DNA of 64,000 nucleotides from the human T2T-CHM13v2.0 reference genome, Homo sapiens. How positions within the stretch are numbered: the stretch's first letter is position 1; every line of letters starts with the position of its first letter. The stretch lies in NCBI RefSeq assembly GCF_009914755.1, contig NC_060947.1, one strand, 5' to 3'. The notes under the pieces were generated by a model. The model was not told the DNA's origin. It saw nothing but the letters and a program-made list of their open reading frames with translations, and searched no databases. Positions 1 to 64,000 of the stretch are shown here, one piece after another. Made by a program: the position numbers and the translations under genes.

Positions 1-490
1 TCACCATCGCCTCAGGAGATGCCTCCATGCTCTCCTTGGGTGACCCTTTCACACTCTCCTTGGGGGCTACTTCTGCGCTCCCCTTGGGAGGTGCTTCCAG
101 GCTCCCCTCTGGGGCTGCTTCCACGCTCACCTCTGGCAGTGCTTCCAGACTCACTTCCGGGGGTGCTTCCAGGCTCGCCTCCGGGGATGCTACTATGCTC
201 ACCTTGGGAACTGTTTCCAGGTCCACCTTCGGGAGTGCTTCTATGCTCAACTCGGGGGATGCGTCCATGCTCATCTCAGAATCATATGTGCTCACCACAG
301 GCGACACGTCCACGCTCACCACAGGGAATGAGTCCGTGCTCACCTCAGGGGCCATGCCCACACCTGCCTTGGGGGACGCTTCCATGCTTGTGTTGCAGAA
401 TACTTCCACATTCACCTGGGGGGGTGCATCCACACTTGCCTTGGGAGGTGTCTCTACTTTCTCCAAGGGAGACTCTTCTACTTTTGTTTG
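1..490 (-). repeat. Coding 24-bp degenerate tandem repeat (8-aa unit) in MAP7D3 exon 8
   Basis: Periodic GCTTCCA...CTCACCTC-like units on the + strand; peptide EASLEAPP/EVSLEALP/EVSVEAAP/EGSLEAPP. Confidence 0.85.
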
Positions 491-603
491 AGGAGGTATT
501 TTCATTGTCGACATGGGAAACATAACAGCCCTCAATTCGTCGCTAGTACATTTACGCAAGGGTACAGTGACATACTGCATTACATAATTGGTGACGCCTG
601 TAA
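1..603 (-). CDS. MAP7D3: MAP7D3 exon 8, partial (runs off the window); VTGVTNYVMQYV... followed by 8-aa repeats
   Basis: CAG| acceptor at 605-604; open frame to the window edge encoding EVSLEAPP-like repeats. Confidence 0.93.
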
Positions 604-1289
604 CTGAATGAGGACAGAGCATGAAATTCCCTAAGTTAGAAATCTGACAAGAAAAGGATGCACCAGGTACACAGTATAAGAACAGGAACACAGAAAAGAG
701 ATTGTTTATTAGGAAAGCACAGGGATTACACACAACACAGGAAATGCTTAGTGAAATGGATGACAGACACAGGACAGAACTATCACAAAGTCACTACTTC
801 GGAAGCAACATTAACAACAGTCGTTGTAAAGGCAATAGTCTATTACAGATGAAAATAAGATGCTTCTCCAAAGTTGATGTTTGCAATAAGCTGTTTCTAT
901 TTTAATCATACTATATTTCAGAATAATTTTCACAAAAAATTACAAGATCTTCAACCCTTTCTAAAAGTAATCTAAACATCTTCGCCAGGGCTAGAGATCT
1001 TACCATTATAGGTGATTATGTAAGATACTCCATATTTTAATGTTTTAGAATAGAATGTAAGAAAGAGCATTTTCTCACCCATACTAAAAACTTAATAAGA
1101 CATTAATCAGAGTGGGTTGGATCTCCAAGGTCCTTTCCACCTTTAACAATCTAATTTTATTTTTCCTATGAAACGGACGAAAATGATAATATTTGGTGCC
1201 AGGTAAGATGGAAGAAAGTGATTAATACCAATGTTTGGAACCAGGCAACCTCATCACAACTGGTGGGAGTATAGATTTGTATATTTTCC

Positions 1290-1560
1290 CTGGGGAGCAT
1301 AAAAAGTACATACTGTTTGTTCCAGCAATTCTACTTCTAGGTTTACCCTTAGGAAAAAAAAAATTACATAAATATATAAAAATGCATGTATAAAGTTGCT
1401 AATTACTGCACTGTTTATAATACTGAAACAATTGAAAATACCATCCAAATGTTCCAAAGGAAATGTAGACCATATTAAGGCAGTCACTAAGAGCAATAAT
1501 ATGAAATATTTTGGACATAGAAGATGGAAAGCAGGTTATTTCATTTTGTGAAAAAAAATA
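1290..1560 (+). mobile_element. Old L1 (L1M-type) fragment
   Basis: CCAGCAATTCTACTTCTAGG...GCACTGTTTATAATA...CCAAATGTTC resembles the L1 ORF2 3' end; boundaries approximate. Confidence 0.55.
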
Positions 1561-1614
1561 AATGCAAAGAAAAATATGAAGTTACCAGTGAGCACAGGGA
1601 TAATGGGGGATTAG

Positions 1615-1961
<347 letters not shown>

Positions 1962-3110
1962 TAAACATTTTTCAAAAGGTATTTGGAGGTGGCTTCCTTA
2001 AGACCTGGTAAATTAAACTAAAAAAAAAAAAAAAAAAAAAAAAAAAAGACCTGGTTAAATTTATCTGCCATCTCATCTTTAAGTATGGGTGGCAAATTTT
2101 CACCTAATCTTACCCCAAATTACCAAAGATAGACTACTTATGAATAAAGCTTTTAGTTAAATTAAATGTTATCTTTTAGTCCCTCACTTTTAGTGGAGAA
2201 AGCATTTTATTTACATATCTACATGTGCCTAAACAGTCACATTACACCAACAGTTTGTGCTACAGAAAATATAGTATGACTGGATTTGTATTAGCTATAA
2301 ACTTTTAAGACAAAATATTGAGATTTTTTGGATGGTGGTAATAGAAATATCTCACCATAGATTGGTGGGAAAGGGAGACTGGCAGAAAATAACCTGACAT
2401 ACATATAATTGGGCATAAAAAAGTCAGGAATTAGAACAAAAGAAATAAGGCTGCAGTACAAGAAAGTCTGTGATAGCATTTAGATGTGTTTTACTAATCA
2501 TATAAATACTAACAGAGAAAAAGCAAAGGGAGTGGGATATATACTGGAAAGGAAAAAGTGAAGGGGAAAAAAAAGAAAAAAAATCATAGGAACAATGCAT
2601 TAGTCCTTTCCATTACTGGGTGGGGGGGGTGGTCTTGCTATCCAAAGGCAAGTCTAATGCTATATGTAAACTATAAATGAGAAAGTCCACACAACTCTGA
2701 AGATGTTTCATGTTAAGAACAATCTTTAGGTCTCTAACTAAAAGCTGAAGGGTGGCTCTATGCTATTCTTCCATATTTTAGGTGAAAAAAGGAAGGTAGA
2801 GTAGGAAACTTTCTCCCTTGAAATGAGTGAAGGTTTTCTATATTTTTAAAACCCATAGAACTTTAAAATTTAACAAACACCTTCAAAGTTAGCTATCTCA
2901 TCCTACAAATTACCTGTCTCCCATATAACTGCCCTATCATGTTAGAAGTCATAAAATAAATATGCAACATCAAATGCTGGGTAAAATCACTAATATGGTA
3001 ACTACGGATTCAAACTATTTTGATGCCTAAATGCAACAAATTCAGTGATGAAGCCTGCTTTGAAATGCAAACACTTAACACCTCCTGGCTTTCCACCATA
3101 TGCCTGTTAC

Positions 3111-3236
3111 CTGGATCATCTTTTCCAGGGCTGGATAATGAAGCAGCACTTCTGCTTCTGGCTAATGACGCTTTTGTTGGGCTGAACAGACAACTGATTA
3201 AATTATTCTCTTGAGAACTGATATATGAGCAACGAG
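3111..3236 (-). pseudogene. Putative inactivated (fossil) MAP7D3 exon in intron 7, 126 nt, phase 1-1
   Basis: Open frame (A)RCSYISSQENNLISCLFSPTKASLARSRSAASLSSPGKDDP aligns without gaps to the MAP7 motif; intact donor CAG|GTAACA; acceptor position reads ATAT| instead of ATAG|. Confidence 0.7.
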
Positions 3237-3848
3237 ATATATGATGAGAACAAATCCAAAGGATTCCATTGGAGGTCTCACAAATGCAAAGCAAGAAAGA
3301 GCAATGCAAACTGCTCTCAACAGCAGCTTTCCCAGCAACACAAAACACTGAACACAGTCATCTGACTGGACTGCACTGTCAAAGAAGAGATCCTCAGAAT
3401 AAAAGGAGAAAGGCCACAGCATACATACCAAAATAACTCTAAGGAAAGAATCTAGGTAACATTTCAAACAGAGCCATTCCCCACCGTATGAAATTTATGG
3501 AGGAACTCACACTTGAGGAAAAAAGTTGCACATGGCAAAACAACTTTGAGAAAGATTCCTACAGATAGACAGCACTGAAAATCATAATGGTCAAGTCCAC
3601 TGCCAAAGGCTCCAAGGAAGTGAATAAACACTTTTGTTAAAAGTAAATTTTGTTGTAAATATCTTGCTCCAATAAATCTTCATGTTCATAAAGATCCCTG
3701 TGTCAATGACATTTGTTCTAATAGGATTTGACCTGAATCAATTAGGTGGAAGGTCTTCTGTAAAGGAATGGTTTGGTATGAAACAAAAAGCAACAAATAC
3801 ACGTGAAAGGAAAATGCTAGGGAAAGGTGTTAGAAAGAAACTACTTTA

Positions 3849-4167
<319 letters not shown>

Positions 4168-4626
4168 TTATGTAAAGAAGTACTTTAGTAATCACTGTGA
4201 AATTCTGTGAATAATCAGCAGTGAAAATATGCACAAAGGATATATGTGGGTAATGCTATGAAGCAAGGGCAAAGCTTTGAAGTTCGAAATGTGGCCGGGT
4301 ATTTAAACTTCCAAATACAAATTAATGAAATACTGGAAGTGAATCAAATCCTCCAGTACACTCCTATCTATACCAATATTCTGTGATTTATTTCCCCAGC
4401 TGCATTATCCACCCCTTGTCAGATGATGGCAGGAATTATATACTTCATTTAAAGACAGATTTTTCTGGCTTTAGCCAAATAAGCATGGCACCAAAGCACA
4501 TTTTTTCAGTCTAAGAAGGAATATTTTGGCTTCCAATTTTGGGAATGATTTTTCAAGCAATTCAATGTTGACATAAAATACCTCTTTTAAATCACTATTT
4601 AAAATTTGTATTTAGAAGTAACTAAC

Positions 4627-4722
4627 CACGTGGCTTCCTTTCGGCTTGTTCTTTATCAGTAGACGAATGTAGGTTACTATCTCTTCTATTTAAAGATGAG
4701 CTTCTCTCCTTGTCTGTTTTCC
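4627..4722 (-). CDS. MAP7D3: MAP7D3 exon 7 (96 nt, RKTDKERSSSLNRR...ERKPR)
   Basis: CTCTCTAG| acceptor, G|GTTAGT donor; cumulative CDS 736 nt. Confidence 0.93.
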
Positions 4723-6110
4723 CTAGAGAGCAAGTACAAAAGGAATATTAGTTTTCATAAACTACTAATTATCTCAGGAGTGAGATACTCCTTTTTCAAA
4801 CATTTTTTATGTTCTCTACCTTGCTTATAAGACTTAATTTCAAATATTATGCAGAGATTCTATATCCCCAAGCTTAAAATGAGTTTATTCTTTATCTGAA
4901 ATGAAAAAAAATTTAGAAAATGGTAAAAATTAAGAGGTAAAATATCTGACACTATCTGACATCAAAGTTCCCAAATTATAAACATACAACCCTTTAGACA
5001 TGATGCCTAATACTTAAAAGTAATTTACACTTTAGTTATAACTAGTATTTTTGTTATATATGCATATATTTAAAAAAGATATATACGTATACACACATGT
5101 ACACACACATGTGCACACACCAGTATAAAATGATGAAAACATGAAACTCCAATATCAATCATTTAGATAAAAAGATATTTGTTCTTAACATAAAGAAAAC
5201 GAATTATCTGAGTTATACATGTATCAACTTGTAGGCTCTAACAGACTGTCAGTGTTTTACCCTGCGGAGCCATTCTTTTGATATCAGGTGTAAAGTTATT
5301 GATAGCTGTAGCATCTGATTTCTGCATCATGGCCAAAAAGTGGCTTTCAGAGGCTCAGGTCCTGGACCTTACAAGTTAAATAGTTATAACTAGTATTTTT
5401 AAAATAAAAATGAATATTAACAATTGGTATAAATGCCACGATTTAAGCAAACCAAGGAGAAATAATCTGCTTCCATGTAGACACTTTCATTTCACTTGAG
5501 ATACCCTCGCTCAGAATACTGAGAAATGTCTGTTTAAAAAATAATTTCTCTTTCGGGGATTTGTAAACTAAAGTACATGTTGACAACACAGTATCATCGG
5601 AAAATTCCTTGAATTAATAATGTGATTGAGCAGCATGAACCACAGAGGTGGTTAGATCATGTGATTAAGTCGGTATCCTTCATTAGCATACTGCAAAAAA
5701 TGACAAAATGGTGTGAGCAGTTATTATGAATCAGCAATGAGTAGAAAAAAATAGACTACTTGAATCAACCCAGATTTAAAATAGTTACTTAAAATATTAC
5801 AGGTTAGATTATGAACTTCATCTGAGTTTAAAATGTTGATCTCTCTGGATTGACCAGGTTTCATTTCAAGTTAAAGGTAAGACATTGTCAATATGGATTT
5901 TATTTCCTAGAAATCATTAATTATAGCATTCATCATTTCAGAGTGTGCAACATACTGTACCTTTAAGAAAATATTTCACAAAGTGTCTTCCACACATACC
6001 TTCTTGTATTAAAAGCTAATAAAGAAATCATTTTAAAAGTTTTATTTGGAATTGCTCCTTCACAGTACAATTTAACTAATTATTATCCTGAAGTCATAAT
6101 CTGTCCCTTC

Positions 6111-6690
6111 TCTTTTTTTTATTATACTTTAAGTTTTAGGGTACATGTGCACAATGTGCAGGTTTGTGACATATGTATACATGTGCCATGTTGGTGTGCT
6201 GCACCCATTAACTCATCATTTAACATTAGGTATATCTCCTAATGCCATCCCTCCCCCCTCCCCACACCCCACAACAGGCCCCGGTGTGTGATGTTCCCCT
6301 TCCTGTGTCCATGTGTTCTCCTTGCTCAATTCCCACCTATGAGTGAGAACATGCATTGTTTGGTTTTTTGTCCTTGCGATAGTTTGCTGAGAATGATGGT
6401 TTCCAGTTTCATCCATGTTCCTACAAAGGACATGAACTCATCATTTTTTATGGCTGCATAGTATTCCATGGTGTATATGTGCCACATTTTCTTAATCCAG
6501 TCTATCATTGATGGACATTTGGGTTGGTTCCAAGTCTTTGCTATTGTGAATAGTGCCGCAATAAAAATACGTGTGCATGTGTCTTTATAGCAGCATGATT
6601 TATAATCCTTTGGGTATATACCCAGTAATGGGATGGCTGGGTCAAATGGTGTTTCTAGTTCTAGATTCCTGAGGAATCGCCACACTGACT
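6111..6690 (-). mobile_element. 5'-truncated L1PA (3' end: ORF2 C-terminus plus 3'UTR)
   Basis: ORF 6326-6685 WRFLRNLELETPFDPAIPLLGIYP...LIGGN is the L1 ORF2 C-terminus; canonical L1PA 3'UTR. Confidence 0.95.
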
Positions 6691-8281
6691 ACATGTCTCA
6701 TTAATAAGGCTTTTGCTCATTATACTAAATATGTAATAAATGTCTATGAGATAAATCTTTGCTAATTCCTGAAAGCAATTAGATAGTAAAACAGAGTCAA
6801 TGCTTGTGGAACAATTAAGATATATTAAAATGAAAGTACATAAACATGGCATTGCAATTAATGTTATCTAATTTTTCTAAAGGATTTAGTTGGTGAATAA
6901 TAAATTAATTTTACCATATTATAAGCAAGGTGCCAGAGAAAATCTTCCCATATTAATCTATGAACAAACCCAGACTATATATAAAAGTGCTTTGGGAAAG
7001 CACATTGAGGGTGGAGGTGGTAAGTGGATGAACTTTTCTCAGACCAATACAAGAGAAAATGTGATATACTCAGACTGACAATAAAAGACCTCTCAAGCTC
7101 ATCATTGAAATTTTAAGAGTCCTAAAAGTACAAATAACATAATGTAAGTTGGAACAAAAATCCTTTCGCCCTAGAAATCCTTTTCAACATATTAAAAACT
7201 ATATTGTTTTAGGCAAAAATGGAAATCTTTTCCATAAGGTTAACTACTGCTACAATTAATTATACTTTAAATTGTATCCAAAATCTTTTGCTGTACTGGA
7301 ATTGTATAGCAATCAGCATTGCTCAAAAATTGTCGAGATACCTAATAATGCAAAACAAACATTTTAAAATTCAAACTATAATTATGCCTTATTCAATTCA
7401 CAAGGCACAAAAGCCATCTTTCCTCATCATTTTTACTGGCTAAGTTTAAGGGAATGATGTGGAATTTGTGCTCTTTTTCCTCTCAAGAACATTCCTTTTT
7501 TTCCTCTAGAAAGAAAAGGGATCTTTTTTTTGGATTGATGGGTATAGTTGCCTAATCCATTTCAATTATCAGTGAGAGGCACCATGTGCTACAAGCCAGA
7601 CATGGTTATTGACACACACTTGGGTATAGATTTTTCTTTTAATAAGGAACACTAATTAAAAGGACAAACACCAGAAACAAAAAGACATTTGAATTATTCA
7701 TAGTAGATAACTTCACTGTATTTGAAACAACTCTGTATTGCCATTAGGAAGAGTTGTAAAGTGGAACTTGGCAATACGTCTATCATTAAACATCATTATC
7801 ACATTATTTGCTTTTGGGGGAAAACATTGACTTATAAATGAAAGGTACAACTTAAATATCATGATCCATCTATCAAATGACCAAAATATAAACCACAGAA
7901 AAGGATGTTAGAGTAGAAATCACTGAATTTCTTGGAGTCTTAACTATAAAACAAGGAAGGCAATTATACTTGTCTGTCAATTTTCTAAGATAATTGTGAA
8001 TAACAAATATGATATATGTAATGCAGATCAACCTGTCCACTGCTATATATATGCTATTATTTTTCTAAAATGAGGTAATATTCACAATACTTAATGGAAA
8101 TTGAATAACTGTCTAACCAGTCTGTAGAAAACACAATTTCATTTATATGTTGGTAGAATATGAACTAATCTTCAAATAAATAATTATGCCACTTAATGGC
8201 AGTGTCTTTTGACCAAAATATGTTTCAGTTTCAGCTACTGAGGTCCAATAATCCCATCTGATATGATTAACACAAACATCA

Positions 8282-8681
<400 letters not shown>

Positions 8682-8763
8682 CTAAATAGGTGGTACTGTA
8701 AAAATATAAAGAACTGATTTCATTTAATAGAAATTCAGTAGAATACATGAAATAACTACTTAC

Positions 8764-8868
8764 TTTTGGCAACGGAATTTTGAAGGCCTGCAGATGACAA
8801 AGGCATTTGTCTGATTAAAGCAGAAGTACCCTGTTCAAGTTTTTCAGTAGATGCAGATCGTTTATTGG
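8764..8868 (-). CDS. MAP7D3: MAP7D3 exon 6 (105 nt, symmetric phase 1-1; ANKRSASTEKLEQG...NSVAK)
   Basis: CAG| acceptor, A|GTAAGT donor; in frame. Confidence 0.93.
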
Positions 8869-9012
8869 CTGAGAAAAGACATAATACTTACTGTAATCAT
8901 ATTTCAAGGAGGAAAGAATCATTAACTGAAAAAAAAATGAGTTTTCATGATATAGTTCTATGGAGCACAGACTTACATTACTCAAGTTCACAATATCACT
9001 GCCCGTCAATCC

Positions 9013-9141
9013 TTTTTTTTTAGTAGAGACGGGGCTTCACCATGTTGGCCAGGCGGGTCTTGAACTCTTGACCTCAAGTGATCTGCTCGCCTTGGCCTCT
9101 CAAAGTGCTGGGACTACAGGTGTGAGCCACGGCAACTGGCC
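9013..9141 (-). mobile_element. Alu left monomer
   Basis: TTTTTAGTAGAGACGGGG...GTGAGCCAC; left arm only. Confidence 0.9.
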
Positions 9142-9541
9142 AATCCTTCTAAACTACATAAATTTTACTTTTGTTTTCTGAAATTGTGTAGAATTATGTG
9201 CATATAAGAAAATTTACACTAAATCAATAGTAGACAAGGCAGACTTATTTTTAAAAATATGCATTTGATAAGCTGTGTAAAGCTTAGTCATTATTCAGCA
9301 TTTTTCTGCTGATTATAAGTTTAAATAAGATTTTAGGTATATTGAGCTAAATAAAATCTACTATAACATTTCACCTGTTTCTTTTGCAATGGCATATGAC
9401 AGAAATTTAAATTTACTATATACAGTATTTTTGTTTAGGATACAAACACTAAAATCTTGCTGTAAATGCAAGCTTCTACTCATAGCCAATATTTAAACAA
9501 GAACATAAACAAACTTAAAATTTAATGGGTGTATTAATTAC

Positions 9542-9659
9542 CAGTTTTGCTCTCAGAATTCGCCATTGCAGAGCCTCCCCATGACCATCTTTTTTGCTGA
9601 TAATCATCAGCAAGTCTCCTCCGTTCCAAAGTACGATAAAGAATGGCTGTAAATTTTTC
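9542..9659 (-). CDS. MAP7D3: MAP7D3 exon 5 (118 nt, EKFTAILYRTLERRR...QQKRWSWGGS...ESKT)
   Basis: TAG| acceptor, G|GTAATT donor; contains the MAP7-family RWSWGG motif. Confidence 0.95.
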
Positions 9660-11804
9660 CTATTTAAAATAAAAACCAACATATTTTTACATATTCATCA
9701 AATTAGTATAATTTTGATCTGTGGTTTATAAAATAAACCATAACCAAATTTCTGTCTCAGGTAAAAGTTTAAAATAATTGGAGATATGTCTCAGCTATCA
9801 ATCAATACCAGTGCTTCTCCTAAATAACTCATTTTTTTTTATCTTATGGACCTTGCATTAAGAAAATGACCATGCTTTCCTCTTTGTTTGTATCATTAGG
9901 AAATTTAGAGCCAAATGTGTAGCCTCTTTCTAGCAACTGTACAAAGACTGATTGGTATACTTTTGTGCATGCTAATCATACCTTATGTTTTATTTGCCTA
10001 TGTTAGTTTTCCCCTCTGCTTGATTCCCCCAACCATTTATTTTTATCATCTGGTGTGGTATGTATTTTTAAGTCACCTTAAATTCTTTGTAGAATGAGGC
10101 AGGGGAAAAATCAGCACACATATAAGTTAAATTTATACCAGAATCATCTAGTATACTCACATCTGTAACAGTTAAAATTCTGGTGTTAACTAATAAAAAT
10201 AAAGTTTCAAAAAAGATAATCAATATATTTGTCTTGACCTCAACTTTAGCTGGTCAAGACAACAGCTATACAAAGTAAATACCATGCTGCAGCAAAACAA
10301 CTCCACTTCCAGAAATGAGCTCTTCTCTCAAATATTTCTCATCCTTGTACTGTGCCATACCATGAACTCAGGTAAGCAAATCAACTTTTAGGACCAGAGA
10401 TCTTCTATTTTTCCCTAACAACAACCGTTTCATAGCAAACACCATCCTTACAAAGCCTCTACTGTTTCTACCAATGGCAAAGATAAACGTACTAGGAAAA
10501 TGGAGATGAGCCATATCTTCTGAGAAGAAAAGCAACCGCAATTCTTAAAATAAAGTTGATACAATGGGCAACATTTGAAAATTATATTTTCTAACAGAAA
10601 GGCAGTTGTTCTGAATTACTTAGAAACCCTGAAACTATAATAGACTAAAAACAAAGATTAACTTTGTATTATTAAACTATTTCTGATTCTATTCCACTGT
10701 TTCCAAATGCATTACCTACTGTGCTCTCTTCCAGGTCCCTTCTCACATCGTGGCCACCCAGGGCTCACATAGAAGTTCCTATCCCATTTCATATACACCT
10801 CCTGTCCACACTCATCCCTCCTCAGCACCACTGAGTCTGGGTTTTTTTTTTCTGCTCTCCAGAATTCCTCTCTTTTGCTATATGTAGCCTACTTACAGTG
10901 TCCCATGTCCCCTGTTCTGTCTGGGACTCTCCCGCACTAGCTATCTGGGGTTTTCTTTTGCCCCTTCTCCTGCCATGTCTGTGGCTCCCTTTCTGTCTGC
11001 AGTGTCATTTTGCTGCATTCTCTTCTATTCTCTGTGTTCTCTCTGGCAGCTTCCTCTTTCTCTAAGATAGTCTTTATTTTTTGGTCTCAGTCCCTGTGAC
11101 TTGTCTCTCTCCTCCATGGACTCCCACTCACTCTACACACAGTTTGTATTTCACTTTCTTTGGTTCTTTACTTAGTTCTTGGTTCTTTCTTCGTTTATCA
11201 TTACTTAGTTCATTCTCTCTCTTTCTCTGGCCTTCATCTCTTTACCACAGAAAAGTAAAATAAGAGAGATGTTTCAAGAAGATGATGGAAAGTGACAGAA
11301 ATTCTGAATGAGAGTCTACCAAATACTAGAGCATGAAACAGAGCATAAACAACCACAGAAAAGGGTTCAGAAAGGGAGAGATATAGTACACCATGGATGG
11401 GGAAAAAGTGGCACAAGAAGTGTCCTAGAATCAGGAAGCTCTCCAGATAGGGTGCAGGGCTGGAGAGGAAGCACGTACAAGAGCAAAGGTATGGATGAGG
11501 AGGGAGGAAACTGAGCACCGCAGAGAAAGACAAGAGGAAGCTTCATGGGAGAAATGGAACCAAAGAGAAAAGGAGAGAAAAAGAAATGCAAATATTAGAG
11601 TGACAGAAAATAAGAGAGGGAAATAAAAATACAACACACTGAGAGAATGGCAGGCAGAGGATATAAAGATGGGGAAAAACAGACAGAAGCTAAGACAAAG
11701 ACAGAATAAAGAAAATCAAGCTGCCTCAGGCAGAAAAAGGCCAGAGTCAGAGACCAAAAGACAGACTAAGGCTTATTTAGGGACACTTAAGAATCCCTAT
11801 AATA

Positions 11805-12149
<345 letters not shown>

Positions 12150-13013
12150 TCACAGCGACCACGCTAGATTCAGAAGGAGTGAAGCATACTCCAAGTCAAG
12201 TAGTGAAATGACCTACAAGAGAAAAATTTGGTGTCAGAGAGAATCATACGGAATGAGACAGGTAGCCAGATGCCCAGTACCACAAAAGACAAACTGAAGA
12301 AAGACAGAAGTGAAAAAGAGAGGGCATAACAAAGCCACAGACTCATCCCAACAGAGTGCCAAAGACACCAAAAGAGAATCCAGAAAGGAAAAGAGAGGAG
12401 CAGTGCCACAAAACAAGAGCAAGAATGCTGACTCTGAACCACACATCCAGAGGGGCCCCGTCAGGAAAGGGAATGTGAGGAACACGGAGACAGAGGGTAG
12501 AGAGGGAGAGAGTGTGAGTGTGCACCAGAGGGAGCCAGGGAAGCTGAAAGGGAGAGCGAATGCCCTGATTTGGCTGGGGAGTCACACTTTTAAAGGAGTT
12601 GTGAGAAATCGGTCAGATGAGGGCACGTCAGGGAGGGTCAGACAGTGGGGTCTGCCCCTATTCTGTAGGCAATGAGACAACAGTGAATACTTTTTGGTAG
12701 TAAACAGAGCCACTCAGAACAAACCCCAGGCCACAGGTACCTCATGTGCCAAGTCCTGAAGGTGGATGGGGCTTTGTTCCTGGATTTGGAAGTCTCCCCA
12801 TTCCCTAGGCTAGTGGGTCTCAGCTCCTGGCATCTTATCAGGACATGGGTAAAAGCCTATATAATGCTGAGGGGAAGAGGAAGCGAAGAAGAAAGAGCTG
12901 GGATTGGTTCCCTTTCTACAGGGCAAGTAAGGCAGAGAAGGCCTGAGAAAACAATATTCTAGACTCAGGCAACACAGTTTATCCTCTCATGCACAGGCTG
13001 CAAAATTATGTAC

Positions 13014-13177
13014 CTTTTGTGCTTCATCCTTCTGGTGTCTTTTTTCTTCTGCAGCTATTCTCCGTTGTTCTTCTTTCTCTTTTCGCTCCTTCAGCTTTCT
13101 CTGTCTTTCCTCCATCTGTTTTTCATATTGGAGCTTGGTCTTTCTTTCTTTTTCAAGTAGTTGTGTTTCTTTATTGG
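13014..13177 (-). CDS. MAP7D3: MAP7D3 exon 4 (164 nt, E/K/R/Q-rich coiled coil ANKETQLLEKERK...DEAQK)
   Basis: CAG| acceptor, AAG|GTAC donor; cumulative CDS 417 nt, phase 0. Confidence 0.95.
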
Positions 13178-13847
13178 CTGAAATATTCCAAATACATTTT
13201 CAAGGTGTAAGAGCCAAGAAAATATTTAGGTTTTCCACATTACACACACAGAAGGAAAAAGTTAACACATCTCATTCACTTTCTTAAAATAACACAACCT
13301 GTGCTAGTAACTAAAGATTTATTATAAAAGTGAACAGAGGTAGCCACTGCAGAACCATTTTCACTGAGTATTCATTTAACTCTGGAGAACTGGATTGTCT
13401 GTGCCAAATGACTCTCATCCTGTCCAAACTACAATTCCAAATTAAGAAAAAATATTTTCTTTCATGTGATATTTCTGCTGATTTGAGCTAAAGTCAAACC
13501 CTACCATATTAATATGCTGTACATTAAAATACTAATTATTAAAAACTGCATGGCCAGGATACATGTTTTGTTCCCTTCTACTAGGAAACTTCTTTCAAAG
13601 TCCTCATCTATACAGACCATATTAAACATGCCAGTTTTACATTAATGGACTTAACCATATACCATATTACAGGAGAGCAAAATTTTTCCTATATTCAAAT
13701 TTTCCCTCACTAAATGCTTCTGAAGTGTGACTCTGTATAAATTAGGATCTAAAAGGATAATCTTTTTACAACTTGGTAACATGCTTTTCATCTTATCTAT
13801 GTTAGGATTATTGGCAATTTATTTTCATTTTTAGAATAACTTTTACT

Positions 13848-14218
<371 letters not shown>

Positions 14219-14446
14219 TCAGAAAATCAAAGCTAAGATAAACTACTCCTTCAAAAATTAAACAATTTAATCAAAGAATTTTCATGGGCCTTCTTGCCTG
14301 ATTTAGTAAAAGGATTTAATCCAAAATAATACATAATATAAAAATTATACTCTATCATATAAACAAATTAGGAGGAATAAGTTAAAAACACTTTGCAATA
14401 TATAACACAATTCATTTTGATTTTTGAAAAAAGGTCTAAAATATAC

Positions 14447-14530
14447 CGTCTTGCTGTCTCCTTTTCTCCTCTCTGCGCTCTCTTGCTAATCTTTGTTTTA
14501 TGTCATTTTTAAGCATGGATCCATCGATTA
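14447..14530 (-). CDS. MAP7D3: MAP7D3 exon 3 (84 nt, VIDGSMLKNDIKQRLARERREEKRRQQD)
   Basis: Poly-T acceptor AG at 14532-14531, donor G|GTATAT; preceded by a 94-nt intron; start of the MAP7 N-terminal coiled coil. Confidence 0.95.
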
Positions 14531-14624
14531 CTAAAAAAAAAAGAATATAGTTAGATATTAATAGGATATCAAATTTTAAAGATATGACACTTTGACATCT
14601 ATCAAAGCATCAGAGAAATTATAC

Positions 14625-14723
14625 CTGGTTTAAATGTCGATCTTATATTTGAGGAATGGGTTGCAACACGATTAACCACATCTTGCTTCCTCCTTTCCTT
14701 AGCAATCTCGTTTGCTGCAGCAA
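14625..14723 (-). CDS. MAP7D3: MAP7D3 exon 2 (99 nt, VAAANEIAKERRKQ...RSTFKP)
   Basis: Acceptor TTTTAG| at 14724, donor G|GTAT at 14625; frame continues from exon 1 (G+TT=Val). Confidence 0.95.
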
Positions 14724-16159
14724 CTAAAATACAGGGAGATAAAAGGATTAGATGTTAAGAATACGGATAGCTAACACAGGAGTCAGCAAACCACGGCCAA
14801 TTGTATTTGATGATAAAGGATAGGATCACTTCTATAAATCATGACTGATTTCATCTGGGTCAACAACAAAGATATATTGAACACCTATGATCTTCAACAA
14901 CACTTTAACAAAGAATTTAAAGTGTTTACTATGATGGGCCAGGGTATTTGTAGACATAAAGATAATTGAGTTGTTAGTGGCGGTGGCAGCATAAGTTTGT
15001 GGATGAGTAGGAGCCAATGATTAATAGGTTTTAAAAATGTCTCAAACAAAACATTACACCAAGTGTTAGAAATACTGAGCTGGCGAGGAATTGGGAAAAT
15101 TAAGTTTCACCATAAATTGGGAATTCAGAAGATAACAGGTTAAGAATTTATGGATCTGAATTGGGAAGCAAAGTGTTAACAGTGAAATACTCAGTGAAAG
15201 ATCAGGCCCAACCAATGTTAAGGAGTACATTTATAAATTACCTAAATTAGGGGCTTTCTATCCTGGTTGCACACTGGAATCACCTAACTCACTTTTAGAA
15301 AATCAGCAATGCCTGCCTGCCCGCTCCCCATCACCAGTCTCTGGCTGTGGGGCCCAGGCATCTACAATTGTTGAGCTCTATTCTGATGCATATTGAAGGT
15401 GGAGAAATAAATATTCTTTTAGAAGAAGTAATCTCCAATGAGATGGTATCATTCTAGGTAGATGTCAAGCAAACAAATATAAATTATACAAGGTGCAAAC
15501 AAACGTGTAAACAGGCAGAAAAGTGATAAACTTCAATAAGGGTGAAGTGTAAGATTAGGAAAGCACAGTATGAGGAAAAGTAAGAAAACTAAAATTCCAG
15601 GATGACACACATGAGTTATTATAGGGGAATCCCTGAACCCTTTAATTCCACACATGGCTATATCTAAAATGTCCCACAATACTGAGCATCTTCAGAAAGA
15701 GTATTGAAAATAACACTGAAAACTAACTCTGTTCTTCTTTTGTAGAAAAGCACAGGAAGTAAGCCCCTGTGATGCTGCATACAAGTCTGGTTTCTATGTA
15801 TTGAGAAAAATGTAACAGTTGAAGATGGGCAGTTAAAGTAACTGAGGGAATAGAGGGGCTGTCCTTGGACTTATGAAATGAATGAACTCTGAGGTGTTAA
15901 TTGCTACTGAGGGAGTTATTTTACAGCATAATCTTGAAAATGACATCACAATTGCTGCCGTAAGGATCACCATTTTTTTTTTTTTTTTTACCCCAGAGGC
16001 CGAACAGCCCAGATAATATATGACCTAGCTTAATTTGAGGATTAGACTCTTCTCAGCTTCCTTAATAATTTAAGTACTGGCAATTCCATGGACCACAATT
16101 ATTTTCTGAATTTGAGCACTAGTATATTAACAAAAATTCTTGGTCTATAGACACTCCTA

Positions 16160-16573
<414 letters not shown>

Positions 16574-17089
16574 GTATACTTTTACCAGGCTAATTAAAAA
16601 TCTTATTAAACAGAAATAACCTTAGAAGTAGCTGTGGTGAGAATAATGAACCGAATCATATAAAGGTTAATGTGGTAGTAGTATCAAATCTGATTTTTAG
16701 ACCTTTGTATCCAAATTCCTACTGGTAAGAAATACATTAACAGAAAGGACAGGGTTTAAAAATTATTTAAAATGTCCAGAAAATGGGATAACACCTTTAT
16801 GTCTGGATATAATAAAGTCAACATTTTATTCAACTTCATTGAATGAAAGAATTTACTTAACATGCATTTAAATGAATGAGGGAATTTACTTAATATTCAG
16901 TTAAAAGTAACAGCAAGGTATTTCTGTAGTCCTTATACTAATTCTAAATCCAAAATTAAAGTAAAAGTTATATTTTGCCCAGAGATTAAATAAGAAAATG
17001 TGTAGTGTATTACTAAAACTGAATTATGAATCTTAATCTGTATTTATAGAACTTTTCTAAAAACTTCCATAACACATATTATATACCAT

Positions 17090-17635
17090 TTCACCATTTA
17101 CAAAGTTCATTTGTATTACTTCATGTAATTCTTACAACAATCCTATAAAGTGGACGTAATTATTTTCCCCAATTTTTTTTATAGTTGAAAAAACTGAAGC
17201 TAAACATAACTTTCCCAGTTCACACAGGTAGTAAGTGGTGAAGCCAGAACTTGATTTAACTGTAAATTTCAAAGCAACTTTATTTTGAAATATTAAGAAA
17301 AAATAACAGGAAAAGAAATCTGCCATCAGAGAACCATAAAAATCAGGCAGATTCACAGAATTTTGCCTCAAATAGCAAAAGCCAAAGTCATAGGGCTGAG
17401 ACTTTCAGAAGACCTCCAAGTTCAAACCAAAGATAGCATGTCTTGAAGACAAAACTGGAGACAATTTTCTACCATTTAGAGCTGTCTACAATGGAATGGC
17501 TACTTGGAAAAATATTAAGCTCCTCATGAGAGTGCCCATTCAAGTGGCAGAAGTGCCCCAGGATTTTACAGCTGGGACTCTGGATGCCTGACAAGATCAT
17601 CTTAAGGTTTCTCCAACTCTAAAATTCTATGATAA
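17090..17635. mobile_element. MIR and MIR3/L3-like fragments
   Basis: MIR core (AAACTGAAGCT...CACACAG...GAAGCCAGAACTTGA) and the CCAACTCTAAAATTCTATGA terminus. Confidence 0.55.
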
Positions 17636-19669
17636 TCTAGCTGTCAATCTCCGTAGCTTTTTCTGCATTGGTAGAAATTATTCTTTGAAAAAGTTATTCT
17701 AAACTGAGAAACACTGGTGAATTTAGAAAAACAAGAAGGGAAAGGTGATACGTCAGTGGCAAGTTTCTTATGCTCATCTGGTTGAAATATTCAAATAAAT
17801 TTTTATTTTAAAACAATTCTGCATAAAAATATAAACACGTGTTTTGTTAAATATTTGGTATGCTACAACCTCAGCACAGTGCTATGCACAGAAAACATCA
17901 CTCAACAAATATATATTTACACTTTATATGTAACACATATATATATACATGTATCTATTGCATGCATACATAAATGTATAAAATAAATGTATTTTGACTG
18001 TGCTATGCATTTATATGTTATGTATTCAAGACAGTTTTAACTCTTGCTGCCAGACTGCCAGCAGAAGATGAAAACAACATTTTAGCAAAAACATCTGTCT
18101 CCTTGACCCCTTCAGGAAAACGCTGAGATCTAAAGGGCAGTTCTGGTAAAGTTGGTGCTCTGTGAAAAAAGTCTAACATGCGATATTTACAATTCCTAAC
18201 ATGAAGTGGGCAGCAAGGTTTTAAACCAGGGTCCTAGGTTAAGACTTTTACATGGCTCTTAAGTTTTTGGTTTGAAATGCTGTGAATTCCAGTATCTGTC
18301 CCATATATAATTTTAAAACACTTTCCAACATCTGATATACAAATGCTTTTAGGGGTTTATCCGGTTCACAGCTTCTTCACCATATTGGAGTAATGCTGGT
18401 TAATCTAAATCACTGAAATAAACCAGTGCCTGAGAGCCACAGGTACCAATAAGCAACACAATTTATTGGAGACTGTCTTTCTAGGTGAACCATAAGTATA
18501 GACACGGAAGGAAGATTCTTTTCTCCCTAATGAATGGTGAAAGTGTATGTAGTATATGCTTCTGACACAGTCTTTGGAGAGCTGATTCAAAGTCTTCTCA
18601 AGTAACATATAGCTTCCCAATCGTAAACAATCTAACTTTTTAATTGCAAATGCAAAAAAACCCCTAAGAAATTCAATTAAAATTAATAAAATCGTTTTAT
18701 TCGCGCTCATAGCAGAGGGAACTAGTCTAACAGGCTAAAAGCAACCTCCTGAAAGGAAGAAATCCTATCTCAGGTAGTGGAGCAGTCTCCTGGACCAAGC
18801 AATGTGCTGTCAAATTGTATAAGATTAACGGTTTTCGAGGAGGGAAAAACGTTTTGGCGATGGGACTAGTTGAGGAAAAAGCACTCTGAAGTGCTGATTC
18901 CCGTTCAGTTCAGCCTAGAGACTGCAAGATGTCCCACAGAAGATGACATCTTGTTGAAGTCATGTGCTACAGCAGGCAAATCAGGAGATGCAAAGAGCCA
19001 AGTTTCATCCCAACTTTTAAAGCAACTTTTAAGCATCCCCACCCTCACCCAGCTTCCTCCCTGGACCTTGACCGGGAGGGTGCAGGAGGTAAGCCTTTGG
19101 GAGAGGCAAGGACTGCGACAGTAAAAGCGCCTAAACTCGCCCACGACCCGGGCTGGGGGATAACTCAAACTTTCCGTGCCTGGAAAGGCTGCCTGGCGGC
19201 GGAGGCGGCGCCGGCGCGCGGAGTCCCTGCGGGCGCCCGCACATCCCAGGCAGCTGTGCGTTCGTTGGGGCGGTTGCGCGGGCGGCCACCGCCCCCCAAG
19301 GGCAGATGGGGCACGGGGCGGTCCGCGGGGTCCGGCTTCCAGCCGCCCCCGCCCCGCCCGTCGAAGCAGAGCCCGTGAGTTGCCTCGCGCCGCGTCCGCG
19401 GGGCTCAGACCGTTGGCAGCGGCAGTTCGACCGTTGGCGGCGGGACTCAGGCGGCTCGCGGCGTCGGCTGACAATTTCAACCCCCCGCCCCCGCCCCTGT
19501 CCCATCCCAGGGCACTCCGGCGGGGGTGAGGGGAGGACCAGATAGCACGAGGCGACTCCAGGGAAAAGTTTTGTGGCGCCCGCTGCGCCGCTCCGACGGC
19601 CCGGGGACTGCGGGAACCCTGCCTCCCACGCGGGCCCGAACCACCCCCGGGAGCCACCCGCCCGCTCAC

Positions 19670-19739
19670 CCATCCGTGCCCGCAGCTCTCTCAAGGATGG
19701 GCTGCCGCCAGCGCCAGCTGCGGCGCCGTCCGCCATCAT
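19670..19739 (-). CDS. MAP7D3: MAP7D3 coding exon 1 (70 nt, MMADGAAAGAGGSPSLRELRARM, ends phase 1)
   Basis: ATGATG at 19739; peptide matches the recalled MAP7D3 N-terminus; donor G|GTGAGC at 19670/19669; lies in a CpG island. Confidence 0.95.
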
Positions 19740-19829
19740 CGGAGTCGGGACCGGAGGCGGTGGTGGCTCTCCGCATACATTGCGCAGGCGTCGGCGCGGC
19801 CTCCGCTTGGGTCGTGGCCGGGCTGCCGG

Positions 19830-19863
19830 TGGGCGGGGCGGGGCGGGGCGGGGCGGGGCGGGG
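19830..19863. promoter_or_regulatory. Tandem GGGGC array (Sp/KLF GC boxes; G-quadruplex-capable)
   Basis: gggcggggcggggcggggcggggcggggcgggg about 90 bp upstream of the ATG. Confidence 0.75.
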
Positions 19864-20747
19864 CCCGAAGGGCCACCGCGCCCGCCTCGGACCTGCGAAC
19901 CGGGCAGGATTGCCCCTTGCGTCCCACGTCCTGACCGGCTGGGCAGCGACTACCTGGTCTAAAGAAACCCTCTCCTATGTTCCGTGCTCTGCCCCTACTG
20001 CATTGTGAGGACTAGCCAATCAGCACCCAGCTTGGCCCCCCCAACATTCCTTTCTTCACCTTTACCTAGCAACACAGTAACATTCCTTCCTCATTCATTC
20101 ATTCATTTAAAGAACATTTACGGCGTGCCTCCTGGGTGCGCTTGTATCATGAGTTTACTAGTCCTTGAAACATTACACAAAGAAAGACCCAAGTTGGGGG
20201 AAGAAGCCTAGGGAGAGGTTGGGAGTCGCAGGCTTGCTTTGAGGTGCTAGGGGCCCCATCATGAGTAGGCTTCCCTAAACTGTTGCACAATAAATCATGA
20301 CACATAGGTCTCAAAGTTGGGTGAAATATCTTTAAGATGTTTGTGAGTCTTCAAAGAGAGGCAGAGGACTTATTGGCATCAATCTCTCCGGATTTTGGGA
20401 GAGACTCTACCAGGTTGCAGAATGTTTTTCCCATTCACAAGGAAAACCGTCATTGGCCTGAGGCTCCTTTAAGGGGCAGACCTCACTTCATGGGGGCTTG
20501 CCCTTATGAGGTGGAGTCACCACTGTTGTGAGTGTGTGTGTAGTGACATAGTTGTAGGCACGCAGTTTATGGTTGGGGCCATTAAGTGTGGTGCAGGAGA
20601 TCCCAAAATGGGGCTGGACCACTTGTGAGATGGGCACTTTGGCGAGACCACTGAGTCTCCAAATGACATGGGAGCTGTAAAATGGAAGAAGCTAATAATA
20701 GCATATATTACATATGTTAGCAATGATAGCATAAGTTACATATATTA

Positions 20748-21489
<742 letters not shown>

Positions 21490-21699
21490 TAGTGGCAAAA
21501 ATAAACAGTTTGGCATTATAACTCCCGAAGCTCTGCTTCTAAGTAAATACAGAGACCAATGCTTTGCATGATATCCAGGATGGTAGCCATTCATGATTAT
21601 TAATACGACACACATATGATTAGGGTGCCCACAAAACACACACACATACACAAACACAAGTTCAGCTTTCATGACCTTATCTGGAACTCCGCAAACAGA

Positions 21700-22090
21700 A
21701 AATTTAGCAAAACACATCAGCTTTGTAGTTTCTTGCAAAAATGTTGAACCCAAATCTAATAATGAAGAAACATTCAGACAGAGATAGAGACTGTGATATA
21801 GTCCACAAAATAACTGGCCCCAATGCTTCAAAATATTAGTGTCATGAAAGACTAACAACAAAAATCAGAGAAGTGTTCCAGATCACAGGAGGCTAAAGAG
21901 ACCACATGCAATGTATGATCCTTGATTACAACCCTAATTTTTAAAAGAAGCTTGAAAGGGCATACGTTACTGGCATAATTAGAAAATTTGAATATGAACT
22001 GTATGGTACATGATATTGTATCAAGGTCAAATTTCTTGGGTGTGGGAATGATGTTGTAGTCACCTAGGAAAATGCACTTCTTCTTAAGAA
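21700..22090 (+). mobile_element. Old L1 (L1MC/L1ME-like) 3' region
   Basis: Similar to 62050-62420 (CCAGATCACAGGAGGCTAAAGAGAC...ATGCAATG...GATCCTTGATT). Confidence 0.6.
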
Positions 22091-22097
22091 ATAAATA

Positions 22098-22802
<705 letters not shown>

Positions 22803-23312
22803 TAAACACTGTCACTTTGAAAAATAAAATTTGATTGGGAATTACACATGGGGAGGCACCCTACTAGTCTTTTCAGTGTTTAGAGCCTCTAAAGGCCTCA
22901 GTCCAGCCAGGGTGTAGGAGGAAGAGGGGAGATAAGACATCCAGGAATAACCACATACAGGTGGCATGAGTAGGATTTAGGCGAGTAACTGAAACGGCTT
23001 CCAAGGGCTAAGGGATGAGAAATCAGTCCTGTTTGGAGTGATCAGAGAAGTCTTTGTGGAAGAATTAGCACTTATTCTGGGCCTGAGATGGGGACTGTGG
23101 GAACCACCTCCAAAAGCGAGTAACCACGTCTTAATTCCAGCCCATGGTCGCTGAGTGGGCAGATGGGCCCATCTGTGGCCAGATATTCCCACTTTTCAAA
23201 ATAAACTCGAAATCTGGATCTTAATGTAAAATCTATTTTTAAATGATGACATTAAAAGTAAAAACAAAAACAAAAACAAACAAACAACAAAAACAAACAA
23301 ACAAAAAAAAAC

Positions 23313-23638
<326 letters not shown>

Positions 23639-24682
23639 ATGGTGCAGGGCAGTGTTCAAATTTCCAAATTGCCTCATTTAAAAAATCTTTGAATAAAAAT
23701 TCAAACAAGGTCCATACATTGCATTATTTGATATGCCTTTTAATCTGTAGATATAACTTCTTTCTCTCTAACATCATTGGTAGATTACTGTGAGATTTAG
23801 TATTCATTTAGTAGGTAAATTATTCAATTAATCTTTTATTAACCACCTACTCTGTGACTAGCAGTGTGGGGACAAATACATATGGAAGGAAGCCCTGCCC
23901 TCTAGGGTCCCCAATCTCATTGACTCTAAACTAATGACTTACATCAGGGTCCCTTTAGATGTTTCCTTGGGGCTACAGAAGCTCACCAAGGAGCTCCCAC
24001 GAGACTGTACATTTCTGAGAAAAAAATATTGGAACTGAAAGCTATCAGCTTGGGGACAGTGGAGTTTATTCTGGAGCCAAAACAGACTCAGAGCTGGGAA
24101 AGAACCCAGGCGGCTCCTCTCCTCTCCTCTCCTCCCCGTATTTGGAAAGCATGTGTTCCCCAGCGAGCAGAGAAGAACTGGAATCCTGCTCGCTTTTTCT
24201 TCCTTCTAGGCTATTTTTTCCCCTTAAACCTTACACCCTTGGGAAAAACATTCAGAAACCACAGTCATAACAGGTCTAGAAATTGCCACATTTGTTTCTA
24301 TTAAAAGATGAAGTTTTTTAAAAAATTGAACTTACATATAATAAACATTTAGTGAGCTTACCAATCTAGCGAATTTGCATGCAAACTGCCACCACCACAG
24401 TCCTGTACTATGAGTTTTAAGCTTACCAGCCATGCGATGGCTTTTTCTCTCCATTCTTAACGACCTGTTAGATTCCTTGTCATATACACAGTTGAGACAA
24501 GGCTCTGGTTTTGTGTTCTTTCTCCTCTCGTTGCTCACTCTTGTCCTGCATCTGTTGTAGCTTGACTGTGATGCCCGGGAAGAGTGATGTTTCCTTCTGG
24601 ACTCATCTCTTGCCAAATCTACTCACATTTTCCTTCCTTTTCCCACATCTGCGCTTTCTTCCCTCCTAAGTTACAGACTTAC

Positions 24683-24698
24683 CTCGGGGGCTGGTCAT
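24683..24698 (-). CDS. MAP7D3: Coding part of a candidate alternative distal first exon (MTSPR, phase 1, in frame with exon 2)
   Basis: ATG ACC AGC CCC CGA G|GTAAGT is a consensus donor; agrees with my recollection of an MTSPR-start isoform. Confidence 0.75.
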
Positions 24699-25069
24699 GT
24701 CTCACTTGGTTGATGGCAGCCTTCTCAGCTCTGGAATTCCCACTGCAGCACTGCTCCCCCACCAACAACTGACACTTCAGTACCCCTCCTTCCTGTGGCA
24801 CAGAGGACCAGGGTGACCCTGCTGTCTAATTTCAACAGGCTGCTCTGTACCATTTCCTTTTAGGTCTTCCCTGGGGTGGAGGCGCTGATTTTCATAGCCT
24901 GAGCTCACCAGGGAGGGGGCAGTGAACTTCTGAGGAGAGGAAAAAGAGGCTCCCACTGCCATTTCCCTCCAAAGTGGGAATGTAGACGAACCTCAGAGAG
25001 GAAGGGTGTGGCAGTGGGGGCAATTTGCTTAGAGTAGTACATAAGCCGAGGAAACTGCCTGGTTGATAG

Positions 25070-25626
<557 letters not shown>

Positions 25627-28600
25627 TCCTCCCAATTTCCAGTTGACAAGCCCTTGGACACTATTAATTCCTCACCCTTGTCTTCCACTTCTTCCTTGAT
25701 CCAATCCTCACACTCTGGCTACAGAGCCTTTTGAAAGTTACACTTTCTAATTGGTAAGGTCTCCCACAACTACATCTCCTAACATGAGTGTTGGTACAGC
25801 TGTCTGTTAAGCCTCTAATGAAATCGACTCAAACTATTGAAGAAGAAAGCATTGAAAATGGGTGTTTAGTTGATGGTTACAATAAAAGCCCAGACACTTC
25901 ACCACTACAAAACTGCACTTGTACCCCTTAAAGTTATACAGATTAAAAAAAATGGGTGTTTAATGTATATCTTGCAAGGGAGATAGATATGACTCCTTTT
26001 AAGCAGGCTTCCTTCTAGAAAGGCTCAGAAGAGTCAATAAATGCTGAGTACATGGGACTGATTTCAAAATACATGTATAAAGGAAGATGTGCCACATTTA
26101 TCATGCTGTGTATCCTGTAAAGAATATTTATGGAATGAATAAAAGAGAGTACTAGAAGCCCCCTGGGTACTGAAGGAGGAAGAAATGAAAATGCTTTGGA
26201 TGGCCACCCCAGTGTTGAAAAGATCTAGACTTAAAATTATTAAAGGGCAAGAAAATGTCCTCATTTTTTTTTCTTGACTTCAAATAAAGTACAGCAAACA
26301 TGGGCTGTGCCTCCTCATTCCAAATACAGGCCTGCAATATAAGGGAAGCTTCAGAGGATGCCAAAAAGCAGAAAGTATCAAGGGATGCCCTTTAAAGACA
26401 CTTTGGAATTTCTAATAGAGCTAAAAATTGGTAAAATCCAGATAGGAAAAAATGAGAAGAAAATAGGAGTTAACATAGATTTCTGGGCCCCATTCCCAGA
26501 GTTTCTGATTCTATAAGTGTTATTATTTATATGACATCCATTCCTGAGTATACTGAACAATGTCTTGTGTGATGACAATTACTGCTGAGTATTTAATACC
26601 ATTACACTTTGATAATGGAAAATATTAGAGATTCTAATACAGATCTAGTATTGTGTACATTGTGGAATATATATATGTATATATATGTATATGTATACGT
26701 ATATGTGTGTGTATATATACATATATTTTTTTTAACTCAGAGCAGGCAGATGCTTTGCCCTGGGTTACATTGAAAGCCAAGGTAGCACCATGACATTACC
26801 AGCGAGCATGACAAGGCAGGGAAGCACATCACAATACAGACAGGTGGAGGTGGTGGTGTACGTCACCTATAGGGAGATGCAGCAGAGATGCCTGATGGCA
26901 TTTCATATCACAATGCCCTGTGCCAGAGTCTGATACAACGCACTGCATACACGATTTTCTCTTTTCCCCACAAAGGACAGTACACGCACAAAGCCAACTA
27001 CATTTTAAAATGAGCTAGCTAGATGAATGAAGGAGAAGTAAAAACATCCAGATCACACACAGAAAGTGAGACACAGAAGAAACTCTTCTCCTATAAACTG
27101 AGAGAGATGTTTCCCCGGGAAAATTGGTCAGATTCAGAGTAGACCATGTCCCCTCATCCACTGCACTCAGCCCCCAGTTTTTCATGCTGCAAACTCAGAT
27201 GTCTCTGTGGCAGAGGGAATGGTTTGTTGCTTTGAGTGTTGATCTAGACATCTGGAAGCTCTGTGGCTGGGAGGAATCTCATCCATACTTATGTATTGTA
27301 CTTCATTAATCATCAAGTCCTATCTGGGGCTACATGGTGTTCTAAAGTCTTAGATTATAAACACTTTGAGATTCAACCTGAAGGCATTTTCACTGGTTAA
27401 AAATCTGTTCTTGCTGTGGTTCTTCTTGAGAGAATGTCCCTTTGCAAAACTCAGTTGTCAATGGGCTGATACAGTTGTGTAGCTGAAAGCCTTCACTGTA
27501 AACCTCATTGTTTTTTTCATGGCCAGTTCACAGCCCTATTTAAAGAATGTGTACTTTGGGAGAAAAAGGGCCTGAGAATATAAAGGGACCTGTGTGGGCA
27601 ATCTCCAGGGCATGTGGGTCTATTGGCATGCACGCATGGGTAGCCAAGAGTCAAAGCAAGTTTTGCCAATGGATTCCCATCATCTTTGCATGCAGGTCAG
27701 GTGAAGGACTCAGCAAAAACAGAGCAAAAGTTCTGAGGCTCAGGTTAACCCAACAGCAAACACTTCAAGGCCCACAAGGAGAGTATTCAGGAAGAGACTT
27801 GAGGTAGATGAGGAGAAGAAAAAAAGTGCAGGTTATCCCTGAGGCCAATGGGTAAATAGACCATTTTCCTCTGTTCTCATGAAAGACACATACACTTGGA
27901 TTTTGCTTTTCTTTAGTTTCCAGATGTTACTGTTGAGAACATATCAAGGATGTCAGAACTAGGAACAACTGTCAAGGCCACCTACTTTAGTCCTTTTACT
28001 TTCCTCCGAGGCTCAGAGAGAGGTGTTGACTCAACTTCCTGTGGCTGGAACCGAAGTCTCCTGACACCCTATCTAATGAATGTTCTTTCCTCTACGCACA
28101 CGTGAAAGGCTGCCTAAACAATCTTTTGGGAGGAAAAAAAAAAAAGTGAGAATTGCTGATCCAATGCTGGGAACCATTATGTAATCCAGCTGGAATTTGG
28201 CCTATATCCTCCCAATGAAACTGAAAAGGGGATAGGAGGGAATTAAATGGAGATGTTGCAAAGTTTTGAAAGATGTACTGTTTGACAACTTGTTCTTTTT
28301 GTAAAGGTTCCTGTGAATTGGCCTTTACCTGCTGTTCCAGACTCATTCCTCACTACTTTCTCCCAGGAACTCTTTTTTGCACAGGTGAAACCAGGACGTC
28401 TCCTGAGCCTACAAGGGCCTCTGCTTTGATCTTTGCTCTTCCCCCACCTCACCGAGGCATGATTCAAATTCAGGATAATCTGATTCCAGAGCTCGCAAGC
28501 TTTCCATCAGTAGGAGGAGTCAGAGGAAGAGAGGGCCACTAAAAATGTTGCCTGGGAGCCTATGCCAAAGGCCAAACGAGCAGCCACATCAAATTTCCAT

Positions 28601-29609
28601 CTGAATCTGGGAGTTAGGATGGGAATGGGGGAAATGGCCAAGCTCTAGTGTACCTGAGTGGCTTCATGGAAGAAATGGCTATTTCTTGAATGGTGAGTTT
28701 TTTTATATGTTGTCCTCAGAGCTTAGGACAAGGCAGGGAATCGCATCACAATACAGGGAGGTGAGCGACACATCACCAACAGGGAGGTGCAACAGGGATG
28801 CTGATGGCATTTTACCACAATGCCCTTCTTTAATACTGTGTAGAAGGTTTGTGTTCAATAAGTTTTGTTGTTGATCATGATGACATTTATTATTATGCCT
28901 GGGGATAATTAATTCAACTGAAACATACTCAGGAGGAACTGTTTCGTTTTTTGGTACTAACCAGTTCTTTTCTTTCTCTCTCCTTTTGCTGGGGGCGGGG
29001 GAGAGATATGTGCACCCAATTCCGGGATACTGCAGAAAAGGCTGATGTAAGAAGGGAGGTGTGAGAAATAAAGTACTGACTTCAATTTTGGTTCTGTAGA
29101 AATATTTGGGTAGCCGGCTTGGTGGTGTTTTCATGATTAAAAATGACCCAGTGTGTGTGCTTGACAGGAACATGGACCACAGCATGCCTGACATATGCTT
29201 TTTACCATCTCCATATGTCTCATTTATATCTTAATCCACAGCCTGCTGGGAAATAGCAGGGTAAGACAGCACTTGGGGGACCTCTGTTAGTTGGTCTCAT
29301 GCTATTTTCTTAGCCTATGGTATTCACACATCCTCCACTCTGAGCTGGAATTTGGCCCTGGGCCTGTGCAATTGCCATAGGGCTGACTGCAGGGAAAAGA
29401 AAATTTGAAATGTGAAATGACTTTGTTCAAATATGAGTCAAGGATGTGTTCAGTCTGTTTATAGAAGGAGGAAATGACATTTGAAGAAAATTGGTTCAGG
29501 GAGAAATGCTGTCATTATATAAGCATTCATAGTTTAGTAACAGACTGGTGAAGAGAGTAACTGATTGGCTAACTTGCGAACCCCCTGAAAGTGTCCTTTA
29601 TCCACTGCA

Positions 29610-30170
29610 GTGTGGTGAGGGGCTTTGGAACTGAACACATCTGGGCCTGGGTCCCAGTTCTGCCACTTAAGGACTTTGTGACCTTGAGCCTCAGTTTTCT
29701 CATCTGTAACATGAGCATAATGACAATTTCTTATAACTGCTCCATTGTTATTCAAATCAGGTGATATAAAAGATCAGATACAGTGCCCAATGTACAGTAC
29801 AGGCTCAATAAAAAAAAGATTGTTAGTAGTAATAATAGCTAATAGTTTGAAGGAATTTACCGTGTGTCAGGCACCGAGTCATACACTTTATTTACATTGC
29901 AGCCTCACTTATTCCTGACAATAATGCTATGAGGCCGGGCGCAGTGGCTCACGCCTGTAATCTCAGCATTTTGGGAGGCCAAGACTGGCAGATGGCTTGA
30001 GCCTAGGAGTTCGAGACCAGCCTGGGCAACATAGTGAGACCTCTTCTCTACAAAAAATCAAGAAATGAGGCAGGAGGATATCTTGAGCCCAGGAGGTCGA
30101 GGCTGCAATGACCCATGATTGCACCACTGCATCACTCCAGCCTGGGGGACCCTGCCTCACAAAAAAAAAA
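29610..30170. mobile_element. MIR fragments and a partial AluJ (+, 29933-30170)
   Basis: GAGCCTCAGTTTTCTCATCTGTAA MIR core; AluJ-type sequence. Confidence 0.8.
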
Positions 30171-30933
30171 TGCTATGAAGTCAGTAGAATTATCCCCTCA
30201 AATGCTGTTACTATTAATAATGATAATAATATACATACCACGTAGCTCAGACTGCAATAGATAATTCCATGCTTCCTGATCCTGTCCCAACTCAAAAGTT
30301 ACCTGAAAGCCTTTTCTTTTTCTTCTCCCTTCACCTTTACCCTAAATGTCCTCATTTGTGAACAGAGGGCTGGGGATGTTTTACCAGGTGATTTAGAGAC
30401 TAAAGACAGGAGGCCAAGAAAACAAAGCATTTTGCAACCCAAATGCTGGCAGAGGGATTTGCAGTTAGAAACGAGATCAAGTTTTTTAGGCAAAGAATAA
30501 TAATTGTGTGTAACTATCCAACAAAGATGCTTGTTTGGGGAGAAATAAACGCAGGACTCATTCATATTTTCGAAGTCTTTTTAAAGACCAGAATGCTGGC
30601 GCTTCACAGAATGTCAGTACCCTTTGTGTTCCTGCCCTGCCCCTTCCCCTACCTTCCTCAGCTGTTGTGGGGGAGAAGGCCTGTTTCAGAAGAAGACAAG
30701 GTAGGGTCTATTCCCTTGAGGTGCTGATAAAACGTTGTCCAGTTGCAGACACCCCTCCCCCTCCCCCAAGCTTGTCTCCTGATGGAAGAAGCCAGAAGGC
30801 AGGAACAAATATAGTCTCAACAGACTGCAGCTACTACAGTGCTTGAACTCTCCCCTCATTTCTTACAAGTGGAAACAGCCTTACTGGAAGAGTGATCTTG
30901 CAAGAAGAGAAAACATCTATCAAGAGTAAGGCA

Positions 30934-34702
<3,769 letters not shown>

Positions 34703-35099
34703 TTCCTGGCCTTTTTCTAACTTACTCTTTCTGTGCAGAATCTTGGAGCAGAAATGGCCATGCTGATACACAACAGGACAAACAGTTTCTGCATATCAAT
34801 ACTAGGCAAAATCTCACAAAACCCACACACAGAAGTGGGAACATGAAAAGTCCTTCGCCAAATCAAACATTGGAGATACACAAATTCATGGACAAAAAGG
34901 TGATTTTGGTATCAAAGATTAGCTAATAAGAAAAGACTGTCTTTTTTTTTTTTTTTTTTAGCGAGAAAAGTCTGACTCTGGATCTGTGAATCCATATCCT
35001 TGAATTTGAACATTTAGCCCACTGGATTTGGGGTGCCTGTCCTGACTTCTGTTACAAATAGTCAATGATTTAATTATAATAAGTAATTAAAAAAATATC

Positions 35100-36750
35100 A
35101 AGACCCTTTGCCTCCATTCACTATCTTATTTAATCCTCAGAACAACCCCTGGAGCGAACTCTATTAGCCCCTTTTTGCAGAGGAGGAAACTGAGGCTTAG
35201 AAAGACCATTTAACTTGCTTGGAGTCACACAGCTGGGAAGTACCAGAGCTATGATATGAACTCAAGTCTGTCTGATTTGAAGGCCTTTGTACTTGATCTT
35301 GTTCTGCCTCTCATATTCTTCTCATTTATGAGATGGTGACTTACAACCTGCCACACTAACTCCAGTGTTGTTTTAAGGATCAAATGAGATTAAAAATACT
35401 CCCAAAGTGCCTTGTAAAAAATGAACAAAACATTACACAAATAACATATGCACTTTGTAACTGAAAGGCATTGAGATCACTTGGATTTAATTTAGCTACA
35501 GTGATTCTGTAGGACTCTACCAGCCACAAAACCGGCTCAGCCCTAGGCTTTCTGGAGATACTCAGTAGCTTTGGTCCTAAGAATAATTTCTGATGGCTGG
35601 GCATGGTGGCTCACACCTGTAATCCCAGCACTTTGGGAGGCCGAGGTGGGCAGATTACTTGAGGTCAGGAGTTCGAGAACAGCCTGTCCAATGTGGCGAA
35701 ACCCCATCTCTACTAAAAATACAAAAATTAGCATGCCCTGGTGGTGCGCACCTGTAGTCTCAGCTACTTGGGAGGCTGAGGCAGGAGAATTACTTCAACC
35801 CGGGAGGTGGAGTTTGCAGTAAGCCGAGATGGCGCCACTGTTTTCTAGCCTGGGTGCCAGAGTGAGACTCTGTCTCAAAAAAAAAAAAAAAATTTCTGAG
35901 AATGGATCCTGATTATGATTACACTGCGATATTTGCAAATGCAATGCTTACCTGTATGAGACTCACTTGTATTGATGTTTCTGTTCATGATGGTTTTGTG
36001 CATATTTTAAGGGAGCCAGAGTACCAGGTGTGGTACTCAGAGACTGTCCTAGAATACTCAGAGAATAATCAGGGAAAGCCAACTATTCTACCTCAGGTCT
36101 TTGTTATAGGTGGGTTATTGAGGCAATGTGATAGCAACTGATGGAGGCACTTTCTCTCCCACTTCCTCTGCTAAGAGAGAAACCTGGAGTTAGACACATT
36201 GCATTCAGAGACTGTTAACATTGAAAGAGGCCTTGGACATCCTTTCATTGGACATCAGTCCCCCTTTCTCATTTCTTATTTTTGGAATATAGCTTAAATG
36301 TGTTTGTTAAAAATGCATGCACTGTCCTGTATGTGGAAAAAAGAAGGCAAATTATGTGTGGAGTGTTGTATGAGACTCTCTCAAAGAAAGCTGTGGTCCA
36401 AAATGCCATCAGGCATCCCAGTGTATGCTGCCCATTCCTGTGGGTGACACACCTGCCTGAGTATGACGTGCCTCCCTGCCCCTTGCAGGCATAGTTTCAT
36501 TTAATTCTGATAGAATCCTATGAGGTAGCTACTATCATTATCCCCATACTACAGACAAAGAACTCGAGGCCTAGAGAGGTTAACGAATCTGCCCCAGGGT
36601 CCATAGTTACTCCATGAAACTATTGGGTATATTCACCTCCCAAAAGAAAAAAATGGGCAAGAGGTTGGGGTTGAGAGTTGAGACAGACTTCTAGTTCTCA
36701 CTCTGCCACTAACTACCTGTATGACTTTGGGCAAGTCTTTCCAGCTCTAT
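35100..36750. mobile_element. MIR copies (35100-35310, 36490-36750) and an Alu (+, 35595-35892)
   Basis: GAGGAAACTGAGGCTTAGA and GAGGCCTAGAGAGGTTAA MIR cores; Alu consensus. Confidence 0.8.
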
Positions 36751-38042
36751 TTCATCATCCATTCATCAGTTACTGTGCTGGTTGTTTCCTGGCTTTACAT
36801 TCAATTCCTTTTTCTGAAATCCTTACAGTTATTTGTGATTACTTGTAACTGGAGTTAAACTTTAGTTGTCCAGAAAAATAAAAATAGAAATGCAAAGTAT
36901 CAAGGTGCTCCCAAATCAAACATACAGATGGCAGAGATCATCACAGAAATGACAATAAGGACCCTTTTTCCTGTTTGGCAAAGCTGAGTGTTGCTGCCAC
37001 CTAGCGAGTAAAAGGAAGATGGCTATCATGCAAGGTCAGGCCCTTCTGTGGAGGCCCAGGGAAAAAGACCAGAAATCATCCAGTTTACCAAATATTAATA
37101 ACTTATGAGATTTCACTAATACGTTAAAATTGCAGCATTTGCTTCAGTATATGCAAGCCAATATCTCTTCCGTTGAGAAAAATGGGATCAGGAGAAGAGC
37201 TACTCTGGGCAGTGTTAAGTAGGAGTTATTAAAGAGGAGGTCTTTAAGTAGGAGGTCTTTAAGTGTTAAGTAGGAAGTCTTTGGTTTCCTCCAAACATCT
37301 GCTTACACTGTGTCCTTTCCTACTGATCCTCTCCCTCTCCCAGCTGGAATCCTAGAACCCTAAGTCTGAGCAGGAAGGAACCATCATCAGAGAATTTCTA
37401 AGGCAGCCCGGGTCATAGCACAGAAGAAAACGGATTTGACCAAGGTCACAAAGGTAGTTAACATAGGCAAGACTGACAGAAGACTAGTCTCAGAACTCTG
37501 AAACCTGGTCTGATCAAATCCACCCAAAATGGATGAGATTAGATATTTGCAAAATCACCTTCAGTCTGGAGCAATATTAGGAGATACCATCAATGATATG
37601 AACATATATAAGGAAGCCAAGTCGTTCTGGTAGGGAGAAATGGGTGGTCTGGCTGGAAATCTGGAGAAACTGAAGCTGTTGGGAGCTTCAGGCACTAGAA
37701 GATGCTCTCTACTGGGATGAGGGAAGAAATCTCTCATCAGGACTCAGAGAGGTCAGGCTGAGTATAAAGGCCCCCCAGTCAACAGATCTCAATCTTCATC
37801 AGATACATTCCCACCCATCAGGGAGTGCCCAGGGCTCCCAGTGCACCAGATCTAATCTTACGGTTTCCTCTGCTATTAGGAAAGAATATCAGAAGTGAGA
37901 TGAGAAGCAAAGCTTATTGCAGGATAACTTGAATCTGCTAGAATGTATTTTTAAAAATCAAAATATTTTATTATTATTATTAATCATTTGCAGCAAACTC
38001 ACAGCTCCTAGTTTGGATGGCCCCCATTCTTGCAATGATTCC

Positions 38043-41636
<3,594 letters not shown>

Positions 41637-41924
41637 GTGTTATAGAAGCAGGTCCTGACAGGGCCAGTAGCTAAAAACAGTAGTGGCCACGTGTTGTGTG
41701 GTGACTAAGTCATTCCAGAGTAAAATAAAGAACCCTGGAGAAAGGCAAGTTCATGATCTCAGCCTGAAGCCTGGTCTAAAGAGAGAAGTTTATTTGATAT
41801 TATTTATATTAAAATTAGATACTTCTGGGAACAATTTCTACTGGTAAGCGAATATCCATTTTCTCCAATTTGAAGAAATTAATGACTACTTTAGATCCCT
41901 CCTAGTAGAGAGGAATTGGTAGAA

Positions 41925-41941
41925 TAAGAGGGAGAGAGAGG

Positions 41942-41982
<41 letters not shown>

Positions 41983-41999
41983 GGAGAAAGAGAGAGAGA

Positions 42000-42055
<56 letters not shown>

Positions 42056-42072
42056 AAGAGAGAGAGAGAGGG
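41925..42072. repeat. Compound microsatellite (GA)n(TG)n(GA)n
   Basis: Directly visible. Confidence 0.95.
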
Positions 42073-45000
42073 ACACCTTGGTGGCCATTTAGTGTAACTC
42101 ATTTCCTTTTGCAGGTGAACCTAGTGAGGGCAGAGGAAAGGAAAGTCTTGCCTGAGGTTACACAGTGTGGAGTCAAGACCAACACCCTGGCCTTCTGGTG
42201 CCCAGATTAATTCAGTGACTATATCATGCTGCTTTTTAGCTAATAATTTTATGTACAAATTTTCTGTGCTCCAAATTAGTCACAACCATCTGAGTTTCCC
42301 AGGATTGGTGACTCCTGGAGAATATCTCCTGATAAGGGGATACATATGGTCATAAGATTTACTGTACCTTTCATAATCAATACTGATTACTCCCCCTCAT
42401 TAATGACTTCTGCTTTCAGCAAGAGTAGGGCACCTCCCCAGTTCTGTCAGTTCCCTGACAACTATAAATGACAATCAAGGTACTCTCTTATCTCCACCTG
42501 ACTTGCATCACTCTCCAGCCTTGGGAGCTCTGGGCAGCTTACTACACAGATGTTGCTATGGTTGTGTTTGCCTGACTACCTGCCAATTTGGTTAATATAG
42601 GCAAATAAACCTACGCTCTCTGCCTTTTGCTCTGAGAGGGATTTGTCTGGAGTTAATTGAAATCAAGAGCATTGAATAGTCTGAATAAACATATATTGTA
42701 TACAAGGGGCAATTAAATCAACCTGAAAAGTAATCTAAAGTGATGGTTAATATATATTAATATAAGCAAGAGTCTGTGGTGTTATCACATGTCTGAAGTG
42801 CTCATTGGAAGGCCATTTTTTGGACTCTAAAATGACCCATGTTTGTAAAATCAATGGGATTGCCATCTGGTTGATTTCATTCCGGTTAGTTTGGCCAAAT
42901 ACCATTAACCAGAAAACAATCCATCTGACTGGGGTCATTTCTAATTGCTCTGACAGAATTGATTCATTGAGGACTTTTTCAGCCATAGAAATAGAGTTGT
43001 TTTTGTATGGTTTTGGTATTTAGGAATTTGGAAGACTTTTTCCTCTATAAAGGGTTCAAAATTTCAATTTTCTAAAAAAAAGAAAAAAGAAAAAAACCCA
43101 CAAATCTGCCTAAAGGCAGAAGGTTTATAATATAATATGTCACATATTACTTGTATAATGAAACCACTAGACACTTTGAAAATTATCTTCTCCTTCTCAA
43201 GTCCTGCATCATCTTGGGGGTGACTTTGATATCTACATCCCTTTCCACCTAGAACATCCTGTGACTCCCAGCACTTACAGGGGCCTATTCAAATGAGGGA
43301 CCCTGAAATCTACCTGAAATGGAGCAGGTGCTCTTTTTTTTGGCCTAGCACAGTACCTGATGGGACGCATTGCTGGGGTGAATGAAACAGTTAAAGAGAG
43401 TAAAAAAGTCCTACCCTTCCCAAATTTTCTATAGGCACAGTGCCAACTTCTAAATAATCAATGTGAACATAAGTGTCTGAGCATGCTTATGTGACTGGAA
43501 GAATGGGAAATGAAGCAAACAGCATGCTTAGACTGGCTGAGACTGTGAAGTCCAGGGTATTAGAATGAGTGTTTAAGGCTAGCCACACTTTCGTGGCTAC
43601 CATGACCCCTCTGAACCTTGCAGAGGGTGGGCAGGAGGCTGCACATAACTGCAAATAGAAGAGAAAAGGAGGAGGGAATCAGAAAATAGTCAGTAAATAG
43701 CATTAGAATGAACTAGAAACAATTGTAATAACTGCCACTCACTAAGTTTCAGCCCATGTGCTCAGTACTTTCCCATATGTTATCTGATTTCCTCCCCGTA
43801 ATATGTCTGTGAGAGAGACGTTGTCTCCATTTTATGCTGTGGAAACCAGGGCTCAAGTTGGTACAGAACTTGACAATATTCCCACAGTAGTACAAGGCAC
43901 TCAAACCCTGCTTTCTCTGTGTTCAGAGTGATAACTCCCTTTTAACCACTACACTATTAGCTGGAAGAAGAGTCTAGAAACATACACAGCCACCTGTGAA
44001 GGATCAGGGCCAAAGTAGCTTCCAGGATGCACTTTGGTCTGTTCCTAGGGAACTGGAGAGAAGATTTGTTTACCTATTGGGCAGGAGACCTGTGGGAGCA
44101 GGATTAGCTTGGGCTATGACTAGGGCTAGACACACAGGGTGGGACCAGGCCAATAATGAACACAAACAGCTAGCACCGAGGAGAGCTCCAGGCTTGCTTC
44201 TCCTCAATGGGGCAAAGCTGAACTTTGCAAAGCTGCTGGCTTTCTCATCTGCCGAAGGAGCCTCCCCAAGTCAAGTAGTCTATTCCGCAGCGTGGCTGGG
44301 TGTTATGTGCTGCTGCTCCTGCTAGAACCTCAGAAGTGTGAGCAGTGCGTCAAGATGAGGGACCAGGCTTCTAAGCTATAGCCCAGCTAAGCCCCCCAGT
44401 GCCAATCCCGCCCTCAATTCTTGAGCAGTGGAAACAGCAGTGGCAGTTATGAAAACAAGCAGCCTTTCTTGCTCATCTTGACATTGAGTTACAGAGCACA
44501 TCATTATTTTAGACAGAATCAGTTAACATCTGTCTTTCCTGGCCCTTATTTAACCTGTTCTAGTTATGAAGCCTCTCCATGTTTCCCCCTCTGTAACTAC
44601 TGTAAACGATGCAAAAGAGGAATGAGAGATAGAGACAGAGAGAAAGAGGGAAGGAGAATTAATTTACCACTGGGTAAAATGAAAATGTACTGAAGTGTAA
44701 TGGAATTTCATTAACTTCGGAAACGATGATGAATGCTGTCCAAATAATTCTTACTAATGCATAATTCACAGCTGAAAATAGAGCCAAATTCTCCTAAAAA
44801 GCACATCCATTTATGCCCCAAATTAATTTGGTATGTTATTCAGGATGGTTGACAGGATAAAAGATCTACTATGAAATGTAATCATCTATTAAGATAGGGA
44901 ATCTATGAGTCTTTCTGGTTTAGTAGATGATGGTAGCTGATAACAAGTGGCATCTTGAGAGGCAGACACCCACAGTCCTCATCCTCATAATTTGAATCTC

Positions 45001-45469
45001 CCCAAAGACATCATTTCAGACATAACCACAGAGAAGTTTGGATGATCTTTGAGATCTCCATAGCAACCATGGCCCAATTCATATATATATCCCAAAAGCA
45101 AATTAAAATCTGTTTCAAAAGATTCAACTGGGGTCAGGAAAAGGCCCATACTTTTGCTGACTGACAATATCATTATTAATTAATTGATCAATATTATATA
45201 TGTATGTAGTATATAAATAATATAGACCAGATATTATATACATTTACATATAATCAGATTGAGAGATTTTAAAATATCTTTCCCACTTTGTGTAAAATAG
45301 TCTATCCTATTCCACAAACTCTCAGTGACATTCATCACTTAATGTCTCAAGACTATGAGCTTTTAAATAATCTCTTCATAAAAACCCATATATGCTTTTT
45401 GTATACTCTGGAGAGTGGTAATGGGAGAGAGACCTTTTTACCTTTAGATCTGACACAGACCCCACCTGT

Positions 45470-48400
45470 GGTTGGCAGAGAGAGAAGACTACTATTAAGT
45501 GGGAGGCTAGCCATTGGCCCAGCTTCCACCAATGAGAATCTGTAGATTGAGAGGTCAGTCAACACCATACAAGCACCATGGCTCTTCCCACCCATGGGCC
45601 CATTCAGCCATTAGAGAGGACTTTGGTCAGACATGTGAATAGTGTAGTCAGGGGTGACTTCTGCAACCCACTGAACTCCTTCCCTAGGGCAGGATGCATT
45701 GGGTTAAAGTGGAAGTGGTATGAGGAAGCACAGATGTTCCAGGGTGACCCTTATTGCTTCTAATGCCCTTAATCTATGACATGAGGTACTTTGATGAAAT
45801 TCGAGCATGCTGGCTGCTGACATAGAGGTTCTGATTAAGTAGGAGGGCAGCCATTAACCAGGTTTCACCAGTGGGAAACTTTAGTAGCGAGGACATCAAT
45901 GCCTTGCAATGGAGGCATCATGGCTCCTTCCTCCCAAAGGTTCCTTTAGCCACTCAGAGAGCACTTTCTGCAGACATGTGAATAGTAATGTTAGGAATTA
46001 GTTCTGCAACCCTCTGATCTCCTTCCCCTGGGTAGAGGGCAGGGTATGGATGTGGAGGTGTCATGTGGGGAGCTTTACTTTCTAGGAACAACCCTGTTCC
46101 TCTTAATGGCTCTACTGTAATGATTTGGGGTCCTGGGGTGTGAACAAGTACACAGATTGCTGACACAGAATCTGTGATTAAGTAGGAGGGCTGCCATTGG
46201 TCATCTTCTACCAATAGGAAACCTTAGAGGAGCCATCTATGCCTCACAATAGAGGCATAGATGGCTCCTCCCTCTCATGAATCCCTTCAACTGATTAGAG
46301 AGAATCTTGCACTGAAATGTGAATAGTAATATATAGGTAATGTATTAATAATAGTATTGGTAATAGAAGTGATGGCCTCGGCAACCCTCTAAAGTCCTTC
46401 CCTTAGGGAGGGTACTATGTGTGGAAGTGCCGATATAATAGGGGGAGCACTAACTTCTGGGCTACCCCTGATACTTTTGAAAGGTCCAACCGTATGATTT
46501 GGGGTTCTAGGAGTCAAACGCATTGGCTAGTCATACAGTGGCTTTGATTAAATAGGAGTGCAGCCACTGGACAGCTTCCATTAATGGGCAACCTTAGTAG
46601 AGAGGACGTCAGGACCTCATGATGGAGGCATCGTGGCTCCTTCCTCCGAAGGGGCCCTTCAACTACTCAGAGAACAGGTTCTGCAGATGTGTAAATAGTA
46701 ATGTCAGGGATGAGTTTTGCAACCCCCTGACCTCCTTCCCCTAGGAAGCGTGCAGTGTATGGATGTGGAGAAGTCATGGGAGGGAGAGAACACTAATTTC
46801 TAGGGCCACCCATGTTTCTTTTAATGGTTCAACCCTTTATTTCGGAATCTGAGGTGTTAAGCACCTTGTGCTGTTACAGAGGATGTCATTAAGAAGGACG
46901 GCAGCCATTGGCCCACCTTCCACCAATGGGAAGCTTTAGCTAGAGAGGATATTATGGCTCACAATGGAGACATTATGGTTTTTCCCTCCCTTGGGTCCCC
47001 TCAGCCTCTGAGAGAAACTTGTGCTGAAATGTCCTTAGGAGAAGAACTTGAGAGGGCTCTAGAAGTCATCACTTCTATTACTAGTAGTATTACTAATACA
47101 TTATTATTTACATTTCAGCAGAAGTTTCTCTCAGAGGCTGAGGGGACCCAAGGAAGGGAGGAGCCATTATGTCTCTATTGTGAGGTGTAATGTCCCCTCT
47201 AGCTAAAGCTTCCCATTGGTGGAAGGTGGGCCAATGGCTGCCCTCCTTCTTAATGACATCCTCTGTACCAGTAGCCAGAGTGCTTCTTTAACACCCCAGA
47301 ACCCCAAATCATAGTGTCAGGTCATTAAAAACAATAGGGTTGGCCCTATAAAGTAGTGCTCCCCCCATGACACCTCTACATTCATACACTGCACTCTACC
47401 CAGGAGGAGGAGATCAGAGGGTTGCAGAACTCATCCTTGGCATTATTACTAGAATATCTGCACAAGGTGATCTCTGAGTGGCTGAAGGGAGCCTGGAGGG
47501 AGGAACCATGATGTCTCCATTATGAGGTATTGATGTCCTCTCTACTAAGATTTCCCATTGGTGAAAGCTGGCCAATTGTTGCTTTCCTACTTTACCAAGG
47601 CCACCGTATGAGCAGACAATGTGCATGACTTCTTCCTCCCAGAACTCCAAATCATAGGGTTGGACCATTCAAGGGTGTGGGGTGGCCCCAGAAAGTAGTA
47701 CTCTCCATATGATATCTGCATGGCAAAACACTGCAAAGTCCTTCCTAGGGGAAGGACTTGAGAGTGTTGCAGAGTTTATCATTTCTATTACTAACACTAT
47801 CACTACTACAGCACCAATATATTACTATTTAAATATCATCACAAAGTACTTTTTGAGTGGCTGAAGACACCCTTGGGAGGGAGGAGCCATGATGCCTCTA
47901 TTGTGACGCATTGATGATCTCTCTACTAAGGATTCCCATTGGTGGGAGCTGGCCAATGGCAGCCCTCCTACTTAATCACAGCTTCTGTGTCAGCGGCCAA
48001 TGTGCTTGTGTTACCACCCTAGGACCCCAAATCAGGATAGAGCCATTAAGAGGAATAGAGGTGACCCTAGAATGCAATCCTTTCACTATGACACCTCCAC
48101 ATTCATACCCTGCACTCTAACCTAGGGGAAGGAGATTAGAGGGTTGCAGAACTCATTCCTAACATGACAATTCACACATCTGCACAAGGTGCTCTCTGAG
48201 TAGCTAGAGGCACTCTTAGGAGGGAAGAACTATGCTGCCTCCATTGTGAGGCATTGGTATCTTCTCTACTAAGGTTTCCCCATTAGTGAGAGCTGTCCAG
48301 TGTCTGCACTTCCACTTAACCAAGGCATCTGTGTCAGCAGCCAGTGTGCTCAATTCCCACCCCAGAACCCCAAGTCTCAGGGTCAGGTCGCTAAAAAGTA

Positions 48401-49390
48401 TTGAGATGGCCTTAAAATATGGTGCTCCCCATATAATATCTTAATAAAGGGGACATCAATGCCTCACAATGGAGGCATTGTGGCTCCTCCCTCTGGTGGG
48501 TCCCCTTAGCCTTTCATTGATAATATTGTGCTGAAATGTGAATAGTATTGTGTTAGTAATAGAAGTGATCACTTTTGCAACTCTCTCAAGTACTTTTCTC
48601 AGGTGGGTGCAGTGGGTGGAGGTGCAGATGTCATATAAGGCCACTCCTCTACCTTTACTGGTCTTGCCCTATGACCTAGAGTTCTGTGGTGAAAATCAAG
48701 CACATTGGCTAGTCAGAAAAAAACCTTGGTTAAGCAGGAGGATGGCTATTGGCCAGCTTCCACTAATGGGAAACCTCAGTAAAGAGGACATCAATGCCTC
48801 ACAGTGGGGGCATCATGGCTCACAGACGATCCCTTCAGTCACACAGAGAGCACATTGTGCAGACAAGTAATTAGTAATGTCAGGGATGACTTCTGAAACC
48901 CTCTGATGTCCTTTTCCTGGGTACAATGCTGTGTGTATAGGTCAAGGTGTCACGGAGAGAGAATTACTTTTAGGGCTATCTCGTTAAAAAATAAAATAAA
49001 AAAAGACTTGACCCTATCGTATGAGGTGCTGGGTGATAAGCCAGCACATTGACTGCTGTTACAGAGGATGTCATTAAGAAGGAAGTCAGCCATTGGGCCA
49101 CCTTCCACCAATGAGAAACCTTAATTAGATGCCCCACAGTGGAGGCACCATGTCTTCTCCCTCCTATAGGTCCCTTCAGCCAGTTAGAGAGCTGAAATGT
49201 GAATAGCAATGTAGTAGTAATATAAGTAATGACTTCTTCAACCATCTCAGGACCTTCCTGCAGGGCATGGTGCAGTGTGTGGAGACAGAGATGTCATTGG
49301 GGGAGTAATAGCTTCTAGGGCCACATGGGTCTCTTCAGCCAGTTAGAGAGAATCTTGTGATAACATGTGAGTAGTAATGTCAGGAAATGT
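45470..49390. repeat. Diverged array of ~340-380 bp units (about 12-13 full or partial copies), with the block 47033-~48440 in inverted orientation
   Basis: Anchor TTAAGTAGGAGGGCAGCCATTGG-like at 45495, 45835, 46178, 46548, 46889 (+); reverse complement near 47250, 47590, 47972, 48316; + again at 48730, 49074. Confidence 0.9.
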
Positions 49391-49981
49391 GTGCCTCTCT
49401 CTGAACAGCTTCCTTTAGGGCAGAAGTACCCCTACAGAAGGCTGTTTTCACCATGAGTTCACTAAAGTCTCTCTTGATCCCATTTTCTCTCTCTCATTCC
49501 CAACTGTCCCAACCTACTCTTGTGGTGTCACAGACTCCTCACATCACATTAACCTGGTAACTTTTGTTAAACACTCATCCTTGCCCCTCTTCCCAGACCT
49601 AGACATTCATGAGTATTCACCTTGAGACACATCATTTACCCTATTATCCTGCATATTTTTCTAAGGCATATCTCTGATTGAGTTTTCCATTCTTCAGAAC
49701 TTTTGAGAAGTGCTGAGTGATTGCAAAGGAGCCCAGCCTAGCTCCTTAGCAGGCATTCAGGACCTTGTAAGATTTGTCACTTGTTCCCCTCCAGTCTCAT
49801 TTACCTACCATGGCTCCTTCCCATCATTTCGGCTCCAGGCACTTTACTCAGGCCTCAGTGGAGGAACTACAGTTCTCCCTCTACCGGAGGTGTTGATTCC
49901 TTCATCTCCACCAAGACAAATGCCACTTACCTTTCAAATTTGGGTCCATTATCATTTTTGAAGCCTTTTTTCACCCCCTAG

Positions 49982-50739
<758 letters not shown>

Positions 50740-51894
50740 CTAGTTTAAATGATCCCCTAGTTTAAATGATCCCTTTTGCTGCTAATCTGAATTGAGACCC
50801 TGAGGCAAAGCTGGATCTTTGTCTTACTGCTGGACTAGGTTACTTGCTTAGTAACTTTATCTTTTGCCTTTTTTCTTTTTTTTTTACTTTATTTAAAATT
50901 TGTCTGGATTGGATGAATCCTTGGAAGCCATCTCCAATTCTCGTTGGAGGAAAAACAATCAATAGTAAAGAAATCATCTTTCTTGGAGAGTTCTACCCCT
51001 AAGCCCTAGCTTGGTGACTCTACCCTGCTGCTTTTCCTACGTGCCCCATTGACTGCATCTCCCATCACCTTGTTCTCTTCCTGCTGCTTCTTATGGGCCT
51101 TGATTGACATGAGATGTAGCTGCTTGCCTGGTCAGTGGGTGGTAATCTTCTGGAATGAGCCTCACTACAAATGTGGGATTCTGATGTTTTCATCAGACTC
51201 TTCTTCAGTACCTGAGCTGTCCCAGGGAGTGAGTTTGCATTTATTCCATGGTCCCGTCTTCACTGCAATATTGTGTCCTACTTGACCTACTATGACCTGG
51301 TCTGAACTATGACATTAAGTGGAGCACAGCTAGGTTGTATATGAATATATTTCAGTCATTGAATACTTTACAAAGTAGAAGAAGCATGTTCATGTATAAG
51401 CACAAAAACTGATACAATAATTGTTCACCACAAAATTTTTCCAGGATTTTAGATTCACAAGCTCACTTACCCTTTTGTTCATAAAAAGTCTGAACAGGCA
51501 CTAGGGAATACTGCCTCTGTTTCATAGAATCATTAGAGGCCTATTGTTTATTTTGGTCTTTCATTAGGCCCAGTGGCCAACACATATCACTCTTATTTAA
51601 GAGGTGTAACAGCAATAGAAAAATGTGTGAAGACTTCAGTTAGTTTAATTTCTGACTAAAGTTGATGTTTCTCCATGCTGTGAAAACTCTTGTATTTTTT
51701 TTAAAAACACTCACTACTTTTATTTTTTATTTCTTTTTTAGAGGCAGAGTCTTTCTCTGTCACCCAGGCTGGAGTGCAGTGGTGCATAGCTCACTGCAAC
51801 CTCAAACTCCTGGGCACAAGCGATCCTCCTGCCTCAGCCTCCAGAGTAGCTAGGACTCTAGGCACATGCCACCATTCATGGCTATTATTTTTAG

Positions 51895-52014
<120 letters not shown>

Positions 52015-53959
52015 TAGCCAACACCCACCACTTTTTACCTCCTTACCTAACCTATAAAGCATTGTTGCTTTCTCTTTCACACATCACTGCCCATTGCTGC
52101 AACACTATAAACCCAGCCTTTTTTCCTTTACCTGCAAAAGGAAGACCCTTTAATTGCTTACCTCTTAAAAAAAAAAAAAAAAAAAAAGGATCCATACATT
52201 GCACAGACCTTCTAGAGATTCCCTTGGGTAATGCTGATTTTATTTTGTTTGTTGATTATTCAGACATAAAGAGTAAGACCAAAAATTGTCAAATAGGATA
52301 TGCTGTCACACTCCTAAATTTACTCTTAAGGTTGGGCGTGGTGGCCCACGCCTGTAATCCCAGGACTTTGGGAGGCTAAGGCGGGTGGATCACTTGAGGT
52401 CAGGAGTTCCGGACCAGCCTGGCCAACATGGTGAAACCCTGTCTCTACTAAAAATACAAAAATTAACCGGGCATGCTGGCCCGTGCCTGTAGTTCCAGCT
52501 ACTTGGGAGCCTGAGGCAGGAGAATTGCTTGAACCTGGGAGGCGGAGGTTGCAGTGAGCTGAGTCACGCCACTGCACTCTAGCCTAAGTGACAGAGTGAG
52601 ACTCCATCTCAAAAGAAAAAAAATTACTCTTAAAAGGAAAACTTCTCACAGAAATTAAATCAGTTTAGATAGTTTAATTGATTACATAGATTTATTAACT
52701 GGCAAAAAGTAAAATAATAAATACTTATGCTGATACTAAGTACATGGTTTTAGGTTAGTCTGACTTCAAAATGCCTTGAAACCAAGAGGTTTTCTGACCT
52801 TGACAGAAACACCTATAAAAATTGACACATTGAAGAAGTCTTGGATGTTTTCAGATGCTGTTAACTTAATTGCTGTAGTAAAAGTGGGGCATCGTTCAAA
52901 GCACAAGGACCCAGAAGCTTGTGATAAAACCTTAGCTGACTACTAAGCTAAATATGCAGTTTTCACCAAGAAAATTAGCCCTGTAATCACTCAGAAAAAA
53001 GGCTCTTTAGAATAATTCAATGAGATTGTTGTTAACCGTCAGAGATTGGCCTCTTTTTGAAAACAAAGATTTTGGAAAAAACTTTGAAGACTCATTGTAC
53101 AAAAATAATATTGAAGACCTTAAGATGGCTAACTGGTAGCACCAAGTCTATTAAAAATGGAATTCATTAGCCCGGCGTGGTGGCACACACCTGTAGTCCC
53201 AGCTACTCAGGAGGCTGAGGCAGGAGAATCGCTTGAACCTGGAGGCGGAGGTTGCAGTGACCCGCGATCACCTGGTGACAGAGTGAGACTCCGTCTCAAA
53301 AAAAAAAAAAAAATGGAATTCAGCAAAAATTCTTCATGGCATTATCCAGAACAGGAGAGGTAAGTTGATAAGTTGGCCACAATATTAAACTGATATTGGT
53401 GGGGTAATTTTAGGGGTATTGTCAAAGGTGTTTCCAAAACATGTCCTACCTGCTAACAACATGGTCCTGCTTAACCTGTAAAGATGGGGCACAGACAGGA
53501 ACCAAAGCCTTGAGGGCCCTTTGAACACCTCCAGATGGACTTCATACAAATGCCTCCTTGATGGGCTGATACATATGCCCGGTTATTGTTTATTTTCAGA
53601 ATGGGTTTAAACTTTTTCTGTCAGAGAGCCATGGTCCTATATTTGTTTGCTAGGGGTGCCAGAATCTAGCATCACAAACTGGAGGGTGGGAGGGGGAAGA
53701 TTTAAAACTACCATCCTTGGCCAGGCGTGGTGGTGGACGCCTGTAATCCCAGCTACTCCCGAGGCTGAGCCAGGAGAATTGCTTGAACTCAGGATGGGAG
53801 GTTGCAGTGAGCCAAGATCATGCCACTGCACTCCAGCCTGGGCGACAGAGTGAGACTCTGTCTCAAAAAATAAAATAAAATAAAATAAAATAAAATAAAA
53901 TAAAACTATCATCCTTTAAGTGGCTCATGTCTGCTTGAGAAGGATGCTCAGAAGTGTCC

Positions 53960-54326
53960 AAAATGACACAAACACAGATTATTCAAGAGAACTTGTTTAA
54001 ACAACAGAGATCGATTGCCTCACAGTTCTGGAGCATAGAAGTCTGAAATCAAGGTGTTGGCAGGGTTGGTTCTTTCTGTTCTAGGTCCCTCTACCCTGGG
54101 CTTGTAGACGGCTGTCCTCTGCGTTTCTTCATATCAATTTCCCTTTATGTGTGCCTGTCTTTGTGCCCAAATTTCCTCTTTATATAAGAATTAGGGGCCA
54201 CCCTAATAACCTCATTTTAACTAATTACCTCTACAAAGACCATAACTCCAAATAAGGTCACATTCTCAGGTACTGGAATTAGGCTTCAACATGTAAATTC
54301 TGAAAGGATGCAATTCAACCCATAAC
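53960..54326 (-). mobile_element. MLT1 (MaLR) LTR
   Basis: CTCACAGTTCTGGAG...AAGTCTGAAATCAAGGTGTTGGCAGG...AAATAAGGTCACATTC...ATTCAACCCATAACA. Confidence 0.85.
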
Positions 54327-54588
54327 AGGCCATTGCCATAACAAAAAATGAAATCTTGATCTCATTTTTCCAACTTGGGGAATTCCATCTTCTCTCTTTA
54401 GTGACAGGAAACTCAATTTTTACTGGGACTGTGATTAAGGAGCTCTGTAAAGTTCTGTCTTTTACCCAGAGACAGCACTGTTCTTATTGTCTACAGGCCT
54501 CATAAAAAGAAGAGAGCTAATGCAATTCTAAAACTAAAACTAAAATTAGCAAAGCTCTCAGAAATCCTACAACTTCCATGGCCTAAAG

Positions 54589-55166
54589 CAGGGGTGTCCA
54601 ATCTTTTGGCTTCCCTGGGCCACATTGGAAGAAGAACTCTCTAGGGCCACACATAAAATACACTAACACCAATGATAGCTGATAAGTAAAAAAAAAAATC
54701 ACAAAAAATCTCATAATATTTTAAGAAAGTTTATGAATTTGTGTTAGACCTCTGTATTAGTCTGTTTTCACGCTGCTGATAAAAACATACCCAAGACTGG
54801 GCAATTTGCAAAAGAAAGAGGTTTAATGGACTTACAGTTCCATGTGACTGGGGTGGCCTCACAATCATGGGGAAGGCAAGGAGGAGCAGTCACGTCTTAC
54901 ATGGATGGCAGCAGGCAAAGAGAGAGCATGCGTGCAGGGAAATCACCCTTATAAAACCATCAGATCTCATGAGACTTATTCACTATCATGAGAACAGCAT
55001 GGGAAAGACCTGCCCCCATGATTCAGTTACTTCCCACTGGGTCCCTCCGACAACACGTGGGAATTCAAGATGAGATCTGGGTGGGGACACAGTCAAACCA
55101 CATCAGCTGCATTCAAAGCTGTCCTGGGCCACATGTAATCCACAGACCAGAGGCTGGACAAGCTTG
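54589..55166 (+). mobile_element. MER30 (hAT) DNA transposon with 8-bp TSD GCCTAAAG, split by THE1
   Basis: CAGGGGTGTCCAATCTTTTGGCTTCCC start, GGACAAGCTTG end; TSD at 54581-54588 and 55167-55174. Confidence 0.9.
54753..55105 (-). mobile_element. THE1 solo LTR
   Basis: TGTATTAGTCTGTTTTCACGCTGCTGATAAA...CAAACCACATCA, about 350 bp with TG..CA ends. Confidence 0.92.
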
Positions 55167-56059
55167 GCCTAAAGTATTAGATTAACTTTAATGTCTACAA
55201 GATCACCCCTGTCTGGGACACACAAGTTATCTAATGAATTAATAATAGGCCACCCTATGTATTTGGTAATTTCACCCTCAGTCTTAGAGTCTGTTTGATT
55301 GTAAGTAGACATGATCAATTAACGTAAGTGACCCATACCATAACTCCAGCTCTGTTACCAAGCCTCTGCATGATCTGCAACCTGGAGGTTTAGTCTTCCG
55401 GAGAAGACACTGGAGAAAAACTGCTCTTGAACCTTGAAGGTGAGGACCTTATCAGGTACTATTAACAATTGACACAGCAGTAAAACTCCAAGATGTTGGT
55501 GCTTGAATTCATGTTTCCCAGTGAAAAGGATATGCATAGTCTCATCCTGATTACTGGACATCCCTTCCGTCTGGAGACCTTAAACTTTGGATTCTTAGAA
55601 ATCTTCCAGAAATTGGCTGGGTGTGGCGGCTCACGCTTGGAGGCTGAGGCGGGTAGATGATGAGGTCAGGAGTTCAAGACCAGCCTAACCAAGATGATGA
55701 AACCCCATATCTACTAAAAATACAAAAATTAGCTGGGTGTTGTGGCAGGCACCTGTAATCCCAGCTACTCAGGAGGCTGAGGCAGGGAATTGCTTGAACC
55801 CGGGAGGCAGAGGTTGCAGTGAGCCTAGATCTCACCACTGCACTCCAGCCTGGGTGACAGAGCAAGACTCCGTCTCAAAAATAAAATAAAATAAAATAAA
55901 AATAAAATAAAAATCCTCCAGAAATTGCTGGCTTCAGAGGGTGAATAGCTCCCACCCAATATGACAGAACAAGATTAATTTTATGATTCTTCATCCCCCT
56001 TTTCAGTTCCTTTACTCTTCTACTAACTTTGCTTATTATTCTACTTAGATGTCTTCTAG

Positions 56060-56269
<210 letters not shown>

Positions 56270-56986
56270 TAAAAAATTATTTGTAGAAATGGGGTCTCAC
56301 TTTGTTGCCCAGGCTGCATCCTGTTATTTTTGTCTCCTTATGGTCTCCCACCACTTAATTTTTTCCCATAACCATGGCTCTGAAGTTAACTGATTGCTAC
56401 CTATGTCACCCCTACTCCTGCCTAACCCTGCTGACAAAAATATAATAGCTCTTCCTTTAAACACTTCAGGAGGTAGATTCCCTTTTATAGGTCTCTTATG
56501 GTACTCGTTTCCCTCACAGCATTAATCTCAATCTTTAGTTTTGTAAAAATTGGACCTGACCTCACATCAACAAAATGCTTCTGCTGAAGTCATTATAATC
56601 CTATCAGCAAGGTGTAGTCAATCAGGAGTGGACACTAACATTGGGAATATCTGGGTGCAATGATCAGTTTGTTCTCTTCAACCTTCTTTGCAGGAGCTGT
56701 TTAATTATACTAAAATTATACTAAAAGGACTTGTCTATCTCAGAAGCTACAAATTGGCTCACTCCTTTTGCAGTAAATGATAGTTATACTCCAAATATAA
56801 TCTGTGCTCCACTCAGGTCTTACTGCTTATATATCTCCTTACATACCTTTTTAATATAAGAAGACCTTATACTTCCTGCCACACACCACCTTATCCTGTG
56901 TTTTTAGGGTAATCGTTAGAGATTTAAAACTACCCTCCTTTCTGTGACTATGTGTCCCAGAGAACACCCAGAAGCCTCCAAACTGA

Positions 56987-57334
<348 letters not shown>

Positions 57335-57785
57335 TAGCCTGGATTCCCTCTTTATGCTTGCACTGGAAACTGCAAATCCCATAGTGGGTGTAATACAACT
57401 AGAACAGTGGTCTGAAACTTGTCTCTGACACTAGTAAATGTCATAAATGACACACTCCTGCTCTGAAAGCCCAAGAAACTACTCAGAATTCATTAACTAG
57501 AGTTGTCATGGGCAATCACATAGCCCTTAATTTCCTCTTCCAACCAAGAGGGAATTTGTGTTGTAGCAAGTATTACTCGTTTCACCTATGTAAGTACTAC
57601 AGGGAAAGCAGAACTGTTTGTGAGTATGCTAAAAGAAAAAGCCACCTGGTTGTCTCAGATATACCTGGTTGCATTCTGGGATACATTTTCATTGCCTGGG
57701 TTTCATAATCTAGGCCCATAACTTTGAGACTTTGAGACCTTTTACCGACATCTGTTTCTTTTCCCTTTTTTTTTTTTTTTTTTGA

Positions 57786-57959
<174 letters not shown>

Positions 57960-58760
57960 TAGTGGAGACAGGGTCTTGCCATGTTGGCCAGGCTTGTCTC
58001 AAACTCCTGACCTCAAGTGATTGGCCTGCCTCAGCCTCCCAAAGTGCTGGGGTTACAGGTGTGAACCACCACGCCTGGCCATGATATCCATTTCTGATAA
58101 CTGCTTTTGTTAATTACAATTAAGATTGCTGATGCTATCTTCCCAGAGTCCTTTTATATTGAATTTTTTACCATACAGCCATTTTCATATCAGATGCAGC
58201 AAGCTGGAGGGACTAACCTCAGTCCAAGTAGAGACTACATTCTCTAAGCCAGCTCCTGATCCGCAATAGAGAAATCTGGGTATCATGGAGTAACATCCAG
58301 CAGCCTCACTTTGTCTGCCTTTGACCAAAAGAAGCAGAAAGAAACAGCCCCTCACATCTGGGAACTAGTGAGATGCTCACAGCTAGGCCTTAGCATTGCT
58401 ACCAGCTGGCCTGGCACTTACAGCTAGACCAAGTTATTCTCCTATTGGATATTAAGGATCTTACAGAATATCAGTGCCAGATAAGTTGACTCTAAGATCA
58501 TGATAAAGTAAGACAAAACAAGGCCATTTCATAATTAAGTCTAAGCACAGACAAAAACAAGATCACTGTGCAGCCCACAAAATGCCAAACATCTCCTTCT
58601 CCTGGATAAGATGAGTGACTGCTGCTTTCTTTCCAATTACTGCTTCAGTCTTGCTCAGTTTGTCCTCCCTAGAGATAGGATTTTCTGATATACCCAATGA
58701 TAAACTTGTCCTCACTTTCTGATAGCACTGAATCTACAGCGAACCCTTTCTTCTTCTTCT

Positions 58761-59416
<656 letters not shown>

Positions 59417-59834
59417 TTAAACCCTCCTGAATCACCCAACCAAAGCCCAAATCCTGTAATATGTCTTTTCTAACTCCCTCTTACTGAGGTGCCCCATGGT
59501 GTGTGTTTTGCCCTGTTGCAACAAGTAATAAGCTCAACTTGTTCAGCTACAGGTGTGTTCCTGGTAGTCTTTGGCTGGAAGGCAATGAAACTAGAGAACT
59601 CTGATGGGTGCCAAGGGCTGCTAATCAGATTCATCTCCAAGGCACTGAAGGAAATGTTTCGGAAAGCTAGACCTCTTCAAGAGGACTAACTTAAGGCACC
59701 TTACAGTTTTCTAGCTGGCTTGAAGGGTGTGACCTACTTGGATGACCTTAGCTCACTGGCAGATAACAAGAGGAAGAAGTCTATTGTTGGGTTTTGATAA
59801 GATTTGGAGGGCACTAAGGGAAGGATAATGTTCT

Positions 59835-60815
59835 TTTTTGTTTGTTTGTTTTGTTTTGTTGAAATGGAGTCTCGCTCTGTCACCCAGGCTGGAGTGCAGT
59901 GGCGTGATCTTGGCTCACTGCAACCTCTGCCTTCTGGGTTAAAGTGATTCTCCTGCCTCAGCCTCCCTAGCAGCTGGGAATACAGGCGCCCGCTACCATG
60001 CCCAGCTAATTTTTTTTCTATTTTTCGTAGAGACAGAGTGTTGGCCAGGCTGGTCTCGAACTCCCGACCTCAGGTGATCCGCCTGCCTCAGCCTCCCAAA
60101 GTGATGGGATTATAGACGTGAGCCACTGCACCCAGCCAGGGAAGGCGAATGTTCTTATAGAAGTCTCAAAACTCAACTGAGTTATGTCTTCTAGTTAGAC
60201 AAGCCTGCCTCTGTCTTCCCTCTGTCCCAGGTGCCTTTGAAGTCTGGCCTACCCATATATCCAGGGTTATCTGAGCAGGCCTCTGCCCTCCTGGAAGCCC
60301 TGCTACTCCTGTTTTGTGTCAAGGACTCCAGCCCTCCAGCCTTGGGGCTTCACTTGTGTTATGGGGCGAGGCTGTAGTGAATCAGAACTTCCTTTGGCCT
60401 CATGCCAACAGAACCAATCATCCTTGATATATCAGGATAAAAAGAACCTTGGAAGGTGATTTTTTCTCTCCTAGTATTCCAGAAAGGAGACTGAAGGAGA
60501 GGCAGTATGTTTCCATGATGAAATGTGTGATAACACAATGACCCGAATAATAATTTATGCCTGGGGTGGGATGCAAATGGAGGGAATTGCTCGAGGAAGG
60601 CTTTACAAAGGAAAAAGAGTATTGTGTTGTCATGAAGGATGAGATGGTCAAGGGGTTGGGGGGCAGGCAAAAGGAGCAGCATTTGCAAAGAATTACTTGA
60701 GCCTGGGAGGCGGAGGTTGCAGTGAGCCGAGATGGTACTACTGCACTCCAGCCTGGGTGACAGAGTGAGACTCAATCTCAAAAAAAAAAAAAAAAAAAAG
60801 GAAAGAAAAAGAAAA
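59835..60815. mobile_element. Alu (- 59835-60138) and an Alu right-arm fragment (+ 60690-60815)
   Basis: Consensus matches. Confidence 0.88.
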
Positions 60816-60999
60816 AGAAGGTGGAGAAGTCCAAAAGGGACCAGATCACAGAAGAGCTTTTCTTGCAATGCCACAGGGTTTTAACTTTATAAGTGGTCTC
60901 ATCTGTCAAATAATTTTGGCAGAAAAGCCACATGGTCAGATTTGCATTGCAGAGAAAGAAATCTACTCTTTTAACACAGGTACATCTTCCTGCTTTTTC

Positions 61000-63380
61000 C
61001 TTTGTCACCTTAGAGTCAATTTTTAGCATAACAGCCTAAGTGATCTTTTTAAAACATGTCTTATCGTGTTATTTTTTTGCTCAAAACTCTGGCTTTACTC
61101 AAATCTTGGTTTCTAGACACGATTTTCTTCTAAAAGGAACCAGAGTCCTTAGATAAATGGTGGATTCTAGGTATGAGGCAAGGAAAAATGCAAGATTCAA
61201 CATGAAACATCTTGTGCAAGAGTGTAAGAAAGTGCTCAGAAAATCATAGGTATATATATGTCAAAAGGACACAGAAGCCAGTTTGAAAGGGCTCCCATTA
61301 AACAAATCTGGAACAAATTCAACATCAACATAATAATAGTAATAGATTGTAACTCACTAATTAAAATAGAAATACATGAGTCCATACTGATATAAATGAA
61401 TGAATAAATATGAGAGAAGGAAAAACTCTCCCTTTCAGTAGAAAGCTGACTAATACATTTAGAAAAATGGTGGAAGTAGAAAACCACCATTTGACAACCA
61501 TCAGGTAAAAATTAACAATGAATAGTAAAACAATTGGTTGAAGTTTTTTTGTTTTTTTTTTTTTTTTTTGAGACAGAGCCTCACTGTCACCTAGGCTGAA
61601 GTGCAGTGGCACGATCTTGGCTCACTGCAGCCTTGACCTCCTGGGTCAAGCAATCCTCCCACCTCACCTCCCAAGTAGCTGGGCCACAGGCGTGTGCCAC
61701 CACACTTGGCTAATTTTTTCTAGACATGGGGTTTCATGATGTTGCTTAGGCTGGTTTCAAACTCCCGAGCTCAAGCGATCCACCCATCTTAGCCTCCCAA
61801 AGTGCTGGGATTGTAGGTGTGAGCCACTGTGCCCAGCAGGTTGAAGTTTTGAGGAGGAACAGGATATTTACACAGGCTCAAAGCATTTCTCCACAAATCT
61901 CTTACACATCACTTATAAATTGCAAATGGGAGAAATGTGGTGGAGAAATGTGGTGAACATTACCTTAACCAAGTAATCAAAGTTAATATCCTCAATGATG
62001 GGACAAAGTAACATCGTGCATGTGCTGATGTGATGCACTGAGAATGATGCAACATCACTTCTGTGCTGCCAAAAAAGTATAACCTGAGTGACGAGGAAAC
62101 CTTAGACAAACTCAAATTGAGGGATATTCTATAAAATAGCCAGCCTGTATGCTTCAAAAATGTCAATGTTATTTAAGTCAAAGAAAGGCTGAGGAACATT
62201 TCTAGATTAAAGGAGACTGAAAAACCGTGACAACTAAAAGCAGGATCTACATTAGAACCTGGATCAGAGGGGAACATGCAATGAAGGACATTAGTGAGAC
62301 AGCTGTCTAAATATGAATGTGGACTGTATATGAAGTAGTAATGCATTAATGTAAATTTCCTTATTTTGATAGTTGTTATGTAAGAAACTACTCTTGTTCT
62401 CAGGAAAATGCCTGCTAAAGTATTTGGAATGAAGGGACAGGATATCTCCAATTTACACTCAAATGCTTCAAAAATAAATGTAAGGAGAAATAAGGCAAAT
62501 GTGGCAAAATGTTAACAATTTGCAGAATCTGGACGAAGGATAAATAAGAGTTCTTTGTACTATTCTTATACCACTTCTGTAAGTTTGACGCTATTTCAAA
62601 ATAAGTTTTTTAAAACCCTGCAATGGCTCCCTGTTCTCCAGAGTAAAACCAAAGTTCTTAAAACAGCCTGCAAGCCCCTGTGTGATTTGGCTTTTTATCA
62701 CCTCTCTCACGTCTTCGCTCACCGTTTTCCCCTTAGCTTGCTCTGCTTCTGGCACATTGACCTCAGTACTGCCCTTAGAAAGGCTCCAAGCACCCTGCAG
62801 TGCTCAGGTTATATCCTCCTGCCCAGAACGCTCTTTCTTCAAGTATCCCCATGGCTTATTCCCTCATTTCCTTCAGGTCTTTGTTCAAACGTCACTTTTC
62901 AGTGAGGACATCACAGATCACCCTATTTAAAATTGCATTCCCGGCTGGACGCAGTGGCTCATGCCTGTAATCCCAGCACCTTGGGAGGATGAGATGGGTG
63001 GAACTCCTGAGGTCAGGAGTTCAAGACCAGCAAGGCCAACATGGTGAAACCCCATCTCTATTAAAAATACAAAAATTAGCCAGATGTGGTGGTGCATGCC
63101 TGTAGTCCCAGCTACTCGGGAGGCTGAGGCAGGAAAATCACTTGAACTCAGGAGGCAGAGGTTGCAATGAGCTGAGATCATGCTGCTGCACTGCTGCACT
63201 CCAGCCTGGGCCACAGACCGAAAATAAAAATAAAATTGCATTCCCCGCCCTCCTTCAAGAAATCTCTATATCCCTTTCCCACTTTGCTTTCCTCTGTGGC
63301 TTTTTTTCACCTTCTAATATGTTATATGCTTTATCTTTTTTTTTTGTTTGTTTATTGTCTGTCTACATCCAGTAGAACAT
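61000..63380. mobile_element. L2 fragment interrupted by an L1MC-like 3' end (+, ~61110-62610) and Alus (- 61545-61838, + 62943-63235)
   Basis: L2-like ...GCTCAAAACTCT resumes as AAAACCCTGCAATGGCTCCC; L1MC-type tail GTACTATTCTT...CTGTAAGTTTGA...TTTCAAAATAA. Confidence 0.7.
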
Positions 63381-63394
63381 AATTTCTAAAAGTT

Positions 63395-64000
63395 GTTTAG
63401 TTAATTAATTTTAATTTTATGAACCAAAACTAAATAGAAACACAAAAACCCCAAAACTGTTAGAGACTTTTCTTTATATATATTTTTTGGCCTGTTGAAT
63501 ATTTACTCCACTGACATTATCTACAGAAGCACTTGGCCAGTTTTTACACAGTGATTCCTTATGCACACTGAAAGGGTCTCCGCAAAAATGACACTATATA
63601 CAAATCTGTACACCCATCCTCCAGAGCAATTCCCCAGCTCCCAGAGGGAGTTATCAACTTAAAGCAGGATACTTGAGGTTTCATGTCTTTAGTTGCCTTA
63701 TCATGATCCCAAATATACATTTCAGGGTTTGTTTTAGTTTTTAAAGACACTTTCCTTGAATATGTGCACTATGGTTAAAATTAAAAACAAAAGTAATAAA
63801 ATAAAATGATCGCTGGAAGGAGCTGACCCTCCCCACCCATCTGGGAGACTTCATCTGGCTGCAGCACAGCGAGGACTGTGTGTGTCCCTGGACAGATGCC
63901 CGGCACTGGGGTGGCCCCCGGTGGCGCACCTCTTCAGTGGAGTCAGCGAAGGCTCTTGCTGACTTTTAAAAAGGAGGAAGATGAAGAAGAAAAAAAGGAA
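63395..64000 (-). pseudogene. Probable processed pseudogene 3'UTR (parent not identified; runs off the window)
   Basis: Non-repeat, mRNA-3'UTR-like sequence ending on the minus strand in ATTAAA plus a decayed A-rich tail, abutting L2. Confidence 0.45.

What the first reader, a model, noticed from the sequence alone, without database searches (positions are those of the whole stretch)
3111..3236. Fossil MAP7-family exon in MAP7D3 intron 7, apparently silenced by an AG>AT acceptor change
Seen in sequence: the minus strand 3236-3111 is a 126-nt open frame with an intact donor (CCAG|GTAACA). It is phase 1-1, so it would splice in frame between exon 7 (G+CT=Ala) and exon 8. Recalled knowledge: its peptide ARCSYISSQENNLISCLFSPTKASLARSRSAASLS aligns without gaps to MAP7 [35 protein letters not shown], a motif also present in MAP7D1 and MAP7D2 but absent from the canonical MAP7D3 protein as I recall it. 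Exactly where the alignment begins, the acceptor reads ...TTCTCATCATATAT| (3238-3237 = AT) rather than ..ATAG|. Inference: lineage-specific loss of a conserved basic, Ser-rich (RSxS phospho-type) module from MAP7D3.
Basis: partly seen in the sequence, partly recalled or inferred. Interest (0 to 1): 0.85.

Follow-up and report, generated by a model that had tools for sequence, protein, structure and literature searches.

The report
Dead conserved exon in human MAP7D3
An intron of the human MAP7D3 gene holds the intact-looking remains of a 42-codon exon that other mammals, lemurs included, still use, so the human protein lacks a short motif that the rest of this microtubule-protein family keeps.

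Summary
Minus strand 3236-3111 is a 126-nt, phase 1-1 open stretch with a GT donor, in MAP7D3 intron 7.

- **Paralogy.** A whole-genome six-frame search gave only three relatives: the matching exons of MAP7, MAP7D1 and MAP7D2. The search back from MAP7D1 returned the same four places.
- **Exon boundaries.** The three paralog exons are 114-123 nt and phase 1-1. Their acceptor AG sits in the column where the human relic reads AT.
- **Orthologs.** All 120 listed MAP7D3 orthologs carry this exon between their exon-7-like and exon-8-like sequence. They include xenarthrans, carnivores, horses, pangolins, moles, a bat and four lemur or loris genera.
- **Human.** The RefSeq table supplied with the task joins exon 7 directly to exon 8. 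This is a lineage-specific exon death inside primates.

It is open whether AG>AT caused the loss. An unnamed close relative's genomic ORF still implies G at that base. Yet it shares two human changes, R>C and L>F, at positions that are otherwise conserved. No anthropoid protein appeared among the exon-bearing hits. The exon may therefore have been skipped before the acceptor broke.

This is a new instance of a known kind of event. It matters mainly to people who study the MAP7 family.

The parts
3111..3236 (-). Relic exon, 126 nt, phase 1-1. It encodes (A)RCSYISSQENNLISCLFSPTKASLARSRSAASLSSPGKDDP. It is orthologous to the exon used in other placental MAP7D3 genes and paralogous to exons of MAP7, MAP7D1 and MAP7D2.
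3237..3238 (-). Former 3' splice site. It reads AT where all three paralogs read AG. The T at 3237 is the first base of the Ser codon in the read-through frame. The close relative P0002 has Ala (GCN) there, which implies G.
3105..3110 (-). Intact 5' splice-site motif, CAG|gtaaca. The paralogs have CAG|gtaaaa (MAP7, MAP7D2) and AGG|gtaggg (MAP7D1).
4627..4722 (-). Annotated MAP7D3 exon 7. It ends in phase 1 with G (…cca cgt g|gttagt). G+CT would give the Ala that begins the relic.
   Evidence: gene table supplied with the task
1..603 (-). Annotated MAP7D3 exon 8, the part inside the window. It starts cattcag|tt aca. It is homologous to the sequence that follows the exon in orthologs.
3209..3211 (-). 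Possible cryptic in-frame acceptor, ttctcaAG|AG. It would give a 99-nt exon that keeps ENNLISCLFSPTKASLARSRS.... It is unannotated and was listed only as a way the rival 'residual use' could work. The nearer AG at 3219-3218 gives 107 nt, which is out of frame and meets a stop.

Best explanation
Window 3236-3111 (minus strand) is a dead exon of MAP7D3. It is the human ortholog of a symmetrical (phase 1-1), roughly 120-nt coding exon that all four vertebrate MAP7 paralogs inherited. Other placental MAP7D3 genes, strepsirrhine primates included, still splice it in between the exons that are human exons 7 and 8. It encodes the linker motif ...E..LI(S/T)RLL.PTKAS(L/I)ARS(K/R)SAASLS.PGK.... In the lineage to humans it is no longer recognised. 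The 3' splice site now reads AT instead of AG, and exon 7 is joined directly to exon 8. Because the exon is a multiple of three in phase 1-1, skipping it keeps the frame, and the human protein simply lacks 42 residues.

Shown: homology, identical exon boundaries and phase, collinear position, use in other mammals, the AT in human, and absence from the annotated human CDS.

Inferred: that the exon is not spliced in at all in human tissues, and the order of events. I give about even odds that the G>T change was the silencing event rather than a later hit on an already skipped exon.
For: **Paralogy**
- The own-genome search with the 41-aa peptide scored 9 candidates and gave 4 matches. These were self, C23:19.63 Mb (E 1.1), C1:36.04 Mb (E 1.5) and one short match I take as chance, at C6:5.96 Mb.
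- The reciprocal search with the C1 exon scored 4 of 4 candidates. These were self, C6:137.57 Mb (E 8.5e-7), C23:19.63 Mb (E 0.07) and the relic (E 1.04).
- The only PDB match is ensconsin/MAP7 residues 218-248.

**Boundaries**
- All three paralog exons are phase 1-1 (123, 123 and 114 nt). Their acceptor AG lies in the alignment columns where the relic has AT.
- Identity to the paralogs by codon position runs 2>1>3 (for example 20, 27 and 10 of 37 against MAP7), the signature of divergence under coding constraint.

**Orthology and use elsewhere**
- Sloth MAP7D3 (P0067) is 70.5% identical to the annotated human N-terminus over 241 aa. It has the motif at 244-282 and exon-8-like sequence from 285.
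- All 120 listed orthologs carry the motif.
- The relic is 31 of 39 identical to the sloth exon (my count on the output), against 38-40% to the paralogs.

**Human loss**
- The RefSeq table supplied with the task has no exon here.
- The annotated CDS reads ...AERKPR-V-TGVTNYV....
Against: - No RNA-seq or junction data could be consulted, so residual inclusion in human is not excluded. In-frame open alternative acceptors exist, for example an exon start at 3209.
- The frame is fully intact and the donor is good, which is also what a still-used exon would look like.
- Causality of AG>AT is doubtful. P0002, an unnamed genomic ORF 89% identical over 112 aa, reads Ala where human reads Ser, implying G at the 3237 equivalent. 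Yet it shares C16 and F18 with human. R16 is kept in all 120 listed orthologs and in all three paralogs.
- No anthropoid protein is among the 120 exon-bearing hits. A human-like protein with the exon would score 232 bits, above the 219.5-bit cut-off.
- Whether T at 3237 is fixed in humans was not testable.
Confidence: 0.85

Rival explanations
1. The exon was already skipped or dispensable in the common ancestor of human and the P0002 species, probably a catarrhine or anthropoid ancestor, through changes other than the AG. Examples would be loss of enhancers or a weak pyrimidine tract. On this view AG>AT is a later neutral hit on a pseudo-exon. This is a variant of the best explanation and differs only in cause and date.
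For: - Human and P0002 share R16C and L18F.
- R16 is kept in all 120 listed orthologs and in all three paralogs.
- P0002 nevertheless implies G at the acceptor.
- None of the 120 exon-bearing hits is an anthropoid, while four strepsirrhine genera are listed. A human-like protein with the exon would have been listed, at 232.3 bits against a 219.5-bit cut-off.
- Between human and P0002 the exon has changed about as much as its flanks: 3 differences in 41 exon codons against 9 in 71 flanking codons.
Against: - Two shared substitutions are few. Horse also deviates at 2 columns in the leave-one-out count, and MAP7D3 evolves fast overall.
- No frameshift or stop has accumulated.
- The argument from the hit list is indirect, and clustering at 90% identity may hide isoforms.
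- The taxon of P0002 is unknown, and no DNA of it was available.
Confidence: 0.45
2. The exon is still used in human at a low level or in particular tissues, through a cryptic in-frame acceptor. The most plausible is AG at 3211-3210, which gives a 99-nt exon keeping the LARSRS core. RefSeq would then simply not list that isoform.
For: - The frame is open and the donor CAG|gtaaca is intact.
- In-frame open alternative acceptors exist at exon starts 3347, 3326, 3209, 3170 and 3161.
Against: - The RefSeq table supplied with the task gives no exon here in any of its 3 transcripts.
- The first AG downstream of the dead site (3219-3218) gives a 107-nt exon that is out of frame and meets a stop.
- Pyrimidine content before the in-frame sites is only 0.45-0.65.
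- 13% of random 42-codon stretches in this window are open anyway.
Confidence: 0.1
3. It is a chance open frame with a chance resemblance, or a fragment copied from a paralog, and not an orthologous exon.
For: Openness alone is unremarkable. E-values against single paralogs are near 1 in the genome-wide search.
Against: - The only genome-wide relatives are the three paralog exons, in both search directions.
- Boundaries and phase are identical.
- The relic scores 44 against a next best of 28 among 127,774 positions.
- It is about 79% identical to the exon at the same place in sloth MAP7D3, against 38-40% to the paralogs.
- It lies between the two exons that flank it in orthologs.
Confidence: 0.01

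Closest known systems
The homologous coding exons of human MAP7 (ensconsin residues about 213-250), MAP7D1 and MAP7D2
   Same: Same motif (S..E....(S/N/D)RL(L/M)TPT..S(F/S)LARS(R/K)S), same phase 1-1, and the same acceptor position to the base. Sizes are similar at 114-123 nt against 126 nt.
   Different: Those exons have AG acceptors, and MAP7's exon is present in the solved protein's sequence (7sgs_A). The relic has AT and is absent from the annotated human CDS. It also carries Cys and Phe in place of the conserved R and L of the RLL core. The gene names MAP7D1 and MAP7D2 for the C1 and C23 loci rest on chromosome positions I recall. MAP7 is confirmed by the PDB match.
The functional orthologous exon of MAP7D3 in other placental mammals, such as Choloepus, Propithecus, Microcebus, Lemur, Canis and Equus
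   Same: Same position between exon-7-like and exon-8-like sequence. The relic is 31 of 39 identical to sloth, and the ...PTKASLARS.SAASLS.PGK core is shared.
   Different: It is included in the predicted or annotated proteins of those species (all 120 listed), but not in human. Those records are mostly automatic NCBI predictions, and I did not see transcript evidence for them.
Lineage-specific exon loss (exon death, pseudo-exon) through splice-site mutation of a symmetrical exon
   Same: The ancestral exon is retained in outgroups. It has a single-base splice-site lesion, its frame-preserving length makes skipping tolerable, and the relic is still recognisable in the intron.
   Different: No transcript-level proof of skipping was available here beyond the annotation. 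The splice-site lesion may be secondary. That this is a known kind of event is general knowledge, and no specific paper was read for it.

Membership tests
MAP7-family linker exon (phase 1-1 exon encoding the RLLxPT...LARS[KR]S motif) | Sequence homology to the exon in MAP7, MAP7D1 and MAP7D2 | tested here: met
   (reciprocal genome-wide searches). (only PDB match is ensconsin 218-248). (38-40% identity, 10 invariant columns). (44 against 28 among 127,774 positions).
MAP7-family linker exon (phase 1-1 exon encoding the RLLxPT...LARS[KR]S motif) | Same exon boundaries and phase as the paralogs | tested here: met
   exons of 123, 123 and 114 nt, phase 1-1; the acceptor column coincides and the donor lies within one codon.
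MAP7-family linker exon (phase 1-1 exon encoding the RLLxPT...LARS[KR]S motif) | Collinear position in the gene, between the exons that flank it in MAP7D3 orthologs | tested here: met
   in orthologs the motif lies directly after ...KRSSSLNRRDSKLHSS...EEKP and directly before ...PLRSHSSDELK.... These are the counterparts of human exons 7 and 8.
MAP7-family linker exon (phase 1-1 exon encoding the RLLxPT...LARS[KR]S motif) | Canonical splice sites (AG acceptor, GT donor) | tested here: not met
   Acceptor AT at 3238-3237, against AG in the three paralogs. Donor GT is present. It is therefore a relic of the family's exon, not a working member.
MAP7-family linker exon (phase 1-1 exon encoding the RLLxPT...LARS[KR]S motif) | Inclusion in mature mRNA | not testable with these tools
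   Only the RefSeq table supplied with the task, which has no exon here in 3 transcripts. No RNA-seq or EST data are on hand.
Dead exon (lineage-specific exon loss) | The orthologous exon is functional in outgroup species | tested here: met
   All 120 listed orthologous proteins carry it, four strepsirrhine genera included. All eight listed Mustela erminea isoforms (X1-X8) carry it. These are predicted proteins.
Dead exon (lineage-specific exon loss) | Signs of relaxed constraint in the lineage that lost it | tested here: inconclusive
   R16C and L18F fall at columns invariant in 28 orthologs, and R16 is kept in all 120. There is no stop or frameshift. Overall divergence from lemurs is similar to that of neighbouring exon 7 (my count on the output). 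No ortholog DNA was available for dN/dS.
Pfam PF05672 (MAP7 / E-MAP-115 domain) | A match of the peptide to the Pfam model | tested here: not met
   the peptide matches no family. In orthologs PF05672 covers residues about 607-752, far downstream. The motif lies in the linker, outside any Pfam model.

The most novel reading that the evidence does not exclude
On the primate lineage to humans (no exon-bearing anthropoid protein was listed), MAP7D3 lost a basic, Ser-rich linker motif that every other vertebrate MAP7-family protein sampled keeps. In MAP7 this motif lies in the linker or P region, which holds a second microtubule-binding site. The loss would contribute to the odd behaviour of human MAP7D3, namely lower microtubule affinity than MAP7 and co-transport with kinesin-1. 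If so, results obtained with human MAP7D3 would not carry over to the exon-bearing MAP7D3 of other mammals such as carnivores or lemurs, and the reverse. The rodent state was not seen.
Probability: 0.15. Interest if true: 0.65.

Novelty: new member of a known kind. Interest (0 to 1): 0.5.

Why it matters
Human MAP7D3 is the form used in cell-biological and in-vitro work on kinesin-1 activation. Hooikaas et al. 2019 (PMC6446838; abstract and passages read) report that it binds microtubules more weakly than MAP7.

This finding shows that the human protein is a derived, shortened version. It lacks 42 residues, and their core is conserved across placental MAP7D3 and across the three paralogs.

In MAP7 the homologous residues (about 213-250) lie between the two coiled coils. 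That is the linker or P domain, for which Tymanskyj et al. 2018 (PMC6133550; passages read) report a second microtubule-binding site and many candidate phosphorylation sites. I did not find the P-domain boundaries in the text, so this placement is my inference.

The finding gives a simple, testable structure-function contrast. It is also a clean, datable case of exon death within primates. It is not a new kind of biology.

Tried and rejected
- **Word-indexed search with the 41-aa peptide, longer proteins.** It found only P0002. It missed the lemur and other orthologs that later showed to be in the database, so its silence about anthropoid proteins is not evidence.
- **The same tool with the 115-aa frame.** Again only P0002.
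- **Own-genome search with the exon 7 peptide.** Only self was found, so collinearity with the paralogs' upstream exon could not be shown that way. Collinearity with orthologs was shown instead.
- **Koizumi et al. 2017 on DCLK1 phosphorylating MAP7D1 Ser315.** The paper is not held. Only a second-hand sentence was seen. Local matching to unnamed representatives could not place residue 315. The idea that Ser315 lies in this motif stays an untested lead.
- **P-domain residue boundaries in Tymanskyj 2018.** Not found in the text.
- **Literature on loss of this exon.** Four searches turned up nothing on a MAP7D3 exon loss. PMC6964862 only lists MAP7D3 as poorly conserved between human and other mammals.
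- **Profile search false positive.** At least one hit, P0007, is a repeat-derived ORF matched in 21 weak stretches.
- **Open frame as evidence.** Rejected.
- **Chance similarity or a copy of a paralog.** Rejected (see rival explanations).

Full report
**1. What is in the sequence**

On the minus strand the window reads ...tttggatttgttctcatcatatAT|CT CGT TGC TCA TAT ... GGA AAA GAT GAT CCA G|gtaaca.
- The stretch 3236-3111 is 126 nt.
- It lies inside a 115-aa stop-to-stop frame, 3357-3010.
- A GT donor follows it at 3110-3109.
- AT, not AG, precedes it at 3238-3237.

Using the gene table supplied with the task, the coding pieces up to exon 7 sum to 70+99+84+164+118+105+96 = 736 nt, so exon 7 ends in phase 1.
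- Exon 7 ends ...cca cgt g|gttagt at 4627.
- Exon 8 begins cattcag|tt aca ggc at 603.
- The 126 nt would therefore enter as G+CT = Ala and leave as G+TT = Val, the same junction codon as in the annotated mRNA.
- A script that spliced it in found no stop.

The stretch is not in the list of masked repeats.

An open frame by itself means little here. In this window 16590 of 127744 42-codon stretches are open, and 33 of 6702 stop-to-stop frames reach 115 aa or more.

**2. It is a MAP7-family exon**

A six-frame search of the window's own 3.1-Gb genome with the 41-aa peptide scored 9 candidates and returned 4 matches:
- the relic itself;
- C23:19633710-19633817 (E 1.1, 44%);
- C1:36039085-36039195 (E 1.5, 41%);
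- a short match at C6:5958778-5958843 (E 2.35, 22 residues), which I take as chance.

The reverse search with the C1 exon scored 4 candidates, and all 4 matched:
- itself;
- C6:137565902-137566003 (E 8.5e-7, 68%);
- the C23:19.63 Mb exon (E 0.07);
- the relic (E 1.04).

Against the sequences of the Protein Data Bank, the single match at E<=10 among 177,635 distinct sequences was 7sgs_A, ensconsin (MAP7). Its residues 218-248 align to peptide residues 5-35. That stretch is identical to my translation of the C6:137.57 Mb exon.

The names MAP7D1 (chromosome 1, about 36 Mb) and MAP7D2 (X, about 20 Mb) for the other two loci rest on gene positions I recall.

Each E-value alone is weak. But the only relatives in the genome are the paralogs of the very gene that hosts the relic, and this holds in both directions. 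Within the window, the relic's summed ungapped identity to the three exons is 44. The next best is 28, among 127,774 positions in six frames.

**3. Same boundaries, same phase**

| Exon | Acceptor and first codons | Donor | Length |
|---|---|---|---|
| MAP7D1 | ccccAG\|AT CGC | CAG G\|gtaggg | 123 nt |
| MAP7D2 | ccctcAG\|CT CAT | TCA G\|gtaaaa | 123 nt |
| MAP7 | gtttAG\|CT CGC | GCA G\|gtaaaa | 114 nt |
| Relic | atatAT\|CT CGT | CCA G\|gtaaca | 126 nt |

All are phase 1-1. In the DNA alignment, columns 29-30 read AG in the three paralogs and AT in the relic. The A is invariant.

Identity between the relic and the paralogs is highest at codon position 2 and lowest at position 3. Against MAP7D2, MAP7D1 and MAP7 the counts are 19/24/12, 16/27/8 and 20/27/10 of 37. 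This is the pattern expected when divergence happened under protein-coding constraint. The relic is 14-15 of 37 identical to the paralogs, only slightly below MAP7D2 against MAP7D1 (17 of 37).

**4. Other mammals use it in MAP7D3**

A profile of the four peptides was searched against 1.84 billion representative proteins. It found 244 at E<=0.001 and 117 at E<=1e-10, and 150 were listed. At least one hit, P0007, is a repeat-derived false positive.

A local blastp compared the annotated human N-terminus with those hits.
- P0067 (932 aa) is 70.5% identical over 241 aa. Its exon-8-like sequence starts at residue 285.
- P0117 (1107 aa) is 63.7% identical over 223 aa.
- In both, the motif sits exactly between the exon-7-like and exon-8-like parts.

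A further search with P0067 residues 120-330 gave 2271 proteins at E<=1e-5, and the best 120 were listed with the sources' names. P0067 is MAP7D3 isoform X2 of Choloepus didactylus. All listed proteins are called MAP7D3 except two unnamed ones. They come from:
- xenarthrans, carnivores, perissodactyls and pangolins;
- two talpid moles and a bat;
- four strepsirrhine primate genera (Propithecus, Microcebus, Nycticebus, Lemur).

All 120 carry the motif. 119 match a strict pattern, and Rhinolophus reads MRLIAPTKASIARSKS. All eight listed isoforms of Mustela erminea (X1-X8) have it.

The relic is 31 of 39 identical to the sloth exon (my count). That is as similar as the neighbouring, still-used exons: 68% for exons 5-7 and 40% for exon 8.

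These ortholog records are mostly automatic predictions. I saw no transcript evidence for them.

**5. Human lacks it**

The RefSeq table supplied with the task lists no exon at 3111-3236 in any of three transcripts. The annotated CDS translates through ...AERKPR V TGVTNYV.... So this is a conserved exon lost on the lineage to humans after the split from strepsirrhines.

**6. Cause and date are open**

The word-indexed database held one close relative, P0002. It is a 158-aa unnamed ORF that reads straight through the exon and both flanks, so it is genomic and unspliced.
- It is 100 of 112 identical to the human frame, without gaps.
- If differences are counted as single-base changes, this suggests roughly 4-5% DNA divergence. 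That is a catarrhine-scale distance. This is my estimate only.
- Where human has ...H H I S|R C S Y, P0002 has ...H Y I A|R C S Y. Ser TCT (3237-3235) against Ala GCN means G at the 3237 equivalent.
- If the preceding Ile codon is ATA as in human, the AG acceptor is intact there.

G is thus ancestral (paralogs, P0002), and T arose after that split.

Yet P0002 shares Cys16 and Phe18 with human.
- Both fall at columns invariant in the 28 orthologs sampled one per species.
- Arg16 is kept in all 120 listed orthologs and in all three paralogs.
- The bat has Ile at column 18.
- Both human Cys codons (TGC, TGT) could be CpG transitions from CGN. This is inference.

Between human and P0002 the exon shows 3 differences in 41 codons, and the flanks show 9 in 71. 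That gives no sign of constraint, but also little power.

No anthropoid appears among the 120 exon-bearing hits. My local phmmer run reproduces the tool's bit scores, and it shows:
- a human-like N-terminus with the exon would score 232.3 bits, above the list's lowest score of 219.5;
- the annotated human form scores 142.9 bits.

This suggests that annotated anthropoid MAP7D3 proteins lack the exon. I therefore give about even odds to two readings: the G>T change killed the exon, or the exon was already skipped and G>T came later.

**7. Residual use**

Alternative AGs were enumerated.
- The nearest, at 3219-3218, gives a 107-nt exon that is out of frame and meets a stop.
- In-frame open options exist at exon starts 3347, 3326, 3209 (99 nt, keeping the LARSRS core), 3170 and 3161.
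- None is annotated, and RNA data were not available.

**8. What the motif may do**

The peptide matches no Pfam family. In orthologs PF05672 lies at about 607-752.

In MAP7 the exon encodes about residues 213-250, between the N-terminal microtubule-binding coiled coil and the C-terminal kinesin-binding domain.
- Tymanskyj et al. 2018 (PMC6133550; passages read) describe this middle 'P domain'. They report it as rich in candidate phosphorylation sites, as a second and tighter microtubule-binding site, and as required for axon branching and growth.
- Hooikaas et al. 2019 (PMC6446838; abstract and passages read) confirm microtubule affinity of the P-region. They report that human MAP7D3 binds microtubules more weakly than MAP7 and can be co-transported with kinesin-1.

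That the lost exon contributes to this difference is speculation. The ARS(K/R)S core resembles a basophilic-kinase site, which is my recollection. A link to the DCLK1 site Ser315 of MAP7D1 could not be checked.

**9. Novelty**

Four literature searches found no mention of this exon loss. One paper only lists MAP7D3 as poorly conserved between human and other mammals (PMC6964862; one passage read). Supplementary tables of exon-turnover studies were not examined.

Exon death through loss of a splice site in a symmetrical exon is a known kind of event, and this is a new, clean instance.

**10. Verdict**

- Interest is moderate.

Noticed in passing
window 1-603 (minus strand), annotated exon 8: The translated exon 8 is a long run of loosely repeated units, such as PEVS/PKVS...EA.P. 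It is only 34-40% identical to the orthologs' exon 8, far more diverged than the N-terminal exons at 64-70%.
   Followed up: no
P0003 (661 aa, unnamed representative), residues about 190-300: The motif and the stretch before it occur twice in tandem (...KTRRFQISALETSIINRLLTPTQASLAKSKSAAVLSAAGKDPSGNRYASS...KTRRFQISALETSIINRLL...). This is either a real exon-pair duplication in that species or an assembly or annotation artefact.
   Followed up: no
P0007 (1703 aa, unnamed representative): It ranks high in the profile search through 21 weak matched stretches. It is the translation of a tandem repeat (LMLPTLNILSRSPRSIQLPYA...) and not a MAP7 relative. The count of 244 hits therefore includes false positives.
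   Followed up: yes
window 2893-3009 and 3010-3357 (minus strand): In P0002 the human stop that ends the 115-aa frame is a Trp. The frame there runs on into what is a separate 38-aa frame in human. This shows that the long open frame around the relic is incidental intron sequence.
   Followed up: partly
L004 = G000:C6:5957278-5960343: A 22-residue match at 55% identity and E 2.35 to the relic peptide. It is far from the MAP7 exon at C6:137.57 Mb and was not returned by the reciprocal search. I take it as chance.
   Followed up: partly
(tool behaviour): The word-indexed search with the short peptide and 'longer' lengths missed lemur and other MAP7D3 proteins. These share about eleven 5-residue words with the query (my count) and are in the same database. 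A negative from that mode should not be read as absence.
   Followed up: yes

What the first reader, a model, noticed from the sequence alone, without database searches (positions are those of the whole stretch)
45470..49390. Unexplained ~350-bp dimeric repeat array with mixed orientation
Seen: about 12-13 diverged units with anchor spacings 340, 343, 370, 341 (+), about 340, 382, 344 (-) and 344 (+). Two unit types largely alternate (A: GCAGA(C/T)..GTGAATAGTAATGT(T/C)AGG; B: GCTGAAATGTGAATAG plus an AT-rich TAGTA tract), suggesting a ~710-bp higher-order dimer. The orientation is + / - / +. No Alu interrupts these 3.9 kb although the flanks are Alu-rich. I do not recognise it as any SINE, LINE, LTR or satellite family and see no consistent ORF. 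Inference: an old locus-specific macrosatellite-like array, possibly a lncRNA repeat domain or a multimeric protein-binding platform.
Basis: seen in the sequence. Interest (0 to 1): 0.75.

Follow-up and report, generated by a model that had tools for sequence, protein, structure and literature searches.

The report
Old decaying repeat array, inverted triplication
This is a real 4-kb run of about twelve worn 345-base repeats on the human X chromosome, whose middle part is a back-to-front copy of its left part; it is likely an old DNA-copying accident now decaying without a function.

Summary
The array is real (window 45461-49425). It has 14 pieces of a ~345-bp unit in +/-/+ order, with alternating A and B types (B clade 95/95). 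The minus block mirrors the left block unit by unit (about 77% identical; the central ~165 bp are 90% identical around a 77-bp spacer). The right block is a third, direct copy (75%). That is the shape of a small inverted triplication. Two DNA and four motif searches found no other copy of the unit in the genome; one outside motif hit could not be checked. The unit is absent around five sister copies of the old endogenous retrovirus that starts 1.9 kb downstream. There is no coding signal and no credible Rfam hit, CpGs are as depleted as in the flanks, and the Alu-free gap is unremarkable. Each unit carries two small palindromes. These are slightly better kept than a uniform-rate model predicts, but base-pair covariation does not beat controls. 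Best reading: an ancient locus-specific tandem expansion, rearranged by replication template switching and now decaying. It is not a macrosatellite. Dfam, other mammals and expression data could not be checked.

The parts
45461..45800 (+). u1, most diverged unit (neither clearly A nor B); homology clear from ~45494
45801..46145 (+). u2, type A unit; mirror partner r1
   Evidence: K2P 0.245 to r1
46146..46513 (+). u3, type B unit with 34-bp AT-rich insert; mirror partner r2
46227..46270 (.). perfect 19-bp-stem, 6-nt-loop palindrome in u3 (the imperfect hairpin of the other units, here fully complementary)
   Evidence: z -8.7
46514..46859 (+). u4, type A unit; mirror partner r3
46860..47033 (+). 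u5, type B unit cut at junction 1; left arm of the central palindrome
   Evidence: (I2)
47033..47109 (.). 77-bp spacer of the central palindrome (junction 1; it is the continuation of unit r4)
47032..47286 (-). r4, partial type B unit; right arm of the central palindrome, 90% identical to u5
   Evidence: K2P 0.112
47287..47629 (-). r3, type A unit
47630..48009 (-). r2, type B unit
48010..48353 (-). r1, type A unit
48354..48443 (-). r0, 90-bp unit-end fragment up to junction 2; closest to the end of r3 (75%), not of u1 (61%)
48438..48695 (+). u6, 5'-truncated type B unit; first unit of the right-hand direct copy (matches left block from 46224)
48696..49039 (+). u7, type A unit
49040..49324 (+). 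u8, type B unit, sister to u5/r4
49325..49425 (+). u9, ~100-bp internal unit fragment ending the array

Best explanation
The array is a ~345-bp non-coding repeat in alternating A/B types whose minus-strand block is a mirror copy of the left block and whose right block is a third, direct copy; it likely arose by an ancient local tandem expansion followed by a replication template-switch (inverted triplication) and is likely decaying without function. Shown: unit structure, A/B types, mirror pairing, three copies of 46224-47032, no second locus found, no coding signal. Inferred steps: (1) a single-copy sequence duplicated into A and B and then as an AB dimer; (2) the fork folded back at junction 1 (77-bp spacer), copied about 1.4 kb backwards, and returned to the forward strand inside u3; a direct duplication followed by a separate foldback fits equally well; (3) the ~165 bp nearest the centre were later re-homogenised by conversion between the arms, and small palindromes in single units (u3, u6, r2) were tidied by hairpin-templated repair; (4) otherwise the copies drifted apart. 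With a recalled neutral rate the mirror pairs (K2P 0.25-0.29) date to roughly 60-100 million years and the central arms (0.11) to roughly 30-45 million years.
For: The unconstrained ML tree already pairs u2/r1, u3/r2, u4/r3, u5/r4. The full triplication constraint costs only 0.8 log units (AU p 0.44). Trees grouping by orientation, by neighbours or as a simple inversion are rejected (AU p below 1e-4). The right block aligns best to the left block from u3 (75.1%) and to the middle block from r2 (75.3%), against 71-72% in shifted registers starting at u1, u2 or r0/r1. The tree is star-like: most inner branches 0.004-0.05 (u5/r4 stem 0.12), end branches mostly 0.10-0.38. Rate variation along the unit is weak (gamma shape 4.9). 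Stops occur in 71 of 72 unit-frames, frameshifting indels are common, and there is no consistent codon periodicity (1 of 6 windows p 0.02). No Pfam hit in six frames of 40-54 kb; no Rfam hit at gathering score; no tRNA. CpG o/e is 0.094 against 0.083-0.109 in three flanks. The 77-bp spacer fits the 40-80 bp described for ODIRA junctions (PMC10766186, passages), and DUP/IN/DUP events of this size are described (PMC13334657, abstract and passages).
Against: There are 65 invariant columns of 340, against 48.6 +/- 6.4 in 200 uniform-rate simulations (1 of 200 reached it; window-variance p 0.015; best single window p 0.135), and the best-kept windows are the two palindromes. Some constraint or templated repair is therefore possible. 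Fragment r0 does not match the end of u1 as the one-event model predicts (61%, the worst of 9 ends). Junction 2 is not a tight foldback. Mirror pairs (K2P 0.25-0.29) are closer than u6 and u7 are to their partners (0.33-0.44; u8 is 0.21-0.30), which needs two events or later conversion. Lack of function is not shown: no expression, chromatin or cross-species data were available.
Confidence: 0.6

Rival explanations
1. The unit is a piece of an old or low-copy transposable element (L1 5' end, ERV/MaLR LTR or internal part) that was tandemly amplified here, and it is already covered by a Dfam family. The architecture story would be unchanged, but the unit would be ordinary TE debris.
For: An old ERV remnant starts 1.9 kb downstream (internal homology from 51338; Integrase_H2C2 E 0.0012, below cut-off) and no second LTR copy was found in the window. 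The genome DNA search is a loose first look that scored only 1 candidate, and a profile search of the genome was not available.
Against: Motif searches recover many local units but almost nothing elsewhere: 4 of 4 matches in the array, 6 of 7, 6 of 7. In one search, 7 of 26 matches are in the array; the other 19 show no homology beyond the motif. No unit homology in 11 loci around ERV sister copies, including 6 kb upstream of 5 copies (best E 0.31); in 2 of those 5 an LTR match shows that the fetched DNA reaches the element's 5' end. No hit beyond the selecting motif in 272 kb of non-array DNA held.
Confidence: 0.15
2. The array is a multimerised cis-regulatory element between the divergent MAP7D3 and ADGRG4 genes (about 20 kb from each start); each unit would offer an inverted pair of CCAAT boxes (NF-Y) and a CACAAT (SOX-type) site, for example in germ cells.
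For: CCAAT occurs 23 times (5.8/kb against 2.0/kb window-wide) and CACAAT 10 times (2.5 against 0.66/kb). The windows holding them are the best conserved. The motif names are recalled.
Against: Motif excess follows trivially from repetition. The most conserved window is not significant (p 0.135). The hub's RefSeq table lists no functional element here, and the DNA is CpG-depleted like its flanks. The two papers read that name both genes do not mention the interval in the passages seen.
Confidence: 0.15
3. The array is a current or extinct hairpin-RNA locus: either a cluster of miRNA-like hairpins (one per unit, like X-linked germline clusters) or one long fold-back transcript that would yield dsRNA/endo-siRNAs.
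For: The central 431 nt fold into one ~170-bp stem (-324 kcal/mol, z -30). A 25-pair unit hairpin can be drawn on the unit's reverse strand, with 76.8% of cells paired against 42-47% when slid. Six of 12 units reach z of -2.3 or lower on at least one strand in a fixed window; the minimum of 60 background windows is -2.85. Arm mismatches at the centre favour G-U on the + strand, 9 against 2 (p 0.065).
Against: Covariation is not clearly above shuffles (31/500; pairs changed on both sides 62/500). RNAalifold keeps only a 9-pair core with a non-favourable covariation term. The loop is 6 nt. The other 6 of 12 units show no excess folding. Units face both ways, so one transcript could not read all in the same sense. 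Outer arms show no G-U bias (87 against 72, p 0.27). No credible Rfam match (best: mir-5879, 28.8 bits against cut-off 97). Six arm 16-mers were found in 0 papers.
Confidence: 0.1

Closest known systems
Small inverted triplication / DUP-TRP/INV-DUP / ODIRA-type rearrangement (PMC13334657, PMC10766186)
   Same: Direct copy, inverted copy, direct copy; one fold-back junction with a 77-bp spacer; about 0.8 kb triplicated.
   Different: Described as new or pathogenic events in yeast, tumours and patients; this one is an old, ~25% diverged structure in the reference genome that lies inside a pre-existing tandem array. Junction 2 is not a tight fold-back and r0 does not fit a single event.
Macrosatellites such as DXZ4, D4Z4, CT47 (features recalled)
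   Same: Locus-specific tandem array on X with higher-order periodicity.
   Different: Unit 0.35 kb rather than several kb; 57-89% rather than near-identical copies; CpG-poor; mixed orientation; no concerted evolution apart from the central ~165 bp.
X-linked miR-506-type germline miRNA clusters (recalled)
   Same: X-linked local multiplication of a hairpin-bearing unit.
   Different: No Rfam match, no clear covariation, 6-nt loop, hairpin lost in half of the units, units on both strands.
Interstitial satellite arrays curated in T2T-CHM13 (Hoyt et al., bioRxiv 10.1101/2021.07.12.451456)
   Same: Same class of object: an interstitial array outside classic satellite families.
   Different: The passages seen name 13 such arrays without coordinates; the supplementary table that would show whether this one is among them could not be opened.

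Membership tests
Inverted triplication (SIT / DUP-TRP/INV-DUP / ODIRA-like) | Three copies of one segment with the central copy inverted | tested here: met
   46224-47032 has an inverted copy (~77%) and a direct copy (75.1%); triplication tree not rejected
Inverted triplication (SIT / DUP-TRP/INV-DUP / ODIRA-like) | Fold-back junction with a short spacer (40-80 bp in ODIRA) | tested here: met
   Junction 1: 77 nt between arms (I2)
Inverted triplication (SIT / DUP-TRP/INV-DUP / ODIRA-like) | 5-6 bp pre-existing inverted repeat or microhomology at the junctions | tested here: inconclusive
   Read by eye: at most 2-4 bp overlaps; divergence hides the original state
Inverted triplication (SIT / DUP-TRP/INV-DUP / ODIRA-like) | Second junction consistent with the same single event | tested here: not met
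   About 0.5 kb asymmetry; r0 matches the end of u1 worst of 9 ends; fits secondary erosion or a second event
Inverted triplication (SIT / DUP-TRP/INV-DUP / ODIRA-like) | Replication origin within the amplified segment (ODIRA proper) | not testable with these tools
   No origin data
Macrosatellite (DXZ4/D4Z4 type) | Multi-kb, near-identical head-to-tail units (recalled) | tested here: not met
   340-380 bp units, 57-89% identity, mixed orientation
Macrosatellite (DXZ4/D4Z4 type) | CpG-rich units (recalled) | tested here: not met
   CpG o/e 0.094
Macrosatellite (DXZ4/D4Z4 type) | Copy-number polymorphism between people | not testable with these tools
   One assembly only
Dispersed transposable element family | Related copies at other loci | tested here: not met
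   DNA; motifs; one outside hit unchecked; very diverged sources would be missed
Dispersed transposable element family | Match to a Dfam/Repbase model | not testable with these tools
Dispersed transposable element family | Terminal repeats or target-site duplications around a unit | not tested
   Unit ends are too eroded and the register is arbitrary
Internal tandem array of the neighbouring ERV family | Same unit present in sister proviruses | tested here: not met
   0 of 5 sister copies with 6 kb upstream, 0 of 11 loci in all
miRNA cluster | Match to a known precursor family | tested here: not met
miRNA cluster | Conserved long hairpin with compensatory changes | tested here: inconclusive
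miRNA cluster | Precise 5' small-RNA reads from both arms | not testable with these tools
   No expression data
Hairpin RNA / endo-siRNA locus | Long inverted repeat able to fold into dsRNA | tested here: met
Hairpin RNA / endo-siRNA locus | Transcription through both arms and Dicer-dependent siRNAs | not testable with these tools
   No expression data

The most novel reading that the evidence does not exclude
An unannotated X-linked germline hairpin-RNA locus: the fossil inverted triplication made a 2.7-kb fold-back whose central arms have been kept 90% identical and whose units carry miRNA-sized hairpins, yielding endo-siRNAs or miRNAs in testis or oocytes of humans or other mammals.
Probability: 0.08. 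Interest if true: 0.7.

Novelty: new member of a known kind. Interest (0 to 1): 0.25.

Why it matters
On the best reading it matters little for function. It is a tidy fossil: a small inverted triplication of the kind studied in yeast, tumours and patients, apparently kept for tens of millions of years, showing how a palindrome is defused by divergence while its centre is still converted. It also shows that old single-locus arrays escape TRF. It would matter more if the array proved to be transcribed or to regulate MAP7D3, which has brain eQTL colocalisation at an Alzheimer's XWAS locus (PMC11385320, passages).

Tried and rejected
Coding or exon repeat: rejected. tRNA/tmRNA: none. Part of the downstream ERV: not supported; the search was swamped by an Alu in the query and gave one useful ERV copy. 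MLT1-type LTR origin, suggested by a recalled resemblance: one MLT1-like copy among the held loci (L075; family name recalled) gave no profile hit. Outside motif hit L087 matches only over the motif and looks like an L1 5' end (recognised from memory). Alu exclusion as a sign of constraint: not significant. Simple inversion, neighbour-wise or orientation-wise evolution: rejected. Viral contigs: 0 matches to one motif. A profile search of the whole human genome was not available, so very diverged sources remain open. Literature: no paper in the held library holds MAP7D3+ADGRG4+repeat, Xq26.3+inverted repeat+MAP7D3 or the six arm motifs. Searches gave listings only, none evidently on this array; one search gave 0 papers; one search gave 3 listed, of which 2 were read as passages without mention of it. 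The published version of the T2T repeat paper was not held, and the preprint's supplements were not seen.

Full report
Observation. The array exists as described. A profile of five units finds 14 pieces between 45461 and 49425 with E-values from 3e-114 to 6e-12, and no other significant hit in the window. The order is u1-u5 on +, r4-r0 on -, u6-u9 on +. No further unit lies in the 1 kb upstream or 0.57 kb downstream. Direct-repeat spacings of 340-343, 370-381 and 713 bp recur; TRF does not see the array. Twelve of the 14 pieces (all but fragments r0 and u9) were used for trees; pairwise identity is 57-89%. B units carry an AT-rich insert and form a clade with support 95/95. Mean K2P is 0.34 within A, 0.33 within B and 0.44 between types, so the dimer is real. 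The Alu-free state is not informative: among 42 Alu hits there are three other gaps over 4.1 kb, and the chance for one given stretch is about 0.04.

Architecture. The minus block is a mirror of the left block: u2/r1, u3/r2, u4/r3 and u5/r4. Identity is 72-89% per 80 columns from 45799 to 46893, dipping to 65% at the AT-rich insert, and 90-91% over the last 140 bases before the centre. The arms are separated by 77 nt. The right block aligns best to the left block from 46224 (75.1%) and to the middle block from r2 (75.3%), against 71-72% in shifted registers starting at u1, u2 or r0/r1. The free ML tree equals the mirror and AB-constrained trees. The full triplication constraint costs 0.8 log units (AU p 0.44). 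Grouping by orientation, by neighbours or as a simple inversion is rejected (AU p 5e-40, 1e-20, 4e-5). This is the DUP/IN/DUP shape of small inverted triplications (PMC13334657, abstract and passages), and the spacer fits the 40-80 bp given for ODIRA junctions (PMC10766186, passages). Against a single clean event: r0 should copy the end of u1 but matches it worst of nine ends (61%; best r3, 75%); junction 2 is offset by about 0.5 kb; and mirror pairs (K2P 0.245-0.292) are closer than u6 and u7 are to their partners (0.33-0.44), while u8 is at 0.21-0.30. A direct duplication plus a later fold-back, or one event plus arm conversion and a lost unit, both fit.

Age. The tree is star-like, which points to an early burst followed by stasis. 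Local yardsticks: the processed-pseudogene fragment beside the array is 83-90% identical to its relatives, and the ERV interior is 61-74% identical to sister copies; the array's copies fall between. Converting with a recalled neutral rate gives roughly 60-100 million years for the mirror pairs and 30-45 million years for the central arms. These dates are inference.

Is the unit found elsewhere? Two DNA searches of the genome returned only this locus; each scored a single candidate, so they are weak on their own. Four motif searches are more telling; 7 of 26 matches in the array, and all 19 others lack homology beyond the motif; 4 of 4; 6 of 7, the outside hit limited to the motif; 6 of 7, the outside hit on C18 unchecked. 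Since each motif recovers 4-7 local units, a dispersed family of similar age should have shown; the motifs were derived from these units, which biases this, and a much more diverged source would be missed. An old ERV remnant lies downstream on +: interior homology starts at 51338, there is an integrase zinc-finger match at 53316-53630 (E 0.0012), and an LTR-like stretch lies at about 58420-59590. No second LTR copy was found in the window. The unit is absent from 11 loci around sister copies, including 6 kb upstream of five of them. Dfam could not be queried.

Does it do anything? No coding signal: no Pfam family in six frames of 40-54 kb, the longest stop-free frame is 111 codons, stops and frameshifts are everywhere. 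No Rfam family at its cut-off and no tRNA. CpG o/e is 0.094, like the flanks. Rate variation along the unit is weak (gamma 4.9), but invariant columns exceed a uniform model (65 of 340 against 48.6 +/- 6.4; 1 of 200 simulations), and the best-kept windows are the inverted CCAAT pair and the hairpin. The hairpin is perfect in u3 (19 bp, z -8.7), has z of -2.3 or lower in 6 of 12 units and is unremarkable in the other 6. A 25-pair version is 76.8% paired but shows no clear covariation against shuffles, and RNAalifold keeps only a 9-pair core. Hairpin-templated repair would explain single perfected palindromes without selection; this is inference from established quasi-palindrome mutagenesis. The central palindrome would fold into a ~170-bp stem if transcribed (z -30), with a weak G-U bias to the + strand (9 against 2, p 0.065; outer arms 87 against 72, p 0.27). 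No expression data were available, and the hub's annotation shows no transcript here.

Literature. Ten searches found no description of this array in the held library. Passages of PMC12236931 and PMC11385320 name both flanking genes but not the interval. The T2T repeat preprint (passages) reports 13 newly curated interstitial arrays; its supplements were not seen and may list this one.

Verdict. The array is real, old and apparently single-locus. It has the shape of an inverted triplication but fails the single-event test at junction 2, and it is not a macrosatellite. Most likely it is a neutral fossil (0.6). Rivals: amplified TE fragment (0.15), regulatory cluster (0.15), hairpin-RNA locus (0.1). 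Interest 0.25.

Noticed in passing
window 51338-59590 (+): Old class I ERV remnant riddled with Alus: interior homology to copies on C2, C3, C4, C9, C13 (61-74%), integrase zinc-finger match at 53316-53630, env-like stretch near 57525-57730, LTR-like stretch about 58420-59590 split by two Alus (resembles the MER34/MER39 group, recalled). No 5' LTR found in the window.
   Followed up: partly
window 49987-50734 (-): Processed-pseudogene fragment (3' UTR with poly-A end) split by an Alu at 50298-50644; 83-90% identical to loci on C14, C19 and C23. The L069 translation looks like PABPN1 (name recalled). Not in the hub's gene table.
   Followed up: partly
L069 (G000:C23:69852161-69855245): Near full-length processed copy of the PABPN1-like gene with stops and frameshifts.
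   Followed up: no
window 41627-50318: Largest Alu-free gap of the window (8.7 kb); it extends 3.8 kb left of the array, so the array does not explain it.
   Followed up: partly
window 47734-47761 (unit r2): A second palindrome is perfected in r2 (10-bp stem, helped by a 3-bp insertion absent from other units), like the u3 hairpin; suggests repeated hairpin-templated mutation.
   Followed up: partly
window 50740-50773: Exact 17-bp tandem duplication right at the end of the pseudogene fragment.
   Followed up: no
window 53930-55200: Nested MaLR-like LTR pieces and a MER-like DNA element inside the ERV (types recognised from memory; shared with L044).
   Followed up: no

What the first reader, a model, noticed from the sequence alone, without database searches (positions are those of the whole stretch)
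46875..47267. Near-perfect long palindrome at the array's inversion junction
Seen: 46875-47032 and the reverse complement of 47110-47267 align without gaps over 158 bp with 13 mismatches by my count (~92%), separated by a 77-bp spacer. The arms share private variants (CCCACCTTCC, GAAGCTTTAGCTAG, CCCCTCAGCCTCTGAGAGAAACTT) and look much closer to each other than to other units. Inference: fold-back/template-switch origin or arm-to-arm gene conversion. It could form a cruciform or a long dsRNA hairpin (endo-siRNA or ADAR substrate).
Basis: partly seen in the sequence, partly recalled or inferred. Interest (0 to 1): 0.7.

Follow-up and report, generated by a model that had tools for sequence, protein, structure and literature searches.

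The report
Patch-corrected palindrome in old X repeat
Between two human X genes, two head-to-head copies of an old repeat unit are 98% alike in two patches but only 74% alike between them, likely because one was copied onto the other during DNA replication or repair, an ordinary kind of mutation with no sign of function so far.

Summary
The other 61 unit pairs average 70% over the same columns, best 81%. But 92% is an average of three tracts: 70/71, 32/43 and 43/44 identical (clustering p=0.008), and the middle tract is at array background (74%). The arms lie at the left junction of a 1.4-kb inverted block in a ~345-bp-unit tandem array found nowhere else in the genome. Their outer mirror flanks are 78% alike. 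Best reading: an old inversion or fold-back set homologous units head-to-head, and later arm-to-arm copying (template switch or conversion) homogenised two patches. A perfect 19-bp hairpin at 46227-46270 looks like the same process on a small scale. There is no annotated transcript, Rfam or Pfam match, or conserved RNA structure; published yeast and cell data argue against a cruciform with a spacer this long. Primate orthologues and RNA data could not be examined. Verdict: a real, ordinary corrected quasi-palindrome.

The parts
46875..47032 (+). Left arm (first 158 bp of B-type unit U5L), ending at the left inversion junction
47110..47267 (-). Right arm (first 158 bp of B-type unit M4R in the inverted block)
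47033..47109 (-). 77-bp spacer, 32% GC; it is the in-register continuation of the right-hand (minus) unit, so inverted relative to the left flank
46875..46945 (+). Outer homogenised tract, 70/71 identical to 47197-47267
46946..46988 (+). Middle tract, 32/43 identical to 47154-47196, equal to array background (74.1% for other unit pairs in these columns)
46989..47032 (+). Inner homogenised tract, 43/44 identical to 47110-47153, running up to the junction
45798..46874 (+). Outer left mirror region (end of U1, U2-U4), 78.1% identical to 47268-48355 reversed
47033..48437 (-). Inverted block of about four units (M4R, M3, M2, M1 and fragment M0); right junction near 48437-48443
45480..49430 (.). Whole diverged tandem array, ~341-381-bp units of two types (A, B), 14 profile hits including fragments, found at this locus only
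46227..46270 (+). Perfect 19-bp stem with 6-nt loop in unit U3, an imperfect hairpin in the other units; same alignment columns (70-113) as the arms' middle tract (74-117)
49054..49129 (+). Third unit (U8 start) sharing part of the arms' outer-tract variants, 88-89% identical

Best explanation
This is a 158-bp inverted repeat at the junction of an inverted block in an old tandem array, whose arms were likely homogenised in two patches by later arm-to-arm copying (replication template switch or intrachromatid gene conversion), and it is likely without function. Shown: two homologous B-type units sit head-to-head 77 bp apart, in register with about 1.07 kb of further mirror homology at 78%; two tracts (71 and 44 bp) are 98% identical and the 43 bp between them are 74%. 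Inferred step 1: an inversion or fold-back, long before the human-macaque split, set the units head-to-head. Inferred step 2: when about 400 nt became single-stranded (stalled fork or break repair), one arm served as template for the other and synthesis returned in register (Ripley-type quasi-palindrome correction). Inferred step 3: the latest such events are roughly of ape or catarrhine age: 2/115 = 1.7%, 95% range 0.2-6.3%, against 0.87% human-chimp and 5.5% human-macaque for X palindrome arms.
For: Arms 91.8% against <=81.3% for 61 other pairs and 78.1% for the outer mirror region. Tracts 70/71, 32/43, 43/44; other unit pairs in the same columns 72%, 74%, 66%, so the perfect tracts are not generally conserved and the middle is not generally hypervariable. 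Clustering after allowing for interval choice: 168 of 20000 permutations. Both arms changed about equally against the other units (5 left, 5 right, 3 unclear or both by my reading, whose table is disturbed by a one-base shift). The outer boundary lies inside continuing homology (41/56 upstream), as in-register copying predicts. A second perfected quasi-palindrome occurs in U3, the only perfect stem longer than 14 bp among 4 listed in 264 kb. Mechanism described in PMC5453318 (passages); dating yardstick from PMC8327919 (passage).
Against: Only one human sequence was seen, so events and their order are inferred. The middle tract still groups the two arms (4-5 against 0-1 informative sites in three quartets, 2 against 0-1 in a fourth; partly one indel counted several times), so an earlier copy of all 158 bp is not excluded. 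Clustering is only moderately significant (p=0.008). Transition mismatches favour G-U pairs on the + strand (7:2 in the arms, p=0.18; 83:58 in the outer region, p=0.043), which the model does not explain and local base skew does not obviously account for. Unit U8, 2.2 kb away, is also closer to the outer tract (61/69) than elsewhere (91/128, p=0.007), so copying was not only between the two arms.
Confidence: 0.68

Rival explanations
1. One single copying event made all 158 bp identical at about 8% divergence ago, and later point mutations happened to cluster in the middle, perhaps because the unit's small internal hairpin is a local mutation or template-switch hotspot.
For: The arms share a one-base deletion and a G-to-A change inside the middle tract and group together there. 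The same columns were remodelled into a perfect hairpin in U3 and a stronger one in U6 (-23.2 and -12.8 kcal/mol).
Against: Scan permutation p=0.008 against uniform mutation. The middle columns are not more variable among other units (74% against 72% and 66%). Middle identity equals background without any further assumption.
Confidence: 0.2
2. The palindrome is kept by selection as a transcribed RNA hairpin (endo-siRNA precursor or ADAR substrate), most likely from the + strand.
For: Folds at -317 (+) and -301 (-) kcal/mol, z about -32. G-U-compatible mismatches lean to the + strand, 7:2 and 83:58.
Against: Strong folding follows from any inverted repeat. No gene or transcript at this place in the hub's RefSeq table; no Rfam match at gathering score in the array and only 4 sub-threshold matches; consensus structure of the units is -3.7 kcal/mol with a covariation term of -0.18. 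The arm bias alone is not significant (p=0.18).
Confidence: 0.06
3. The palindrome is an actively fragile cruciform-forming site like the Xq27.1 palindrome or PATRRs, and recurrent breakage and repair explain its state.
For: Longest and closest-spaced inverted repeat of 21 in 264 kb; DNA hairpin -178 kcal/mol; divergent, widely spaced inverted repeats become unstable in long single-stranded DNA (PMC10164571 passages).
Against: 77-bp spacer and 8% divergence. In yeast, 12 to 100 bp of spacer lowers recombination 300-fold and 94% homology about 15-fold; a 52-bp spacer abolished fork stalling in eukaryotic cells (PMC7999016). Arms are 48% GC, not AT-rich. No listed paper title or abstract start in searches or 59 mentions a rearrangement here.
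Confidence: 0.06

Closest known systems
Template-switch correction of quasi-palindromes (Ripley mechanism; four-point model of Loytynoja and Goldman 2017, PMC5453318, passages seen)
   Same: A pre-existing imperfect inverted repeat is made near-perfect in register; inverted repeat with an inverted spacer resembles their 3-1-2-4 / 1-3-4-2 type; the U3 hairpin is a typical small case.
   Different: Tracts here are 44-71 bp across a 77-bp spacer, longer than the short events in the passages I saw; no ancestral (ape) sequence was available to fit the four switch points.
Large X-chromosome palindromes with arm-to-arm gene conversion (Jackson et al. 2021, PMC8327919, section 4 and passages seen)
   Same: X-linked inverted duplicate whose arms are more alike than expected; their smallest spacer is also 77 bp.
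   Different: They require arms >8 kb and >99% identity and mostly carry testis genes; here 158 bp at 92% (1.24 kb at about 80%) and no gene.
Small inverted triplications, DUP/IN/DUP (PMC13334657, passages seen) and ODIRA-type inverted copy-number variants (search listing only)
   Same: Forward-inverted-forward layout with a palindromic junction and a spacer.
   Different: Old and fixed inside a tandem array; one-to-one descent of mirror units is not shown (A-type quartet 11/7/9, p=0.27) and the right junction is not a clean palindrome.
Human-specific 180-bp Xq27.1 palindrome (search listing and abstract starts) and PATRRs (PMC7999016 passages)
   Same: Short intergenic X palindrome of similar total scale.
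   Different: Different locus; those are rearrangement hotspots; this one has a long spacer, 13 mismatches and no reported rearrangement in my searches.
Template-switch-born miRNA hairpins (Monttinen et al. 2023, PMC10710096, part 1 of 6 read)
   Same: Hairpins perfected by template switching are common raw material in primates (over 6,000 reported).
   Different: No annotated miRNA or host transcript here; the U3 stem is 19 bp against the preferred ~35 bp; the central stem is far longer than a pre-miRNA.

Membership tests
Template-switch / conversion-corrected quasi-palindrome | Pre-existing imperfect inverted homology extending in register beyond the corrected tract | tested here: met
   78.1% over 1064 columns outside the arms; 41/56 just upstream
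Template-switch / conversion-corrected quasi-palindrome | Tract(s) of near-identity with derived states shared by both arms | tested here: met
   70/71 and 43/44; motifs found only in the two arms; stem 0.14 in tree
Template-switch / conversion-corrected quasi-palindrome | Ancestral or outgroup sequence lacks the corrected tract and four switch points explain the change | not testable with these tools
   No primate genomes are held for this window (no relatives)
Large X palindrome (Jackson 2021 definition) | Arms >8 kb | tested here: not met
   158 bp core, about 1.24 kb in all (definition)
Large X palindrome (Jackson 2021 definition) | Arm identity >99% | tested here: not met
   91.8% core, 78.1% outer
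Fold-back inverted duplication / small inverted triplication | Mirror units are each other's closest relatives | tested here: inconclusive
   U2-M1 and U4-M3 are reciprocal best by margins as small as 0.4-1.4 points; A-type quartet 11/7/9, p=0.27; U3+M2 against M4R+U8 8/0/1
Fold-back inverted duplication / small inverted triplication | Second palindromic junction and a third direct copy | tested here: inconclusive
   U8 resembles the arms (83%, 79%) but U6 is not closest to U3/M2
PATRR-type cruciform fragile site | AT-rich arms with no or very short spacer | tested here: not met
   Arms 48% GC, spacer 77 bp
Hairpin RNA / endo-siRNA locus or ADAR substrate | Long intramolecular duplex possible | tested here: met
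Hairpin RNA / endo-siRNA locus or ADAR substrate | Transcribed across both arms; small RNAs or A-to-I editing detected | not testable with these tools
   No RNA data; hub RefSeq table lists no transcript here
Known RNA family | Rfam match at gathering score | tested here: not met
   0 in the array; best 28.8 bits against 97 needed
Protein-coding repeat or dead gene | Shared open frame or protein homologue | tested here: not met
   8 of 36 stop-to-stop frames scanned: no Pfam match at cut-off; one frame searched genome-wide hits only the array, with stops in 6 of 7 other copies
Named interspersed repeat or satellite (Dfam/RepeatMasker) | Copies elsewhere or match to a repeat library | tested here: inconclusive
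   No copy elsewhere by DNA or pattern search (limited sensitivity) or by profile in 200 kb of flank; no repeat library available

The most novel reading that the evidence does not exclude
The palindrome is a small, recurrently self-correcting X element: each primate lineage re-homogenises its arms and may flip the spacer, and it is transcribed in the germ line from the + strand as a long hairpin that yields endo-siRNAs or is ADAR-edited, that is, an unannotated hairpin-RNA gene born inside a single-locus ancient array.
Probability: 0.06. Interest if true: 0.7.

Novelty: new member of a known kind. Interest (0 to 1): 0.22.

Why it matters
As read here it is a tidy natural record of arm-to-arm copying at sub-kilobase scale, with a built-in control (unconverted middle, outer mirror units, third copy). 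With primate orthologues it could give tract lengths and timing for palindromes far smaller than the ones studied on X and Y, but it changes no principle. If the hairpin were transcribed and processed it would be a rare human hairpin-RNA locus. The host array (about 4 kb, one locus, no known family) is itself unexplained.

Tried and rejected
Rfam on the array and whole window: nothing at threshold in the array. RNAalifold on 12 units: no conserved structure. Coding reading: 8 of 36 frames against Pfam, two sub-cut-off hits only; six-frame genome search finds only the array. Other genomic copies: none. Idea that the unconverted middle was looped out by the unit's own hairpin: the columns coincide with the U3 hairpin, but local folding there (-5.5 to -5.9 kcal/mol on average) is no stronger than in the converted outer tract (-5.6 to -5.9), so not supported. 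Clean triplication U3-U5 / M2-M4 / U6-U8: mixed support, not adopted. Regional strand skew as the cause of the G-U bias: no steady skew in 25-64 kb. Bacterial promoter/terminator scan: not relevant to a human locus. Literature: MAP7D3+ADGRG4 (4 papers), MAP7D3+GPR112 (2), MAP7D3+inversion (8), a five-term search on short-spacer homogenisation (0): no listed title or abstract start describes this locus. Supplements searched with recalled coordinate prefixes and gene names: PMC7954356 (6 files, 0 hits), PMC10710096 (3 files, 0 hits; a fourth too large), PMC8755829 (scan, unreadable); these negatives are weak. The rarity control covers 264 kb around the locus only, so no genome-wide rate was obtained. 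Earlier scan findings were not available.

Full report
Observation. The stated arms align without gaps over 158 bp with 13 mismatches and a 77-bp spacer. Among 62 unit pairs with at least 100 columns in the same part of the unit, the arms score 91.8% and the other 61 average 70.4% (SD 5.0, maximum 81.3%). In a tree of 12 units they form one of two supported forks (100/99; stem 0.14, tips 0.047 and 0.043). In 264 kb (window, 140 kb left, 60 kb right) my scan found 21 ungapped inverted repeats with arms of 40 bp or more and spacers up to 500 bp. This one is the longest and has the shortest spacer; most others look like Alu pairs (recognised from recall). This control is local, not genome-wide.

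Setting. The arms belong to an unannotated array at about 45480-49430 of 341-381-bp units. The units fall into two types, B being supported as a clade (97/96). The order is A A B A B(part) on +, then B(part) A B A and a fragment on - (47033-48437), then B(part) A B A(part) on +. The spacer is the continuation of the minus-strand B unit. DNA, pattern and protein searches of the whole genome found matches only inside the array (these searches are lower bounds), and a profile found none in 200 kb of flank. There is no Rfam match at threshold, no Pfam match at cut-off in 8 of 36 frames, and no conserved unit structure (consensus -3.7 kcal/mol).

The arms are the core of a larger mirror. BLAST aligns 45798-48355 with itself in reverse at 76.7%. 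Outside the 158 bp the mirror is 78.1% over 1064 columns (Fisher p=2.7e-5 against the arms). Whether the inverted block is a fold-back duplicate of the left units or an inverted part of a pre-existing array is not settled. Mirror partners U2-M1 and U4-M3 are reciprocal best matches by margins as small as 0.4-1.4 points, the A-type quartet is 11/7/9 (p=0.27), and U3+M2 against M4R+U8 is 8/0/1.

The arms are a mosaic. Identity is 70/71 in 46875-46945, 32/43 in 46946-46988 and 43/44 in 46989-47032. A scan statistic that allows for choosing the interval was reached in 168 of 20000 permutations. Among the other units the same columns are 72%, 74% and 66% alike, so the perfect tracts are not generally conserved, the middle is not generally hypervariable, and the middle equals background. 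The outer boundary falls inside continuing homology (41/56), which fits copying between pre-existing homologues with return in register. Against this reading, the middle still groups the two arms in quartets (4-5 against 0-1 in three, 2 against 0-1 in one; partly a single indel), so an earlier full-length event remains possible. A third unit, U8, matches the outer tract at 61/69 against 91/128 elsewhere (p=0.007) and carries two of the shared motifs in part.

A second trace of the same process. Unit U3 holds a perfect 19-bp stem with a 6-nt loop (46227-46270) where other units have an imperfect hairpin (-23.2 against -2.6 to -12.8 kcal/mol). Of 4 perfect stems of 14 bp or more listed in 264 kb, two are one (TA)n run, one is 14 bp, and this is the fourth. 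Its columns (70-113) coincide with the arms' unconverted middle (74-117), but folding energies do not single that region out, so I record this as unexplained.

Mechanism and age (inferred). Template switching converts near-perfect inverted repeats into perfect ones and can invert spacers (PMC5453318, passages); it is frequent in primates (PMC10710096, part 1 of 6). The two tracts differ at 2 of 115 sites (95% range 0.2-6.3%). With 0.87% human-chimp and 5.5% human-macaque divergence for X palindrome arms as yardstick (PMC8327919, passage), the latest copying is likely of ape or catarrhine age, and the 78% mirror (corrected distance 0.26) is several times older than the human-macaque split.

Cruciform and RNA. 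In yeast a spacer of 100 bp instead of 12 lowers recombination 300-fold and 94% homology lowers rearrangement about 15-fold, though long single-stranded DNA lifts these limits (PMC10164571, passages). A 52-bp spacer abolished fork stalling in eukaryotic cells (PMC7999016, passages). A hairpin in long single-stranded DNA is plausible (-178 kcal/mol); a cruciform is not favoured. As RNA either strand would fold, which follows from the repeat itself. The hub table shows no transcript. One loose end favours the + strand: G-U-compatible transitions 7:2 in the arms (p=0.18) and 83:58 in the outer mirror (p=0.043), without a steady regional skew. Strand-biased mutation (recalled knowledge) is the likelier cause than RNA selection.

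Comparison. It works like a Ripley-type corrected quasi-palindrome and meets the two features testable here; the outgroup test could not be run. It is not a member of the large X palindromes (>8 kb, >99%, Table 1 not held) or of PATRRs, and membership of small inverted triplications (PMC13334657, passages) is inconclusive. The Xq27.1 palindrome is another locus (listing). Searches and the passage gave no description of this locus; supplement searches were negative but weak, and one scanned and one oversized supplement could not be seen.

Verdict. A real and well-observed feature, best read as a patchily corrected palindrome in an old single-locus array: a new member of a known kind, interest 0.22.

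Noticed in passing
window 45480-49430: Unannotated, unmasked ~345-bp-unit tandem array of two unit types with no copy found elsewhere in the genome; most units carry ATTGG and CCAAT motifs (NF-Y-like by recall) in a small hairpin. Origin unknown.
   Followed up: partly
window 46227-46270: Perfect 19-bp hairpin in unit U3; both arms differ from the other units in complementary fashion, suggesting copying in both directions. A weaker perfected version occurs in U6 near 48445-48490.
   Followed up: partly
window 49054-49129: Unit U8 start is 88-89% identical to the arms' outer tract but 71% around it, suggesting an older conversion among three copies.
   Followed up: partly
window 45798-48355: Transition mismatches between mirror regions lean to G+T on the + strand (83:58 outer, 7:2 inner); unexplained.
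   Followed up: partly
window 37215-37277: A 15-bp-period micro-array carries the 12-mer TTAAGTAGGAGG (3 matches with up to 1 mismatch) that is also in six array units 8 kb away; 9 matches in the window against 0.41 expected. No wider homology by profile.
   Followed up: partly
window 20-350: 24-bp-period repeat inside the coding MAP7D3 exon.
   Followed up: no
window 46861-47190 +: A 109-codon stop-free frame runs through the left arm and spacer; no Pfam match, taken as chance.
   Followed up: yes
window 58772-59418: Tandem head-to-tail pair of Alu-like copies, period 322, 84% matches.
   Followed up: no
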